Origin: Escherichia phage vB_EcoP-U8
DNA length: 40,294 nucleotides
Sequence record: MT862763.1
Direction: 5' to 3' (one strand)
Positions 1 through 40,294 of this stretch are shown in pieces (the first letter of the stretch is position 1; each line of letters starts with the position of its first letter). The position numbers and the translations under genes were made by a program. Below the pieces are notes generated by a model. It was not told the origin of the DNA. It did no database searches and saw nothing but the letters and a program-made list of their open reading frames with translations.

Positions 1-982
1 AGCCTTCGTATGGGTTATCGAAGCAAGGTTCGTTACCACCAATACCGTACGGCGCAAAGATGCCAACCGCAGCAAGCGTGTCATCCTTGACCTTAGCCGT
101 AAACTCGTCCTTCTGCTCCTCGGTCAGACCACAAGCATTAACCACCATGCCATCCTCAAGCAGCACCTCAAAGCCAATCACCTTACCTTCGTTAGCCTTG
201 CCCGGAGTCCCCCACACGAGGCCACATACAGTTCCGTCGATGGTCTCCTCTGGCTTCATTTTCCACATTCCCGACTTCTTGCCACGCTTATATTTACCCA
301 GTGGGTCCTTGACTACCAGACCCTCGTGTCCTTCCAGACGCTTCTGTTCGTACAGGGAGTTGAGCGACTCAAGGTCATAGACCGTGTGTGACTCAGACAG
401 AGCCCAGTCGATTTCCGGGAAGTATTTCTGGAGGAGAGGGACGATAGATTCGGCCTTCAGGCGTGTGACGCTATGGATAGGACCTTCGGCTTTCGGGTCA
501 GCAATGGTTGTCATGTCGATGACACCGTAGACCACAACCTGAAGTCGTGACCGGGATCCCCAGAACGGGAGCTTCTTTCCACCAGTCGCCGGCGAATAGT
601 ATTCAGCGAACTCCTCGTTGTTAGGCTTGAGCCACTTCGTTCGGATGAGACCTGAGGAGGTGTTGAAGTCTACACCTTTGACCATGACCTCGCCATCAAT
701 CATCATGCCCACACCTTCGTAGCCGGATTGACGCAGGAACCATCGCCAGTCAGCTTGGGTCCACGCATTACCTAACTCAGAGTTCATCCACTCCAAGGCT
801 GGTAGAGGTTTCGACTCGCGGCTAAGCCAGTAGGTCTCACCTTCACGCAGGACCAGGAGGTTCAGGCGCACACCATCGTACTTCACTTCAGCTTCCAGAG
901 ACCCGGCTGCTTCCAGTGCCTTCTTAATTCCAGACTCAGAGTAATCTACAGCGCGGTGCGGGTTAGTTTTGATAGTTGTCAT
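1..982 (-). CDS. ATP-dependent DNA ligase (T7 gene 1.3-like), 5' part; runs off window start, C-terminal codons at 40207..40294
   Basis: Own RC translation from ATG at 980-982: MTTIKTNPHRAVDYSESGIKKALEAAGSLEAEVKYDGVRLN... with KYDG adenylation motif and collinear match to T7 ligase as recalled. Absent from the six-frame track because it has no in-window stop. Confidence 0.85.
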   Translation of the reverse strand, partial: MTTIKTNPHRAVDYSESGIKKALEAAGSLEAEVKYDGVRLNLLVLREGETYWLSRESKPLPALEWMNSELGNAWTQADWRWFLRQSGYEGVGMMIDGEVMVKGVDFNTSSGLIRTKWLKPNNEEFAEYYSPATGGKKLPFWGSRSRLQVVVYGVIDMTTIADPKAEGPIHSVTRLKAESIVPLLQKYFPEIDWALSESHTVYDLESLNSLYEQKRLEGHEGLVVKDPLGKYKRGKKSGMWKMKPEETIDGTVCGLVWGTPGKANEGKVIGFEVLLEDGMVVNACGLTEEQKDEFTAKVKDDTLAAVGIFAPYGIGGNEPCFDNPYEG

Positions 983-999
983 CGTTAGTGTCTCCAGAA

Positions 1000-1287
1000 T
1001 TAAAGGAATCGACCAGTGTAGTCGTTGAACTGTTTGTTAAACCAAGTGGCAACCGCTACTGTCTGCACATCTTCGTCGTGGATATTCGGGTACTCCGTGA
1101 AGTCCTTCTCGATGAGGACCTCTCGTGTATGAATGTGGACTATAACCGCCCGGACGCAGTGCCTGTTCATCACCGGGTCAAACCAAGTGCTGACCACTGC
1201 GTTATAGTCGGTCTCGGACTGCCAGTTGTGGATGGCTTTACGCAGGGTGTTCAGGTTTCCACTATGTGCTCTTGAGAACATGCCCAT
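1000..1287 (-). CDS. gp1.2-like protein (dGTPase inhibitor family in T7)
   Basis: 95 aa ORF; SD AGGAG 8 nt upstream of ATG; position and weak similarity (SGNL...HDEDV) to T7 gp1.2. Confidence 0.5.
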   Translation of the reverse strand: MGMFSRAHSGNLNTLRKAIHNWQSETDYNAVVSTWFDPVMNRHCVRAVIVHIHTREVLIEKDFTEYPNIHDEDVQTVAVATWFNKQFNDYTGRFL

Positions 1288-1290
1288 GTC

Positions 1291-1470
1291 TTACGCTCCT
1301 ACGAAATACTTCTCTTGGTTAACCATAGAGTCTTTACCTTCAGCGTTTCTGAAAGCGCCTTTGATACCACCGCCACGCTTGGTCTTGTTCAGCTTGCGGC
1401 CCTTCGGGATGTAACCTTCAGTCTGCTGACGTTCACGGATGCGCTCGAAGTTGATAGTGTTCTGATACAT
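1291..1470 (-). CDS. gp1.1-like small basic protein
   Basis: Own translation MYQNTINFERIRERQQTEGYIPKGRKLNKTKRGGG...; KGRKLNKTKR matches T7 gp1.1 as recalled; below the 60 aa ORF-track cutoff. Confidence 0.45.
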   Translation of the reverse strand: MYQNTINFERIRERQQTEGYIPKGRKLNKTKRGGGIKGAFRNAEGKDSMVNQEKYFVGA

Positions 1471-1503
1471 ACGGTTAAATCTCCAGTAGTGTTTATTTAG
1501 GGT

Positions 1504-1546
1504 TAATCATGAAGGCCACGACTTTGAGTCATGACCTTGAGTCTAA
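1504..1546 (-). promoter_or_regulatory. Conserved leader stem-loop element, copy A (candidate RNase III processing site, R1.1 position)
   Basis: Plus-strand TAATCATGAAGGCCAC...ATGACCTTGAGTCTA; RNA can pair AAGGUCAU with GUGGCCUU; same element at 10689..10726 and 34865..34905. Confidence 0.4.
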
Positions 1547-1566
1547 TCCTATAGTGATAGTTTAGG
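1544..1566 (-). promoter_or_regulatory. Phage RNA polymerase promoter (phi1.1 position)
   Basis: RC reads CTAAACTATCACTATAGGATTA; CACTATAGG core as in T7 promoters; upstream of gene 1.1. Confidence 0.75.
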
Positions 1567-1641
1567 GTTAACCTCTTCTGCGTTGGATTAAAGTGAATAC
1601 TGCGAGTGCTCCCAGCCACAGGGCCAGTAACTGTATGTCTG

Positions 1642-1857
1642 TCATTTGGCCTGCTCCAGCTTGGACACTGCGTCCTTCAGGTACTTCTCGTGGCTGGACT
1701 CGACCAGATATACAAGAGTCTTGAACGGGATGTTAAGCTGCTTGGACATCTCGGTAGGGATGACCGTGGTCTTCACCAGACCCTTGCCGTTGTGTTCTGT
1801 TACGGTCACGATTTGAGTCCCACCATTAACGCCAGTATGCTTGTGTGCAAATTTCAT
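1642..1857 (-). CDS. hypothetical protein (between gene 1 and 1.1)
   Basis: 71 aa ORF with SD AAGGAGAG upstream of ATG. Confidence 0.5.
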   Translation of the reverse strand: MKFAHKHTGVNGGTQIVTVTEHNGKGLVKTTVIPTEMSKQLNIPFKTLVYLVESSHEKYLKDAVSKLEQAK

Positions 1858-1867
1858 AACTCTCTCC

Positions 1868-2098
1868 TTATCTAATTAGAGGGAATGACGGATACTGAAT
1901 GCGCTCGTCTTCCATCCACGCGTTAAGAACTTCATCAATCGAAGCTATAAGGTTGTACTCGTTAGGTTGAATCCACCCAGTCACACCCGACTGTAATCTG
2001 TCTCGGAGAATGATTAAATCCTTATAAGTCAGCTCTACATGGCAACGTCCCGACCCATCGTTGAATACCCTGTTGTGTGCTACAAGTTTCATTGACAT
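1868..2098 (-). CDS. hypothetical protein (between gene 1 and 1.1)
   Basis: 76 aa ORF; SD AGGAG 6 nt upstream of ATG, immediately after RNAP stop. Confidence 0.5.
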   Translation of the reverse strand: MSMKLVAHNRVFNDGSGRCHVELTYKDLIILRDRLQSGVTGWIQPNEYNLIASIDEVLNAWMEDERIQYPSFPLIR

Positions 2099-2113
2099 AT
2101 ACTTCTCCTGTTG

Positions 2114-4795
2114 TTAAGCGAATGCAAAGTCTGAAGACAAGATGTCTTCGATATTCAGTTTACCTTTCTTCGGAAGCTCAGGCAACTTGTCTCTCTGGCT
2201 CTCGTGAAGCTGGTATTCAAACTGCTCGTAGAAGTCAAGCAGCACATCGTTGTCGCGGTAGGTCTCGACCATCGTCTCACGGACTCCACGGAACAGATAC
2301 TCAGCGTCAGCCGGGATGGTCCCGAAGCTATCGTGAATCACTGCGAATGACATCACGCCATATTTGCGGTGCGTGTGTACTACAGTCTTGCGGAGGTGGC
2401 TACCATCTTGTGAGTGGACGAAGTTCGGGCTAATGCCTGACTCCTGCTTGTGCTTGTCCAGCTCTTTCTTCGTGCCTTTGTTGACGGTAGGCTGAAGGTT
2501 GAATGACCCTAAGAACATCAGGTTCAGACGAGTGGTGTCCTTCTTGCGGTATTCCTGCCAGACAGGGAAACCATCAGGTGTGACCCAGTGTACCGGAAGA
2601 CAAGGCTTCAGGATTTCTCCAGTCTTCTTGTCCTTCACTTCAGCAGCAAGCAGCTTGGCAGCACCCTGAAGCCATTTCATCGCGTCAACCGCAGCAACTA
2701 CGGTCACACTCACAGCTTCCCAAATCATCTTAGCCATGAAGCGAGATGCTTGGCTTGGTTCAGTGAACATAGCGCCAGACCCTGAGTCAATCGCTGGCAT
2801 CACGATGTCCTCGTAAACTTGGTCTGCGAAGCCGTACTCTTTCGACCCGTAGGCCAGAGTCATGACCGAACGCTTAGTGACCTTTCGTGACATACCGTAG
2901 GTCAGCCACTGACGGGCAAGCTCTCGTGTCCCCAGCTTGAGACGCTCGGTAATCTCACCAGTTTTCTTGTCCTCGTGAGTTACCATCTCGTTGTCCGTAC
3001 CGTTAACCAGTAGGACTTTAAGCTCCTCCTCAATGCGGTCAGACACGATGCGGTAGATGTCTTGGACCTTACCGGATGGCGTCAGGTTTACTGCATGTCC
3101 ACCGATGTGGTCGCGAAGCATAGCGCTGAAGTGCTGAATCCCAGAGCAGGACCCATCGAACGCTATCGGCAGCGAGCAGGAGTAAGACAAGCCGTGGTGC
3201 ATTACGCCAGCATACTCGAAGCAGAACGCTAGGAAGCAGAACGGAGAGTCTAACTTGCCCCACCACTCAATGCTATCCATCGGTGCCTTGGCAGCAGCCA
3301 TGATGTTGTCGTGGTTATCTTCCACCCACTTGATACGCTCCTCGAAGGTGACTTTATCGACACCCGCGCAGTTTGCACCGTGGACCTTCAGCCATTTGAA
3401 ACCATCAGCACCAATAGGCTTACCGACTGCCAGAGTCAGAAGACCCTTTTGCATGTCGTTACCCTGAGGGTTGAACATCGGCACAGCGTAGACGCGACCG
3501 CGCCAGTCCATGTTATACGGGAACCAGATGGCCTTGAACTGAGAGAACTTGTTCGCTTGGTTGACGATAAAGCTCAGTGACAATCTTCGTGACTGTCTGG
3601 CCTTCTCGCGGCGATAGATACCAGCAGCAGCCTTCTTCCATGCCTTGAGTTCTTCTTCAGTCTCACCCGCATAGTCCTCAGGCTTCAGCGGTTCCATCTG
3701 AGGGATGTCATCAATAGGCGTGTTGTTCAGCTTCTCGACCATGTTCACCACTTCCAGAACCTTCTTGTTCACTTTCCAAGGTGTATTCTGAATGATGTTC
3801 ACAGCGTCATAGACTTCAGGCATATACACGTCTTCGTAGCGTGCTACCGCAGACTTAGACCCTAAGCGAATCAGTGGTAATGGTCTGCGTCCTTTGGCCC
3901 AGTACCCACCGCCTACGACACCAGTCCACGGCTTAGGTGGAACGACGCAAGGCTGGTAGACTGGAGCTATACCCGCAAGGCTGAATCCTCGTTGTGCCAT
4001 CTTCTTGACCCAGAAGTCTGACAGGTGGACCATCTCAACGTCAGCCGCTGCATTGCCAGCACCGTAACGCTTAAGCTCGACCAGTTGTGTGGACTGGATG
4101 ACAATCTCCAGCATCTTGATTCCAACGTGGACAGCCTCGGTCGGACTCCAAGTCCCCCACGCATCTTCCAGTTGGCCTTGCTCCAGCATGGATGCCTCGA
4201 CCGCTTGCATGTAGGCTTTCTTGTAGGACGCCCCGGCCCGCTTATTCAGGTTATCAGCTATCGCCTTCTTGAAGTGCTCTTTCTCCTTGTCACGGATGCG
4301 ACCGAAGCGGATTTCGTCCTCAAGTGTGCGACCTATCGCTGAGGCCATCGGTGTAATCGGTATCCCTTCAGGCTTGACCAGCTTGGAGAGTATGACCTTC
4401 AGTATGATAACCGCAGCAGACTCGCAGGAGATGCGCAAAGAGCGGACCTTTACGGCCTTCTCTTCAGTGCTCAACATGGTGAACGCTACGCTCGGACGAG
4501 AGGTTGACAGCTTCCCGTCTGGACCTTCATGCCACTCCTTGACGGCTTGCGCAATCTTAGGGACCAGAGTCTGCATCAAAGGCTTGGCGACCTGATTGTC
4601 TGCCAGTTCCCCTCGCTCAGTCTGTCTCTCAAGGTTCTTGATGAAACGTCGCTCGCCTTCAGTGTATGCCTCGTGCTCAAGCTGAAGCTGTTTGACTGCA
4701 AGGTCTTGCCCGTAGTGGTCAGCCAGTAGGTTAAACGGCTCAATGGCGTTCGACACATCAGAGAAGTCGTGCTTGTCAATAGAGATGACGCTCAT
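2114..4795 (-). CDS. Single-subunit DNA-directed RNA polymerase (T7 gene 1-like)
   Basis: 893 aa; collinear with T7 RNAP as recalled (MSVISIDKHDFSD..., ...ILSSDFAFA C-terminus, NMDWRGRVYAV, HDSFGT motifs). Confidence 0.97.
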   Translation of the reverse strand: MSVISIDKHDFSDVSNAIEPFNLLADHYGQDLAVKQLQLEHEAYTEGERRFIKNLERQTERGELADNQVAKPLMQTLVPKIAQAVKEWHEGPDGKLSTSRPSVAFTMLSTEEKAVKVRSLRISCESAAVIILKVILSKLVKPEGIPITPMASAIGRTLEDEIRFGRIRDKEKEHFKKAIADNLNKRAGASYKKAYMQAVEASMLEQGQLEDAWGTWSPTEAVHVGIKMLEIVIQSTQLVELKRYGAGNAAADVEMVHLSDFWVKKMAQRGFSLAGIAPVYQPCVVPPKPWTGVVGGGYWAKGRRPLPLIRLGSKSAVARYEDVYMPEVYDAVNIIQNTPWKVNKKVLEVVNMVEKLNNTPIDDIPQMEPLKPEDYAGETEEELKAWKKAAAGIYRREKARQSRRLSLSFIVNQANKFSQFKAIWFPYNMDWRGRVYAVPMFNPQGNDMQKGLLTLAVGKPIGADGFKWLKVHGANCAGVDKVTFEERIKWVEDNHDNIMAAAKAPMDSIEWWGKLDSPFCFLAFCFEYAGVMHHGLSYSCSLPIAFDGSCSGIQHFSAMLRDHIGGHAVNLTPSGKVQDIYRIVSDRIEEELKVLLVNGTDNEMVTHEDKKTGEITERLKLGTRELARQWLTYGMSRKVTKRSVMTLAYGSKEYGFADQVYEDIVMPAIDSGSGAMFTEPSQASRFMAKMIWEAVSVTVVAAVDAMKWLQGAAKLLAAEVKDKKTGEILKPCLPVHWVTPDGFPVWQEYRKKDTTRLNLMFLGSFNLQPTVNKGTKKELDKHKQESGISPNFVHSQDGSHLRKTVVHTHRKYGVMSFAVIHDSFGTIPADAEYLFRGVRETMVETYRDNDVLLDFYEQFEYQLHESQRDKLPELPKKGKLNIEDILSSDFAFA

Positions 4796-4864
4796 ACTTA
4801 AAGTCCTTGTTATTAGTCTTTCACTTAAAGTCTCTTTGGTCTTTCACTTGGAGTCTTAGACCTT

Positions 4865-4887
4865 GAGTCCTATAGTGATAGTTAAGT
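4865..4887 (-). promoter_or_regulatory. Phage RNA polymerase promoter directly upstream of the RNAP gene
   Basis: Plus strand CCTATAGTGATAGTTAAG at 4869..4886; +1 about 75 nt upstream of the RNAP start codon. Confidence 0.65.
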
Positions 4888-4892
4888 CAGAA

Positions 4893-5219
4893 TTACTTGC
4901 ATATCAGCGGGTTAGCGTGGAGATGACTGAAGTCACCATGAGTCGTGTGCTTGATGGTTGACCGTTGGTCTATCGCCTTCCAGCCTGAGACTAAAAGTTT
5001 ACCATCGTCAGTGATTGGTCGTCCACCATACACCAGACACATTAGTTCGGACTTATGGCCCTCAGCCCGGAGTCTTGCTTGCAGTACCCGGTCCCGCTCC
5101 TGCTGTTGACGTGCGGAGTGACTTGACGTTCCGTGACGATACCCGGTAGCCAGTAGGCTTAACATTTGCATGTCTGCGTCCATAGAGTGTACCAGATTAA
5201 TCCCGTATGACTTGTTCAT
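4893..5219 (-). CDS. hypothetical early protein
   Basis: 108 aa ORF in early region; His-rich segments; no recognised family. Confidence 0.45.
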   Translation of the reverse strand: MNKSYGINLVHSMDADMQMLSLLATGYRHGTSSHSARQQQERDRVLQARLRAEGHKSELMCLVYGGRPITDDGKLLVSGWKAIDQRSTIKHTTHGDFSHLHANPLICK

Positions 5220-5593
5220 TACAGTTTGCTCCCAAGTGTTGCTATATCCCAGACGTTCGCTAAGTTACGCATGAATCGTCCGTTAGGTTGACGTACAGTC
5301 CAGCTACCCAGACGTACATATTTGAATTTGTAGACTTTACGCGCTTTGTTGATGTCTCTCACCAGCACGTAGGCGATAAGTCCATAGCCTATGGCTATCA
5401 ATAGTGCGATACTCATAGTCATAAGCCCCATAACAGTTGAGTAAGGACCGGTAGTTTGCAGACTAGAGTAAACATTCCCCACGCTACGAAGCCTGAGATA
5501 GTCCAGATGATTGCAGTGCTCATAGTTAACTCCTATTAATTCAAGTGGTAATCTTTGAGGCCACCTATCAGTCGATGACCTCTCGTCTATCAC
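5219..5593 (-). CDS. hypothetical early protein with predicted transmembrane helix (start uncertain)
   Basis: 124 aa ORF; hydrophobic stretch MSIALLIAIGYGLIAYVLV; a 33-aa alternative-frame ORF with strong SD overlaps near 5430..5531. Confidence 0.3.
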   Translation of the reverse strand: MIDERSSTDRWPQRLPLELIGVNYEHCNHLDYLRLRSVGNVYSSLQTTGPYSTVMGLMTMSIALLIAIGYGLIAYVLVRDINKARKVYKFKYVRLGSWTVRQPNGRFMRNLANVWDIATLGSKL

Positions 5594-5636
5594 TCAGTAC
5601 CCGCCTGTCAGCGTTATGGTCAGGCTGTGATACACG

Positions 5637-5792
5637 TTACTTATCCTCAGCGTGCAAACTGTCGTGTATGCGCTTGCGGCCCTCATAGACCGCTTTCAGG
5701 TGACGCATAGTCGCATCGTGGTTTAATTGCCCGGTCTTGACCATAAGCCGGGCGTTAGTGACGTGGTGCTGGCAGAGACCATAAGTTACCAT
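5637..5792 (-). CDS. hypothetical early protein
   Basis: ATG at 5790-5792 overlaps kinase stop (AGATGGTAA), suggesting translational coupling; 51 aa. Confidence 0.3.
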   Translation of the reverse strand: MVTYGLCQHHVTNARLMVKTGQLNHDATMRHLKAVYEGRKRIHDSLHAEDK

Positions 5793-6310
5793 CTTGATGA
5801 CCTCACCTCTTGCAGCTTGGACACAAGGAAGAAACAATCAACCAGTATCAACTTGCCATCCACAACCCGTACATTACGTGGGCTTATCTCAAACTGAATG
5901 TCTGACCCGAAGTTAGCGCAAGCGTCCAGCGCCATCATAACATCCATCAGGCCCTCCCGCACAGTCTCAGACTCAGACCTGTCGTGTGCATCTTGGAATA
6001 TCTCGTACCACTTGTGATACAGTTCGGCAGGTCGAGAGAATACCGGAGACCGTGAGAAGCAGTCTCGCAACACCTGATAGAGTTGCCATTGGTCATCGTC
6101 TAAATGCGCCTTGAGACCTCGTGTTGGTGGCATGTATTCCATCTCATATGTGCCTACCTCAATCATTTTGACTTCAGGGAACAGTGGAGACTCAGGGAAC
6201 CATCCCCACGCCATACACTCCTTGATTGGGTCTGAAGATACCAGAATCACACGCTTCCCGCAGTCCTTCAGGTAACACTTAGTGAATGCGCCTTTTCCGA
6301 TCAGTTTCAT
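5786..6310 (-). CDS. putative protein kinase, gp0.7-like but short (kinase domain only)
   Basis: 174 aa; N-terminal IGKGAFTKCY glycine-rich loop and VDGKLILVDCFF resemble T7 gp0.7 kinase region; SD AAAGGA 8 nt upstream. Confidence 0.45.
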   Translation of the reverse strand: MKLIGKGAFTKCYLKDCGKRVILVSSDPIKECMAWGWFPESPLFPEVKMIEVGTYEMEYMPPTRGLKAHLDDDQWQLYQVLRDCFSRSPVFSRPAELYHKWYEIFQDAHDRSESETVREGLMDVMMALDACANFGSDIQFEISPRNVRVVDGKLILVDCFFLVSKLQEVRSSRW

Positions 6311-6380
6311 CTTGTTTATCCTTTAGTTAGTGACTATCAGTCAGGCCGCTATCAGTCTAACGACCTGTAGTTAATCACTC

Positions 6381-6635
6381 TCAGTTAGCGAAATAAGGAG
6401 CTGAGACGCCCACTGTAGGACTCACGGTTATCTGCGAGTCTATCAGGTATGTCTCGTTGTCTATACGCACAGTATCGACGCTGTAGTTGCTGAACTGCTT
6501 GCTTGATACCTTGCGCACTACCACACGGTGACGCGCTCCTGTCATCTCTTTAAGCTGAATCCACGCATAACCTTTAGTGTTCACGAATACTTCATTGCGA
6601 TTAGTGATTGTGCTTAAGTGTTTCATAGTGTCCAT
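6381..6635 (-). CDS. hypothetical first early protein (gene 0.3 position; not Ocr-like)
   Basis: 84 aa ORF; start may be the Met at codon 4 (better SD spacing). Confidence 0.45.
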   Translation of the reverse strand: MDTMKHLSTITNRNEVFVNTKGYAWIQLKEMTGARHRVVVRKVSSKQFSNYSVDTVRIDNETYLIDSQITVSPTVGVSAPYFAN

Positions 6636-6804
6636 CCTTTAAGTTAGTGACTATCAGTCAGGGCCTTCAGATGTAGACTCAAAGGCCCTGTAGTTAGTCG
6701 CTATCGGCGCACATTAAGAGTTTATCCAGATTGTTAAAGAGCATTCCCTTCAGTCAGAGGACTTCAGGTAGACCGTTTCAGTGTCGGTCGTCACCGTTGT
6801 TTCG

Positions 6805-6843
6805 ATGTGGTACAGCTTACATCTTATCGTTACTGCTTGTCAA
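6805..6843 (-). promoter_or_regulatory. Candidate host sigma70 early promoter (T7 A2/A3-like architecture)
   Basis: RC reads TTGACA-N18-TAAGCT-GTACCACATCGAAAC, resembling T7 A3 (TTGACA...TACGAT GTACCACATGAAAC) as recalled. Confidence 0.4.
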
Positions 6844-7104
6844 CTACTTTCTGTCATCTGCCTGTTGTTCGTATGACTTATCAGGCTGTCTACTTAACCG
6901 GGATGACCAGGCGTCTTCACTATCCGGTTGTTGCCGTGTCGTGTTGACGGAAGCTATTAGGCCATAGTCTGGACCTATAGTCAATAGGTAATTTTAAATA
7001 ATATTGATTAAGCTATCGTCGGCCCCATGGTGTAAGAGGATGTAGTCTTTGACTAACATGTCTTAGACCTTAAGTCTATATCCTTGTGTCTATTAACGTA
7101 GGTC

Positions 7105-7185
7105 TCTGACTGTAGGTAGCGGCATTACCGATGGTCGATGACTGTAGGTAGTTAGACTGTAAGTAGTTAGACTGTAGGTAGTGAC
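7105..7185. repeat. Short tandem/direct repeats (GACTGTAGGTAG x4, last three at 15-bp period) in genome-end region
   Basis: Copies at 7108, 7140, 7155 (one mismatch), 7170; lies between gene 19 and the early promoters, where T7 carries terminal-repeat and CCTAAAG-type repeats. Confidence 0.6.
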
Positions 7186-7618
7186 TCAAGGTCTGATACA
7201 GATAGAGACTCAAAGAAGACCAATAGTCCCTACCTATCGTCTTTCCCTAAGCCATAGCCACAACCTATCGTTGACCTGAAGTCTTGACCATCGGTCTAAC
7301 CTTATGATAGACTGGGGTAGGGCCTTTGGTCTGGACTAAAAGAGGGCCTATGGGGAGACTTGAGGTTCTTGAACTGTGAGATGTGGTCTCAAACTTTTGG
7401 TCCAAAACTCATCGTCACTACTGTAGACCACAGCCACTGTAGGTCAATGACCGTAGGTCAGGCGACACTAGGATAGACCAATAAGTAGGATGACCCTAAG
7501 TGAGCTTCTCTTAAGGTGTTACCTAAAGTCCTTGACTACAGTAGCTAAGGTCAGTAGAGTAGCGTCAGCTATGAACTGACCTTAGGTCTTGCTTTCGTTG
7601 ATTGTTACCATTACGGCG

Positions 7619-7777
7619 TTAACGACACTCAGACACCAGAGAACATACGAGAGTCTCGACCCACCCGACCCACTGACTTCCAGCAGTAACGCCAGCAGCA
7701 AGTAGAACAGCAGCAAGAAACCTGTATGTAGCTCGATTGGTCGCCAGAGCTTTAAGTACAGCTTTGGTCTTTGCCAT
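7619..7777 (-). CDS. small hydrophobic ORF (gene 19.5 position)
   Basis: About 52 aa, MAKTKAVLKALATNRATYRFLAAVLLAAGVTAG...; SD AGGAGG 10 nt upstream; downstream of phiOR-like promoter. Confidence 0.3.
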   Translation of the reverse strand: MAKTKAVLKALATNRATYRFLAAVLLAAGVTAGSQWVGWVETLVCSLVSECR

Positions 7778-7957
7778 ATGCTACATACCTCCTGTATCTA
7801 TGGTCGGTGACTATCTGTATTGGAGGGATTATGATTAATATCACCCTCCTTCCATCGGTGCAAGCCTTAGGTAAGAACTCGGAGTCTGCCTCCTAAGGTC
7901 TTGCATAAAGTCTGCATATGTATATTCACTACAGTAATACTATAAGTAACCGGGGGT

Positions 7958-7980
7958 CTTCCCTATAGTGATAGTTAAGT
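7958..7980 (-). promoter_or_regulatory. Phage RNA polymerase promoter (phiOR position, after gene 19)
   Basis: Plus strand CCTATAGTGATAGTTAAG at 7962..7979. Confidence 0.7.
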
Positions 7981-8074
7981 CCAAACTCCTTGTAAAACAG
8001 TAGGTTAGACTGGTAGTAACTATAGGTTACTAACTGCGTATTCATGCAGCTTTCACCTATAGTTATTCATTCAG

Positions 8075-9838
8075 CTAGTGGAACGTAACGTAGTGCCCTA
8101 GTCCAAGCTCGTCGTCCGTATCGTGAGTTACCCGGACCCCATTGTCCCAGAACTCAGTGTGGATGGACTCGAAGCCTTTCCGTGGGTTCTCCATCTGTTC
8201 CTCCAGCCACTCCTCAGTGACTTCACGTTCTCCTTTGTTGGCATCCTTAGCCATAGACTCAACGAAGAACTGTACACCGATAGCCAGCGCATCAAGTCGG
8301 TCATCGTGTGCCAAGGCCCCACGTTCACGAGAGATACGGGTCATCTGATAGAAGAGAGAGTAGATAGGGTTACGAACACCATCCTTGTCAGAGGCTGTCT
8401 GGTAGTCTTGGACGATAGCAGCAGCGTTGACGATAAGTCGGTGAGACCCCATGATAGGCTCCAGAACGTCACAGATGCGGAGTTCTTTCTGACCCTTACT
8501 CTTCACTTCAGTTACAGCCGCAGGATGGATACGGGCCGCTACAGGCTTGAATAACTCAAGGTACATACCATCACCGAAGTTACCCTCAATGACGTATTCG
8601 TTGACCTTCCACTTACGACCAATCTTAGCCAAGGCTTCCAGAGTAGAGTCTTCATAACCACCACGCATACCGCCTACTTCCATAGCGAAGATGTAGCCGT
8701 TGAGCTGATACAGTACCGCATAGCCAGTTTCATCCTTACCACGACCACTAGGGTCAATGACCAGAATCTTCTGGGTGTACGAGCTGAAGGCAGAACCTAC
8801 AGTCTGATACGTGTGGTATGAGTCACCCATGAGTCCAACGTTAGGGACGTCCTCACGCTTGTTCTGAGGGTTAGGCAACCATTGGTAGACCATTGGACTA
8901 GACGCTGGGTCCAAGTCCGCTACGATAAGGTCACGGAGCTTCAGAGGGTACTTCTCAGCATCACTCAGGTTCGGGTTAAGCATGAACTGTAGAGCGAAGC
9001 CAGCTTTACCATAGGACAGCTCACGTTCCTTCAGGTCCGTATCATCGAATCGTACCTCATCGGTCGGACGCCAGTAGAAGGACTCAGGGTCCTCTTCCAG
9101 TTCTGCCTGAAGCATAGGAGCCAGACGGTCGCCGTAAGACTGCCAGTCCTTCCTGTCGCGTGGGTAACGAGCAGGCCAGATAGTAGTGGTGTACCCACGA
9201 CCTTCCAACTCACGGTACAGGGTCATCTCGTTCTGAGGAGTACCCAGATAAATGATTGTGCCTCCCGGCTTCAGGATAGCGTCGAACTCTTTCACAAGCT
9301 CTGACAGACGGTCTCGTGCAGCCTGAGTCGCAGAGTTATTAGGAACCTCCACGTCATCTGCAATCAGGATGTCAGCACGACTACCAGTCAACTGACCAGT
9401 GATACCAACAGACTTAACCGAAGGTGAGTGGTCTGGCTTGGCTGGCCCAACGTCGAAGCTAATAACAGCATCTCGCTGTCCCTGCTTAGGTTTGAGTTCC
9501 TGAAGCTGAGGCATGAGGTCGATGATTCGCTTGATGAATATGGAGTTAGCATCGGCTCGTTCCTTTGAGGCCGACACAATCATGAACTTCAAGTCTGGGT
9601 TGTTCCATAGTTTCCAGACCACGAATGCACACGTAATGAATGACTTCCCGATACCACGGAACGCCTGAAGGATGAAACGCCTGTTGTCCCCAGCCGATAG
9701 TTTCTTCGCCATGTCAATCTGACAGCGAGTCGGGACTGGGAGCGACAGAGCTTTCCACAGGACGAACAGGAAGAACACGAAGTCGGCCTTCATACGTGCC
9801 GTCATAAGCGCCTGACGCGCCGCTAAGTCTTGACTCAA
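8075..9838 (-). CDS. Terminase large subunit (T7 gp19-like DNA maturase B)
   Basis: 587 aa; collinear with T7 gp19 as recalled ([18 protein letters not shown] Walker A region, [19 protein letters not shown]). Confidence 0.95.
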
Positions 9839-10284
9839 GGTTTCACCTCCTTCTCTTGCTGCATGGCTCTCACGGTCTTCTGGAGGGCCTTAATCCATTC
9901 GTCACCTTTCAGTCCGATGGCGATAAGACGCTTAGCATCTCGTTCGTCAAGTTCGGCGTAACCATCAATGACGCATCGACCGTCAGTCTGGACTGTTCCA
10001 CTGGTGGGTTCGACGCGGATGCGCATCCGCTTGTTATCGCGGTTAAGGTCAGCAATAATCCTATCAGTAGAGCCTTCCAGCGCGGACATCTTGTCTTGCC
10101 ACTCGGCTGACACTTTGTCGATTTCACCTTGGACAGCAGCCCGTTGATTCTCTCGTGCCTCAAGTTTCGTGATGTACTCATCGTTTACTTTCGCCTCCCA
10201 CTTATTGTCTGCCACCCAGTAGCCTGAACAGAACAGGAGTCCTGCCACCAGCCAAGGGACGGCCTGTCGTAAAAGTTTGAGCAT
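9835..10284 (-). CDS. Rz-like i-spanin (T7 gp18.5-like)
   Basis: Matches T7 gp18.5 ([22 protein letters not shown]); start set at the Met preceded by GAGGAGGG rather than the ORF-track start at 10299. Confidence 0.8.
9909..10181 (-). CDS. Rz1-like o-spanin lipoprotein embedded in Rz (+1 frame)
   Basis: Lipobox ITSGC; matches T7 gp18.7 as recalled ([10 protein letters not shown]..., [13 protein letters not shown]). Confidence 0.75.
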   Translation of the reverse strand: MSTSRNLRHERINGLLSKVKSTKCQPSGKTRCPRWKALLIGLLLTLTAITSGCASASNPPVEQSRLTVDASLMVTPNLTNEMLSVLSPSD

Positions 10285-10302
10285 AGTTGCCCTCCTCATT
10301 TC

Positions 10303-10674
10303 TCAGAATCGACGTACAAGCGTCTTCTCTAGGTATGAAACAGCCCGCTGGACACTAGATGTAGTATCTCCCAGTGCGCCAATTGCTGCATTGCACTTGC
10401 GGCATAAAACCCCTCTAATCACCCCAGTGGAATGACAGTGGTCAATACACGCAGAGTCTGTATCTCCTTTCTTCCCACCTACTTTAAGCGGAGTCTTGCA
10501 AATCTCGCATGAGCTTCCCACCGAGTGCATCAGGTCCTCGAACTGTTCAAGCGTGAGACCATATAGGCTCTTTATCTGCGAAATGCGCTTAGTCCTCTTT
10601 CTTCGTTCCTCCCGTTCCTCTCGTAATTTACGAGCAGCTTGAACGTTAGCCTTTATAACATCTTCCGATACCAT
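10303..10674 (-). CDS. Endonuclease VII-family protein (putative homing endonuclease) between gene 18 and 18.5
   Basis: CEICK...IDHCHSTGVIRGVLCRKCN, the Cys/His pattern of T4 endo VII-type proteins; SD AGGAGGTGGT before ATG. Confidence 0.75.
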   Translation of the reverse strand: MVSEDVIKANVQAARKLREEREERRKRTKRISQIKSLYGLTLEQFEDLMHSVGSSCEICKTPLKVGGKKGDTDSACIDHCHSTGVIRGVLCRKCNAAIGALGDTTSSVQRAVSYLEKTLVRRF

Positions 10675-10688
10675 ACCACCTCCTAGTG

Positions 10689-10726
10689 TTAATCATAAAG
10701 GCCACCAATAGATGACCTTGAGTCTA
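10689..10726 (-). promoter_or_regulatory. Conserved leader stem-loop element, copy B (candidate RNase III site, R18.5 position)
   Basis: TAATCATAAAGGCCAC-N-ATGACCTTGAGTCTA immediately upstream of the endo VII-like gene RBS. Confidence 0.4.
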
Positions 10727-10730
10727 ACAC

Positions 10731-10994
10731 TTACTGGACACCATACCCAGTGTCATTATCCTCGGTCGCTGATAGCACCTTGTCGTACTCTCTGTTCAGC
10801 GCCTCCATGTCTGCCAACTGCTTCTCGTCCACCGACACCTTGCTTAACACAAAGTTGTGACGGGCCAGCAGCTTCTCGATGGCGTTGTAGAGCTGGGGCG
10901 AACGCTTAGAGTCATCCCGCAGGTCTTGCAGCATTAGTCGAGCACGTTCGGTGTCCAGCATTAACAGGAACTTCTCTAAGTCCATCTGCGTCAT
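10731..10994 (-). CDS. Terminase small subunit (T7 gp18-like)
   Basis: 87 aa; FLLMLDTERARLML...RSPQLYNAIEKLL matches T7 gp18 as recalled. Confidence 0.85.
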   Translation of the reverse strand: MTQMDLEKFLLMLDTERARLMLQDLRDDSKRSPQLYNAIEKLLARHNFVLSKVSVDEKQLADMEALNREYDKVLSATEDNDTGYGVQ

Positions 10995-11185
10995 GTCTTA
11001 CCTCCGCTCTTAATCGTCTTGTAAATTAGGACGCCAATCTGCACCACGGTGTACGCGATAGCAGCGACGTAGAACCATTCGTTGAGCGTTAGCCCAAAGA
11101 AGAACCGACTGGCACCATCAGCCGCAGCGGTCCCGACGATAGGCGAGGCTTTGAGGACCTCATTCTTGAAGTCAAACTCAATCAT
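10991..11185 (-). CDS. Holin (T7 gp17.5-like)
   Basis: 64 aa; GLTLNEWFYVAAIAYTVVQIG nearly identical to T7 gp17.5 as recalled. Confidence 0.85.
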   Translation of the reverse strand: MIEFDFKNEVLKASPIVGTAAADGASRFFFGLTLNEWFYVAAIAYTVVQIGVLIYKTIKSGGKT

Positions 11186-11252
11186 AATACCTCCATTGTT
11201 AAACGGGCCGTCCTTGACCCAAAGTTGTTACCATACGTTGGTCAGCGTGTAG

Positions 11253-14108
11253 TTAGCCCCTACCTCCACAACCTTCAAGTTTATCCAGTCGTGTTTCAAT
11301 CCTGTCGCAGCGACGTCGCTGATAAGCGGCCTCCAACCAGAAACACTGATCTGGACGAATGCCCCAGCGATTACCGGCAGCTCTAGTAAGTAGGGTATTA
11401 CCGGTTTCCACTTGACGGGTAACTTCGGTATCGACACCATCAATATTAACAGTGATAACCTCATCAACGAACTCAGGTTCATACTCATCTTCCCACTCGT
11501 CATAGCAAAGCAGACCGAAGGTAGTACCATCCAAACCATGCTTTATGAAGGTATCACGAACTTGCTGGGCAATTACCCCGAAATGCCAACGAGCAGAATC
11601 TTCACCTTTAGCCGCAATAGAAGATAACCACTTGTACGTGATTATCTGCACGTCGCCCCAGGCATCAAGGATATCATCCGAGATTTCAAACGGGTAAGTT
11701 TTTTCACGGGAGTCGGACGTATTAATAGTACCAATCGCTGCGAAGACTTGAGCCACACGTAATGCTGGGTTGCCTAAATTGTAAGCGTTATCTGTGTATG
11801 GACGTAGAGATGTATTATCTATACGCCATCGAATAGTGCCACCTACGGTTTCGGGCGACGGATTAGTAGCAAAACTAATAGACGTAGCACTCTTAAATAC
11901 CGACGATCCACCACCTAAGATAAGAGAATGTGCAGATGCGGAACTTTGTTGATCGAGGACAAGAATCTGTTCTGATTCGGTTAAAGTTTTATTACCGAAA
12001 GCCCTAGCTGCAATTCGACCTTGGGTTAATGCACCAGAGTCAGTATTATTCAGGGTTAAGCGATAAGTCTCTAAACCGATAGCCCCAGTAATTACGGTAT
12101 AACCGGAAGTGTCATAAGTTACACGCACAGTCTTACGGGTAGTTGGCCCAGTCTGATCTATAGAGAAGCTCTGATTATTCAGGTTGCTGATATGAAGCTC
12201 TATCCCAATTGGGTAGGCAACTCCATCCAGATCTGTAAGACCGGTGCTTGACGTATAGATAGTAACTGCCTTCTGCCCAGACAGCCGCATAAAGTCCAAT
12301 ACTGCTGACATTGAAGTCATGGCACTACCGGTCAGAGGGTTATAGAGTACGTCGCCTGCGAGGATTCGTGGATAAACCCCAGAAGCCATCCGAATGGTAT
12401 CGTAACCTGGAGATACCGTTGTCACCGCAGAAAAATCCAAGTCTGGGGAGTTGGAATACTCTTTGGTAATTAGGATCCCATGCGTATACGCATTCGAGGC
12501 GGTTCGGTTGTTATAGATCCATAAGGTGAACACCTCACCATTTGAATAGCAGATGCCCTCATTCTCTATACGAGAAGTCGTTAAGCCTTTAGCGTCCAGA
12601 ACACTAATAAAACCAGTAGGGGGCATTACTGCCTCCACCATTTTGTGCCCGTCAGTGCTGAATGCTTTTACTCCCTGATAATTAGTAGGTGCTTCCACAG
12701 TTGTTCCTGTAATGTAAACACCACCGAATGCCATAATCAGAACACCCGGAGCTAAACAGATTGCTTGTCGCTTAGTTTGAAGCGGCCCGTAATCAGTAGT
12801 AGTTGTCGTGATGTATCCAGCATCATACGGAGAAAATTCCGTGAAACCAGTTAATGCAAATGCGGAGTTGAAGTACGCAATAACATTACGTTGACGGTTA
12901 ATGCCCAACGCTGGGATGGCCTGTTCAACTGCCCACATTCCATTATGGAAGGAGAACTGGTTATACAGACCCACTTGGTGTAACGCTGTATAGCTAATCG
13001 TGGTGCCATAGGTCACTGCTGAGATATCAAACTCAGCTAAGTTACCATCGTAGGATCCAAGGAATAACTTAAGTGAACCATAGTAATTGGTTACGATAAT
13101 CCCCTCGGATACCGCAGAACCATTTACCCCTGTGCCTCCATTATTAGTCTGGAGATACCCTAAGTATTCACCTTCACCTGAGTAAACTACAACGAAACGT
13201 TCCGTAGCTGCGTTGTTACTTGGGCCATATGCAATGTAGATATTGCCATCATCCCCGATACAGAATGACCCCGGATAAATAAACGTCCAGTCAGGGTGCG
13301 CCGCCAGAATAGCATCGTAATCTGGGAATAGTAATGGCAGGTCAAAACTAATTTCTTTTTTATCTGCGCCAGAATTAGCCCAACGGCTGCTCAGGACTGT
13401 AGACAGTGTTTCCCCGTTTTTTGTGCCGATTAAATTTGTTCCGGTTGGTTTTGCAATATCGGCGCGCAATGACGCATCACCAACACTAACCCACGCACCC
13501 AAACCAACGCCGCCAGACGTTTCAGGAGTTGAACCAACAGGCACTGTTTTTGGCAGTCCACCATCCCAGCGGTAATACTCACCATCAGCTTCCCATAGCA
13601 GGACCTCGTTCCATGTTGTAATGTTGATGCCTTTCTCGAAGGAGCGACGGGTAATATAGCCGATTCGACCAGATGCCTGGATATTATCAGCGATTCGTCG
13701 TGCTTCGTCCTCGCTATCCTTAGCGTTGCCAGCAGAGCTACCAGCAGCATCTGCATATTCCTTCACTAAGTCAACCGTTTGGTCTCGACCTTCTTCTGCA
13801 ATATGGATAGCCTGAAGCTCTGAATTTGTCAGGTCACTAGCTGTCAACACTGAGCCATTCCTGAAATCTACCACTAAGTCAGTTCCAGTCTGACGGTGAA
13901 TACGAACTATGTCGAAACCTGATTGGTCAACCAACATCTCAATCATCGTTGGATTAAGGAATCGGTAATCTCGACCAACTTCCAGTACACGGTTCAGGGT
14001 AGGGTTAGAGCTATTCACCAGCGTAACAACAACAAACGTTCTGGATAGGTAGTCGAACTCAATCCTGTACTGAGTGTTTCCTGAAGGGAATTGTGTAATC
14101 GTGGACAT
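11253..14108 (-). CDS. Tail fiber/tailspike (gp17-like N-terminal adapter, divergent distal domain, C-terminal chaperone-like domain)
   Basis: 951 aa vs 553 in T7; first ~150 aa match T7 gp17 N-terminus (FVVVTL, LVVDFRNGSVL); C-terminus contains NTSDSREK...WHFGVIAQQV resembling intramolecular chaperone (peptidase S74-like) domains. Confidence 0.9.
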   Translation of the reverse strand: MSTITQFPSGNTQYRIEFDYLSRTFVVVTLVNSSNPTLNRVLEVGRDYRFLNPTMIEMLVDQSGFDIVRIHRQTGTDLVVDFRNGSVLTASDLTNSELQAIHIAEEGRDQTVDLVKEYADAAGSSAGNAKDSEDEARRIADNIQASGRIGYITRRSFEKGINITTWNEVLLWEADGEYYRWDGGLPKTVPVGSTPETSGGVGLGAWVSVGDASLRADIAKPTGTNLIGTKNGETLSTVLSSRWANSGADKKEISFDLPLLFPDYDAILAAHPDWTFIYPGSFCIGDDGNIYIAYGPSNNAATERFVVVYSGEGEYLGYLQTNNGGTGVNGSAVSEGIIVTNYYGSLKLFLGSYDGNLAEFDISAVTYGTTISYTALHQVGLYNQFSFHNGMWAVEQAIPALGINRQRNVIAYFNSAFALTGFTEFSPYDAGYITTTTTDYGPLQTKRQAICLAPGVLIMAFGGVYITGTTVEAPTNYQGVKAFSTDGHKMVEAVMPPTGFISVLDAKGLTTSRIENEGICYSNGEVFTLWIYNNRTASNAYTHGILITKEYSNSPDLDFSAVTTVSPGYDTIRMASGVYPRILAGDVLYNPLTGSAMTSMSAVLDFMRLSGQKAVTIYTSSTGLTDLDGVAYPIGIELHISNLNNQSFSIDQTGPTTRKTVRVTYDTSGYTVITGAIGLETYRLTLNNTDSGALTQGRIAARAFGNKTLTESEQILVLDQQSSASAHSLILGGGSSVFKSATSISFATNPSPETVGGTIRWRIDNTSLRPYTDNAYNLGNPALRVAQVFAAIGTINTSDSREKTYPFEISDDILDAWGDVQIITYKWLSSIAAKGEDSARWHFGVIAQQVRDTFIKHGLDGTTFGLLCYDEWEDEYEPEFVDEVITVNIDGVDTEVTRQVETGNTLLTRAAGNRWGIRPDQCFWLEAAYQRRRCDRIETRLDKLEGCGGRG

Positions 14109-14154
14109 TATGCCTCCTTTGTGATTTAAATGGAGACCTATGGTAGCGCCTCCA

Positions 14155-14177
14155 GTTTCCTATAGTGATAGTTTAGT
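14155..14177 (-). promoter_or_regulatory. Phage RNA polymerase promoter (phi17 position)
   Basis: CCTATAGTGATAGTTTAG at 14159..14176; overlaps gene 16 stop codon; 50 nt upstream of gene 17 ATG. Confidence 0.75.
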
Positions 14178-17100
14178 CCTTGATGTGGATGCCTTGCTCC
14201 TCAAACGTTCCAAGCAGCAGCTTCTGGGTAATGGGGTCGTTCGGAACCAGTTCACGGAACGTATTATACATCCCGGTCATGTAGTCACGCTCGTTGACAC
14301 GAGTATCAGCCTTGAGGTAGCCAGCCAAGTTGTAAGCCGAAGCGCCAACGTTAGCAGCATATCCGAAAGCTGGAACCTGCTCCAAGAAGTTACCAACAAC
14401 ATTCATCACAGGGTCACTTGTAGCTGCACCATACGCGATGGCACGCTCAGGCTTCTCTGTAGGAGAACGAGGTAGGATAGAAGAACGGAGCATCTTAGTG
14501 TCCTCATATCCAGCGATGCCTCCCAGAATGTTAGCTACCCCAAGTGGGCCACCAAGATGTGAACTACGGGACAGGGCCGCATAGCCAATCATCGTTGGGT
14601 CCAGAGCTTGCTTAAGGTAGTCACGGTCTCGACCATCCTGCATAGCATAAGCCTTGACATGCGCCTGAGCCATGTAGTAGATACCAGCCAGACCCATAGA
14701 CATCACGGTCGACAGTGCAGCGTCAATCGCTCTGTTGTTCTTCGTGGCGTTATAGAAGGTTCGCATGGTTCTCCCATTGATAGACTTGATGACGAAGTTC
14801 TTAAACTGAAGGACAGTCTTAGCGAGAGGACCATAAGCCTTGGCGTCCATGTTTGACAGCTTATGAGGCCGGAGTAACGTCTCGTCAGCGATGGTGTCAC
14901 CCATACGCCACAGGTCCATAGCCCTTGGGTCCTGACTAAACGCCTTCTTATCCTTGATGGTGTACTTCCCGTCTGGACCACGAGTCACTGACTCACGGAT
15001 TAGGGACTTAATACCCTTCCACTGCTCGTCAGAGATACCAGCGGTCTTCAGCCAGCGGTCATCAAACTTACGCTTACTACCAGTCAGACTATGCTCCACG
15101 ATGTCAGACAGGAAGCCTTGACGTCCAGCATCTAACAGGTAGTTTGTCGTACCGTTGAGGACTTTAGTGAACGGAGAGCGTACTGCAAGTTCACCAGTGT
15201 AATACTTGGCAGTCCCCAGAGCTGTGGCTGTACCACTACCTAGGTCACTGTAAGATCTCAGACGGTCAATGACATCCTGTTTAGACGGACGGATTGAGTC
15301 ATCCAGTTCCTTACCGAAGATAACATTGTGCAGGTCCTTAATCTCTGAGGCCCCTACCTTCTTGTTACGGAAGGCTAGGTCACGGAACATAGGGACTCCA
15401 TGTAGCAATGCACGAACGTTACCACGAGCTAGCATACCACCAATCTCCGTTAAGTTCTGAACACCCATGTAGGCATTCTTAGCGAAGAACGATAGGTCTG
15501 TCATTGTGCGCATCACGGTAGCGAAGGCAGCATCGTCAGCACCATCACGTCGGGCACGACCAGTGAGAATCTTCAAGGTGTCACGTAAGGTCGAGACCTC
15601 ACCTTTCAACTTGCCGTCATCACCAGCCTTGTTCATCATGGTCTCAACCAAGTCCTTCATATCCTTCGTGGTTTTGCCTGTACCAGCCATGATAGCAATA
15701 TCGCCATTAACTCGACGGTTGTAGGCCGGGACAATCTTGTCCATGTCCCACTCACGCAGGTTGTTGACACTGAAGGTCTGACCGTTAGGCAGGACGATTG
15801 ACATATCACTATCGAACAGGTTACGAGCCTCAAGGAAGCTGTTGTTCTCCAGACCAACCAGGCCGTTGATGTTCTCTTCCATTACGGATGAACGTTCGAA
15901 CTGCTCGGTGTGAGAGATACCATAAGCCTTATCGTTTGCGTACTTATCTACCGCAGCCGCAAGTCCTTCTGGAGTCAACGTAGGGTCAGCCTCTAAGAGT
16001 GCCTCGTCCACACGTTTCTTGACCTCAGGTCGAGACGCATAGCTGGTCAACCATGACTTCTTGATGGCCTCCTGTAGTGCCTCTGGACTTCCAAGCTCCT
16101 TGATGTACAGCTCCTTCATCTGTTTGCTATACACATGCGGGACGTAGGTTCCCTTGAAGCGGCTACCCGGAAAGATAGACTGAGCGTCTGGACGACCAAA
16201 CATCGCTGGGTTCTCCATCATCTCACGCTTGGCGTCGAACTGGTTCTTCAGTAGGTCATAGACTTTCAGTTCTCCAGGAGTCAGTTCAGCCTTCAGGTTT
16301 CCGCTACCGTCTTCGATAGCCATAGACACACGCTGGTAGATGTCCTGACGGAATGCGCCAGAGTCTCGCCAGAATGCAGTCTGGAAGTACGGGTCCTTTA
16401 GTGCCTCAGTAACCGCATCGTCGATGTCGTTGTAGAACCGATGGTCCACAGAACGAAGTCTCTCGAACACGTCTGACGCAGTTGTCCCGATTTTACCTGA
16501 GGCCCCAGACTGCATACCAGTAGGTGAACGCACTAAGTCAGCAGCTACTCCACGAATCTCAGGGTTCTCAGACCGAAGCAGCTTCAGGCCAATCTCGGTA
16601 AGTCCACCAAGGTTCACACCAGCAGCGGCACGTTCCGGCTCAATCACTTCGTCAAAGACTTGACGTGTCTTAGGGTTCAGAGGGTTCTCACCAATCAGGA
16701 TTGAACCGTCTTCCAGTCGTACACTTCCCGGCTCATTCGGAACGTCAGCGAACTTAACGCCTTGATGACTAAAGGTCTGCTCACCTTCCTGAATAGGTAG
16801 ACGAGATAGGTCCTGACCATCAACGTTACGAGCAGTCTCACGAGCTTCCAGACGTGTAGCTGGACCAGCGAACTCATTAGTGTTTCGACCTAAGGCTCTG
16901 CCTAATCCATCAGCGATAGCAGTCATACCTCCACCGAAGAGAGCACCACCAAGGATAGCCTCAGCCACATGAGCATCCCCACCAGCCACTGATGTACGGG
17001 CCATCTCTGACACACCAGCAAGTGCTCCAGATTGAGCAGCCACGGTGAACATCTTATTGACCAGCTTAGCACCTTTACCAACCTGTCCAGCAATAGGAAC

Positions 17101-18060
17101 GTATGTCAGAGGGTCCACGCCAGCACCAATAACACCAGCAGCTAACTGAGCGCCAGTCCCAGCCTTGGCCTTCTCTTGGTCCAACTTCTGGTTCTCAATC
17201 GCCAAGTTAATAAGCTCAGTCAGGTTCTGAGGGGAGCCACCAGTAATGACTCCGTAATACTGAGGCAGAACCCCAGCGTTACGAATCTGGTCCAGCTCCT
17301 CACGAGACCACTTATGGTTGTTCCATCGCGTCGGGTTGAACACATCGCCAATGACATCCAGTGAGTCCTCAGTCTGACCAGCTCTGATAGCCACGCCGAC
17401 CATAGAGTTCTTCACTTCAGCTTCTGTAGCCGCACCGAAACCGAACCACGTAGAGCGATCCTCTCGTTCCTGCATGGTCTCGCCAGTAGCCTTATAGAAC
17501 ATCTCACCGAACGATTCGTTGGGAGCTTCAGGTGCTTGACCCTCAATGTTCATACCAGCAGCGGTCGGAAGGTTCTCACCCAGAGCTACTTTAGGTTTAT
17601 CCTTGAGTCCTTCCGTGAGTGCGTCAAATACGTTAGCGCTTACTGGTGGAGTCTTTGGGCTAATGCCATTGAGTGCTCGTGCGACTCCCTTCTGATAGAC
17701 TTCAGGGTCGTACCGGGAGCCTGTCTCATGGAAGCTGATAGCTTGAGCCAGAGAAGACAGGGTGTCAGGGTCCGATAGGTCGAGACTCTGGGTCGCCGGG
17801 ATGCCCGTAGCCGAAGCCACTGACTGAATGTACGCCTGAGTGTCGTTCTCGTTCGGAGGTGCCCAACGGTTGATAATCTTCTCGATAGAGTCATAACCTT
17901 GGCGACCGTAGCTTTGAAGGTTTTTAGCTAAGGCTCGGACCCCAGATTCAGGACTATCGAAGATAACGAACGCACCATCATCACCTATAGCACCTTCCCA
18001 TTGGTCTTTGGACTTACGGAGGTTCCCGGGGTTTGAATTCCTTACTCCACGTGTCGCCAT
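14173..18060 (-). CDS. Internal virion protein D (gp16-like) with non-canonical N-terminal domain
   Basis: 1295 aa; long collinear match to T7 gp16 from about residue 250 onward (ENPAMFG, GTYVPHVY, AYNRRVNGDIAIMG); N-terminal ~120 aa does not match the T7 transglycosylase motif. Confidence 0.9.
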   Translation of the reverse strand: MATRGVRNSNPGNLRKSKDQWEGAIGDDGAFVIFDSPESGVRALAKNLQSYGRQGYDSIEKIINRWAPPNENDTQAYIQSVASATGIPATQSLDLSDPDTLSSLAQAISFHETGSRYDPEVYQKGVARALNGISPKTPPVSANVFDALTEGLKDKPKVALGENLPTAAGMNIEGQAPEAPNESFGEMFYKATGETMQEREDRSTWFGFGAATEAEVKNSMVGVAIRAGQTEDSLDVIGDVFNPTRWNNHKWSREELDQIRNAGVLPQYYGVITGGSPQNLTELINLAIENQKLDQEKAKAGTGAQLAAGVIGAGVDPLTYVPIAGQVGKGAKLVNKMFTVAAQSGALAGVSEMARTSVAGGDAHVAEAILGGALFGGGMTAIADGLGRALGRNTNEFAGPATRLEARETARNVDGQDLSRLPIQEGEQTFSHQGVKFADVPNEPGSVRLEDGSILIGENPLNPKTRQVFDEVIEPERAAAGVNLGGLTEIGLKLLRSENPEIRGVAADLVRSPTGMQSGASGKIGTTASDVFERLRSVDHRFYNDIDDAVTEALKDPYFQTAFWRDSGAFRQDIYQRVSMAIEDGSGNLKAELTPGELKVYDLLKNQFDAKREMMENPAMFGRPDAQSIFPGSRFKGTYVPHVYSKQMKELYIKELGSPEALQEAIKKSWLTSYASRPEVKKRVDEALLEADPTLTPEGLAAAVDKYANDKAYGISHTEQFERSSVMEENINGLVGLENNSFLEARNLFDSDMSIVLPNGQTFSVNNLREWDMDKIVPAYNRRVNGDIAIMAGTGKTTKDMKDLVETMMNKAGDDGKLKGEVSTLRDTLKILTGRARRDGADDAAFATVMRTMTDLSFFAKNAYMGVQNLTEIGGMLARGNVRALLHGVPMFRDLAFRNKKVGASEIKDLHNVIFGKELDDSIRPSKQDVIDRLRSYSDLGSGTATALGTAKYYTGELAVRSPFTKVLNGTTNYLLDAGRQGFLSDIVEHSLTGSKRKFDDRWLKTAGISDEQWKGIKSLIRESVTRGPDGKYTIKDKKAFSQDPRAMDLWRMGDTIADETLLRPHKLSNMDAKAYGPLAKTVLQFKNFVIKSINGRTMRTFYNATKNNRAIDAALSTVMSMGLAGIYYMAQAHVKAYAMQDGRDRDYLKQALDPTMIGYAALSRSSHLGGPLGVANILGGIAGYEDTKMLRSSILPRSPTEKPERAIAYGAATSDPVMNVVGNFLEQVPAFGYAANVGASAYNLAGYLKADTRVNERDYMTGMYNTFRELVPNDPITQKLLLGTFEEQGIHIKD

Positions 18061-18491
18061 GTCTTTCTCCTCAAGATATTTCTAATAGAAACCGTACTCA
18101 CTCCATAGCGTTCAGCCAAGAGTGAAACCTTTAGGTCGCTGGACCTTATATCACGCACACTTTCCTCAGTGAGCTTAGACGAGCCTACGAAGCATCCTAA
18201 CGCTTGGCGACCTCTAGTCACCTTATCCTTTATGTTATCAGCTTGGGTGCCAACTTCAAGGTGGCTTGGGTCTATACAGGACGGGTTGTCGCACTTATGG
18301 CGAACAACGTACCCATCCGGTATAGGACCGTTAGCAAGCTCGTAAGCAAGTCTATGCGCTCTGTATTTGACCCTGTTGACCATTATCCTTCCATATCCTT
18401 CTCCGTCTAAGTGGCCTGTAAATCGGATACAGCCAGACTCTTCAGCTACTGACAGTTCTGCCAGTCTCTCACTGGCTGTCCCGTTCTTCAT
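18042..18491 (-). CDS. HNH homing endonuclease-like protein between gene 15 and 16
   Basis: GYVVRHKCDNPSCIDPSHLEVGTQADN HNH motif; 149 aa; not present at this position in T7. Confidence 0.8.
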   Translation of the reverse strand: MKNGTASERLAELSVAEESGCIRFTGHLDGEGYGRIMVNRVKYRAHRLAYELANGPIPDGYVVRHKCDNPSCIDPSHLEVGTQADNIKDKVTRGRQALGCFVGSSKLTEESVRDIRSSDLKVSLLAERYGVSTVSIRNILRRKTWRHVE

Positions 18492-18493
18492 GT

Positions 18494-20776
18494 TTACTCC
18501 TTACCAATTAGTACGTTTGCGATACCCTCCAGTGAGACGTCATTGTACATCCCACCGCGCTTCTCGATGTTGGCCTCTCGGTCAGCTCGACGTTTGTCAC
18601 CAGCAGCTTTAGTCCCGACGATACGCGCTCGCTTGTTAGCGTCACGTTCTGCCTGAGCATATGCGGCATCTTGTGCCTTCTGCTGTTGTTCGCGGTAGAG
18701 TTTACCTACAAGTTCTTTATCGTAGCGAATACGAATAGTACCTGTAGCGTCTTGGAGGAAGATAGAGCCGTTCTGTTCAACAACGGACAACTGAGAGTTC
18801 ACTACCCAAGGGTTGGCCTTAATGAGCTGCTTACGAGCGGTGTCGATAATGTCTCGACCAACCTGCCACGACTCTGGGTTATCCCCGACCATAAGCTGGT
18901 GCTTCGACACCATGCCGATGGACTTACCGTCAGAACCTTCAGACTGGAACGTTACGGTGTTCTCATTCAGCCAGCGTTGAGTCTGCTGCGTTGCAGCGTC
19001 AGCGTTACCTGTACGATAGTACCATGAGTCCCAGACCTTACGAGCACTTGAGTCTAGAGACGTAGGAAGACGCGAAAGGTCCTTATTCCGAGAGTCGTTC
19101 TTCAACTCCTGCCACGCCTTGTCTGACTCCATGCGCATCTCACGGCTTTGACTTGCAGCTTGCTTATCAGCTTCAATCATCGTCTGAGGGTCCAGACCCA
19201 TCTTATCCATCTGGTCGAACGTAGAGAACAACTGAGCTTGGTCAGGATACAGAGCAGCGAAACTTGAAGGGTCCTGAGTGTAGGCACGACGAAGAGATTC
19301 GAAGCGTTGCATCTTGTCTGGGTCGTACTGCCCACGGATGACCGCAGCTTGCCACTCACCAGCAGCGTCCTGAGTAAGCGTTTGGAAGGCATTACGGAAC
19401 GGACCGTTGTTAGTGTCAGCTCTTAATAATGCAACCTTCTGTGCGTCCTTAGCAGCCTCAGGGATGTCCATCTGGTCAATCTGCTGTAGCTTAGAAGACG
19501 CATAGTTGTTCATGTCTGAACGCTTGAACTCTCCTGTGGCTTCAGAGACCGGAAGGTCCTCATAGTTGGTGGACACGTTGTCTCCAGCCAGACGTCGCTG
19601 ATAAACTTGGTCAATGACCAGTTGCTTGTTCTGGGTCTGGATTAACTTCGTGTTCTCCTTCGCCTGTTCAGCAGACTTACGCTTGACCGCTTCCAGTAAG
19701 CTGGCTTCGGCATTAATAAGCATCTGACGCTGAGGCGTGAGTTCTTCCCCCGGCTGAAGCAGGTTGTTCTGCTCCTTGAGTTTCTGAATCTGGGCCAGAC
19801 CGATGGTTGGGTCGTCCTGAAGAATCGCAGACTGAACGCCTAACGATAAGTCTTCCTGATACTTAGCCACCAACTTGTACTCGGTACCTTGAGCCTCAAC
19901 CACAGCAGCATTGAAGACGTCAGGGCCTACAATCTCTTCGATGGTAGCATCAATACCGTTAAGGGTGATACGCTCGCCACGGACTTGCTGTAGGAAGTTT
20001 GAGCCTCCTGACTTCTGGATTGCGTCACGGACCGTCTGGGTAATGACCTCTCGTGCTCGCTGGTCCGAAGGGATAGCAGCAGTCGTTAGTCCATCCCGAA
20101 GGTAGGCCATGAAGGTATTTCCAGACTCAGGCGAACGCATCAGGTCCCCATCGTTAAGGAACGAGTTCATCTCAATACGAGTGTTCAACATTGCTGTCTC
20201 TTCAGACTGCTTGCTGAAATACTTATTGAAAGACCCATAGATAGCGATGTTTCGGTCTGTGATGTTATCGTTGAACCCGCGCTGGAAGAACTCGTCGGTA
20301 GGGTTAATACCCGCCTCTTCAGCATAGGACTTAGCGGCGTCCTGAAGTCTCTGGTGGCGATACTCTTCCATGTCCTGACGTGTACGGAACTCACCGTTCT
20401 GAATCTTAACGTTAATCTCGTCATCAACCGCAAAGGCAGCGTTACGGCCCGTCTTGACTCGAAGTGCTTCCATAGCGTAAGGGTCATCCTGATACAGCAA
20501 TGTACCGTTCTGGATAGCCTCACGTCTTTGCTGAGGTGTCAGCTTACGGATAATCTCGTTAGACCGCTCGTCGGCCCGTGTCTTCTCCTCGTCTTTGAAC
20601 TGCTTGTATAATCCAGTACCAGACTCAACGAAGTTGGTTAACGCCCGAGCAAGACCTGAGTCACCAGTTGGAGCCTGAACGCTGGCTGCTTGATAGTTGA
20701 CGGCGATAGTTTTACCCGGAGCCCTGCCACGACCCATAGTCCGATTAGCCAGAGCTGATTCAATATTACTAGCCAT
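18494..20776 (-). CDS. Internal virion protein C (gp15-like)
   Basis: 760 aa; matches T7 gp15 as recalled (ADERSNEIIRKLTPQQRREAIQNGTLLYQDDPYAMEALRVKTGRNAA). Confidence 0.92.
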   Translation of the reverse strand: MASNIESALANRTMGRGRAPGKTIAVNYQAASVQAPTGDSGLARALTNFVESGTGLYKQFKDEEKTRADERSNEIIRKLTPQQRREAIQNGTLLYQDDPYAMEALRVKTGRNAAFAVDDEINVKIQNGEFRTRQDMEEYRHQRLQDAAKSYAEEAGINPTDEFFQRGFNDNITDRNIAIYGSFNKYFSKQSEETAMLNTRIEMNSFLNDGDLMRSPESGNTFMAYLRDGLTTAAIPSDQRAREVITQTVRDAIQKSGGSNFLQQVRGERITLNGIDATIEEIVGPDVFNAAVVEAQGTEYKLVAKYQEDLSLGVQSAILQDDPTIGLAQIQKLKEQNNLLQPGEELTPQRQMLINAEASLLEAVKRKSAEQAKENTKLIQTQNKQLVIDQVYQRRLAGDNVSTNYEDLPVSEATGEFKRSDMNNYASSKLQQIDQMDIPEAAKDAQKVALLRADTNNGPFRNAFQTLTQDAAGEWQAAVIRGQYDPDKMQRFESLRRAYTQDPSSFAALYPDQAQLFSTFDQMDKMGLDPQTMIEADKQAASQSREMRMESDKAWQELKNDSRNKDLSRLPTSLDSSARKVWDSWYYRTGNADAATQQTQRWLNENTVTFQSEGSDGKSIGMVSKHQLMVGDNPESWQVGRDIIDTARKQLIKANPWVVNSQLSVVEQNGSIFLQDATGTIRIRYDKELVGKLYREQQQKAQDAAYAQAERDANKRARIVGTKAAGDKRRADREANIEKRGGMYNDVSLEGIANVLIGKE

Positions 20777-20787
20777 TAGTCCTCCTC

Positions 20788-21342
20788 TTAGCTATGACCT
20801 GTAGGTGTGCCTTTAGCAGCACTAATCGGTGCGGCACCACCGGAGCTTGATGCCCCAGATATTGACTTGCCAGCAGCGTACCCTTGCATCCCGGCGTTAG
20901 CAACATTAAGTGCATGAGCTAGTGGGCTGGTCTTGATGATTTTACCTTGACCACGGATAGCAGACTTGGTGTTCTCAATGTTGGCGATACGGTTCCCGAA
21001 GATAGCCGCATAGTCACGGTTGTAGCTTTCGGTAATCCCGGCTCTCTCCTTGACTGTGTCTCCCGCGACTTGACGTTCAATCCTGTCCATAGAGTTACCT
21101 TCCAGACCGGACTCAGCTACCGCAGCTCGGACCATACCCTGATTGCGGATACCGTTTAACGTGGTCTCTGTCAGTTCAGCCATCTGCTGCTCCTTCAGGT
21201 CTCGCTCCTGCATCTTCAGGTTGGCGTCAGAGTAGTTCATCTGCTTAATCATCTCCTGAGCCTGACGGTTCTGAGCGTCGATAGCAGCACCCTCAGCCTT
21301 GGCCTGTTGGGATGCGGACATAGTGGCACCAGCTACAGACAT
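20788..21342 (-). CDS. Internal virion protein B (gp14-like)
   Basis: 184 aa; EGNSMDRIERQVAG and C-terminal AAKGTPTG match T7 gp14 as recalled. Confidence 0.85.
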   Translation of the reverse strand: MSVAGATMSASQQAKAEGAAIDAQNRQAQEMIKQMNYSDANLKMQERDLKEQQMAELTETTLNGIRNQGMVRAAVAESGLEGNSMDRIERQVAGDTVKERAGITESYNRDYAAIFGNRIANIENTKSAIRGQGKIIKTSPLAHALNVANAGMQGYAAGKSISGASSSGGAAPISAAKGTPTGHS

Positions 21343-21378
21343 AATACCTAAACCGATTGAAATTGGTTCGCAAATTTC

Positions 21379-21765
21379 CTAATCCCCCTTCCGGCTTGTA
21401 GCCAGATAGTCAGCAGCCTTACCATCGAAATCTTCGCATTTAGAGTGGTAGTTTCTACGGGTCAGCTTTAGGTTGCAGGTATGACATAGGATTCCTCGGA
21501 CTTTCCCGGAGGTGTGACAGTGGTCAACGCATACTCCTCGGCTAGTTCCTAATGTCTTGCAGATTGCGCAGACCCCGCCCTGCTCTTTTAGGATGGAATC
21601 ATATTCTATCTGCGTAATGTGATACGTCTCGTATCCCTTGTTCTTGTGGCTCCGTCCATTATGACACAGCTTACAGGCAGAGCGTACACCACACTTAGAG
21701 TCTTTCCGTGTAGAGAACGCTTCTAGTGGCTTTTCAATTTTACAGACGGTACAGACCTTAGTCAC
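21379..21765 (-). CDS. Endonuclease VII-family protein (putative homing endonuclease) between gene 13 and 14
   Basis: GGVCAICK...[19 protein letters not shown]; GTG start with SD AAGGAGG; start overlaps gp13 stop. Confidence 0.78.
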
Positions 21766-22220
21766 GTGTCCTCCTTAGAGATAGTGAATAATTGAAAACG
21801 CTCACCAGTTACAGGGCTGATAGTCCAATCATCATGGAACTTAGCCCCAAGCAACTTCAAGAATTTAATGTGAGACTTATTGCCTGACCACACGTAGTTC
21901 CAGATGGTCCCGTATTGGTCTAACATTAAGTCCCTGTACTCAGAGATACACTTTATGAACTCTCGCTTCTCTTTAGGCCCCAGCTTGTAGACCAGACCAG
22001 AAGTCAAGAACCATACGTTATCCCCTTGGTTTCCACCATAGGCAAACACTTCACCTACACCGTTCGTTAAAACCACAGATGATGGAGATAGGTGCTTAAG
22101 CAGTCTCTCTGAGAGACCCACGGTTGACCCGTAGTTTGCTTTGCATTCATTAACATCATCTGCTGAAAGATGCCACAGAAAGTAGTGGACATCTGGTTCC
22201 GTAGCCTTGCGAATATACAT
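21762..22220 (-). CDS. gp13-like protein (internal virion protein A position)
   Basis: 152 aa ORF with SD AAGGAG between gene 12 and 14; assignment by position, sequence not confidently recognised. Confidence 0.5.
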
Positions 22221-22239
22221 AAAGTCTCCTTATAACCTT

Positions 22240-22289
22240 AAGGGCCTATAGTCCCTATAGTGATAGTTAAGGTAAATCTATAGGCCCTT
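22240..22289. repeat. Perfect 12-bp inverted repeat (AAGGGCCTATAG / CTATAGGCCCTT) enclosing the phi13 promoter
   Basis: Arms at 22240..22251 and 22278..22289, 26-nt spacer containing promoter core. Confidence 0.8.
22250..22272 (-). promoter_or_regulatory. Phage RNA polymerase promoter (phi13 position)
   Basis: CCTATAGTGATAGTTAAG at 22254..22271. Confidence 0.75.
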
Positions 22290-22296
22290 CAATAAG

Positions 22297-24654
22297 TTAG
22301 ACGGAACGAGCTTTCTTAGCGTATGACGCCTCCCAGCCACAGCCAACGATGGACACTGGGGTAGGATAATCTGACTCTAAGGTTAGACTCGTGGTTAATG
22401 CGTTACCATTCATAGCGAAGCGATACTGACCGTCACCAATGTTGGTAGTCCCAATGGTCTGCTGACCAAGGGTGTACCCATTAAAGGTGTTCACGAACTC
22501 CCGCTCACCGTTTCTGACAATGAGTCTAAGAGCGCCAGTGTCCTTGTAGTTGACCCAAGCCCGACGAAGTTGTAGGCGTCCAGTGTCTTCAGACTGAGTG
22601 CCGCTATCGTCTTCAATCTTAATCAGGAACCGTGAGAACTTGTAGGACATCAGATAAGACCGTCCTATGAACACTGTACGTCCTGACCAATCGCCATTTA
22701 GTATAGCCACAGTTGAGATGTCTGTCAATTCACCAAGGTCCACGTAGGCACCCTGACTGTCAATAAGATAGTACCGACCGGGAGACGGAGCGTTTCCACC
22801 ATAAGCAGAACCAATGTCAACCGTAGTCTTATAGGTGTCAACGTTGTATGAGCCAATTGGTATTACCATAGACACCTTGGAGTCAACGTGGAGTCTATAT
22901 GGCTCTAACGGAAAGTCGGTTGCCTCCTTGATAAACTTAAGGTGCTCAAGGTCCACACCGCCTTGGTGCTGACGAACAATGAACATGGTAGAGCCAATCG
23001 AAGCAGACGCCAGAATCTTATCAGCTTTAGGGAACTCCCAGTGCGACCAAGAGGCTTGAAGCTGTACGCCGTCCTTAAACAAGAACTTATAGATGTAGAT
23101 TCGGTTGTATGCACCTGTAGAGTTGACGCAGATGTAGTTCTCAGTCCCTGTACCTTGAATGTCAAACACCCCGTTAGGGATATAGGACAGTACGTGACCA
23201 GTGGTATCATCGGCATCCTTCACGTCAGACACATCTGCTACAGCGAAGTATCGCTTAATGCTGGTGAATGACCCACGAGGCGCTGAGAAGAAGACTGAGC
23301 GTCCTACAGCGAACGGTCTGGCGTTATCACCTAAGGCAAACTCTGAGCCTACATCAAGCTGGATAGACTTCGAGGTAAGGACCCCAGAGCTTGTCATCAC
23401 GAACTGCACCTCATCCGACCAAAGTAGTAGCTGCTCGCTAAACGGAACGGCATACTTAAGGATTGAGATTCTAGGATGACTTACAGCTACGTCAATAGGA
23501 TCATCATCACTCAGTGTAGCCACACTCTTAGGGAAGAACGCAAAGTAGCTGGCTGAACGGCTCATGATTACGTTCTCGCCTGACAAGAACCCCAGCCTAT
23601 TCCTGTAGAAGAACACATCGTTAATCGTAGCATCCACGAAGCTAGGCATAGGGTTTGTGTCATCATTACCAGCACCACGATTAGACCAGTCCAGAGTCTT
23701 GAACTCAAAGGAGCCGTCAGATTGTCTCACCAGAGCATGAGGCATTGTGGTGTTATCGAACCCAGTGACCACTCCCGGCTCTACTGTCTCCTTCCACGTC
23801 TTAGTGTTGGAGTCATACATCACGTAATATTCATCGGCGCTACTGTTGGTCTCACCTTGAATCTTAATGATGTACCCATTTGGAGCTGCAAGAGGCAACT
23901 TAGAGATTGTTTGCACCGTGTCGAGTACTGGGCTGATTAGCTGGTTAGCATAGCCATCCTCCGTCTCCACTGAGTTAATGTCAGTCCCTGAAGGGGCAGT
24001 GATTAACAGGAATCCAGACCCAAGGTCGAACGTGAAGGTAGGGTAAGCAGCAACAAGAAGGTCTCTCAGAGCTGCACCGATGGCTTGAGCGTCCACCTTA
24101 GGTGGGTCATTCTCGGCATCATTACCTGCTGGTAGCTTATGCGAGACCTTAACGCCACCGTTGATTCCCACCTTAAGGGTTCGACCATACTGTCCGCCAC
24201 GCAGGTTAATTAAAGCTCGTGCTTTGCGGTTATAACCAGAGTGTGACTTCTCGCTTCCACCTTTAACGACAACCTTACGGTTCACGATGAACGTATAGTC
24301 TGCAACAGTAACGACACGGATGTCATCTCGCGGGTTGGACGACTTAACGTAATCTACCGCACCGGAAACTGAGTATTGATTACCACTCAAGTCAACTACC
24401 TGAATGTTTGACCCGTTGAACACGATGTAATACTGCTCATGCTCGTCACGGTTAATCAGGTGGAACTTAGGGTTGCTCCCAACGTCGATGTTAAGACGTC
24501 TCTTGAAGACTGTAGGTGGACGCTTCTGTAGGCCATCACTCTCTGATGACCAGCAGTTTACCTGTTCCTCGCCTTGGTCCGAGAACCTCAGGATGTCTGG
24601 CTGCTGGCTAATGCCACCTTTAAGGTTCTTGATTGATTGAGTAATTAGTGGCAT
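22297..24654 (-). CDS. Tail tubular protein B (gp12-like)
   Basis: 785 aa; MPLITQSIKNLKGGISQQPDILRF and GRLQLRRAWVNY match T7 gp12 as recalled. Confidence 0.95.
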   Translation of the reverse strand: MPLITQSIKNLKGGISQQPDILRFSDQGEEQVNCWSSESDGLQKRPPTVFKRRLNIDVGSNPKFHLINRDEHEQYYIVFNGSNIQVVDLSGNQYSVSGAVDYVKSSNPRDDIRVVTVADYTFIVNRKVVVKGGSEKSHSGYNRKARALINLRGGQYGRTLKVGINGGVKVSHKLPAGNDAENDPPKVDAQAIGAALRDLLVAAYPTFTFDLGSGFLLITAPSGTDINSVETEDGYANQLISPVLDTVQTISKLPLAAPNGYIIKIQGETNSSADEYYVMYDSNTKTWKETVEPGVVTGFDNTTMPHALVRQSDGSFEFKTLDWSNRGAGNDDTNPMPSFVDATINDVFFYRNRLGFLSGENVIMSRSASYFAFFPKSVATLSDDDPIDVAVSHPRISILKYAVPFSEQLLLWSDEVQFVMTSSGVLTSKSIQLDVGSEFALGDNARPFAVGRSVFFSAPRGSFTSIKRYFAVADVSDVKDADDTTGHVLSYIPNGVFDIQGTGTENYICVNSTGAYNRIYIYKFLFKDGVQLQASWSHWEFPKADKILASASIGSTMFIVRQHQGGVDLEHLKFIKEATDFPLEPYRLHVDSKVSMVIPIGSYNVDTYKTTVDIGSAYGGNAPSPGRYYLIDSQGAYVDLGELTDISTVAILNGDWSGRTVFIGRSYLMSYKFSRFLIKIEDDSGTQSEDTGRLQLRRAWVNYKDTGALRLIVRNGEREFVNTFNGYTLGQQTIGTTNIGDGQYRFAMNGNALTTSLTLESDYPTPVSIVGCGWEASYAKKARSV

Positions 24655-24663
24655 AGGCCCTCC

Positions 24664-24891
24664 TTAAATCATACTCATTAGGACGTATCCCTCAGCGATG
24701 TCACCAACGTCAGCAATGTGGACAACCTTACGTGCTACCTGTTGTCCAGTATACCCGTTGTCCCACTCATTCAGGATAAGCCAGTCGCCAACCTTAAAGT
24801 CCCGGTCGTTAAGTCTCAGCTCTGCTGTCTTTAGACCCAGTTGTACCGGACCAAAGTGCTGGCGGTGAATCTTCAGGTTGTGACTAGCCAT
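24664..24891 (-). CDS. DUF3850/ASCH-like small protein inserted between gene 11 and 12
   Basis: 75 aa; HNLKIHRQHFGPVQLGLKTAELRLNDRDFKVGDWLIL...GYVLMSM fits the DUF3850 (PUA-like) pattern as recalled; no gene at this position in T7. Confidence 0.6.
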   Translation of the reverse strand: MASHNLKIHRQHFGPVQLGLKTAELRLNDRDFKVGDWLILNEWDNGYTGQQVARKVVHIADVGDIAEGYVLMSMI

Positions 24892-25457
24892 TAGTCCCTC
24901 CCGATGTCGGACATCATGTTGTAGCGACCAGTGTCCATCTCGTACTCCATCACCTGCTGGTAGAGTTCTGCTTCCTGCTCACGAAGGTACAGTTCAGACT
25001 CTGGGCTACCGAAGAACTTAGCGTTGAACTCACGGCTAGCCTTGGTAACGATGTAGTCACGGAATACTACAGGCATCTCAGCGAACGGTTTCATCTCCAC
25101 CAGTTCGACTGTAATTGGTCCAGTGAAGGTCGTGGACTGAGTGGACAGGTCATAGAGATAGCCCCCCATGTTGCTGTAGTAACTGGTAGCACCAGCAGTC
25201 ATGACCCGAAGGTAAGACGGCAGGAATCGAATCCTATTGTCTTGGACATCAGGTGTCAGGACAGCAGCTTCGTTGATGTTAAAGTTCCAGCCTTTAGCTT
25301 GGACCTGACGATTGACACGATGCAGGATACGTTGAGCGTTCGAGACGTCAGCGTTACCTTCGTCAAGCTGTAGGACTGCTGGTTCACCGATAGCTGCTAA
25401 CATATCGTTGATGGCATCTAAGTCATCGTTAGCATTCAGTGGAATGTATTGAGCCAT
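24891..25457 (-). CDS. Tail tubular protein A (gp11-like)
   Basis: 188 aa; matches T7 gp11 as recalled (IVTKASREFNAKFFG, MEYEMD). Confidence 0.9.
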   Translation of the reverse strand: MAQYIPLNANDDLDAINDMLAAIGEPAVLQLDEGNADVSNAQRILHRVNRQVQAKGWNFNINEAAVLTPDVQDNRIRFLPSYLRVMTAGATSYYSNMGGYLYDLSTQSTTFTGPITVELVEMKPFAEMPVVFRDYIVTKASREFNAKFFGSPESELYLREQEAELYQQVMEYEMDTGRYNMMSDIGRD

Positions 25458-25571
25458 AGGTTTACTCCTTAACGGTCATAGGCGCTAGACGGTGAGCTGG
25501 ACAGCAGGTACGCCCAGAATAAGACGAATAGTGCTAACCCTGTGTAAATAAGGACCATAGTCCCTCCTTAA

Positions 25572-25610
25572 GCAAAAAAACCCCTCAAGCACCCGAAGGC
25601 ACCCAAGGGG
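25572..25610 (-). terminator. Rho-independent terminator, T-phi equivalent after capsid gene
   Basis: RC: CCCCTTGGGTGCCTTCGGGTGCTTGAGGGG followed by TTTTTTTG; close to T7 T-phi as recalled. Confidence 0.85.
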
Positions 25611-25616
25611 TTTCAA

Positions 25617-26929
25617 TTAGTTTGTGAAAGATACGTTGAAGGAACGCACAGGCGTACCGTCATACCCAACAATCACCAGACCTTCCACGCCAGAGGTGGC
25701 CTTGAAGTAGAGACTGTTGGTTCTACGGGAGTAGCTAACACCATCAGGCGTAGCCACCTCAAGCAGCGACCAATCGGTCACATCTGAAAGCTCAGGGAAG
25801 TCAACCTTCAGGCTGGTTCCCACCGTAGAACTATACGTCTCTAAGGTAGGACCCTCTGTAGAGAGGGCCTTAAAGGTCGTTAACCCGCTGACGCCGCTGT
25901 GAAAACCAGTGCGCCTGCTGCTTCTGGACGCAGACCACCGTGACCCATAGCGTACTTACCAACAATCAGGTCGCCCTGAGCATCGACGTCACGGTCACGT
26001 TCCAGCGCCAAGTCACGCAGCTTAACAGTACCTACAGCAGAACGGTGAGAGAACAGGCCCACAACGTTGTCCAGAGCAACTTTAACATCACCAGTAGCAG
26101 TAGCTGGGAAGGCGTGCTTCTGACCAGTCGCAATAGTGATACCATCGGCACCACGAGTTTCCCCAGCACCACCCTGAGTCAAGTGTGGAACTTCAACAAC
26201 CACGAAGCCCATTACGTTACGGATGTTACCAGTCTCTGGGTCAATCAGCGCAGCATAGTTAGCAGCGTTCGGCATCAGAGCCGCGAGGATTGCAGAGTAG
26301 TTGTCCGGCGTGGTGTAGAAGTAACGGTCGCCAGCAGGAACGTAGTTGGATGTCAGCTTCGCACGAGCAATGGTCAGTTGACCGATGATTGCTTCACCCA
26401 GCTTAGCCGGAGTGTTCAGGTCTGCTTTAGTACCAACTTCCAGCACAGACGCTTTGCCAAGACCAGCGATGTTTTCATCAGATGCAGCCGGTAGGTTACA
26501 CAGAATAGCCATCTCAGCCAGTACCGCACCATCGGCAGCGATAGCCAGAGCTTCGCCCAACTGGTTGGAGTACTCGCCAGCCACGTCATAGTGGTTCATC
26601 GCGTCTTCAATGTCGAAAATCATCACATCGGCAGTCAGCAGACCATCAATGGTAATCACTTTCTCGGTATGTTTGATACCTTTACGCTTATCGGACAGTC
26701 GCTCACCCGGAGCCAGATACACACCAGAGGTGCGACCCATGACCGGGAACTGAGCAGACTTACCGTTCTGAATGGTACGGACAATATGCTTGTCAGCAGT
26801 TACAGAGCGGCGAGTGAATGCTGTCAGGACTTCGCCAGCAAAGACCTTCAGGAACAACGCCAGAGCGTCGGAACCAGATTTGCCTTTACCTTGGTCTGTA
26901 CCAACTTTCTGACCCGGAACGTTTGCCAT
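25617..26929 (-). CDS. Minor capsid protein 10B (10A plus C-terminal extension via -1 frameshift)
   Basis: -1 frame is open from the slippery site at 25901..25907 to a stop at 25617, about 95 extra codons; T7 makes 10B this way. Confidence 0.6.
25880..26929 (-). CDS. Major capsid protein 10A
   Basis: 349 aa; extensive match to T7 gp10A as recalled (KHTEKVITIDGLLTADV, ALMPNAANYAALIDPE, AMGHGGLRPEAAGA). Confidence 0.96.
   Translation of the reverse strand: MANVPGQKVGTDQGKGKSGSDALALFLKVFAGEVLTAFTRRSVTADKHIVRTIQNGKSAQFPVMGRTSGVYLAPGERLSDKRKGIKHTEKVITIDGLLTADVMIFDIEDAMNHYDVAGEYSNQLGEALAIAADGAVLAEMAILCNLPAASDENIAGLGKASVLEVGTKADLNTPAKLGEAIIGQLTIARAKLTSNYVPAGDRYFYTTPDNYSAILAALMPNAANYAALIDPETGNIRNVMGFVVVEVPHLTQGGAGETRGADGITIATGQKHAFPATATGDVKVALDNVVGLFSHRSAVGTVKLRDLALERDRDVDAQGDLIVGKYAMGHGGLRPEAAGALVFTAASAG
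25901..25907 (-). other. Putative -1 ribosomal frameshift site G GTT TTC near end of 10A
   Basis: Heptamer GGTTTTC in 10A frame (CTG GTT TTC) 7 codons before the stop; same heptamer I recall for T7 gene 10. Confidence 0.55.
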
Positions 26930-27031
26930 ATGATAATTCTCCTATTCAATTGAAAGATAAAGTTTATTACTTACTGTATGCCCAATCCGTATGGACTGAA
27001 GTAATAGGGAAACCTTGAGTCTTTCTCTTGG

Positions 27032-27054
27032 TCTCCCTATAGTGATAGTTTAGT
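27032..27054 (-). promoter_or_regulatory. Phage RNA polymerase promoter (phi10), full consensus with GGGAGA start
   Basis: RC: CTAAACTATCACTATAGGGAGACC; transcript 5' end can form GGGAGACC...GGUUUCCC stem as in T7 phi10 leader. Confidence 0.85.
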
Positions 27055-27055
27055 C

Positions 27056-27976
27056 CTACAGGCTTGAGGCAGCTACCTTAGCGCGAACTTCCATCGTGTA
27101 TTTAGCGTCACGCAGGTATCGCGGGTCACTCATAGCCTTAATCATGTCAGCCTTGGAGCTGAATGCTTCGGTCTGAGGAGCCTTAGGTGCGACCACAGGT
27201 TTAGCCTGAGTGGTGATGGTACGCTGAGGTTTAACACCCACAGCTTTACCCAGAGTCTTGCCAGCCAGATTCAGCAGAGCTTTGGTAGTCGCAATGTCCT
27301 TACGAACGATGGCAGCTTCCAATGCTTCACGAGTTGACGGGTCGTTGGACTCAAGGTGTGACAGGATGCGATTAAACTGTTCAGCACCACCAGCGTAGCG
27401 AACCACACCAGCGGCATACTGTTCAGCCAGAGCTTCCTGACCACGGACAAACGAATCTACGAAGCGCTTGGTGTAACCTGCTTCCTGCAACTTAGCGTAG
27501 GATGCGTCAGACAGCTTACCGTCCTTGGCGTATTCAGCCTTGATAGCGGTAATTTCATCAGCAGTGACCTTGCCAGCTTCTACAGCAGAAGACACCATGT
27601 CGTCAAATGCAGCTTCGTTTTCATCCAGAGCGGTGACACTTTCGGTCAGCTCTTTCGGTGCATCACCTAGTTCGACGAACTCAGGTTGTTCACCATCGGT
27701 ATCAGACTCTTCATCGTCATCGGACCCATGGTCTTCATCACCCTCAGTCTCTTCGACGTTCTCGTCTTCTTCGGTCGCCTCTTCCTGCTCGGCTTCCAGT
27801 TGCTTGAAGGTAATGGCGTCATCGCCATCACGGACAGCTACGTCCTTCTCCAGCATAGACTGTTGGTGTTCGTTAAGGTCCTCAACGGAGCCAGTGATTG
27901 CATTAGGGCTAACGCCGAACTCGGCATAAACTGATTGGGACATTAAGTCTCTCCTTTGGTAGTTAATAGGTAACAC
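27056..27976 (-). CDS. Capsid assembly scaffolding protein (gp9-like)
   Basis: 306 aa, highly acidic (D/E-rich) with coiled-coil character, between portal and capsid. Confidence 0.85.
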   Translation of the reverse strand: MLPINYQRRDLMSQSVYAEFGVSPNAITGSVEDLNEHQQSMLEKDVAVRDGDDAITFKQLEAEQEEATEEDENVEETEGDEDHGSDDDEESDTDGEQPEFVELGDAPKELTESVTALDENEAAFDDMVSSAVEAGKVTADEITAIKAEYAKDGKLSDASYAKLQEAGYTKRFVDSFVRGQEALAEQYAAGVVRYAGGAEQFNRILSHLESNDPSTREALEAAIVRKDIATTKALLNLAGKTLGKAVGVKPQRTITTQAKPVVAPKAPQTEAFSSKADMIKAMSDPRYLRDAKYTMEVRAKVAASSL

Positions 27977-28019
27977 CTGCCTCGTCTAGTTGACTCACCT
28001 AGAGTTGGACTTACGGTGT

Positions 28020-28042
28020 TGTTCCTATAGTGATAGTTTAGG
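28020..28042 (-). promoter_or_regulatory. Phage RNA polymerase promoter (phi9 position)
   Basis: CCTATAGTGATAGTTTAGG at 28024..28042; overlaps portal stop codon. Confidence 0.75.
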
Positions 28043-29606
28043 CTTGAGCCATGTCCTCACCAGCTCCCTGACCTACAGCAGCACCCATGTTAGCACCAGC
28101 AGCACTAGCACCTTGGACAACTGCCTGTTGTGACGACTGCTCAGCCATGCGCTGAATCTTCTCGTCTTGCGTCAGGAGTAGGCCAGCGGTGTCGATACCC
28201 AGAGCGTTCAGGAGTCGCAGCTTAAGGGTCGGCAAATTGATGTCCGGGTCCTGAGATAGCGGCTGAAGACCAGTCATCATGTTAACCGCCTGAGTCAGCT
28301 TCTCCAAGTCCTGACCACGGCCCAGAGCTTCCAGACCAGTTGAGACAGTAGGCTCTACCGCTTCTTTCGGAAGGTCAGGAATCATGCCAGCAGACTGAAG
28401 TTGGTTCATCAGCACACGGACGATAGGTAACTGAAGCTCTTGTGACTGTACTGAGTACACGCCACCTAAGGTCGCCTCCAGTTCGCCAGCAACATAACGA
28501 ATCTCTTCAGCAGTGACACGCTCTGCATTACGCTGAACAGCACTATTAAGAAGGAAGGCCCAGCCTAAACGTTGCTCGATAGCGTCAGCCACCGACTTGG
28601 CAATCGTAAAGTCCTGACCTTTCGTCAGTTGCAGGAAGTTGATGTCCTCAACGCGACCAGCCACGAACTCACCTGTAGCCGCCTTGTTCAGACGACGAGG
28701 TTGCGTGATACCGTTCGGGTTAACGAGGCCCACCACCTTGGAGGCTACCTTAGCCATTTTGGTGATAGCTTCTGTAATCGTCTCCAGCGAGTTAAGGTCT
28801 CCCAGATACTCCTCGCAGTAAGAACGACCGTAGTCTTCACCGTCCAGTCGAACCATTCGTACCGGGATGTATGGACATGCGGTCAGAGGATATGAACCAT
28901 CGGTCCCTGTTACCTCAATTCCTTCCACTTCCTCGTAGCGCAGATACTCGTCGTCCTGACGGTAGATGTGCGTATACACTTCCAGCTCGGTGTCAGGCTC
29001 ATAGTCGTCTGCATTGAGTTGAGACTTCACGTCTTCCGGTAGAGCACTGAAAGCTACCTTGTCGAGAGTCACAATCTGCAAGATGTTACCGAACGCATCA
29101 CGTTGAACAACGTAAGACACTAAGCGGTACATCCGCATCGGACTGTAAGTACCCTGTTCAGGCTCTGGAATGTAAAGCAGACAGTTACCGGAGACGATAA
29201 GCTGCTTCAGAGCTTCGAACAATGGCACACGGAAACTGTTAGTCTCCATGTAGGCCATCAACACACGCTCGACCATAGCAAGCCCTTCGTCAACACGAGC
29301 AGCAGCCTCTGAGTCCTGACTCAAGGTCTTGGCCTCATATTCGGAGACTGTCAGTCGCATCCACGGTGACTGAGGGAATAACGCCAACATCAGCTTTGCA
29401 GCCAAGTTGTTCAAGCAGCGAGCACCTACAGCTTGCCACGGAGTGGTATATTCAGTAGACGAGTTGTCTGATTCCTTAGGAAACAGTGACGGGATAGTGA
29501 CAGCAGCACAGTTCTGTGCGCGGGTCTCGTAAGGCTGTCGTCCGTTCTTCAATCTATCATAAACTGACTTAGCGCCTTCAGCAGCGAACCCTTCACGTTC
29601 AGCCAT
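28038..29606 (-). CDS. Portal (head-tail connector) protein gp8-like
   Basis: 522 aa; matches T7 gp8 as recalled (YETRAQNCA, ACPYIPVRMVRLDGEDYGRSY, GLVNPNGITQPRRL). Confidence 0.96.
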   Translation of the reverse strand: MAEREGFAAEGAKSVYDRLKNGRQPYETRAQNCAAVTIPSLFPKESDNSSTEYTTPWQAVGARCLNNLAAKLMLALFPQSPWMRLTVSEYEAKTLSQDSEAAARVDEGLAMVERVLMAYMETNSFRVPLFEALKQLIVSGNCLLYIPEPEQGTYSPMRMYRLVSYVVQRDAFGNILQIVTLDKVAFSALPEDVKSQLNADDYEPDTELEVYTHIYRQDDEYLRYEEVEGIEVTGTDGSYPLTACPYIPVRMVRLDGEDYGRSYCEEYLGDLNSLETITEAITKMAKVASKVVGLVNPNGITQPRRLNKAATGEFVAGRVEDINFLQLTKGQDFTIAKSVADAIEQRLGWAFLLNSAVQRNAERVTAEEIRYVAGELEATLGGVYSVQSQELQLPIVRVLMNQLQSAGMIPDLPKEAVEPTVSTGLEALGRGQDLEKLTQAVNMMTGLQPLSQDPDINLPTLKLRLLNALGIDTAGLLLTQDEKIQRMAEQSSQQAVVQGASAAGANMGAAVGQGAGEDMAQA

Positions 29607-29617
29607 TCGTCACCTCC

Positions 29618-29866
29618 TTATATAGAAATACCGCCACCAGATGTACGAGAGACCTGAAGGCTACGCTTACCGGAGCGCTTCACTTTCTTCTCGTCAGATG
29701 CGGTTGTTTCAGTATCCACATCCTCCACTTTGTCGTTCGGTACTTCCACTGGTGCTGCTGGGGTCTGAGCCTCAACAACCTTAGGTGCATCGTTAGAACC
29801 AAGACCAACGGTCCCTAAAGCACCTTTTACTACTTTACTGAAGGCCTTACTGATTGATTTACCCAC
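29618..29866 (-). CDS. gp7.3-like virion protein
   Basis: 82 aa; C-terminal SGGGISI as T7 gp7.3 (SGGGINI) as recalled. Confidence 0.7.
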   Translation of the reverse strand: MGKSISKAFSKVVKGALGTVGLGSNDAPKVVEAQTPAAPVEVPNDKVEDVDTETTASDEKKVKRSGKRSLQVSRTSGGGISI

Positions 29867-30281
29867 GGTTAATCTCCTTGTTCGTGCTAACGCACTTGGT
29901 TGTTACGATGTCTACCGACCCGGAAACATGCTTGACACGAGAATACCAGCCAAGACCCCAACGCTTGCACTCTTCGTCTATGATGTACCTGACAGTCTCA
30001 AGAACCTTGCGGGAGGACTGCGAGTCACGACGAATAGCGACGATTGAAAGGTCAAGACCGGGAGTCGGTCGGTGCCAAGATGTGGTAGCCAGCATGTAGA
30101 GATACGCTACTGGTTGACCTGAGACATCGTAGATTGTGTACTCTTCACCGTCGAACTCGTCAGCAATACGGTAAGTATGAGCCTTGAAGTCCTCGAATGA
30201 CTTGAAGTTAGACTGCCCGTCTTCCCAGAGGCGGCAGGCGCACATGTGGCGACCTTCGCGTGAGTTGAGATATGGTAGCAT
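29859..30281 (-). CDS. gp7-like protein (host-range protein position)
   Basis: 140 aa ORF between gp6.7 and gp7.3; positional assignment. Confidence 0.5.
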   Translation of the reverse strand: MLPYLNSREGRHMCACRLWEDGQSNFKSFEDFKAHTYRIADEFDGEEYTIYDVSGQPVAYLYMLATTSWHRPTPGLDLSIVAIRRDSQSSRKVLETVRYIIDEECKRWGLGWYSRVKHVSGSVDIVTTKCVSTNKEINRG

Positions 30282-30285
30282 TGTC

Positions 30286-30510
30286 TTACCCCATGTTTAC
30301 GCCAGAGGCTCGCATAGCGCGACTCACTGACGATTTATCTTTAGGTGCAGACTCCTTCTTAACCTTAAGGTCTTTGATACCTTTGGTCTCGTTGGTGTCC
30401 ACATCCGATTCGGCCCCGATGTCAACTGACGCAACTTCCTCACTCAGGGGTGCTGGTTCAGGTGCTTGGACCGAAGGCTTCGGAGTGCTAATCTTTGGAC
30501 TGAAACACAT
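30286..30510 (-). CDS. gp6.7-like virion protein
   Basis: 74 aa; N-terminus MCFSPKI matches T7 gp6.7 as recalled. Confidence 0.75.
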   Translation of the reverse strand: MCFSPKISTPKPSVQAPEPAPLSEEVASVDIGAESDVDTNETKGIKDLKVKKESAPKDKSSVSRAMRASGVNMG

Positions 30511-30524
30511 AGTCCCTCCTACAG

Positions 30525-30797
30525 TTAATCGAACTGAACGGTATCTTTCAGCTCACGACGCATAGCAATCGCAGAGTCGAGAGTGTCAGAACAATACTGG
30601 AGACCCTTGATGAACCCGGCAATGAACGCATCGCTGTAGCCTTGCTGCTTGAGGAGACTGATAGCTCCCATCTTCTCAGCGTAGCTTGCGTTGAACAGTA
30701 CGTGCAGGAACTGGATGGCAGACTGGGAGATGTTCGGGACATCAAGTCTTTCTTCCTGTAATTGCTTAACAACGTTTTCAATAGCATTAAGCGCCAT
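30525..30797 (-). CDS. gp6.5-like protein
   Basis: 90 aa ORF downstream of phi6.5-position promoter. Confidence 0.5.
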   Translation of the reverse strand: MALNAIENVVKQLQEERLDVPNISQSAIQFLHVLFNASYAEKMGAISLLKQQGYSDAFIAGFIKGLQYCSDTLDSAIAMRRELKDTVQFD

Positions 30798-30858
30798 CTT
30801 GAATCTCCTCTTTAAGTTAAGACTAAAGTCTATCTTATAGTCATATCTTAGGTCCTAA

Positions 30859-30881
30859 AGTCCCTATAGTGATAGTTTAGT
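30859..30881 (-). promoter_or_regulatory. Phage RNA polymerase promoter (phi6.5 position)
   Basis: CCTATAGTGATAGTTTAG at 30863..30880. Confidence 0.75.
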
Positions 30882-30933
30882 GTTTCACCTATGGATGACT
30901 GTTGGATTGATAGGATATGACTATCGGCTAGAC

Positions 30934-31026
30934 TCAGTGTTTAGGACGGTTGTTCGACCCGAACCACTTGTACATGCAGTAAAGGGCCAGAAGTCCGACC
31001 CAGTAAATTACATGGATGGTGTCCAT
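30934..31026 (-). CDS. small hydrophobic protein (gp6.3 position)
   Basis: 30 aa MDTIHVIYWVGLLALYCMYKWFGSNNRPKH; SD AGGAGG 7 nt upstream; overlaps gene 6 3' end. Confidence 0.4.
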   Translation of the reverse strand: MDTIHVIYWVGLLALYCMYKWFGSNNRPKH

Positions 31027-31880
31027 AGGATGACCTCCTTGGACTTAGGGTCGTAGTCGTAGGCTCGGCAAATACGAGCGACCTGAGCTTGGACCAGAAG
31101 TTCCTCCTCGGTCATCCCAGCTTTAGCAGCCAGAGTCACCATGCAGTCCCACAGCGTCATGTCGTCACGCTTTGGATACTTCTTCCACTCAGTCTTAATC
31201 TGGCCTTTGTTCTTACCAGTCTTAAGCTCACGGCTCTCCTGTACGAAGTAGTACGGCTCGTCAAGGAACGCGCGTGTGGTATCCTCACCCATCCCCGGAA
31301 TGCCACCGTAGCCATCTGTGGTGTCACCCTTGATGGTTTGCTCCATGTGCCAGTAGTCTGCCTCAGCAGTCGTATGACTCAGGATTTCACCAGTGGTTAA
31401 CCAGAAGAACTCACAGTTCGGGATGGTCTTGAAGTCCTTATCACAGGACACCAGAACAGCATGGTCACAGCCTACAATCTGAGGTCTGGTCCCGATGATA
31501 CCCATACAATCATCGCCTTCAAGCGTAGGACGCAGGAAGCTGTTGAACCGTGTGTCAGCCATCACTTCGGCTACGAACTTCTTGTAACCTACAGGCTTGC
31601 GAGAACCTTTACGGTTGGCCTTATAGGTAGGCAGGACGTCCTTACGCCAGTTGTAATCGTCAGTGAAGCACATCACAATCTTAGCGTCTTTCCACGCCTT
31701 GCGCTTCTTAACGATTTCAGCGATGGTGTTCTCAAGGATACGACGAGCCTTTGCATGGTCGCAGATAAGGGTATAAATATCATCGCCCCAATCTGTCTCG
31801 TCCTCAGCAGCAGCCATAGATGAAAACACTAAGTAGTCACCATCTAACACAAGAGCTATTTTCTTTTCGCTCACAGGCAT
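31008..31880 (-). CDS. 5'-3' exonuclease (gp6-like); start uncertain (ORF-track start 31928, alternatives 31880 or GTG 31874)
   Basis: Matches T7 gp6 as recalled (CDKDFKTIPNCEFFW, KGDTTDGY, TLWDCMVTLAAKAGMTEE). Confidence 0.9.
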   Translation of the reverse strand: MPVSEKKIALVLDGDYLVFSSMAAAEDETDWGDDIYTLICDHAKARRILENTIAEIVKKRKAWKDAKIVMCFTDDYNWRKDVLPTYKANRKGSRKPVGYKKFVAEVMADTRFNSFLRPTLEGDDCMGIIGTRPQIVGCDHAVLVSCDKDFKTIPNCEFFWLTTGEILSHTTAEADYWHMEQTIKGDTTDGYGGIPGMGEDTTRAFLDEPYYFVQESRELKTGKNKGQIKTEWKKYPKRDDMTLWDCMVTLAAKAGMTEEELLVQAQVARICRAYDYDPKSKEVILWTPSM

Positions 31881-32080
31881 CCTCCATGTTGGTTCAGGAA
31901 CTTGGTGCCAGCAGCGGTAATCTCCCACGCACCGTTGTTACGCCCGTCCATAGACAGACAGCTCAGATGTCCACGACTCGCAGCCTCAGCCACCAGTGCC
32001 GCATTGTTGCGCACGTAGTTGGACTGGAAGGTCTTCGGGCAGGACTTAAGGGCCGCTAGGACCCGTAAGTATTCACTCAT
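31871..32080 (-). CDS. gp5.7-like protein
   Basis: 69 aa; MSEYLRVLAALKSCPKTFQSNYVRNNAALVAEAASRGH nearly identical to T7 gp5.7 as recalled. Confidence 0.85.
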   Translation of the reverse strand: MSEYLRVLAALKSCPKTFQSNYVRNNAALVAEAASRGHLSCLSMDGRNNGAWEITAAGTKFLNQHGGCL

Positions 32081-32370
32081 TGCTTGACCTCGAATCGCAG
32101 GTTAGATACTCCGAACTGGTCATAACCAAAGTCGTCTACCAGCTCCTCCTTGATGGTCTTCTTGAGGGCAATTTCAAGGGCAGACTCAGGGCCTGACTCG
32201 ATTGCGGTTTTGACCAGAGCCAACTGAAGACCATCCAGCTTCTCACCCTCAGCGTAGGCTTTAGTCATCTCAGCCAGTTGGCGACACATGGTATCTTCTT
32301 CCTTTGAGTTAACAACCATCTTCAGATCAAAACTCACACGAATACGTTTAGTAATAGCCATTAGTGACAC
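32077..32370 (-). CDS. gp5.5-like protein (H-NS-binding protein family in T7)
   Basis: ATG at 32368-32370 with SD AAGAAGGAG; MAITKRIRVSFDL...EVKQ resembles T7 gp5.5 as recalled. Confidence 0.8.
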   Translation of the reverse strand: MSLMAITKRIRVSFDLKMVVNSKEEDTMCRQLAEMTKAYAEGEKLDGLQLALVKTAIESGPESALEIALKKTIKEELVDDFGYDQFGVSNLRFEVKQ

Positions 32371-32786
32371 TCCTTCTTAACAAGTTTGCGCTCACGGTTC
32401 GTCTTAATGACGTGTTCGCGTTTTGGAATACACTGTAGATGCTCTATGTTGCAGCACCCACGGTTCAAGCACAAATGGTCTATTTCGTAGCCATTTGGTA
32501 TAGGTCCGCGCCTCTGCTCCCACACCCATCGGTGGAACATGAAGGCGAACTTGTTGCCCTTCCTGTAGCTTCCCATGGAGTACCGGAAGTACCCATCTTG
32601 GTTCCTCTTGTGGGACACGCAGACGATACATCCGGTAGGCATGGTGTGGAAGCGTAGGGTCTGGGTTCGAGGGTCAATGACACTCTTTCCACGTTGGTCC
32701 AATCTTACCCTCCGTATCAAGTTCACACTTGAAGTTATAGAAGCGTCCGACCTCGCGCATCGCCTCTTGAGCAATACGGACGACAT
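32361..32786 (-). CDS. HNH homing endonuclease-like protein overlapping the 3' end of the DNA polymerase gene
   Basis: HRWVWEQRRGPIPNGYEIDHLCLNRGCCNIEHLQ HNH motif; ATG at 32786 has SD GGAG, overlapping pol by 113 nt in another frame; an internal Met at 32642 has no SD. Confidence 0.75.
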   Translation of the reverse strand: MSSVLLKRRCARSDASITSSVNLIRRVRLDQRGKSVIDPRTQTLRFHTMPTGCIVCVSHKRNQDGYFRYSMGSYRKGNKFAFMFHRWVWEQRRGPIPNGYEIDHLCLNRGCCNIEHLQCIPKREHVIKTNRERKLVKKECH

Positions 32787-34845
32787 CTTCTGCTATCTCC
32801 TGAGTACGGCACGCTATCTGCAATTCATCGTGAATCCAAGCCATTAGCGCAAAGTCGCCGTCCCATCCGTTACCGTAACCAGCCTCTTCAAGTTTCTTCT
32901 CAGTCAGTACCATCCAGTGCTTACAGACAACCGCACCGTCCCCCTGAAGTAGGGCGTTAAGTGCTGAGTGTGGAGACCGGATGTGAATACGACGACCATC
33001 CAGACCTTTCAGCCAGCGACGTTTCCACTTGACGATATTCTCACCGTCCACCCACTTAGAGTCTGAGATTAACGTATTACTCACAGCTTCCCTGAGGTCC
33101 TTGATGGCTGGTGTACCCTCAATGAATTTCTTCATCAGAGCTGAACCTTCCTTCTTACCACCGCCTACTATCAGTCCAATCTTAGCGGCCCCTGCACCAT
33201 ACAGGAACGCGTAGATGAACGTCTTAGCGTTGTTACGGAAAGCCTCATGGTCGTGGTTAGACTTATCGCGTTGGACGTTAGGTGCTAACCCAGCGTTTAC
33301 TGCGTTGGCCCAGTGGATGTCACCTTCTACCACAGTCTTCGCATATGCACCACCATCAAACGGAGCCGCTCTGTTCCCAAGACAACGAAGCTCAAGACCT
33401 GAGGCATCCACACCAACTTGAATCCAAGGGTCTGGCTTACCGTCCTTCTTGTTCCACGCTGCACCGAAAGCACCACGGCAAGTCTCACCATATGGAGCAC
33501 CGTTAGCCGGGACCTGAGCCATGTTTGGTGAACTATGGGTCGCACGTCCGGTTACTGCCCCGCATGGGTTTATTGAGCCGTGCATACGTCCGTCTGGACC
33601 TACAAGTTTCAACCATGCGTTCTTACCTTCAGCAGCCTGACCGATGCGCTTCTGGACGACCAGATATTCACGGACCAGCTCTACGCAAGCCTGAGCCTCT
33701 GCGTCTGGTAACTTAACGTGTTCTAACGTCTCGTCATCGACTACAGGTTTCCCGGTGTCAGTGAAGTCTACAGGCTCCCAGCCACGCTCCATCAGGACTT
33801 TCGCTAAGTGGTCTCCGCTTCCCGGATTAAACTCAACGTAAGTGATTGGCGTGAAAGGCGCTCCTTCCATCGTGTCTCGCGTATCACGCTCACAAGGTTC
33901 AAGACCTAAGCGTTGAGCTTTGTTCTTCGGCTTCTTAAAGATGCCACCGACCTTAGGATACACGACTCGCGGATACTTCGGAAGGTCCTTGCCAGTCCGT
34001 GGGTGCTTGAAGAACTCCTTGCCTCCCTTTGGTGCGTACCAGCTACCGAAAGTCGAACGCAGCTTGTCCAGCAGCTCTGCACGTTTGACGGTTAGTTCAC
34101 GATATAAGCCTTCGACCATCTCGGTGTTCATCGGATAGCCGTTACGTTCCATCTTCGCACAGGTCCACGCAGCATCATGTTCCAGACGCAACGCATAAAT
34201 CTGGTCGAAAGCGAACTGTTCAGACTGGAAGTAATACTTGTCAGTCAGGAACTTCTTGAACAACGCCAGTGTGACCACAACGTCCTGAACGTTATAGTCC
34301 AGCATCTCCTGAGACGGGAACAACCATTCGTCCCCAGCCTTATATTCGATACCTTCTGCCTTGCACTTGGCAACGTAATCGTGTTTGTACTCACCCTTCA
34401 TCTCACCGAGACGATAACCCCAAGCCTCAAGAGACTGGCGTCCCATCATCTTAGGAGGCAGACGACCAGCTTTCACCGCGCCCATGTCTGAGAACTTAAT
34501 GTTGGGATACATCAAGCGACCCAGCACCAAGGTATCAATCATCTTGTGTTTCGGGAAGTTAAAGCGTTTCCCGAAGTACAGACGCTTCAGCTTGTCAATA
34601 GCCGGGACGTCATAGTTGATACCGTTGTGGAATACCAGCATACCATCAGGTGATGCGGCAATCTCTTCCACCTTCTGCACATACTCTTTGAAGCCACCGA
34701 CGATACCGACCATCGGAGCTACCCCATACTTAAGGGTCTCATTCGACTCGGCGTTAATCAGGACCCCACAGTGAAACTGGGAGACTGTATCAAGGAGACC
34801 GTTGGTCTCGATGTCAGAACCCCAGATACTCTTAAGGTCAAACAT
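32674..34845 (-). CDS. DNA polymerase (T7 gp5-like, family A with 3'-5' exonuclease)
   Basis: Collinear with T7 gp5 as recalled; start set at MFDLKS (GGAGG SD) rather than ORF-track start 34881; ends ...KECH. Confidence 0.97.
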   Translation of the reverse strand: MFDLKSIWGSDIETNGLLDTVSQFHCGVLINAESNETLKYGVAPMVGIVGGFKEYVQKVEEIAASPDGMLVFHNGINYDVPAIDKLKRLYFGKRFNFPKHKMIDTLVLGRLMYPNIKFSDMGAVKAGRLPPKMMGRQSLEAWGYRLGEMKGEYKHDYVAKCKAEGIEYKAGDEWLFPSQEMLDYNVQDVVVTLALFKKFLTDKYYFQSEQFAFDQIYALRLEHDAAWTCAKMERNGYPMNTEMVEGLYRELTVKRAELLDKLRSTFGSWYAPKGGKEFFKHPRTGKDLPKYPRVVYPKVGGIFKKPKNKAQRLGLEPCERDTRDTMEGAPFTPITYVEFNPGSGDHLAKVLMERGWEPVDFTDTGKPVVDDETLEHVKLPDAEAQACVELVREYLVVQKRIGQAAEGKNAWLKLVGPDGRMHGSINPCGAVTGRATHSSPNMAQVPANGAPYGETCRGAFGAAWNKKDGKPDPWIQVGVDASGLELRCLGNRAAPFDGGAYAKTVVEGDIHWANAVNAGLAPNVQRDKSNHDHEAFRNNAKTFIYAFLYGAGAAKIGLIVGGGKKEGSALMKKFIEGTPAIKDLREAVSNTLISDSKWVDGENIVKWKRRWLKGLDGRRIHIRSPHSALNALLQGDGAVVCKHWMVLTEKKLEEAGYGNGWDGDFALMAWIHDELQIACRTQEIAEDVVRIAQEAMREVGRFYNFKCELDTEGKIGPTWKECH

Positions 34846-34864
34846 GGTTAATCCTCCGTTTAGT

Positions 34865-34905
34865 CTAATCATAAAGGCCACTCTATGTGAATGACCTTTA
34901 GTCTA
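34865..34905 (-). promoter_or_regulatory. Conserved leader stem-loop element, copy C (candidate RNase III site upstream of gene 5)
   Basis: CTAATCATAAAGGCCAC-N-ATGACCTTTAGTCTA immediately upstream of pol RBS. Confidence 0.4.
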
Positions 34906-34908
34906 GAC

Positions 34909-35072
34909 CTAGAAGTCTGTACGCAAGAAGTGGTACATAAACTTCCGGTTAGCTTTCTTCCATGCCTTAGAGTCGAACCTCTGGTCTCCCAGAATGTTGG
35001 ACAGGAAGGTTGCTTCATCGCTCCACCATTTGTACATGAACCGATGGTAGCGAGCTTTAAGTTTCTTGAACA

Positions 35073-35073
<1 letters not shown>
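34909..35073 (-). CDS. hypothetical small basic protein (gene 4.3/4.5 position)
   Basis: 54 aa MFKKLKARYHRFMYKWW...; ATG preceded by GAGGAGGAGGAGGAGG. Confidence 0.45.
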
Positions 35074-36831
<1,758 letters not shown>

Positions 36832-36842
36832 TCACTCCTTAG

Positions 36843-36921
36843 TGGCGTCTCCACGGGGATTCGAACCCTAATCGCAATAGGCCATCACGACCCGCCGCTC
36901 TACCGTTTGAGCTATGGAGAC
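36843..36921 (-). tRNA. tRNA-like gene (anticodon arm atypical; possible anticodon CGU)
   Basis: RC: GTCTCCA TA GCTC AAACGGTA GAGC ... TAGGG TTCGAAT CCCCG TGGAGAC G CCA; perfect 7-bp acceptor stem, U8, canonical D-arm, T-loop and CCA; anticodon stem imperfect and region 3 nt longer than standard. Confidence 0.6.
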
Positions 36922-36966
36922 ATTTCTTAATCTCAAATGCGAACAAAGGGACAAGACTCGTGGTCT

Positions 36967-36989
36967 CATCCCTAAGGTGATAGTTTAGC
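36967..36989 (-). promoter_or_regulatory. Variant phage promoter upstream of tRNA-like gene and gene 4
   Basis: CCTAAGGTGATAGTTTAG at 36971..36988 (RC CTAAACTATCACCTTAGG, two changes at -4/-3). Confidence 0.55.
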
Positions 36990-37197
36990 TGAAGAAGCCT
37001 TTCAGTTGCTCGGCTTTCTTGTCAAGACCTTTGGCACGTAGGCCAGCGTCCAGAGACTTGATGCGCAGACTATCCGCTTCCGCAGCAGCCGCTTCCGCAC
37101 CTTTAGCCGCAGCAGATGCGACTTTTCGTTCCACACTCGCAGCACGAGAATAGCCACGCACAACCAGACGACCCAGAAATTCAATAAGTTTAATCAT
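36985..37197 (-). CDS. hypothetical Ala/Lys-rich small protein
   Basis: 70 aa ORF between amidase and gene 4. Confidence 0.5.
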   Translation of the reverse strand: MIKLIEFLGRLVVRGYSRAASVERKVASAAAKGAEAAAAEADSLRIKSLDAGLRAKGLDKKAEQLKGFFS

Positions 37198-37211
37198 GTT
37201 AATTCTCCTTA

Positions 37212-37670
37212 TTAGCCTCGGTCGGAAGTGACCAGTTCGTTAGTGTTAAGCCAGCGCTGCAAGTCGAAACTTGGGCAAGCCTTTGGTGCTACATCGTGGT
37301 GAGCCTTGATTTCTGCCTGAGGATACAAGTCCTTCAGGTCAGCCAGCTTGTTGCGCAGGGAGTTCATCTGGGCTGGAGTGAAGTTAGCTTCAAACTTGCC
37401 CTTAGCGTCAATTCCACCTACAAGGCAGACGCCTACAGACCGTGAGTTCCAGTCCTTAACGTGTGACCCTACGACATTGACAGGGCGTCCCTCTTCCACA
37501 GTACCATCGCGCTTGATGATAAAGTGGTAGCCTACGTCCAGCCAGCCTTGCTGCTTGTGCCACATACGGATGGTCTCTACCCCGATGTCCATCTCTGGCT
37601 TGGTTGCGCTACAGTGAACGAAGATAGCGTCAGTCCGGGACCGTGGGTTGAACTGAACCTTACTCACCAT
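37212..37670 (-). CDS. N-acetylmuramoyl-L-alanine amidase / T7 lysozyme (gp3.5-like)
   Basis: 152 aa; AIFVHCSATKP, WLDVGYHFIIKRDGTVEEGR, PKACPSFDL match T7 lysozyme as recalled. Confidence 0.95.
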   Translation of the reverse strand: MVSKVQFNPRSRTDAIFVHCSATKPEMDIGVETIRMWHKQQGWLDVGYHFIIKRDGTVEEGRPVNVVGSHVKDWNSRSVGVCLVGGIDAKGKFEANFTPAQMNSLRNKLADLKDLYPQAEIKAHHDVAPKACPSFDLQRWLNTNELVTSDRG

Positions 37671-37887
37671 CGTACACCACCAGCTCTACAGCTACGAGGT
37701 TCAGATGACGTTGGAAGCGGTTAGCATCCGTGGTGTGCATCTGGAGCAACTTATGGTTGAAGACGTGAGAGTTACTAATCTTCACGTACACTTCACCCGG
37801 CTTACCGTGAACGATAAACGCATAGCCTACCGGGATTTTATCAATGGTCAGACGCTTACGAACGACCTTAACTTCTTGAGTCATCAC
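37660..37887 (-). CDS. hypothetical protein between gene 3 and 3.5
   Basis: 75 aa ORF tightly packed between endonuclease I and amidase. Confidence 0.45.
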   Translation of the reverse strand: MMTQEVKVVRKRLTIDKIPVGYAFIVHGKPGEVYVKISNSHVFNHKLLQMHTTDANRFQRHLNLVAVELVVYDGE

Positions 37888-38336
37888 TTAACTCCTTTCT
37901 TCTTGGGGATGAGTATACCTGAAGGCAGACGTACAGTCGCCTCTCGCAGCCACTCAACCGGGATGAACTTATCGGCATACTTATAGCCGTTCTTTTCGCA
38001 CCATGCGCCATACGTGGTCGGAGACCCTTTGTATAGCTTGGAGCGTGAACTTGAGAACACGAACCGGATGTCTAACTCTGGGTGCTGTTCTCGTACCAGA
38101 AGGTGCTTCTTACGGTCATCACTATCGAAGATACCTTTGGTCTCCACGATGATACCGTTGGGAAGGATAAAATCTGGTGTGTACTTGTGGTCGGAAGCCG
38201 GAATCACATAGTTGATATAATGGCTTTCGTACTCCGCTTTGACGCCGTTCTGTTCCAGCCACTGCTGGTTCTTGGCTTCAAGTCCAGAGCGGTAGGCACC
38301 CACAGAGTGCCCCCGTTTTGCAGACCATTGGGCCAT
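37884..38336 (-). CDS. Endonuclease I (gp3-like Holliday junction resolvase)
   Basis: 150 aa; YTPDFILPNGIIVETKG, DDRKKHLLVREQHPELDIRFVFSSS match T7 gp3 as recalled. Confidence 0.95.
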   Translation of the reverse strand: MAQWSAKRGHSVGAYRSGLEAKNQQWLEQNGVKAEYESHYINYVIPASDHKYTPDFILPNGIIVETKGIFDSDDRKKHLLVREQHPELDIRFVFSSSRSKLYKGSPTTYGAWCEKNGYKYADKFIPVEWLREATVRLPSGILIPKKKGVK

Positions 38337-39034
38337 TAGAAGTCGTAATCGCCACCAGGGTTGGAGTCGTCACCACCTTCGGAACCATCGTCACCGAAGT
38401 CATCACCACCGAAGTCACCAACGGTTGACGCTTTGTAGCCAGTACCAAGGTCTTCATCATCACCCCAGCCACCATCGCCACCAGCACCATCGCCTTTCCA
38501 CTCCTTCAGTTCTACCAGAAGGCAGGACTCAAGCTGGAGCTTAACGCTTGCACCAGTCGCAGCGTTCCACTTGAACGGCAGGACTTTAAACTTGACCTTC
38601 AGCTTAGACCCAGCGCAGATATTCGGGACGTCACGGATGAGTTTAGCATCGGTGTCGTAGAACCGTAATACGATAGGCTCGGACTTGCCGTCTTTCAGGT
38701 AAGACGCAAAGCATTTAAACTTAAGGGTAACAGTACCGTCACCATTCTCAATCCACGGCATGTCGCCTTCTCGTGGTTCAATAGGCTTCTTGCCACGCTG
38801 AACCTGAGGTGGGTTCTTCTCGTGGTCTGCGAGTGCTTTTGCATACGCATCGTCGTGAATCTTCTGTAAGACATCAATCATCTTACGGACCTTATGGTTG
38901 CTCAGGTCGAATGTCAGGTTAACCTTATGCTCACCACGCTCGTTAAACTTGGTGTCTGCTTTGTTCAGCCATGCGTAAGGCTCAACGATACCAGCTACCG
39001 GAGTGGTGAAAGTCTTCAGTTGCTCTTTAGCCAT
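38336..39034 (-). CDS. Single-stranded DNA-binding protein (gp2.5-like)
   Basis: 232 aa; matches T7 gp2.5 as recalled incl. acidic C-terminus ending DF. Confidence 0.95.
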   Translation of the reverse strand: MAKEQLKTFTTPVAGIVEPYAWLNKADTKFNERGEHKVNLTFDLSNHKVRKMIDVLQKIHDDAYAKALADHEKNPPQVQRGKKPIEPREGDMPWIENGDGTVTLKFKCFASYLKDGKSEPIVLRFYDTDAKLIRDVPNICAGSKLKVKFKVLPFKWNAATGASVKLQLESCLLVELKEWKGDGAGGDGGWGDDEDLGTGYKASTVGDFGGDDFGDDGSEGGDDSNPGGDYDF

Positions 39035-39074
39035 CGGTGTAAATCTCCTAATTTAAAAGTTACTAACTGGACGT

Positions 39075-39097
39075 CTGTCCTACAGTGATAGTTTAGG
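39075..39097 (-). promoter_or_regulatory. Phage promoter (phi2.5 position), one-base variant
   Basis: CCTACAGTGATAGTTTAG at 39079..39096; overlaps gp2 stop. Confidence 0.65.
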
Positions 39098-39251
39098 TCT
39101 CAGGGCGAATCCGTCCGACCACAAACCCAGCGTCCTCATACTCTTGGGACTTCAGGGTAGCCTCTTCAAGAGACTTTGCGTACAACGGAACCTCGAAGGA
39201 CTGAACGTGACCCTCAAGCTCCACGATGTATTTCTTTTCTTCAAGGCTCAT
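39093..39251 (-). CDS. gp2-like host RNA polymerase inhibitor
   Basis: [14 protein letters not shown]...[10 protein letters not shown] resembles T7 gp2; start set at Met with AGGAG SD (ORF track extends to 39314). Confidence 0.7.
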
Positions 39252-39329
39252 AGCCCTTTCTCCTTCCACATATGGTACATGGACAGGTAGTCCACATTCC
39301 CGGTTGAGACCCACTGTCTAAAACACCAA

Positions 39330-39668
39330 CTACTTGGAGTCATAGCACTTACCTTTGTGCAGGTCGAATAGCTCCTGATAGAAGGCTGCTTTGTTCAAGT
39401 CCTTCTCCATAGTAGCCATCTCGGACTTCTTACCAGCCCGGAGTCTATACTTCAGGACGTTACCCATGCAGAACCCACGGAACTCACTCACAGTCATTGA
39501 CCGTGCGATAATCTCAATGGATTCCACGCCATCAAAGACCTTATAGTGGGACGGCTTGCGGACGCCATCAATTTCTTGTAGTTTGTTACCTACAAGTTTA
39601 CCAACGTGCGGGAAGCGGTCGTCACCATTACATGCTTCACAGTATGTGGTGCTATCACAGTATGTCAT
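39330..39668 (-). CDS. gp1.7-like nucleotide kinase (short form)
   Basis: KPSHYKVFDGVESIEIIARSMTVSEFRGFCMGNVLKYRLRAGKKSE matches C-terminal part of T7 gp1.7 as recalled; 112 aa vs 196 in T7. Confidence 0.75.
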   Translation of the reverse strand: MTYCDSTTYCEACNGDDRFPHVGKLVGNKLQEIDGVRKPSHYKVFDGVESIEIIARSMTVSEFRGFCMGNVLKYRLRAGKKSEMATMEKDLNKAAFYQELFDLHKGKCYDSK

Positions 39669-39922
39669 CAGAGCGCCTCCTTAATTACCAGAAGTGCCAG
39701 CTTAATGCGAGGCCATTTTGTAATGACCACAGGCACATCAACTTGTTCTTTATCCATAGCCTTCAGCATAGACTTGCGGGTGACTAGCGCATGAACTGCT
39801 GGAGACAGAGCCACTGTCTTACCAAAGCGTGGTAATGGTTGATTAGCTTTATGGAAGCTGAATGGGCTATGCGACAGGTGGAAGCTTCGAGTAAATCGGT
39901 TGAACATTAAGTTTTTAGACAT
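39668..39922 (-). CDS. gp1.6-like protein
   Basis: 84 aa; weak resemblance to T7 gp1.6 and position. Confidence 0.45.
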   Translation of the reverse strand: MSKNLMFNRFTRSFHLSHSPFSFHKANQPLPRFGKTVALSPAVHALVTRKSMLKAMDKEQVDVPVVITKWPRIKLALLVIKEAL

Positions 39923-39947
39923 AAGGTTTCTCCTTTGGTCGGTTAGG

Positions 39948-39970
39948 GTTGTCCTATAGTGATAGCTTAG
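39948..39970 (-). promoter_or_regulatory. Phage promoter (phi1.5/1.6 position), one-base variant
   Basis: CCTATAGTGATAGCTTAGG at 39952..39970. Confidence 0.65.
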
Positions 39971-39986
39971 GGTCTAGCTGGTGGCC

Positions 39987-40023
39987 CAGAAGCAAAGAAA
40001 CCCAGCAGTCCTAAGACCACTGG
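39987..40023 (-). terminator. Candidate rho-independent terminator (early terminator TE equivalent)
   Basis: RC: CCCAGTGGTC-TTAG-GACTGCTGGG (10-bp stem incl. two G-U) followed by TTTCTTTGCTTCT. Confidence 0.5.
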
Positions 40024-40030
40024 GTTGACG

Positions 40031-40210
40031 TTAACGCATCTTAAAGTTGTTCACCTTAGCAGCCTTACGGTAGCGATGACTCATGGTTGATATTGTCTCT
40101 TCATCGTAGTAGGACTTGGCCCACTTCTTGAGTTTACGATACCACAGCTCGCCATTTACCACAGCGTAGAGTTGACCACTTGCTATGTTGATATAAAGTT
40201 GTGTACTCAT
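40031..40210 (-). CDS. hypothetical small basic protein (gene 1.4/1.5 position)
   Basis: ATG at 40208-40210 overlaps ligase stop (TCATGA); MSTQLYINIASGQLYAVVNGELWYRKLKKW... Confidence 0.45.
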   Translation of the reverse strand: MSTQLYINIASGQLYAVVNGELWYRKLKKWAKSYYDEETISTMSHRYRKAAKVNNFKMR

Positions 40211-40294
40211 GACTTCACCGTGGGGTTGTCTTCGGTTCCACGCCAGCACTTGAAGCTGGGGTGACGAAGGGAGCCATCAGGGAACCGCTCCATT
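40207..40294 (-). CDS. DNA ligase C-terminal fragment (continuation of the gene at 1..982)
   Basis: RC translation MERFPDGSLRHPSFKCWRGTEDNPTVKS* matches T7 ligase C-terminus (MEETPDGSLRHPSFVMFRGTEDNP) as recalled. Confidence 0.8.
   Translation of the reverse strand, partial: MERFPDGSLRHPSFKCWRGTEDNPTVKS

What the first reader, a model, noticed from the sequence alone, without database searches (positions are those of the whole stretch)
36843..36921. tRNA-like gene immediately upstream of the primase-helicase gene, with an atypical anticodon arm
On the minus strand there is a perfect 7-bp acceptor stem, U8, a canonical D-arm (GCTC-AAACGGTA-GAGC), a GTTCGAATC T-loop and an encoded CCA. The anticodon stem pairs poorly and the molecule is about 3 nt longer than standard; the best fold gives anticodon CGU (Thr). 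tRNA genes are uncommon in T7-group phages. It lies between a variant phage promoter and the gene 4 RBS, so it would be co-transcribed with gene 4 and could be a functional tRNA, a processing signal or a decayed tRNA.
Basis: seen in the sequence. Interest (0 to 1): 0.55.

Follow-up and report, generated by a model that had tools for sequence, protein, structure and literature searches.

The report
Non-decoding tRNA-like cassette before gene 4
A K1F-type (T7-like) phage carries, just ahead of its primase-helicase gene, an optional 79-base RNA that keeps the upper half of a tRNA but has no usable anticodon, so it is most likely an RNA-processing signal or tRNA mimic, not a working tRNA.

Summary
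ARAGORN and Rfam both call a tRNA at 36843-36921 (-), and the acceptor stem, D arm, T loop and CCA are as described.

It is not a decoding tRNA. The predicted anticodon changes among near-identical copies (Thr, Met, Ser, "stop"). The proposed anticodon stems pair in only 72% or 37% of cells. A bulged 7-bp hairpin with a variable 5-nt loop pairs in 100% and has the lower energy in every variant. ACG is the phage's rarest Thr codon.

It is not a decaying relic either. Against the distant copy in Kosakonia phage Kc166A, neutral sites are near saturation (33-45% identity), yet the element is 80% identical and carries compensatory stem changes.

It is an 88-nt optional cassette, present in 34 of about 224 related records. 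It sits at an insertion hot spot between a weak phage promoter and the gene 4 Shine-Dalgarno sequence.

My best reading, not demonstrated, is a tRNA-like substrate of host RNase P that punctuates the gene 4 transcript and releases a small stable RNA.

GenBank records and one paper already call it a "pseudo-tRNA". No functional study was found.

Separately, I found an unannotated 68-nt tRNA-like element at the equivalent site in 145 Klebsiella and Raoultella T7-like phage records.

The parts
36969..36987 (-). Variant phage-RNA-polymerase promoter TAAACTATCACCTTAGGGA. The inferred +1 is the G at about 36972. It overlaps the stop codon of the upstream small ORF.
   Evidence: 7 matches on the minus strand against 0 expected. 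The six others read TWAACTATCACTATAGGRA; this one has CCTT in place of CTAT. The +1 position is inferred by analogy with T7-type promoters.
36948..36972 (-). Hairpin at the 5' end of the transcript, GGGAUGAGAC-CACGA-GUCUUGUCCC (10 bp).
   Evidence: present in both the MFE and the centroid fold. It is conserved in phages with and without the element.
36842..36929 (-). 88-nt optional cassette (the indel against related phages). It consists of AAAU, the 79-nt tRNA-like RNA, and CUAAG. It is bounded by a TAAG repeat, so its exact ends are ambiguous by 4 nt.
   Evidence: The empty site reads GATTAAG|GAGTGACCAATG, including in phages whose gp4 is 99% identical.
36922..36930 (-). Upstream repeat UUAAGAAAU, a degenerate copy of the gene 4 ribosome-binding sequence CUAAGGAGU (7 of 9 identical).
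   Evidence: Read from the sequence.
36843..36921 (-). tRNA-like RNA, 79 nt.
   Evidence: own covariance model, 107.7 bits.
36915..36921 (-). Acceptor stem, 5' strand GUCUCCA. It pairs with 36847-36853. U lies at -1 and G at +1.
   Evidence: helix 98% paired. pO91 has a compensatory change from U-A to C-G. Kc166A loses one base pair on both strands.
36897..36912 (-). D arm GCUC-AAACGGUA-GAGC (A14, G18, G19, A21).
   Evidence: The stem is invariant, including in Kc166A.
36874..36895 (-). Central arm that takes the place of the anticodon arm. Pairs 27-28/47-48, a 3-nt bulge, pairs 29-33/39-43, and a 5-nt loop GUGAU at 36884-36888.
   Evidence: (100% paired) against (72.5% and 37.5% for the anticodon-type stems); preferred energy in all variants. 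The loop varies: GUGAU, AUGAU, UUUAU, GUUAU, GUGAA.
36854..36870 (-). T arm UAGGG-UUCGAAU-CCCCG (G53, T54, T55, C56, A58 and C61 present; outer pairs are U.G and A/C).
   Evidence: Kc166A has a compensatory change from G-C to A-U.
36843..36853 (-). Acceptor stem 3' strand UGGAGAC, then discriminator G and the encoded CCA.
36835..36840 (-). Gene 4 Shine-Dalgarno sequence AAGGAG, beginning 2 nt after the CCA.
35128..36828 (-). Gene 4 primase/helicase (566 aa).
   Evidence: annotated as primase/helicase in all related records.
36985..37197 (-). Upstream small ORF (70 aa, gp3.7-like, function unknown).
   Evidence: phrog_1950, E 2.8e-23.

Best explanation
The element is a non-decoding tRNA-like RNA carried on an optional 88-nt cassette of K1F-type (Kayfunavirus) phages.

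Shown:
- It keeps the parts of a tRNA that processing enzymes recognise: a 7-bp acceptor stem stacked on a T arm, the D-loop/T-loop elbow, and G73-CCA.
- In place of an anticodon arm it has a bulged 7-bp hairpin capped by a fast-changing 5-nt loop.

Inferred:
- It is transcribed as part of the gene 4 leader, from the weak promoter 50 nt upstream and by read-through from the lysin region.
- Host RNase P cuts at U(-1)/G(+1), window position 36921.
- The host 3' tRNA-trimming enzymes cut back to the CCA at 36843.
- This would detach the 5' leader and upstream message from the gene 4 message, whose ribosome-binding site begins 2 nt later. It would also release a stable 79-nt tRNA-shaped RNA.
- It would then do at this junction what RNase III sites do in T7.
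For: 1. tRNA top half: intact and detected by two programs.
2. Central arm: not an anticodon arm. The hairpin model pairs in 100% of cells, against 72.5% and 37.5% for the two anticodon-type models. It is also energetically preferred in all 8 variants.
3. Anticodon call: unstable between copies.
4. Selection on structure:
 - pO91 has U2-A71 changed to C-G.
 - Kc166A has a T-stem G-C changed to A-U and has lost one acceptor pair on both strands.
 - Five substitutions in the central stem all keep pairing.
5. Selection on sequence: the element is 80% identical between the window and Kc166A. Four-fold degenerate sites of the flanking genes are only 45% and 33% identical.
6. Sequence features that favour bacterial RNase P are present: U at -1, the G1-C72 pair, and RCCA (the preference itself is established knowledge).
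7. Precedent: RNase P is known to process non-tRNA phage RNAs and mRNAs, including phage M3 RNA, the C4 RNA of P1/P7, and polycistronic mRNAs (PMC11143913).
8. Independent parallel: Klebsiella T7-like phages have a different 68-nt acceptor-plus-T-arm element with no anticodon loop. It follows the same order (promoter, 5' hairpin, tRNA-like element, Shine-Dalgarno sequence) between genes 3.5 and 4.
Against: - No cleavage or small-RNA data exist, so the RNase P step is inference only.
- The element is dispensable. It is absent from about 190 of 224 related records, including phages whose gp4 is 99% identical.
- Among close carriers it is no more conserved than the adjacent coding sequence (pi 0.019 against 0.025).
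- The long-range selection argument rests on one divergent homologue (Kc166A) plus pO91.
- The T stem has an A/C mismatch.
- Alternative folds compete: the cloverleaf is about 4.5 kcal/mol above the MFE of the isolated RNA, and the fold z-score is only -1.2.
- RNase E-type cutting just 3' of the CCA could damage the gene 4 ribosome-binding site instead of helping it.
Confidence: 0.45

Rival explanations
1. It is a non-functional relic. A tRNA gene was captured at a recombination hot spot, has lost its anticodon arm, and hitch-hikes with the 5' end of gene 4.
For: - The distribution is sporadic, and clean empty sites occur in very close relatives.
- Among carriers its diversity equals that of the neighbouring gene 4 sequence.
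- Several GenBank records label it tRNA-Pseudo or tRNA-OTHER.
- The same junction holds other optional cassettes: an HNH gene, a small ORF, and a nucleotidyltransferase gene.
Against: - Compensatory changes occur in the acceptor and T stems, and every central-stem substitution preserves pairing.
- The element is 80% identical to the Kc166A copy, while neutral sites are 33-45% identical.
- Substitutions cluster in the 5-nt loop instead of being spread evenly (4 of 11 events, binomial 0.004).
Confidence: 0.2
2. It is a trans-acting tRNA mimic. Once released, the RNA would act as a decoy or substrate for a protein that recognises tRNA shape, such as a host tRNA-targeting defence nuclease or toxin, or a tRNA nucleotidyltransferase. 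The variable loop would reflect an arms race.
For: - The loop is hypervariable on an otherwise fixed scaffold.
- It is an accessory gene-like cassette among other accessory cassettes.
- In Kc166A the element lacks an encoded CCA. It is followed at once by a 179-aa protein of the CCA-adding/poly(A)-polymerase type: phrog_1614 at 1.5e-28, motif GGCARD...KDWD, and a weak PcnB match.
- Phage tRNAs that defeat tRNA-cleaving defences are known. I state this from my own knowledge; it was not checked here.
Against: - About 195 other Autographiviridae records carry that nucleotidyltransferase at the same junction. The six I sampled have no tRNA-like element, so the pairing in Kc166A may be coincidence.
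- A 5-nt loop is unlike the 7-nt anticodon loops that the known anticodon nucleases cut.
- No target is identified.
Confidence: 0.15
3. It is a cis-acting translational element for gene 4. The folded tRNA shape would insulate or expose the Shine-Dalgarno sequence 2 nt downstream. Alternatively, its CUCC-containing 5' strand would pair with that sequence to tune gp4 synthesis.
For: - The Shine-Dalgarno sequence lies immediately next to the element, at the same spacing in Kc166A and, similarly, in the Klebsiella phage element.
- The upstream duplicated ribosome-binding copy has been inactivated (GGAG changed to GAAA).
Against: - Most relatives express gene 4 without it, using the identical ribosome-binding site.
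- In SH5 and Kc166A the element precedes a different ORF.
- This does not explain why tRNA-specific features (G18 G19, the T loop, CCA) are kept.
Confidence: 0.08
4. It is a genuine decoding tRNA (Thr-CGU or another specificity) with an unusual anticodon arm.
For: - ARAGORN calls it, and Rfam scores it above the gathering score.
- It has an encoded CCA and a canonical D arm and T loop.
- One GenBank record annotates it as tRNA-Thr.
Against: - The anticodon call differs among near-identical copies.
- The anticodon-stem models are poorly paired, and natural variants break them, including the base that would be U33.
- The Rfam score of 36.7 bits is only marginally above the cut-off of 29, and the Kc166A copy at 27.2 falls below it.
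- ACG is the rarest Thr codon in the phage, at 17%.
- tRNAscan-based annotations in GenBank say Pseudo or OTHER.
Confidence: 0.07

Closest known systems
'Pseudo-tRNA' / tRNA-OTHER annotations in kayfunaviruses (Kc166A, ST31, LM33_P1, DY1; GenBank records IME278, HC12, CHRF_3xxxx, vB_VIPECLMC06)
   Same: This is the same element at the same place, upstream of the primase/helicase gene. It is noted in one sentence of PMC8402661 and in several GenBank feature tables.
   Different: Those are bare predictor outputs with conflicting labels (Pseudo-GTG, OTHER, Thr). None analyses structure, distribution, selection or function. I could not locate the DY1 copy.
Non-tRNA substrates of bacterial RNase P in phages and operons (phage M3 RNA, C4 antisense RNA precursor of P1/P7, polycistronic mRNAs)
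   Same: These are acceptor/T-arm-like structures embedded in longer transcripts and cut by host RNase P to make defined RNA ends (list in PMC11143913). The layout here would allow the same reaction.
   Different: Cleavage is not shown here. This element is far closer to a full tRNA (D arm, elbow, CCA) than those substrates are. It also sits in the leader of a replication gene of a T7-like phage.
tRNA-like domains without an anticodon (tmRNA tRNA-like domain, plant-virus 3' tRNA-like structures)
   Same: These keep the acceptor stem, T arm and elbow, while the anticodon arm is replaced or missing.
   Different: There is no tag reading frame and no pseudoknot. ARAGORN finds no tmRNA. Nothing indicates aminoacylation.
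RNase III processing sites of T7-group phages (for example R3.8 in T7; R5 and R6 annotated in phage gh-1)
   Same: They occupy the same genomic niche: an intergenic processing signal next to a phage promoter between gene 3.5 and gene 4. The gh-1 annotation is; the T7 sites are from my own knowledge.
   Different: The fold is entirely different, and so is the presumed enzyme (RNase P, not RNase III). This element is optional.
68-nt tRNA-like element of Klebsiella T7-like phages (Przondovirus), found here
   Same: It follows the same order (promoter, 5' hairpin, tRNA-like element, Shine-Dalgarno sequence, ORF) between the lysozyme and primase genes. It has a 7-bp acceptor-like stem with U at -1 and G at +1, and a canonical T arm.
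   Different: It has no sequence similarity outside the T loop. It has no G18 G19 D loop, no CCA, and only a 4-bp mini-hairpin in the anticodon position. ARAGORN does not detect it, and the Rfam tRNA model gives no match (only a 15-nt match of the T arm to the tmRNA model). It is present in 145 records.

Membership tests
Canonical decoding (elongator) tRNA | 7-bp acceptor stem, U8, discriminator base, 3' CCA | tested here: met
   (acceptor helix 98% paired across 8 variants).
Canonical decoding (elongator) tRNA | D arm with A14, G18, G19 and A21; T arm with G53-T54-T55-C56-R57-A58 and C61 | tested here: met
   The two outer T-stem pairs are weak (U.G and A/C).
Canonical decoding (elongator) tRNA | 5-bp anticodon stem closing a 7-nt loop with U33 and a purine at 37 | tested here: not met
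   - The ARAGORN stem is 72.5% paired, and one of its pairs never forms.
- The tRNAscan-type stem is 37.5% paired.
- Seyj3-1 mutates the would-be U33.
- A hairpin with a 5-nt loop is 100% paired and lower in energy.
Canonical decoding (elongator) tRNA | The same anticodon in orthologous copies | tested here: not met
   One search gives cgt, cat, tga, tga and tta for the window, TM1, SH5, Kc166A and pO91.
Canonical decoding (elongator) tRNA | Covariance-model score in the range of real tRNAs | tested here: inconclusive
   The window scores 36.7 bits against a cut-off of 29. The Kc166A copy scores 27.2, below the cut-off.
Canonical decoding (elongator) tRNA | Aminoacylation and use on the ribosome | not testable with these tools
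   This needs charging assays or tRNA sequencing. The only indirect evidence is that ACG is the rarest Thr codon in the phage.
tRNA-like RNase P substrate embedded in a longer transcript | Acceptor stem coaxial with a T stem-loop; favourable U(-1)/G(+1) and 3' RCCA | tested here: met
   Read from the sequence and supported by the pair counts.
tRNA-like RNase P substrate embedded in a longer transcript | Lies inside a transcription unit, with no terminator before the downstream gene | tested here: met
   The promoter lies about 50 nt upstream. No terminator-like site is present.
tRNA-like RNase P substrate embedded in a longer transcript | Actual cleavage by RNase P in vivo or in vitro | not testable with these tools
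   No RNA-end data were found in the searched literature.
tRNA pseudogene (unconstrained relic) | Substitutions accumulate without regard to base pairing, at about the neutral rate | tested here: not met
   - Compensatory and pair-preserving changes are seen.
- Identity to Kc166A is 80%, against 33-45% at four-fold sites.
- The number of independent copies is small.
tmRNA | tRNA-like domain plus a tag-peptide reading frame | tested here: not met
   ARAGORN reports no tmRNA. Rfam's best match is tRNA.
Homing-endonuclease mobile cassette | An endonuclease gene travels with the element | tested here: not met
   An HNH ORF follows the element only in SH5. The window and the other carriers examined have none.

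The most novel reading that the evidence does not exclude
The released 79-nt RNA is a tRNA mimic that acts in trans. It would be a decoy or substrate for a tRNA-recognising host defence factor, or for a tRNA 3'-end nucleotidyltransferase such as the one encoded beside the Kc166A copy. Its hypervariable 5-nt loop would be the surface under an arms race. T7-like phages of at least two genera would then carry small tRNA-shaped counter-defence RNAs.
Probability: 0.12. Interest if true: 0.8.

Novelty: new member of a known kind. Interest (0 to 1): 0.45.

Why it matters
T7-group phages are the textbook case of messenger processing by RNase III, and they are generally said to lack tRNA genes.

A tRNA-shaped element that is under selection, cannot decode, and sits exactly between a phage promoter and a ribosome-binding site has two implications:
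- These phages may also use the host's tRNA-processing machinery to shape their messages, or may produce small tRNA mimics.
- The claim is cheap to test, because natural phages with and without the 88 nt exist in otherwise near-identical backgrounds.

Practical point: annotation pipelines label the element inconsistently (Thr, Pseudo, OTHER, or nothing). They miss the Klebsiella phage counterpart altogether.

Tried and rejected
1. Source tRNA. Pattern scans of IMG/VR and of 185,579 GTDB genomes returned only ordinary tRNAs and no close source.
 - Scans keyed on the D arm returned mostly tRNA-Trp.
 - Scans keyed on the acceptor and T arm returned mostly tRNA-Arg.
 - The best global match scored 31 on a +1/-1 alignment scale over 79 nt.
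 - E. coli genomes gave no match. Plasmids gave only a 26-nt chance-level match at E 0.06.
2. Metagenome scan. The pattern GGTAGAGCGGCNGGTCNNNNNGNCC was badly chosen.
3. "The element is more conserved than its flanks." This was my first impression from BLAST. It is rejected at short range: only the upstream gp3.7 region is variable, and the gene 4 side is as conserved as the element. The selection argument therefore rests on Kc166A.
4. Link to a homing endonuclease. The HNH gene is next to the element only in SH5.
5. Obligatory link to the CCA-adding-type nucleotidyltransferase. It was seen only in Kc166A. Six other phages carrying that enzyme have no tRNA-like element.
6. Codon-usage demand for ACG. 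None: ACG is 17% of Thr codons.
7. Other T7-like genera. Sixteen representatives gave no tRNA-like Rfam match.
8. tmRNA, an intrinsic terminator and a sigma-70 promoter were each looked for and not found.
9. The DY1 copy mentioned in PMC8402661 could not be located.

Full report
**What is there**

ARAGORN reports one tRNA in the 40,294-nt window, at 36843-36921 on the minus strand, called Thr(cgt). Rfam's tRNA model matches 36846-36921 at 36.7 bits (cut-off 29). It treats the anticodon-arm region as a 21-nt insert where the model expects 17.

The sequence is:
GUCUCCA-UA-GCUC-AAACGGUA-GAGC-G-GCGGGUCGUGAUGGCCUAUUGC-GAU-UAGGG-UUCGAAU-CCCCG-UGGAGAC-G-CCA

All predicted genes and all seven phage-type promoter matches lie on the minus strand. 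The promoter in front of the element, TAAACTATCACCTTAGGGA at 36969-36987, differs from the six others (TWAACTATCACTATAGGRA). No terminator-like site follows it. The gene 4 Shine-Dalgarno sequence AAGGAG starts 2 nt after the CCA.

**Whose genome this is, and how the element is distributed**

The window is a Kayfunavirus, a K1F-like member of the T7 group. The 601 nt around the element are identical in Escherichia phage vB_EcoP-22664BS1.

About 224 phage records match the flanks. Only 34 contain the element. Of 80 T7-like gene-4 loci fetched from IMG/VR, only the ST31 copy has it.

Phages whose gp4 is 99% identical read ...GATTAAG|GAGTGACCAATG at the empty site. The window has 88 extra bases there (36842-36929), bounded by a TAAG repeat. 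The upstream repeat, UUAAGAAAU, looks like an inactivated copy of the ribosome-binding sequence CUAAGGAGU.

The same junction holds other optional inserts:
- an HNH endonuclease gene after the element in SH5;
- a 63-aa ORF flanked by duplicated GGAGTGACCRATG in two IMG/VR phages;
- a 179-aa nucleotidyltransferase gene after the element in Kosakonia phage Kc166A.

The element is therefore one of several cassettes exchanged at a recombination hot spot.

**It is not a decoding tRNA**

- *Unstable anticodon call.* ARAGORN assigns Thr(cgt) to the window, Met(cat) to TM1, Ser(tga) to SH5 and Kc166A, and a stop anticodon (tta) to pO91. These copies differ by only a few bases.
- *Pair counts on eight distinct variants.* The ARAGORN anticodon stem pairs in 72.5% of cells, one of its pairs never forms, and another is broken in two variants. 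The stem implied by the GenBank 'Pseudo(GTG)' call pairs in 37.5%. A hairpin made of pairs 27-28/47-48, a 2-3-nt bulge, pairs 29-33/39-43 and a 5-nt loop pairs in 100% of the inner-stem cells.
- *Energy.* The hairpin is the lower-energy option in every variant. It is also the fold of the isolated central segment in seven of the eight variants, Kc166A among them; in 101120B1-2 the outer pairs shift.
- *Natural substitutions.* The five stem substitutions (C28U, G29A, U32C, and G40A twice) all preserve that hairpin. U32C removes what would be the universal U33 of the ARAGORN model.
- *Loop variation.* The remaining changes fall in the loop: GUGAU, AUGAU, UUUAU, GUUAU, GUGAA. That is four of eleven events in 5 of 79 positions (binomial 0.004).
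- *Codon usage.* ACG, the codon a CGU anticodon would read, is the rarest Thr codon in the phage at 17%.

**It is not simply decaying**

- pO91 carries a two-sided change in the acceptor stem, U2-A71 to C-G.
- Kc166A carries a two-sided change in the T stem, G-C to A-U. It repairs the A/C mismatch to A-U. It has lost one acceptor base pair on both strands, so the helix stays in register.
- Between the window and Kc166A, four-fold degenerate sites are 45% identical in gene 4 and 33% in the lysin gene, which is close to saturation. The element is 63/79 identical, and the D arm and T loop are unchanged.

Two cautions apply. Among the close carriers the element is no more conserved than the first 400 nt of gene 4 (pi 0.019 against 0.025). 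The case for selection therefore depends on few lineages.

**How it most likely works (inferred, not shown)**

The conserved part is what tRNA-processing enzymes read: the acceptor/T-arm stack, the elbow formed by the G18-G19 and T loops, U at -1, the G1-C72 pair, and G73-CCA. RNase P is known to cut such shapes inside phage and operon transcripts (PMC11143913).

I therefore propose that RNase P cuts at 36921 and that host 3' trimming stops at the CCA. This would free a 79-nt RNA and separate the leader and upstream message from the gene 4 message.

This is the role RNase III sites play at the same place in T7-type genomes. Sites R5 and R6 are annotated nearby in phage gh-1; the T7 sites I know from memory.

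I put 0.45 on this mechanism. I put about 0.75 on the narrower claim that this is a structured, non-decoding tRNA-like RNA under selection.

**An independent parallel**

A covariance model built from the eight variants gave weak hits in a different group of T7-like phages.

Inspection showed a 68-nt element in Klebsiella phages that carry the K11-type promoter:
GGUCAGG-CUAAGGUGCACUUGG-C-GUAGCGCUGCGYUUC-A-UUCGGGUUCGAUUCCCGGA-CUGACC-ACACC

Its features are:
- a 7-bp acceptor-like stem preceded by U;
- two small hairpins;
- a canonical T arm;
- no anticodon loop and no CCA.

It lies in the same order as the window element: promoter, 5' hairpin, element, Shine-Dalgarno sequence, then a small ORF that differs between phages. 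It sits between the lysozyme and primase genes.

It occurs in 145 Klebsiella and Raoultella phage records and is never annotated as an RNA. ARAGORN and the Rfam tRNA model give no match; only the T arm gives a 15-nt match to the tmRNA model. Sixteen representatives of other T7-like groups showed nothing similar.

Two unrelated tRNA-shaped elements in the same niche, neither able to decode, favour a structural role.

**Rivals**

- *Neutral relic (0.2).* This fits the patchy distribution but not the substitution pattern.
- *Trans-acting decoy or enzyme substrate (0.15).* This would explain the variable loop and the accessory status. It is hinted at by Kc166A, where a copy lacking the encoded CCA is followed by a protein with the GGxxRD...D.D motif of CCA-adding and poly(A) polymerases. 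However, about 195 Autographiviridae records carry that enzyme at this junction. The six I sampled have no tRNA-like element.
- *Cis translational effect on gene 4 (0.08).*
- *Real tRNA (0.07).*

**What is already known**

GenBank records label the element tRNA-OTHER, tRNA-Pseudo(GTG), tRNA-Thr, or leave it unannotated.

One paper notes a 'pseudo-tRNA' at this position in Kc166A, DY1, ST31 and LM33_P1 (PMC8402661). Searches found no functional or structural study. I could not locate the DY1 copy.

No source tRNA was found in phage, bacterial, E. coli or plasmid collections. One metagenome scan was wasted on a poor pattern.

**Verdict**

The Thr-tRNA reading is rejected.

The element is best filed as a new, uncharacterised member of the known class of tRNA-like structural RNAs. 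Its likely role is as an RNase P processing signal in the gene 4 leader.

Interest is moderate. It is raised somewhat by the evidence of selection, by the natural presence/absence pairs that make it easy to test, and by the second, unannotated family in Klebsiella phages.

Noticed in passing
L288:888-955 (+); also 19 other IMG/VR loci (L285-L328) and 145 GenBank Klebsiella/Raoultella phage records, e.g. KX591654.1 10974-11046: An unannotated 68-nt tRNA-like element lies between the lysozyme and primase genes of Klebsiella T7-like phages (Przondovirus). It has a 7-bp acceptor-like stem, a canonical T arm UCGGG-UUCGAUU-CCCGG and two mini-hairpins, with no anticodon loop and no CCA. It sits just after a K11-type promoter and just before the Shine-Dalgarno sequence of a variable small ORF. 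ARAGORN and Rfam tRNA do not report it.
   Followed up: partly
L001:694-1233 (+) = Kosakonia phage Kc166A MW258709.1 12317-12856: The 179-aa ORF directly after the Kc166A copy of the element is a short nucleotidyltransferase. It carries the GGCARD...KDWD motif of CCA-adding and poly(A) polymerases (phrog_1614, 1.5e-28). Homologues occupy the same gene 3.5/4 junction in about 195 Autographiviridae records (Pseudomonas, Dickeya, Pectobacterium and Klebsiella phages). The Kc166A tRNA-like copy lacks an encoded CCA.
   Followed up: partly
window 36826-36842 and the equivalent site in L266, L268, L004, L001: The sequence TAAGGAGTGACCRATG (ribosome-binding site plus start codon of gene 4) is duplicated at both ends of several different inserts: a 63-aa ORF, an HNH gene and a nucleotidyltransferase gene. 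The conserved ribosome-binding site therefore seems to serve as the recombination joint for swapping cassettes at this junction.
   Followed up: partly
window 36969-36987 (-) and 36832-36841 (-): The two bases that make this promoter a 'variant' (CACCTTA in place of CACTATA) create UCACCUUA. This can pair with the gene 4 Shine-Dalgarno region UAAGGAGUGA in read-through transcripts, and the pairing appears in the MFE fold of the 159-nt context. It is conserved in phages with and without the element.
   Followed up: no
L424 and L430 (LM33_P1, HC12), locus positions 1-346: In LM33_P1-type carriers the small gp3.7-like ORF is missing, and the lysin gene ends directly at the promoter. The region upstream of the element is therefore itself mosaic (pi up to 0.5), while the element and the 5' end of gene 4 are nearly identical.
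   Followed up: no
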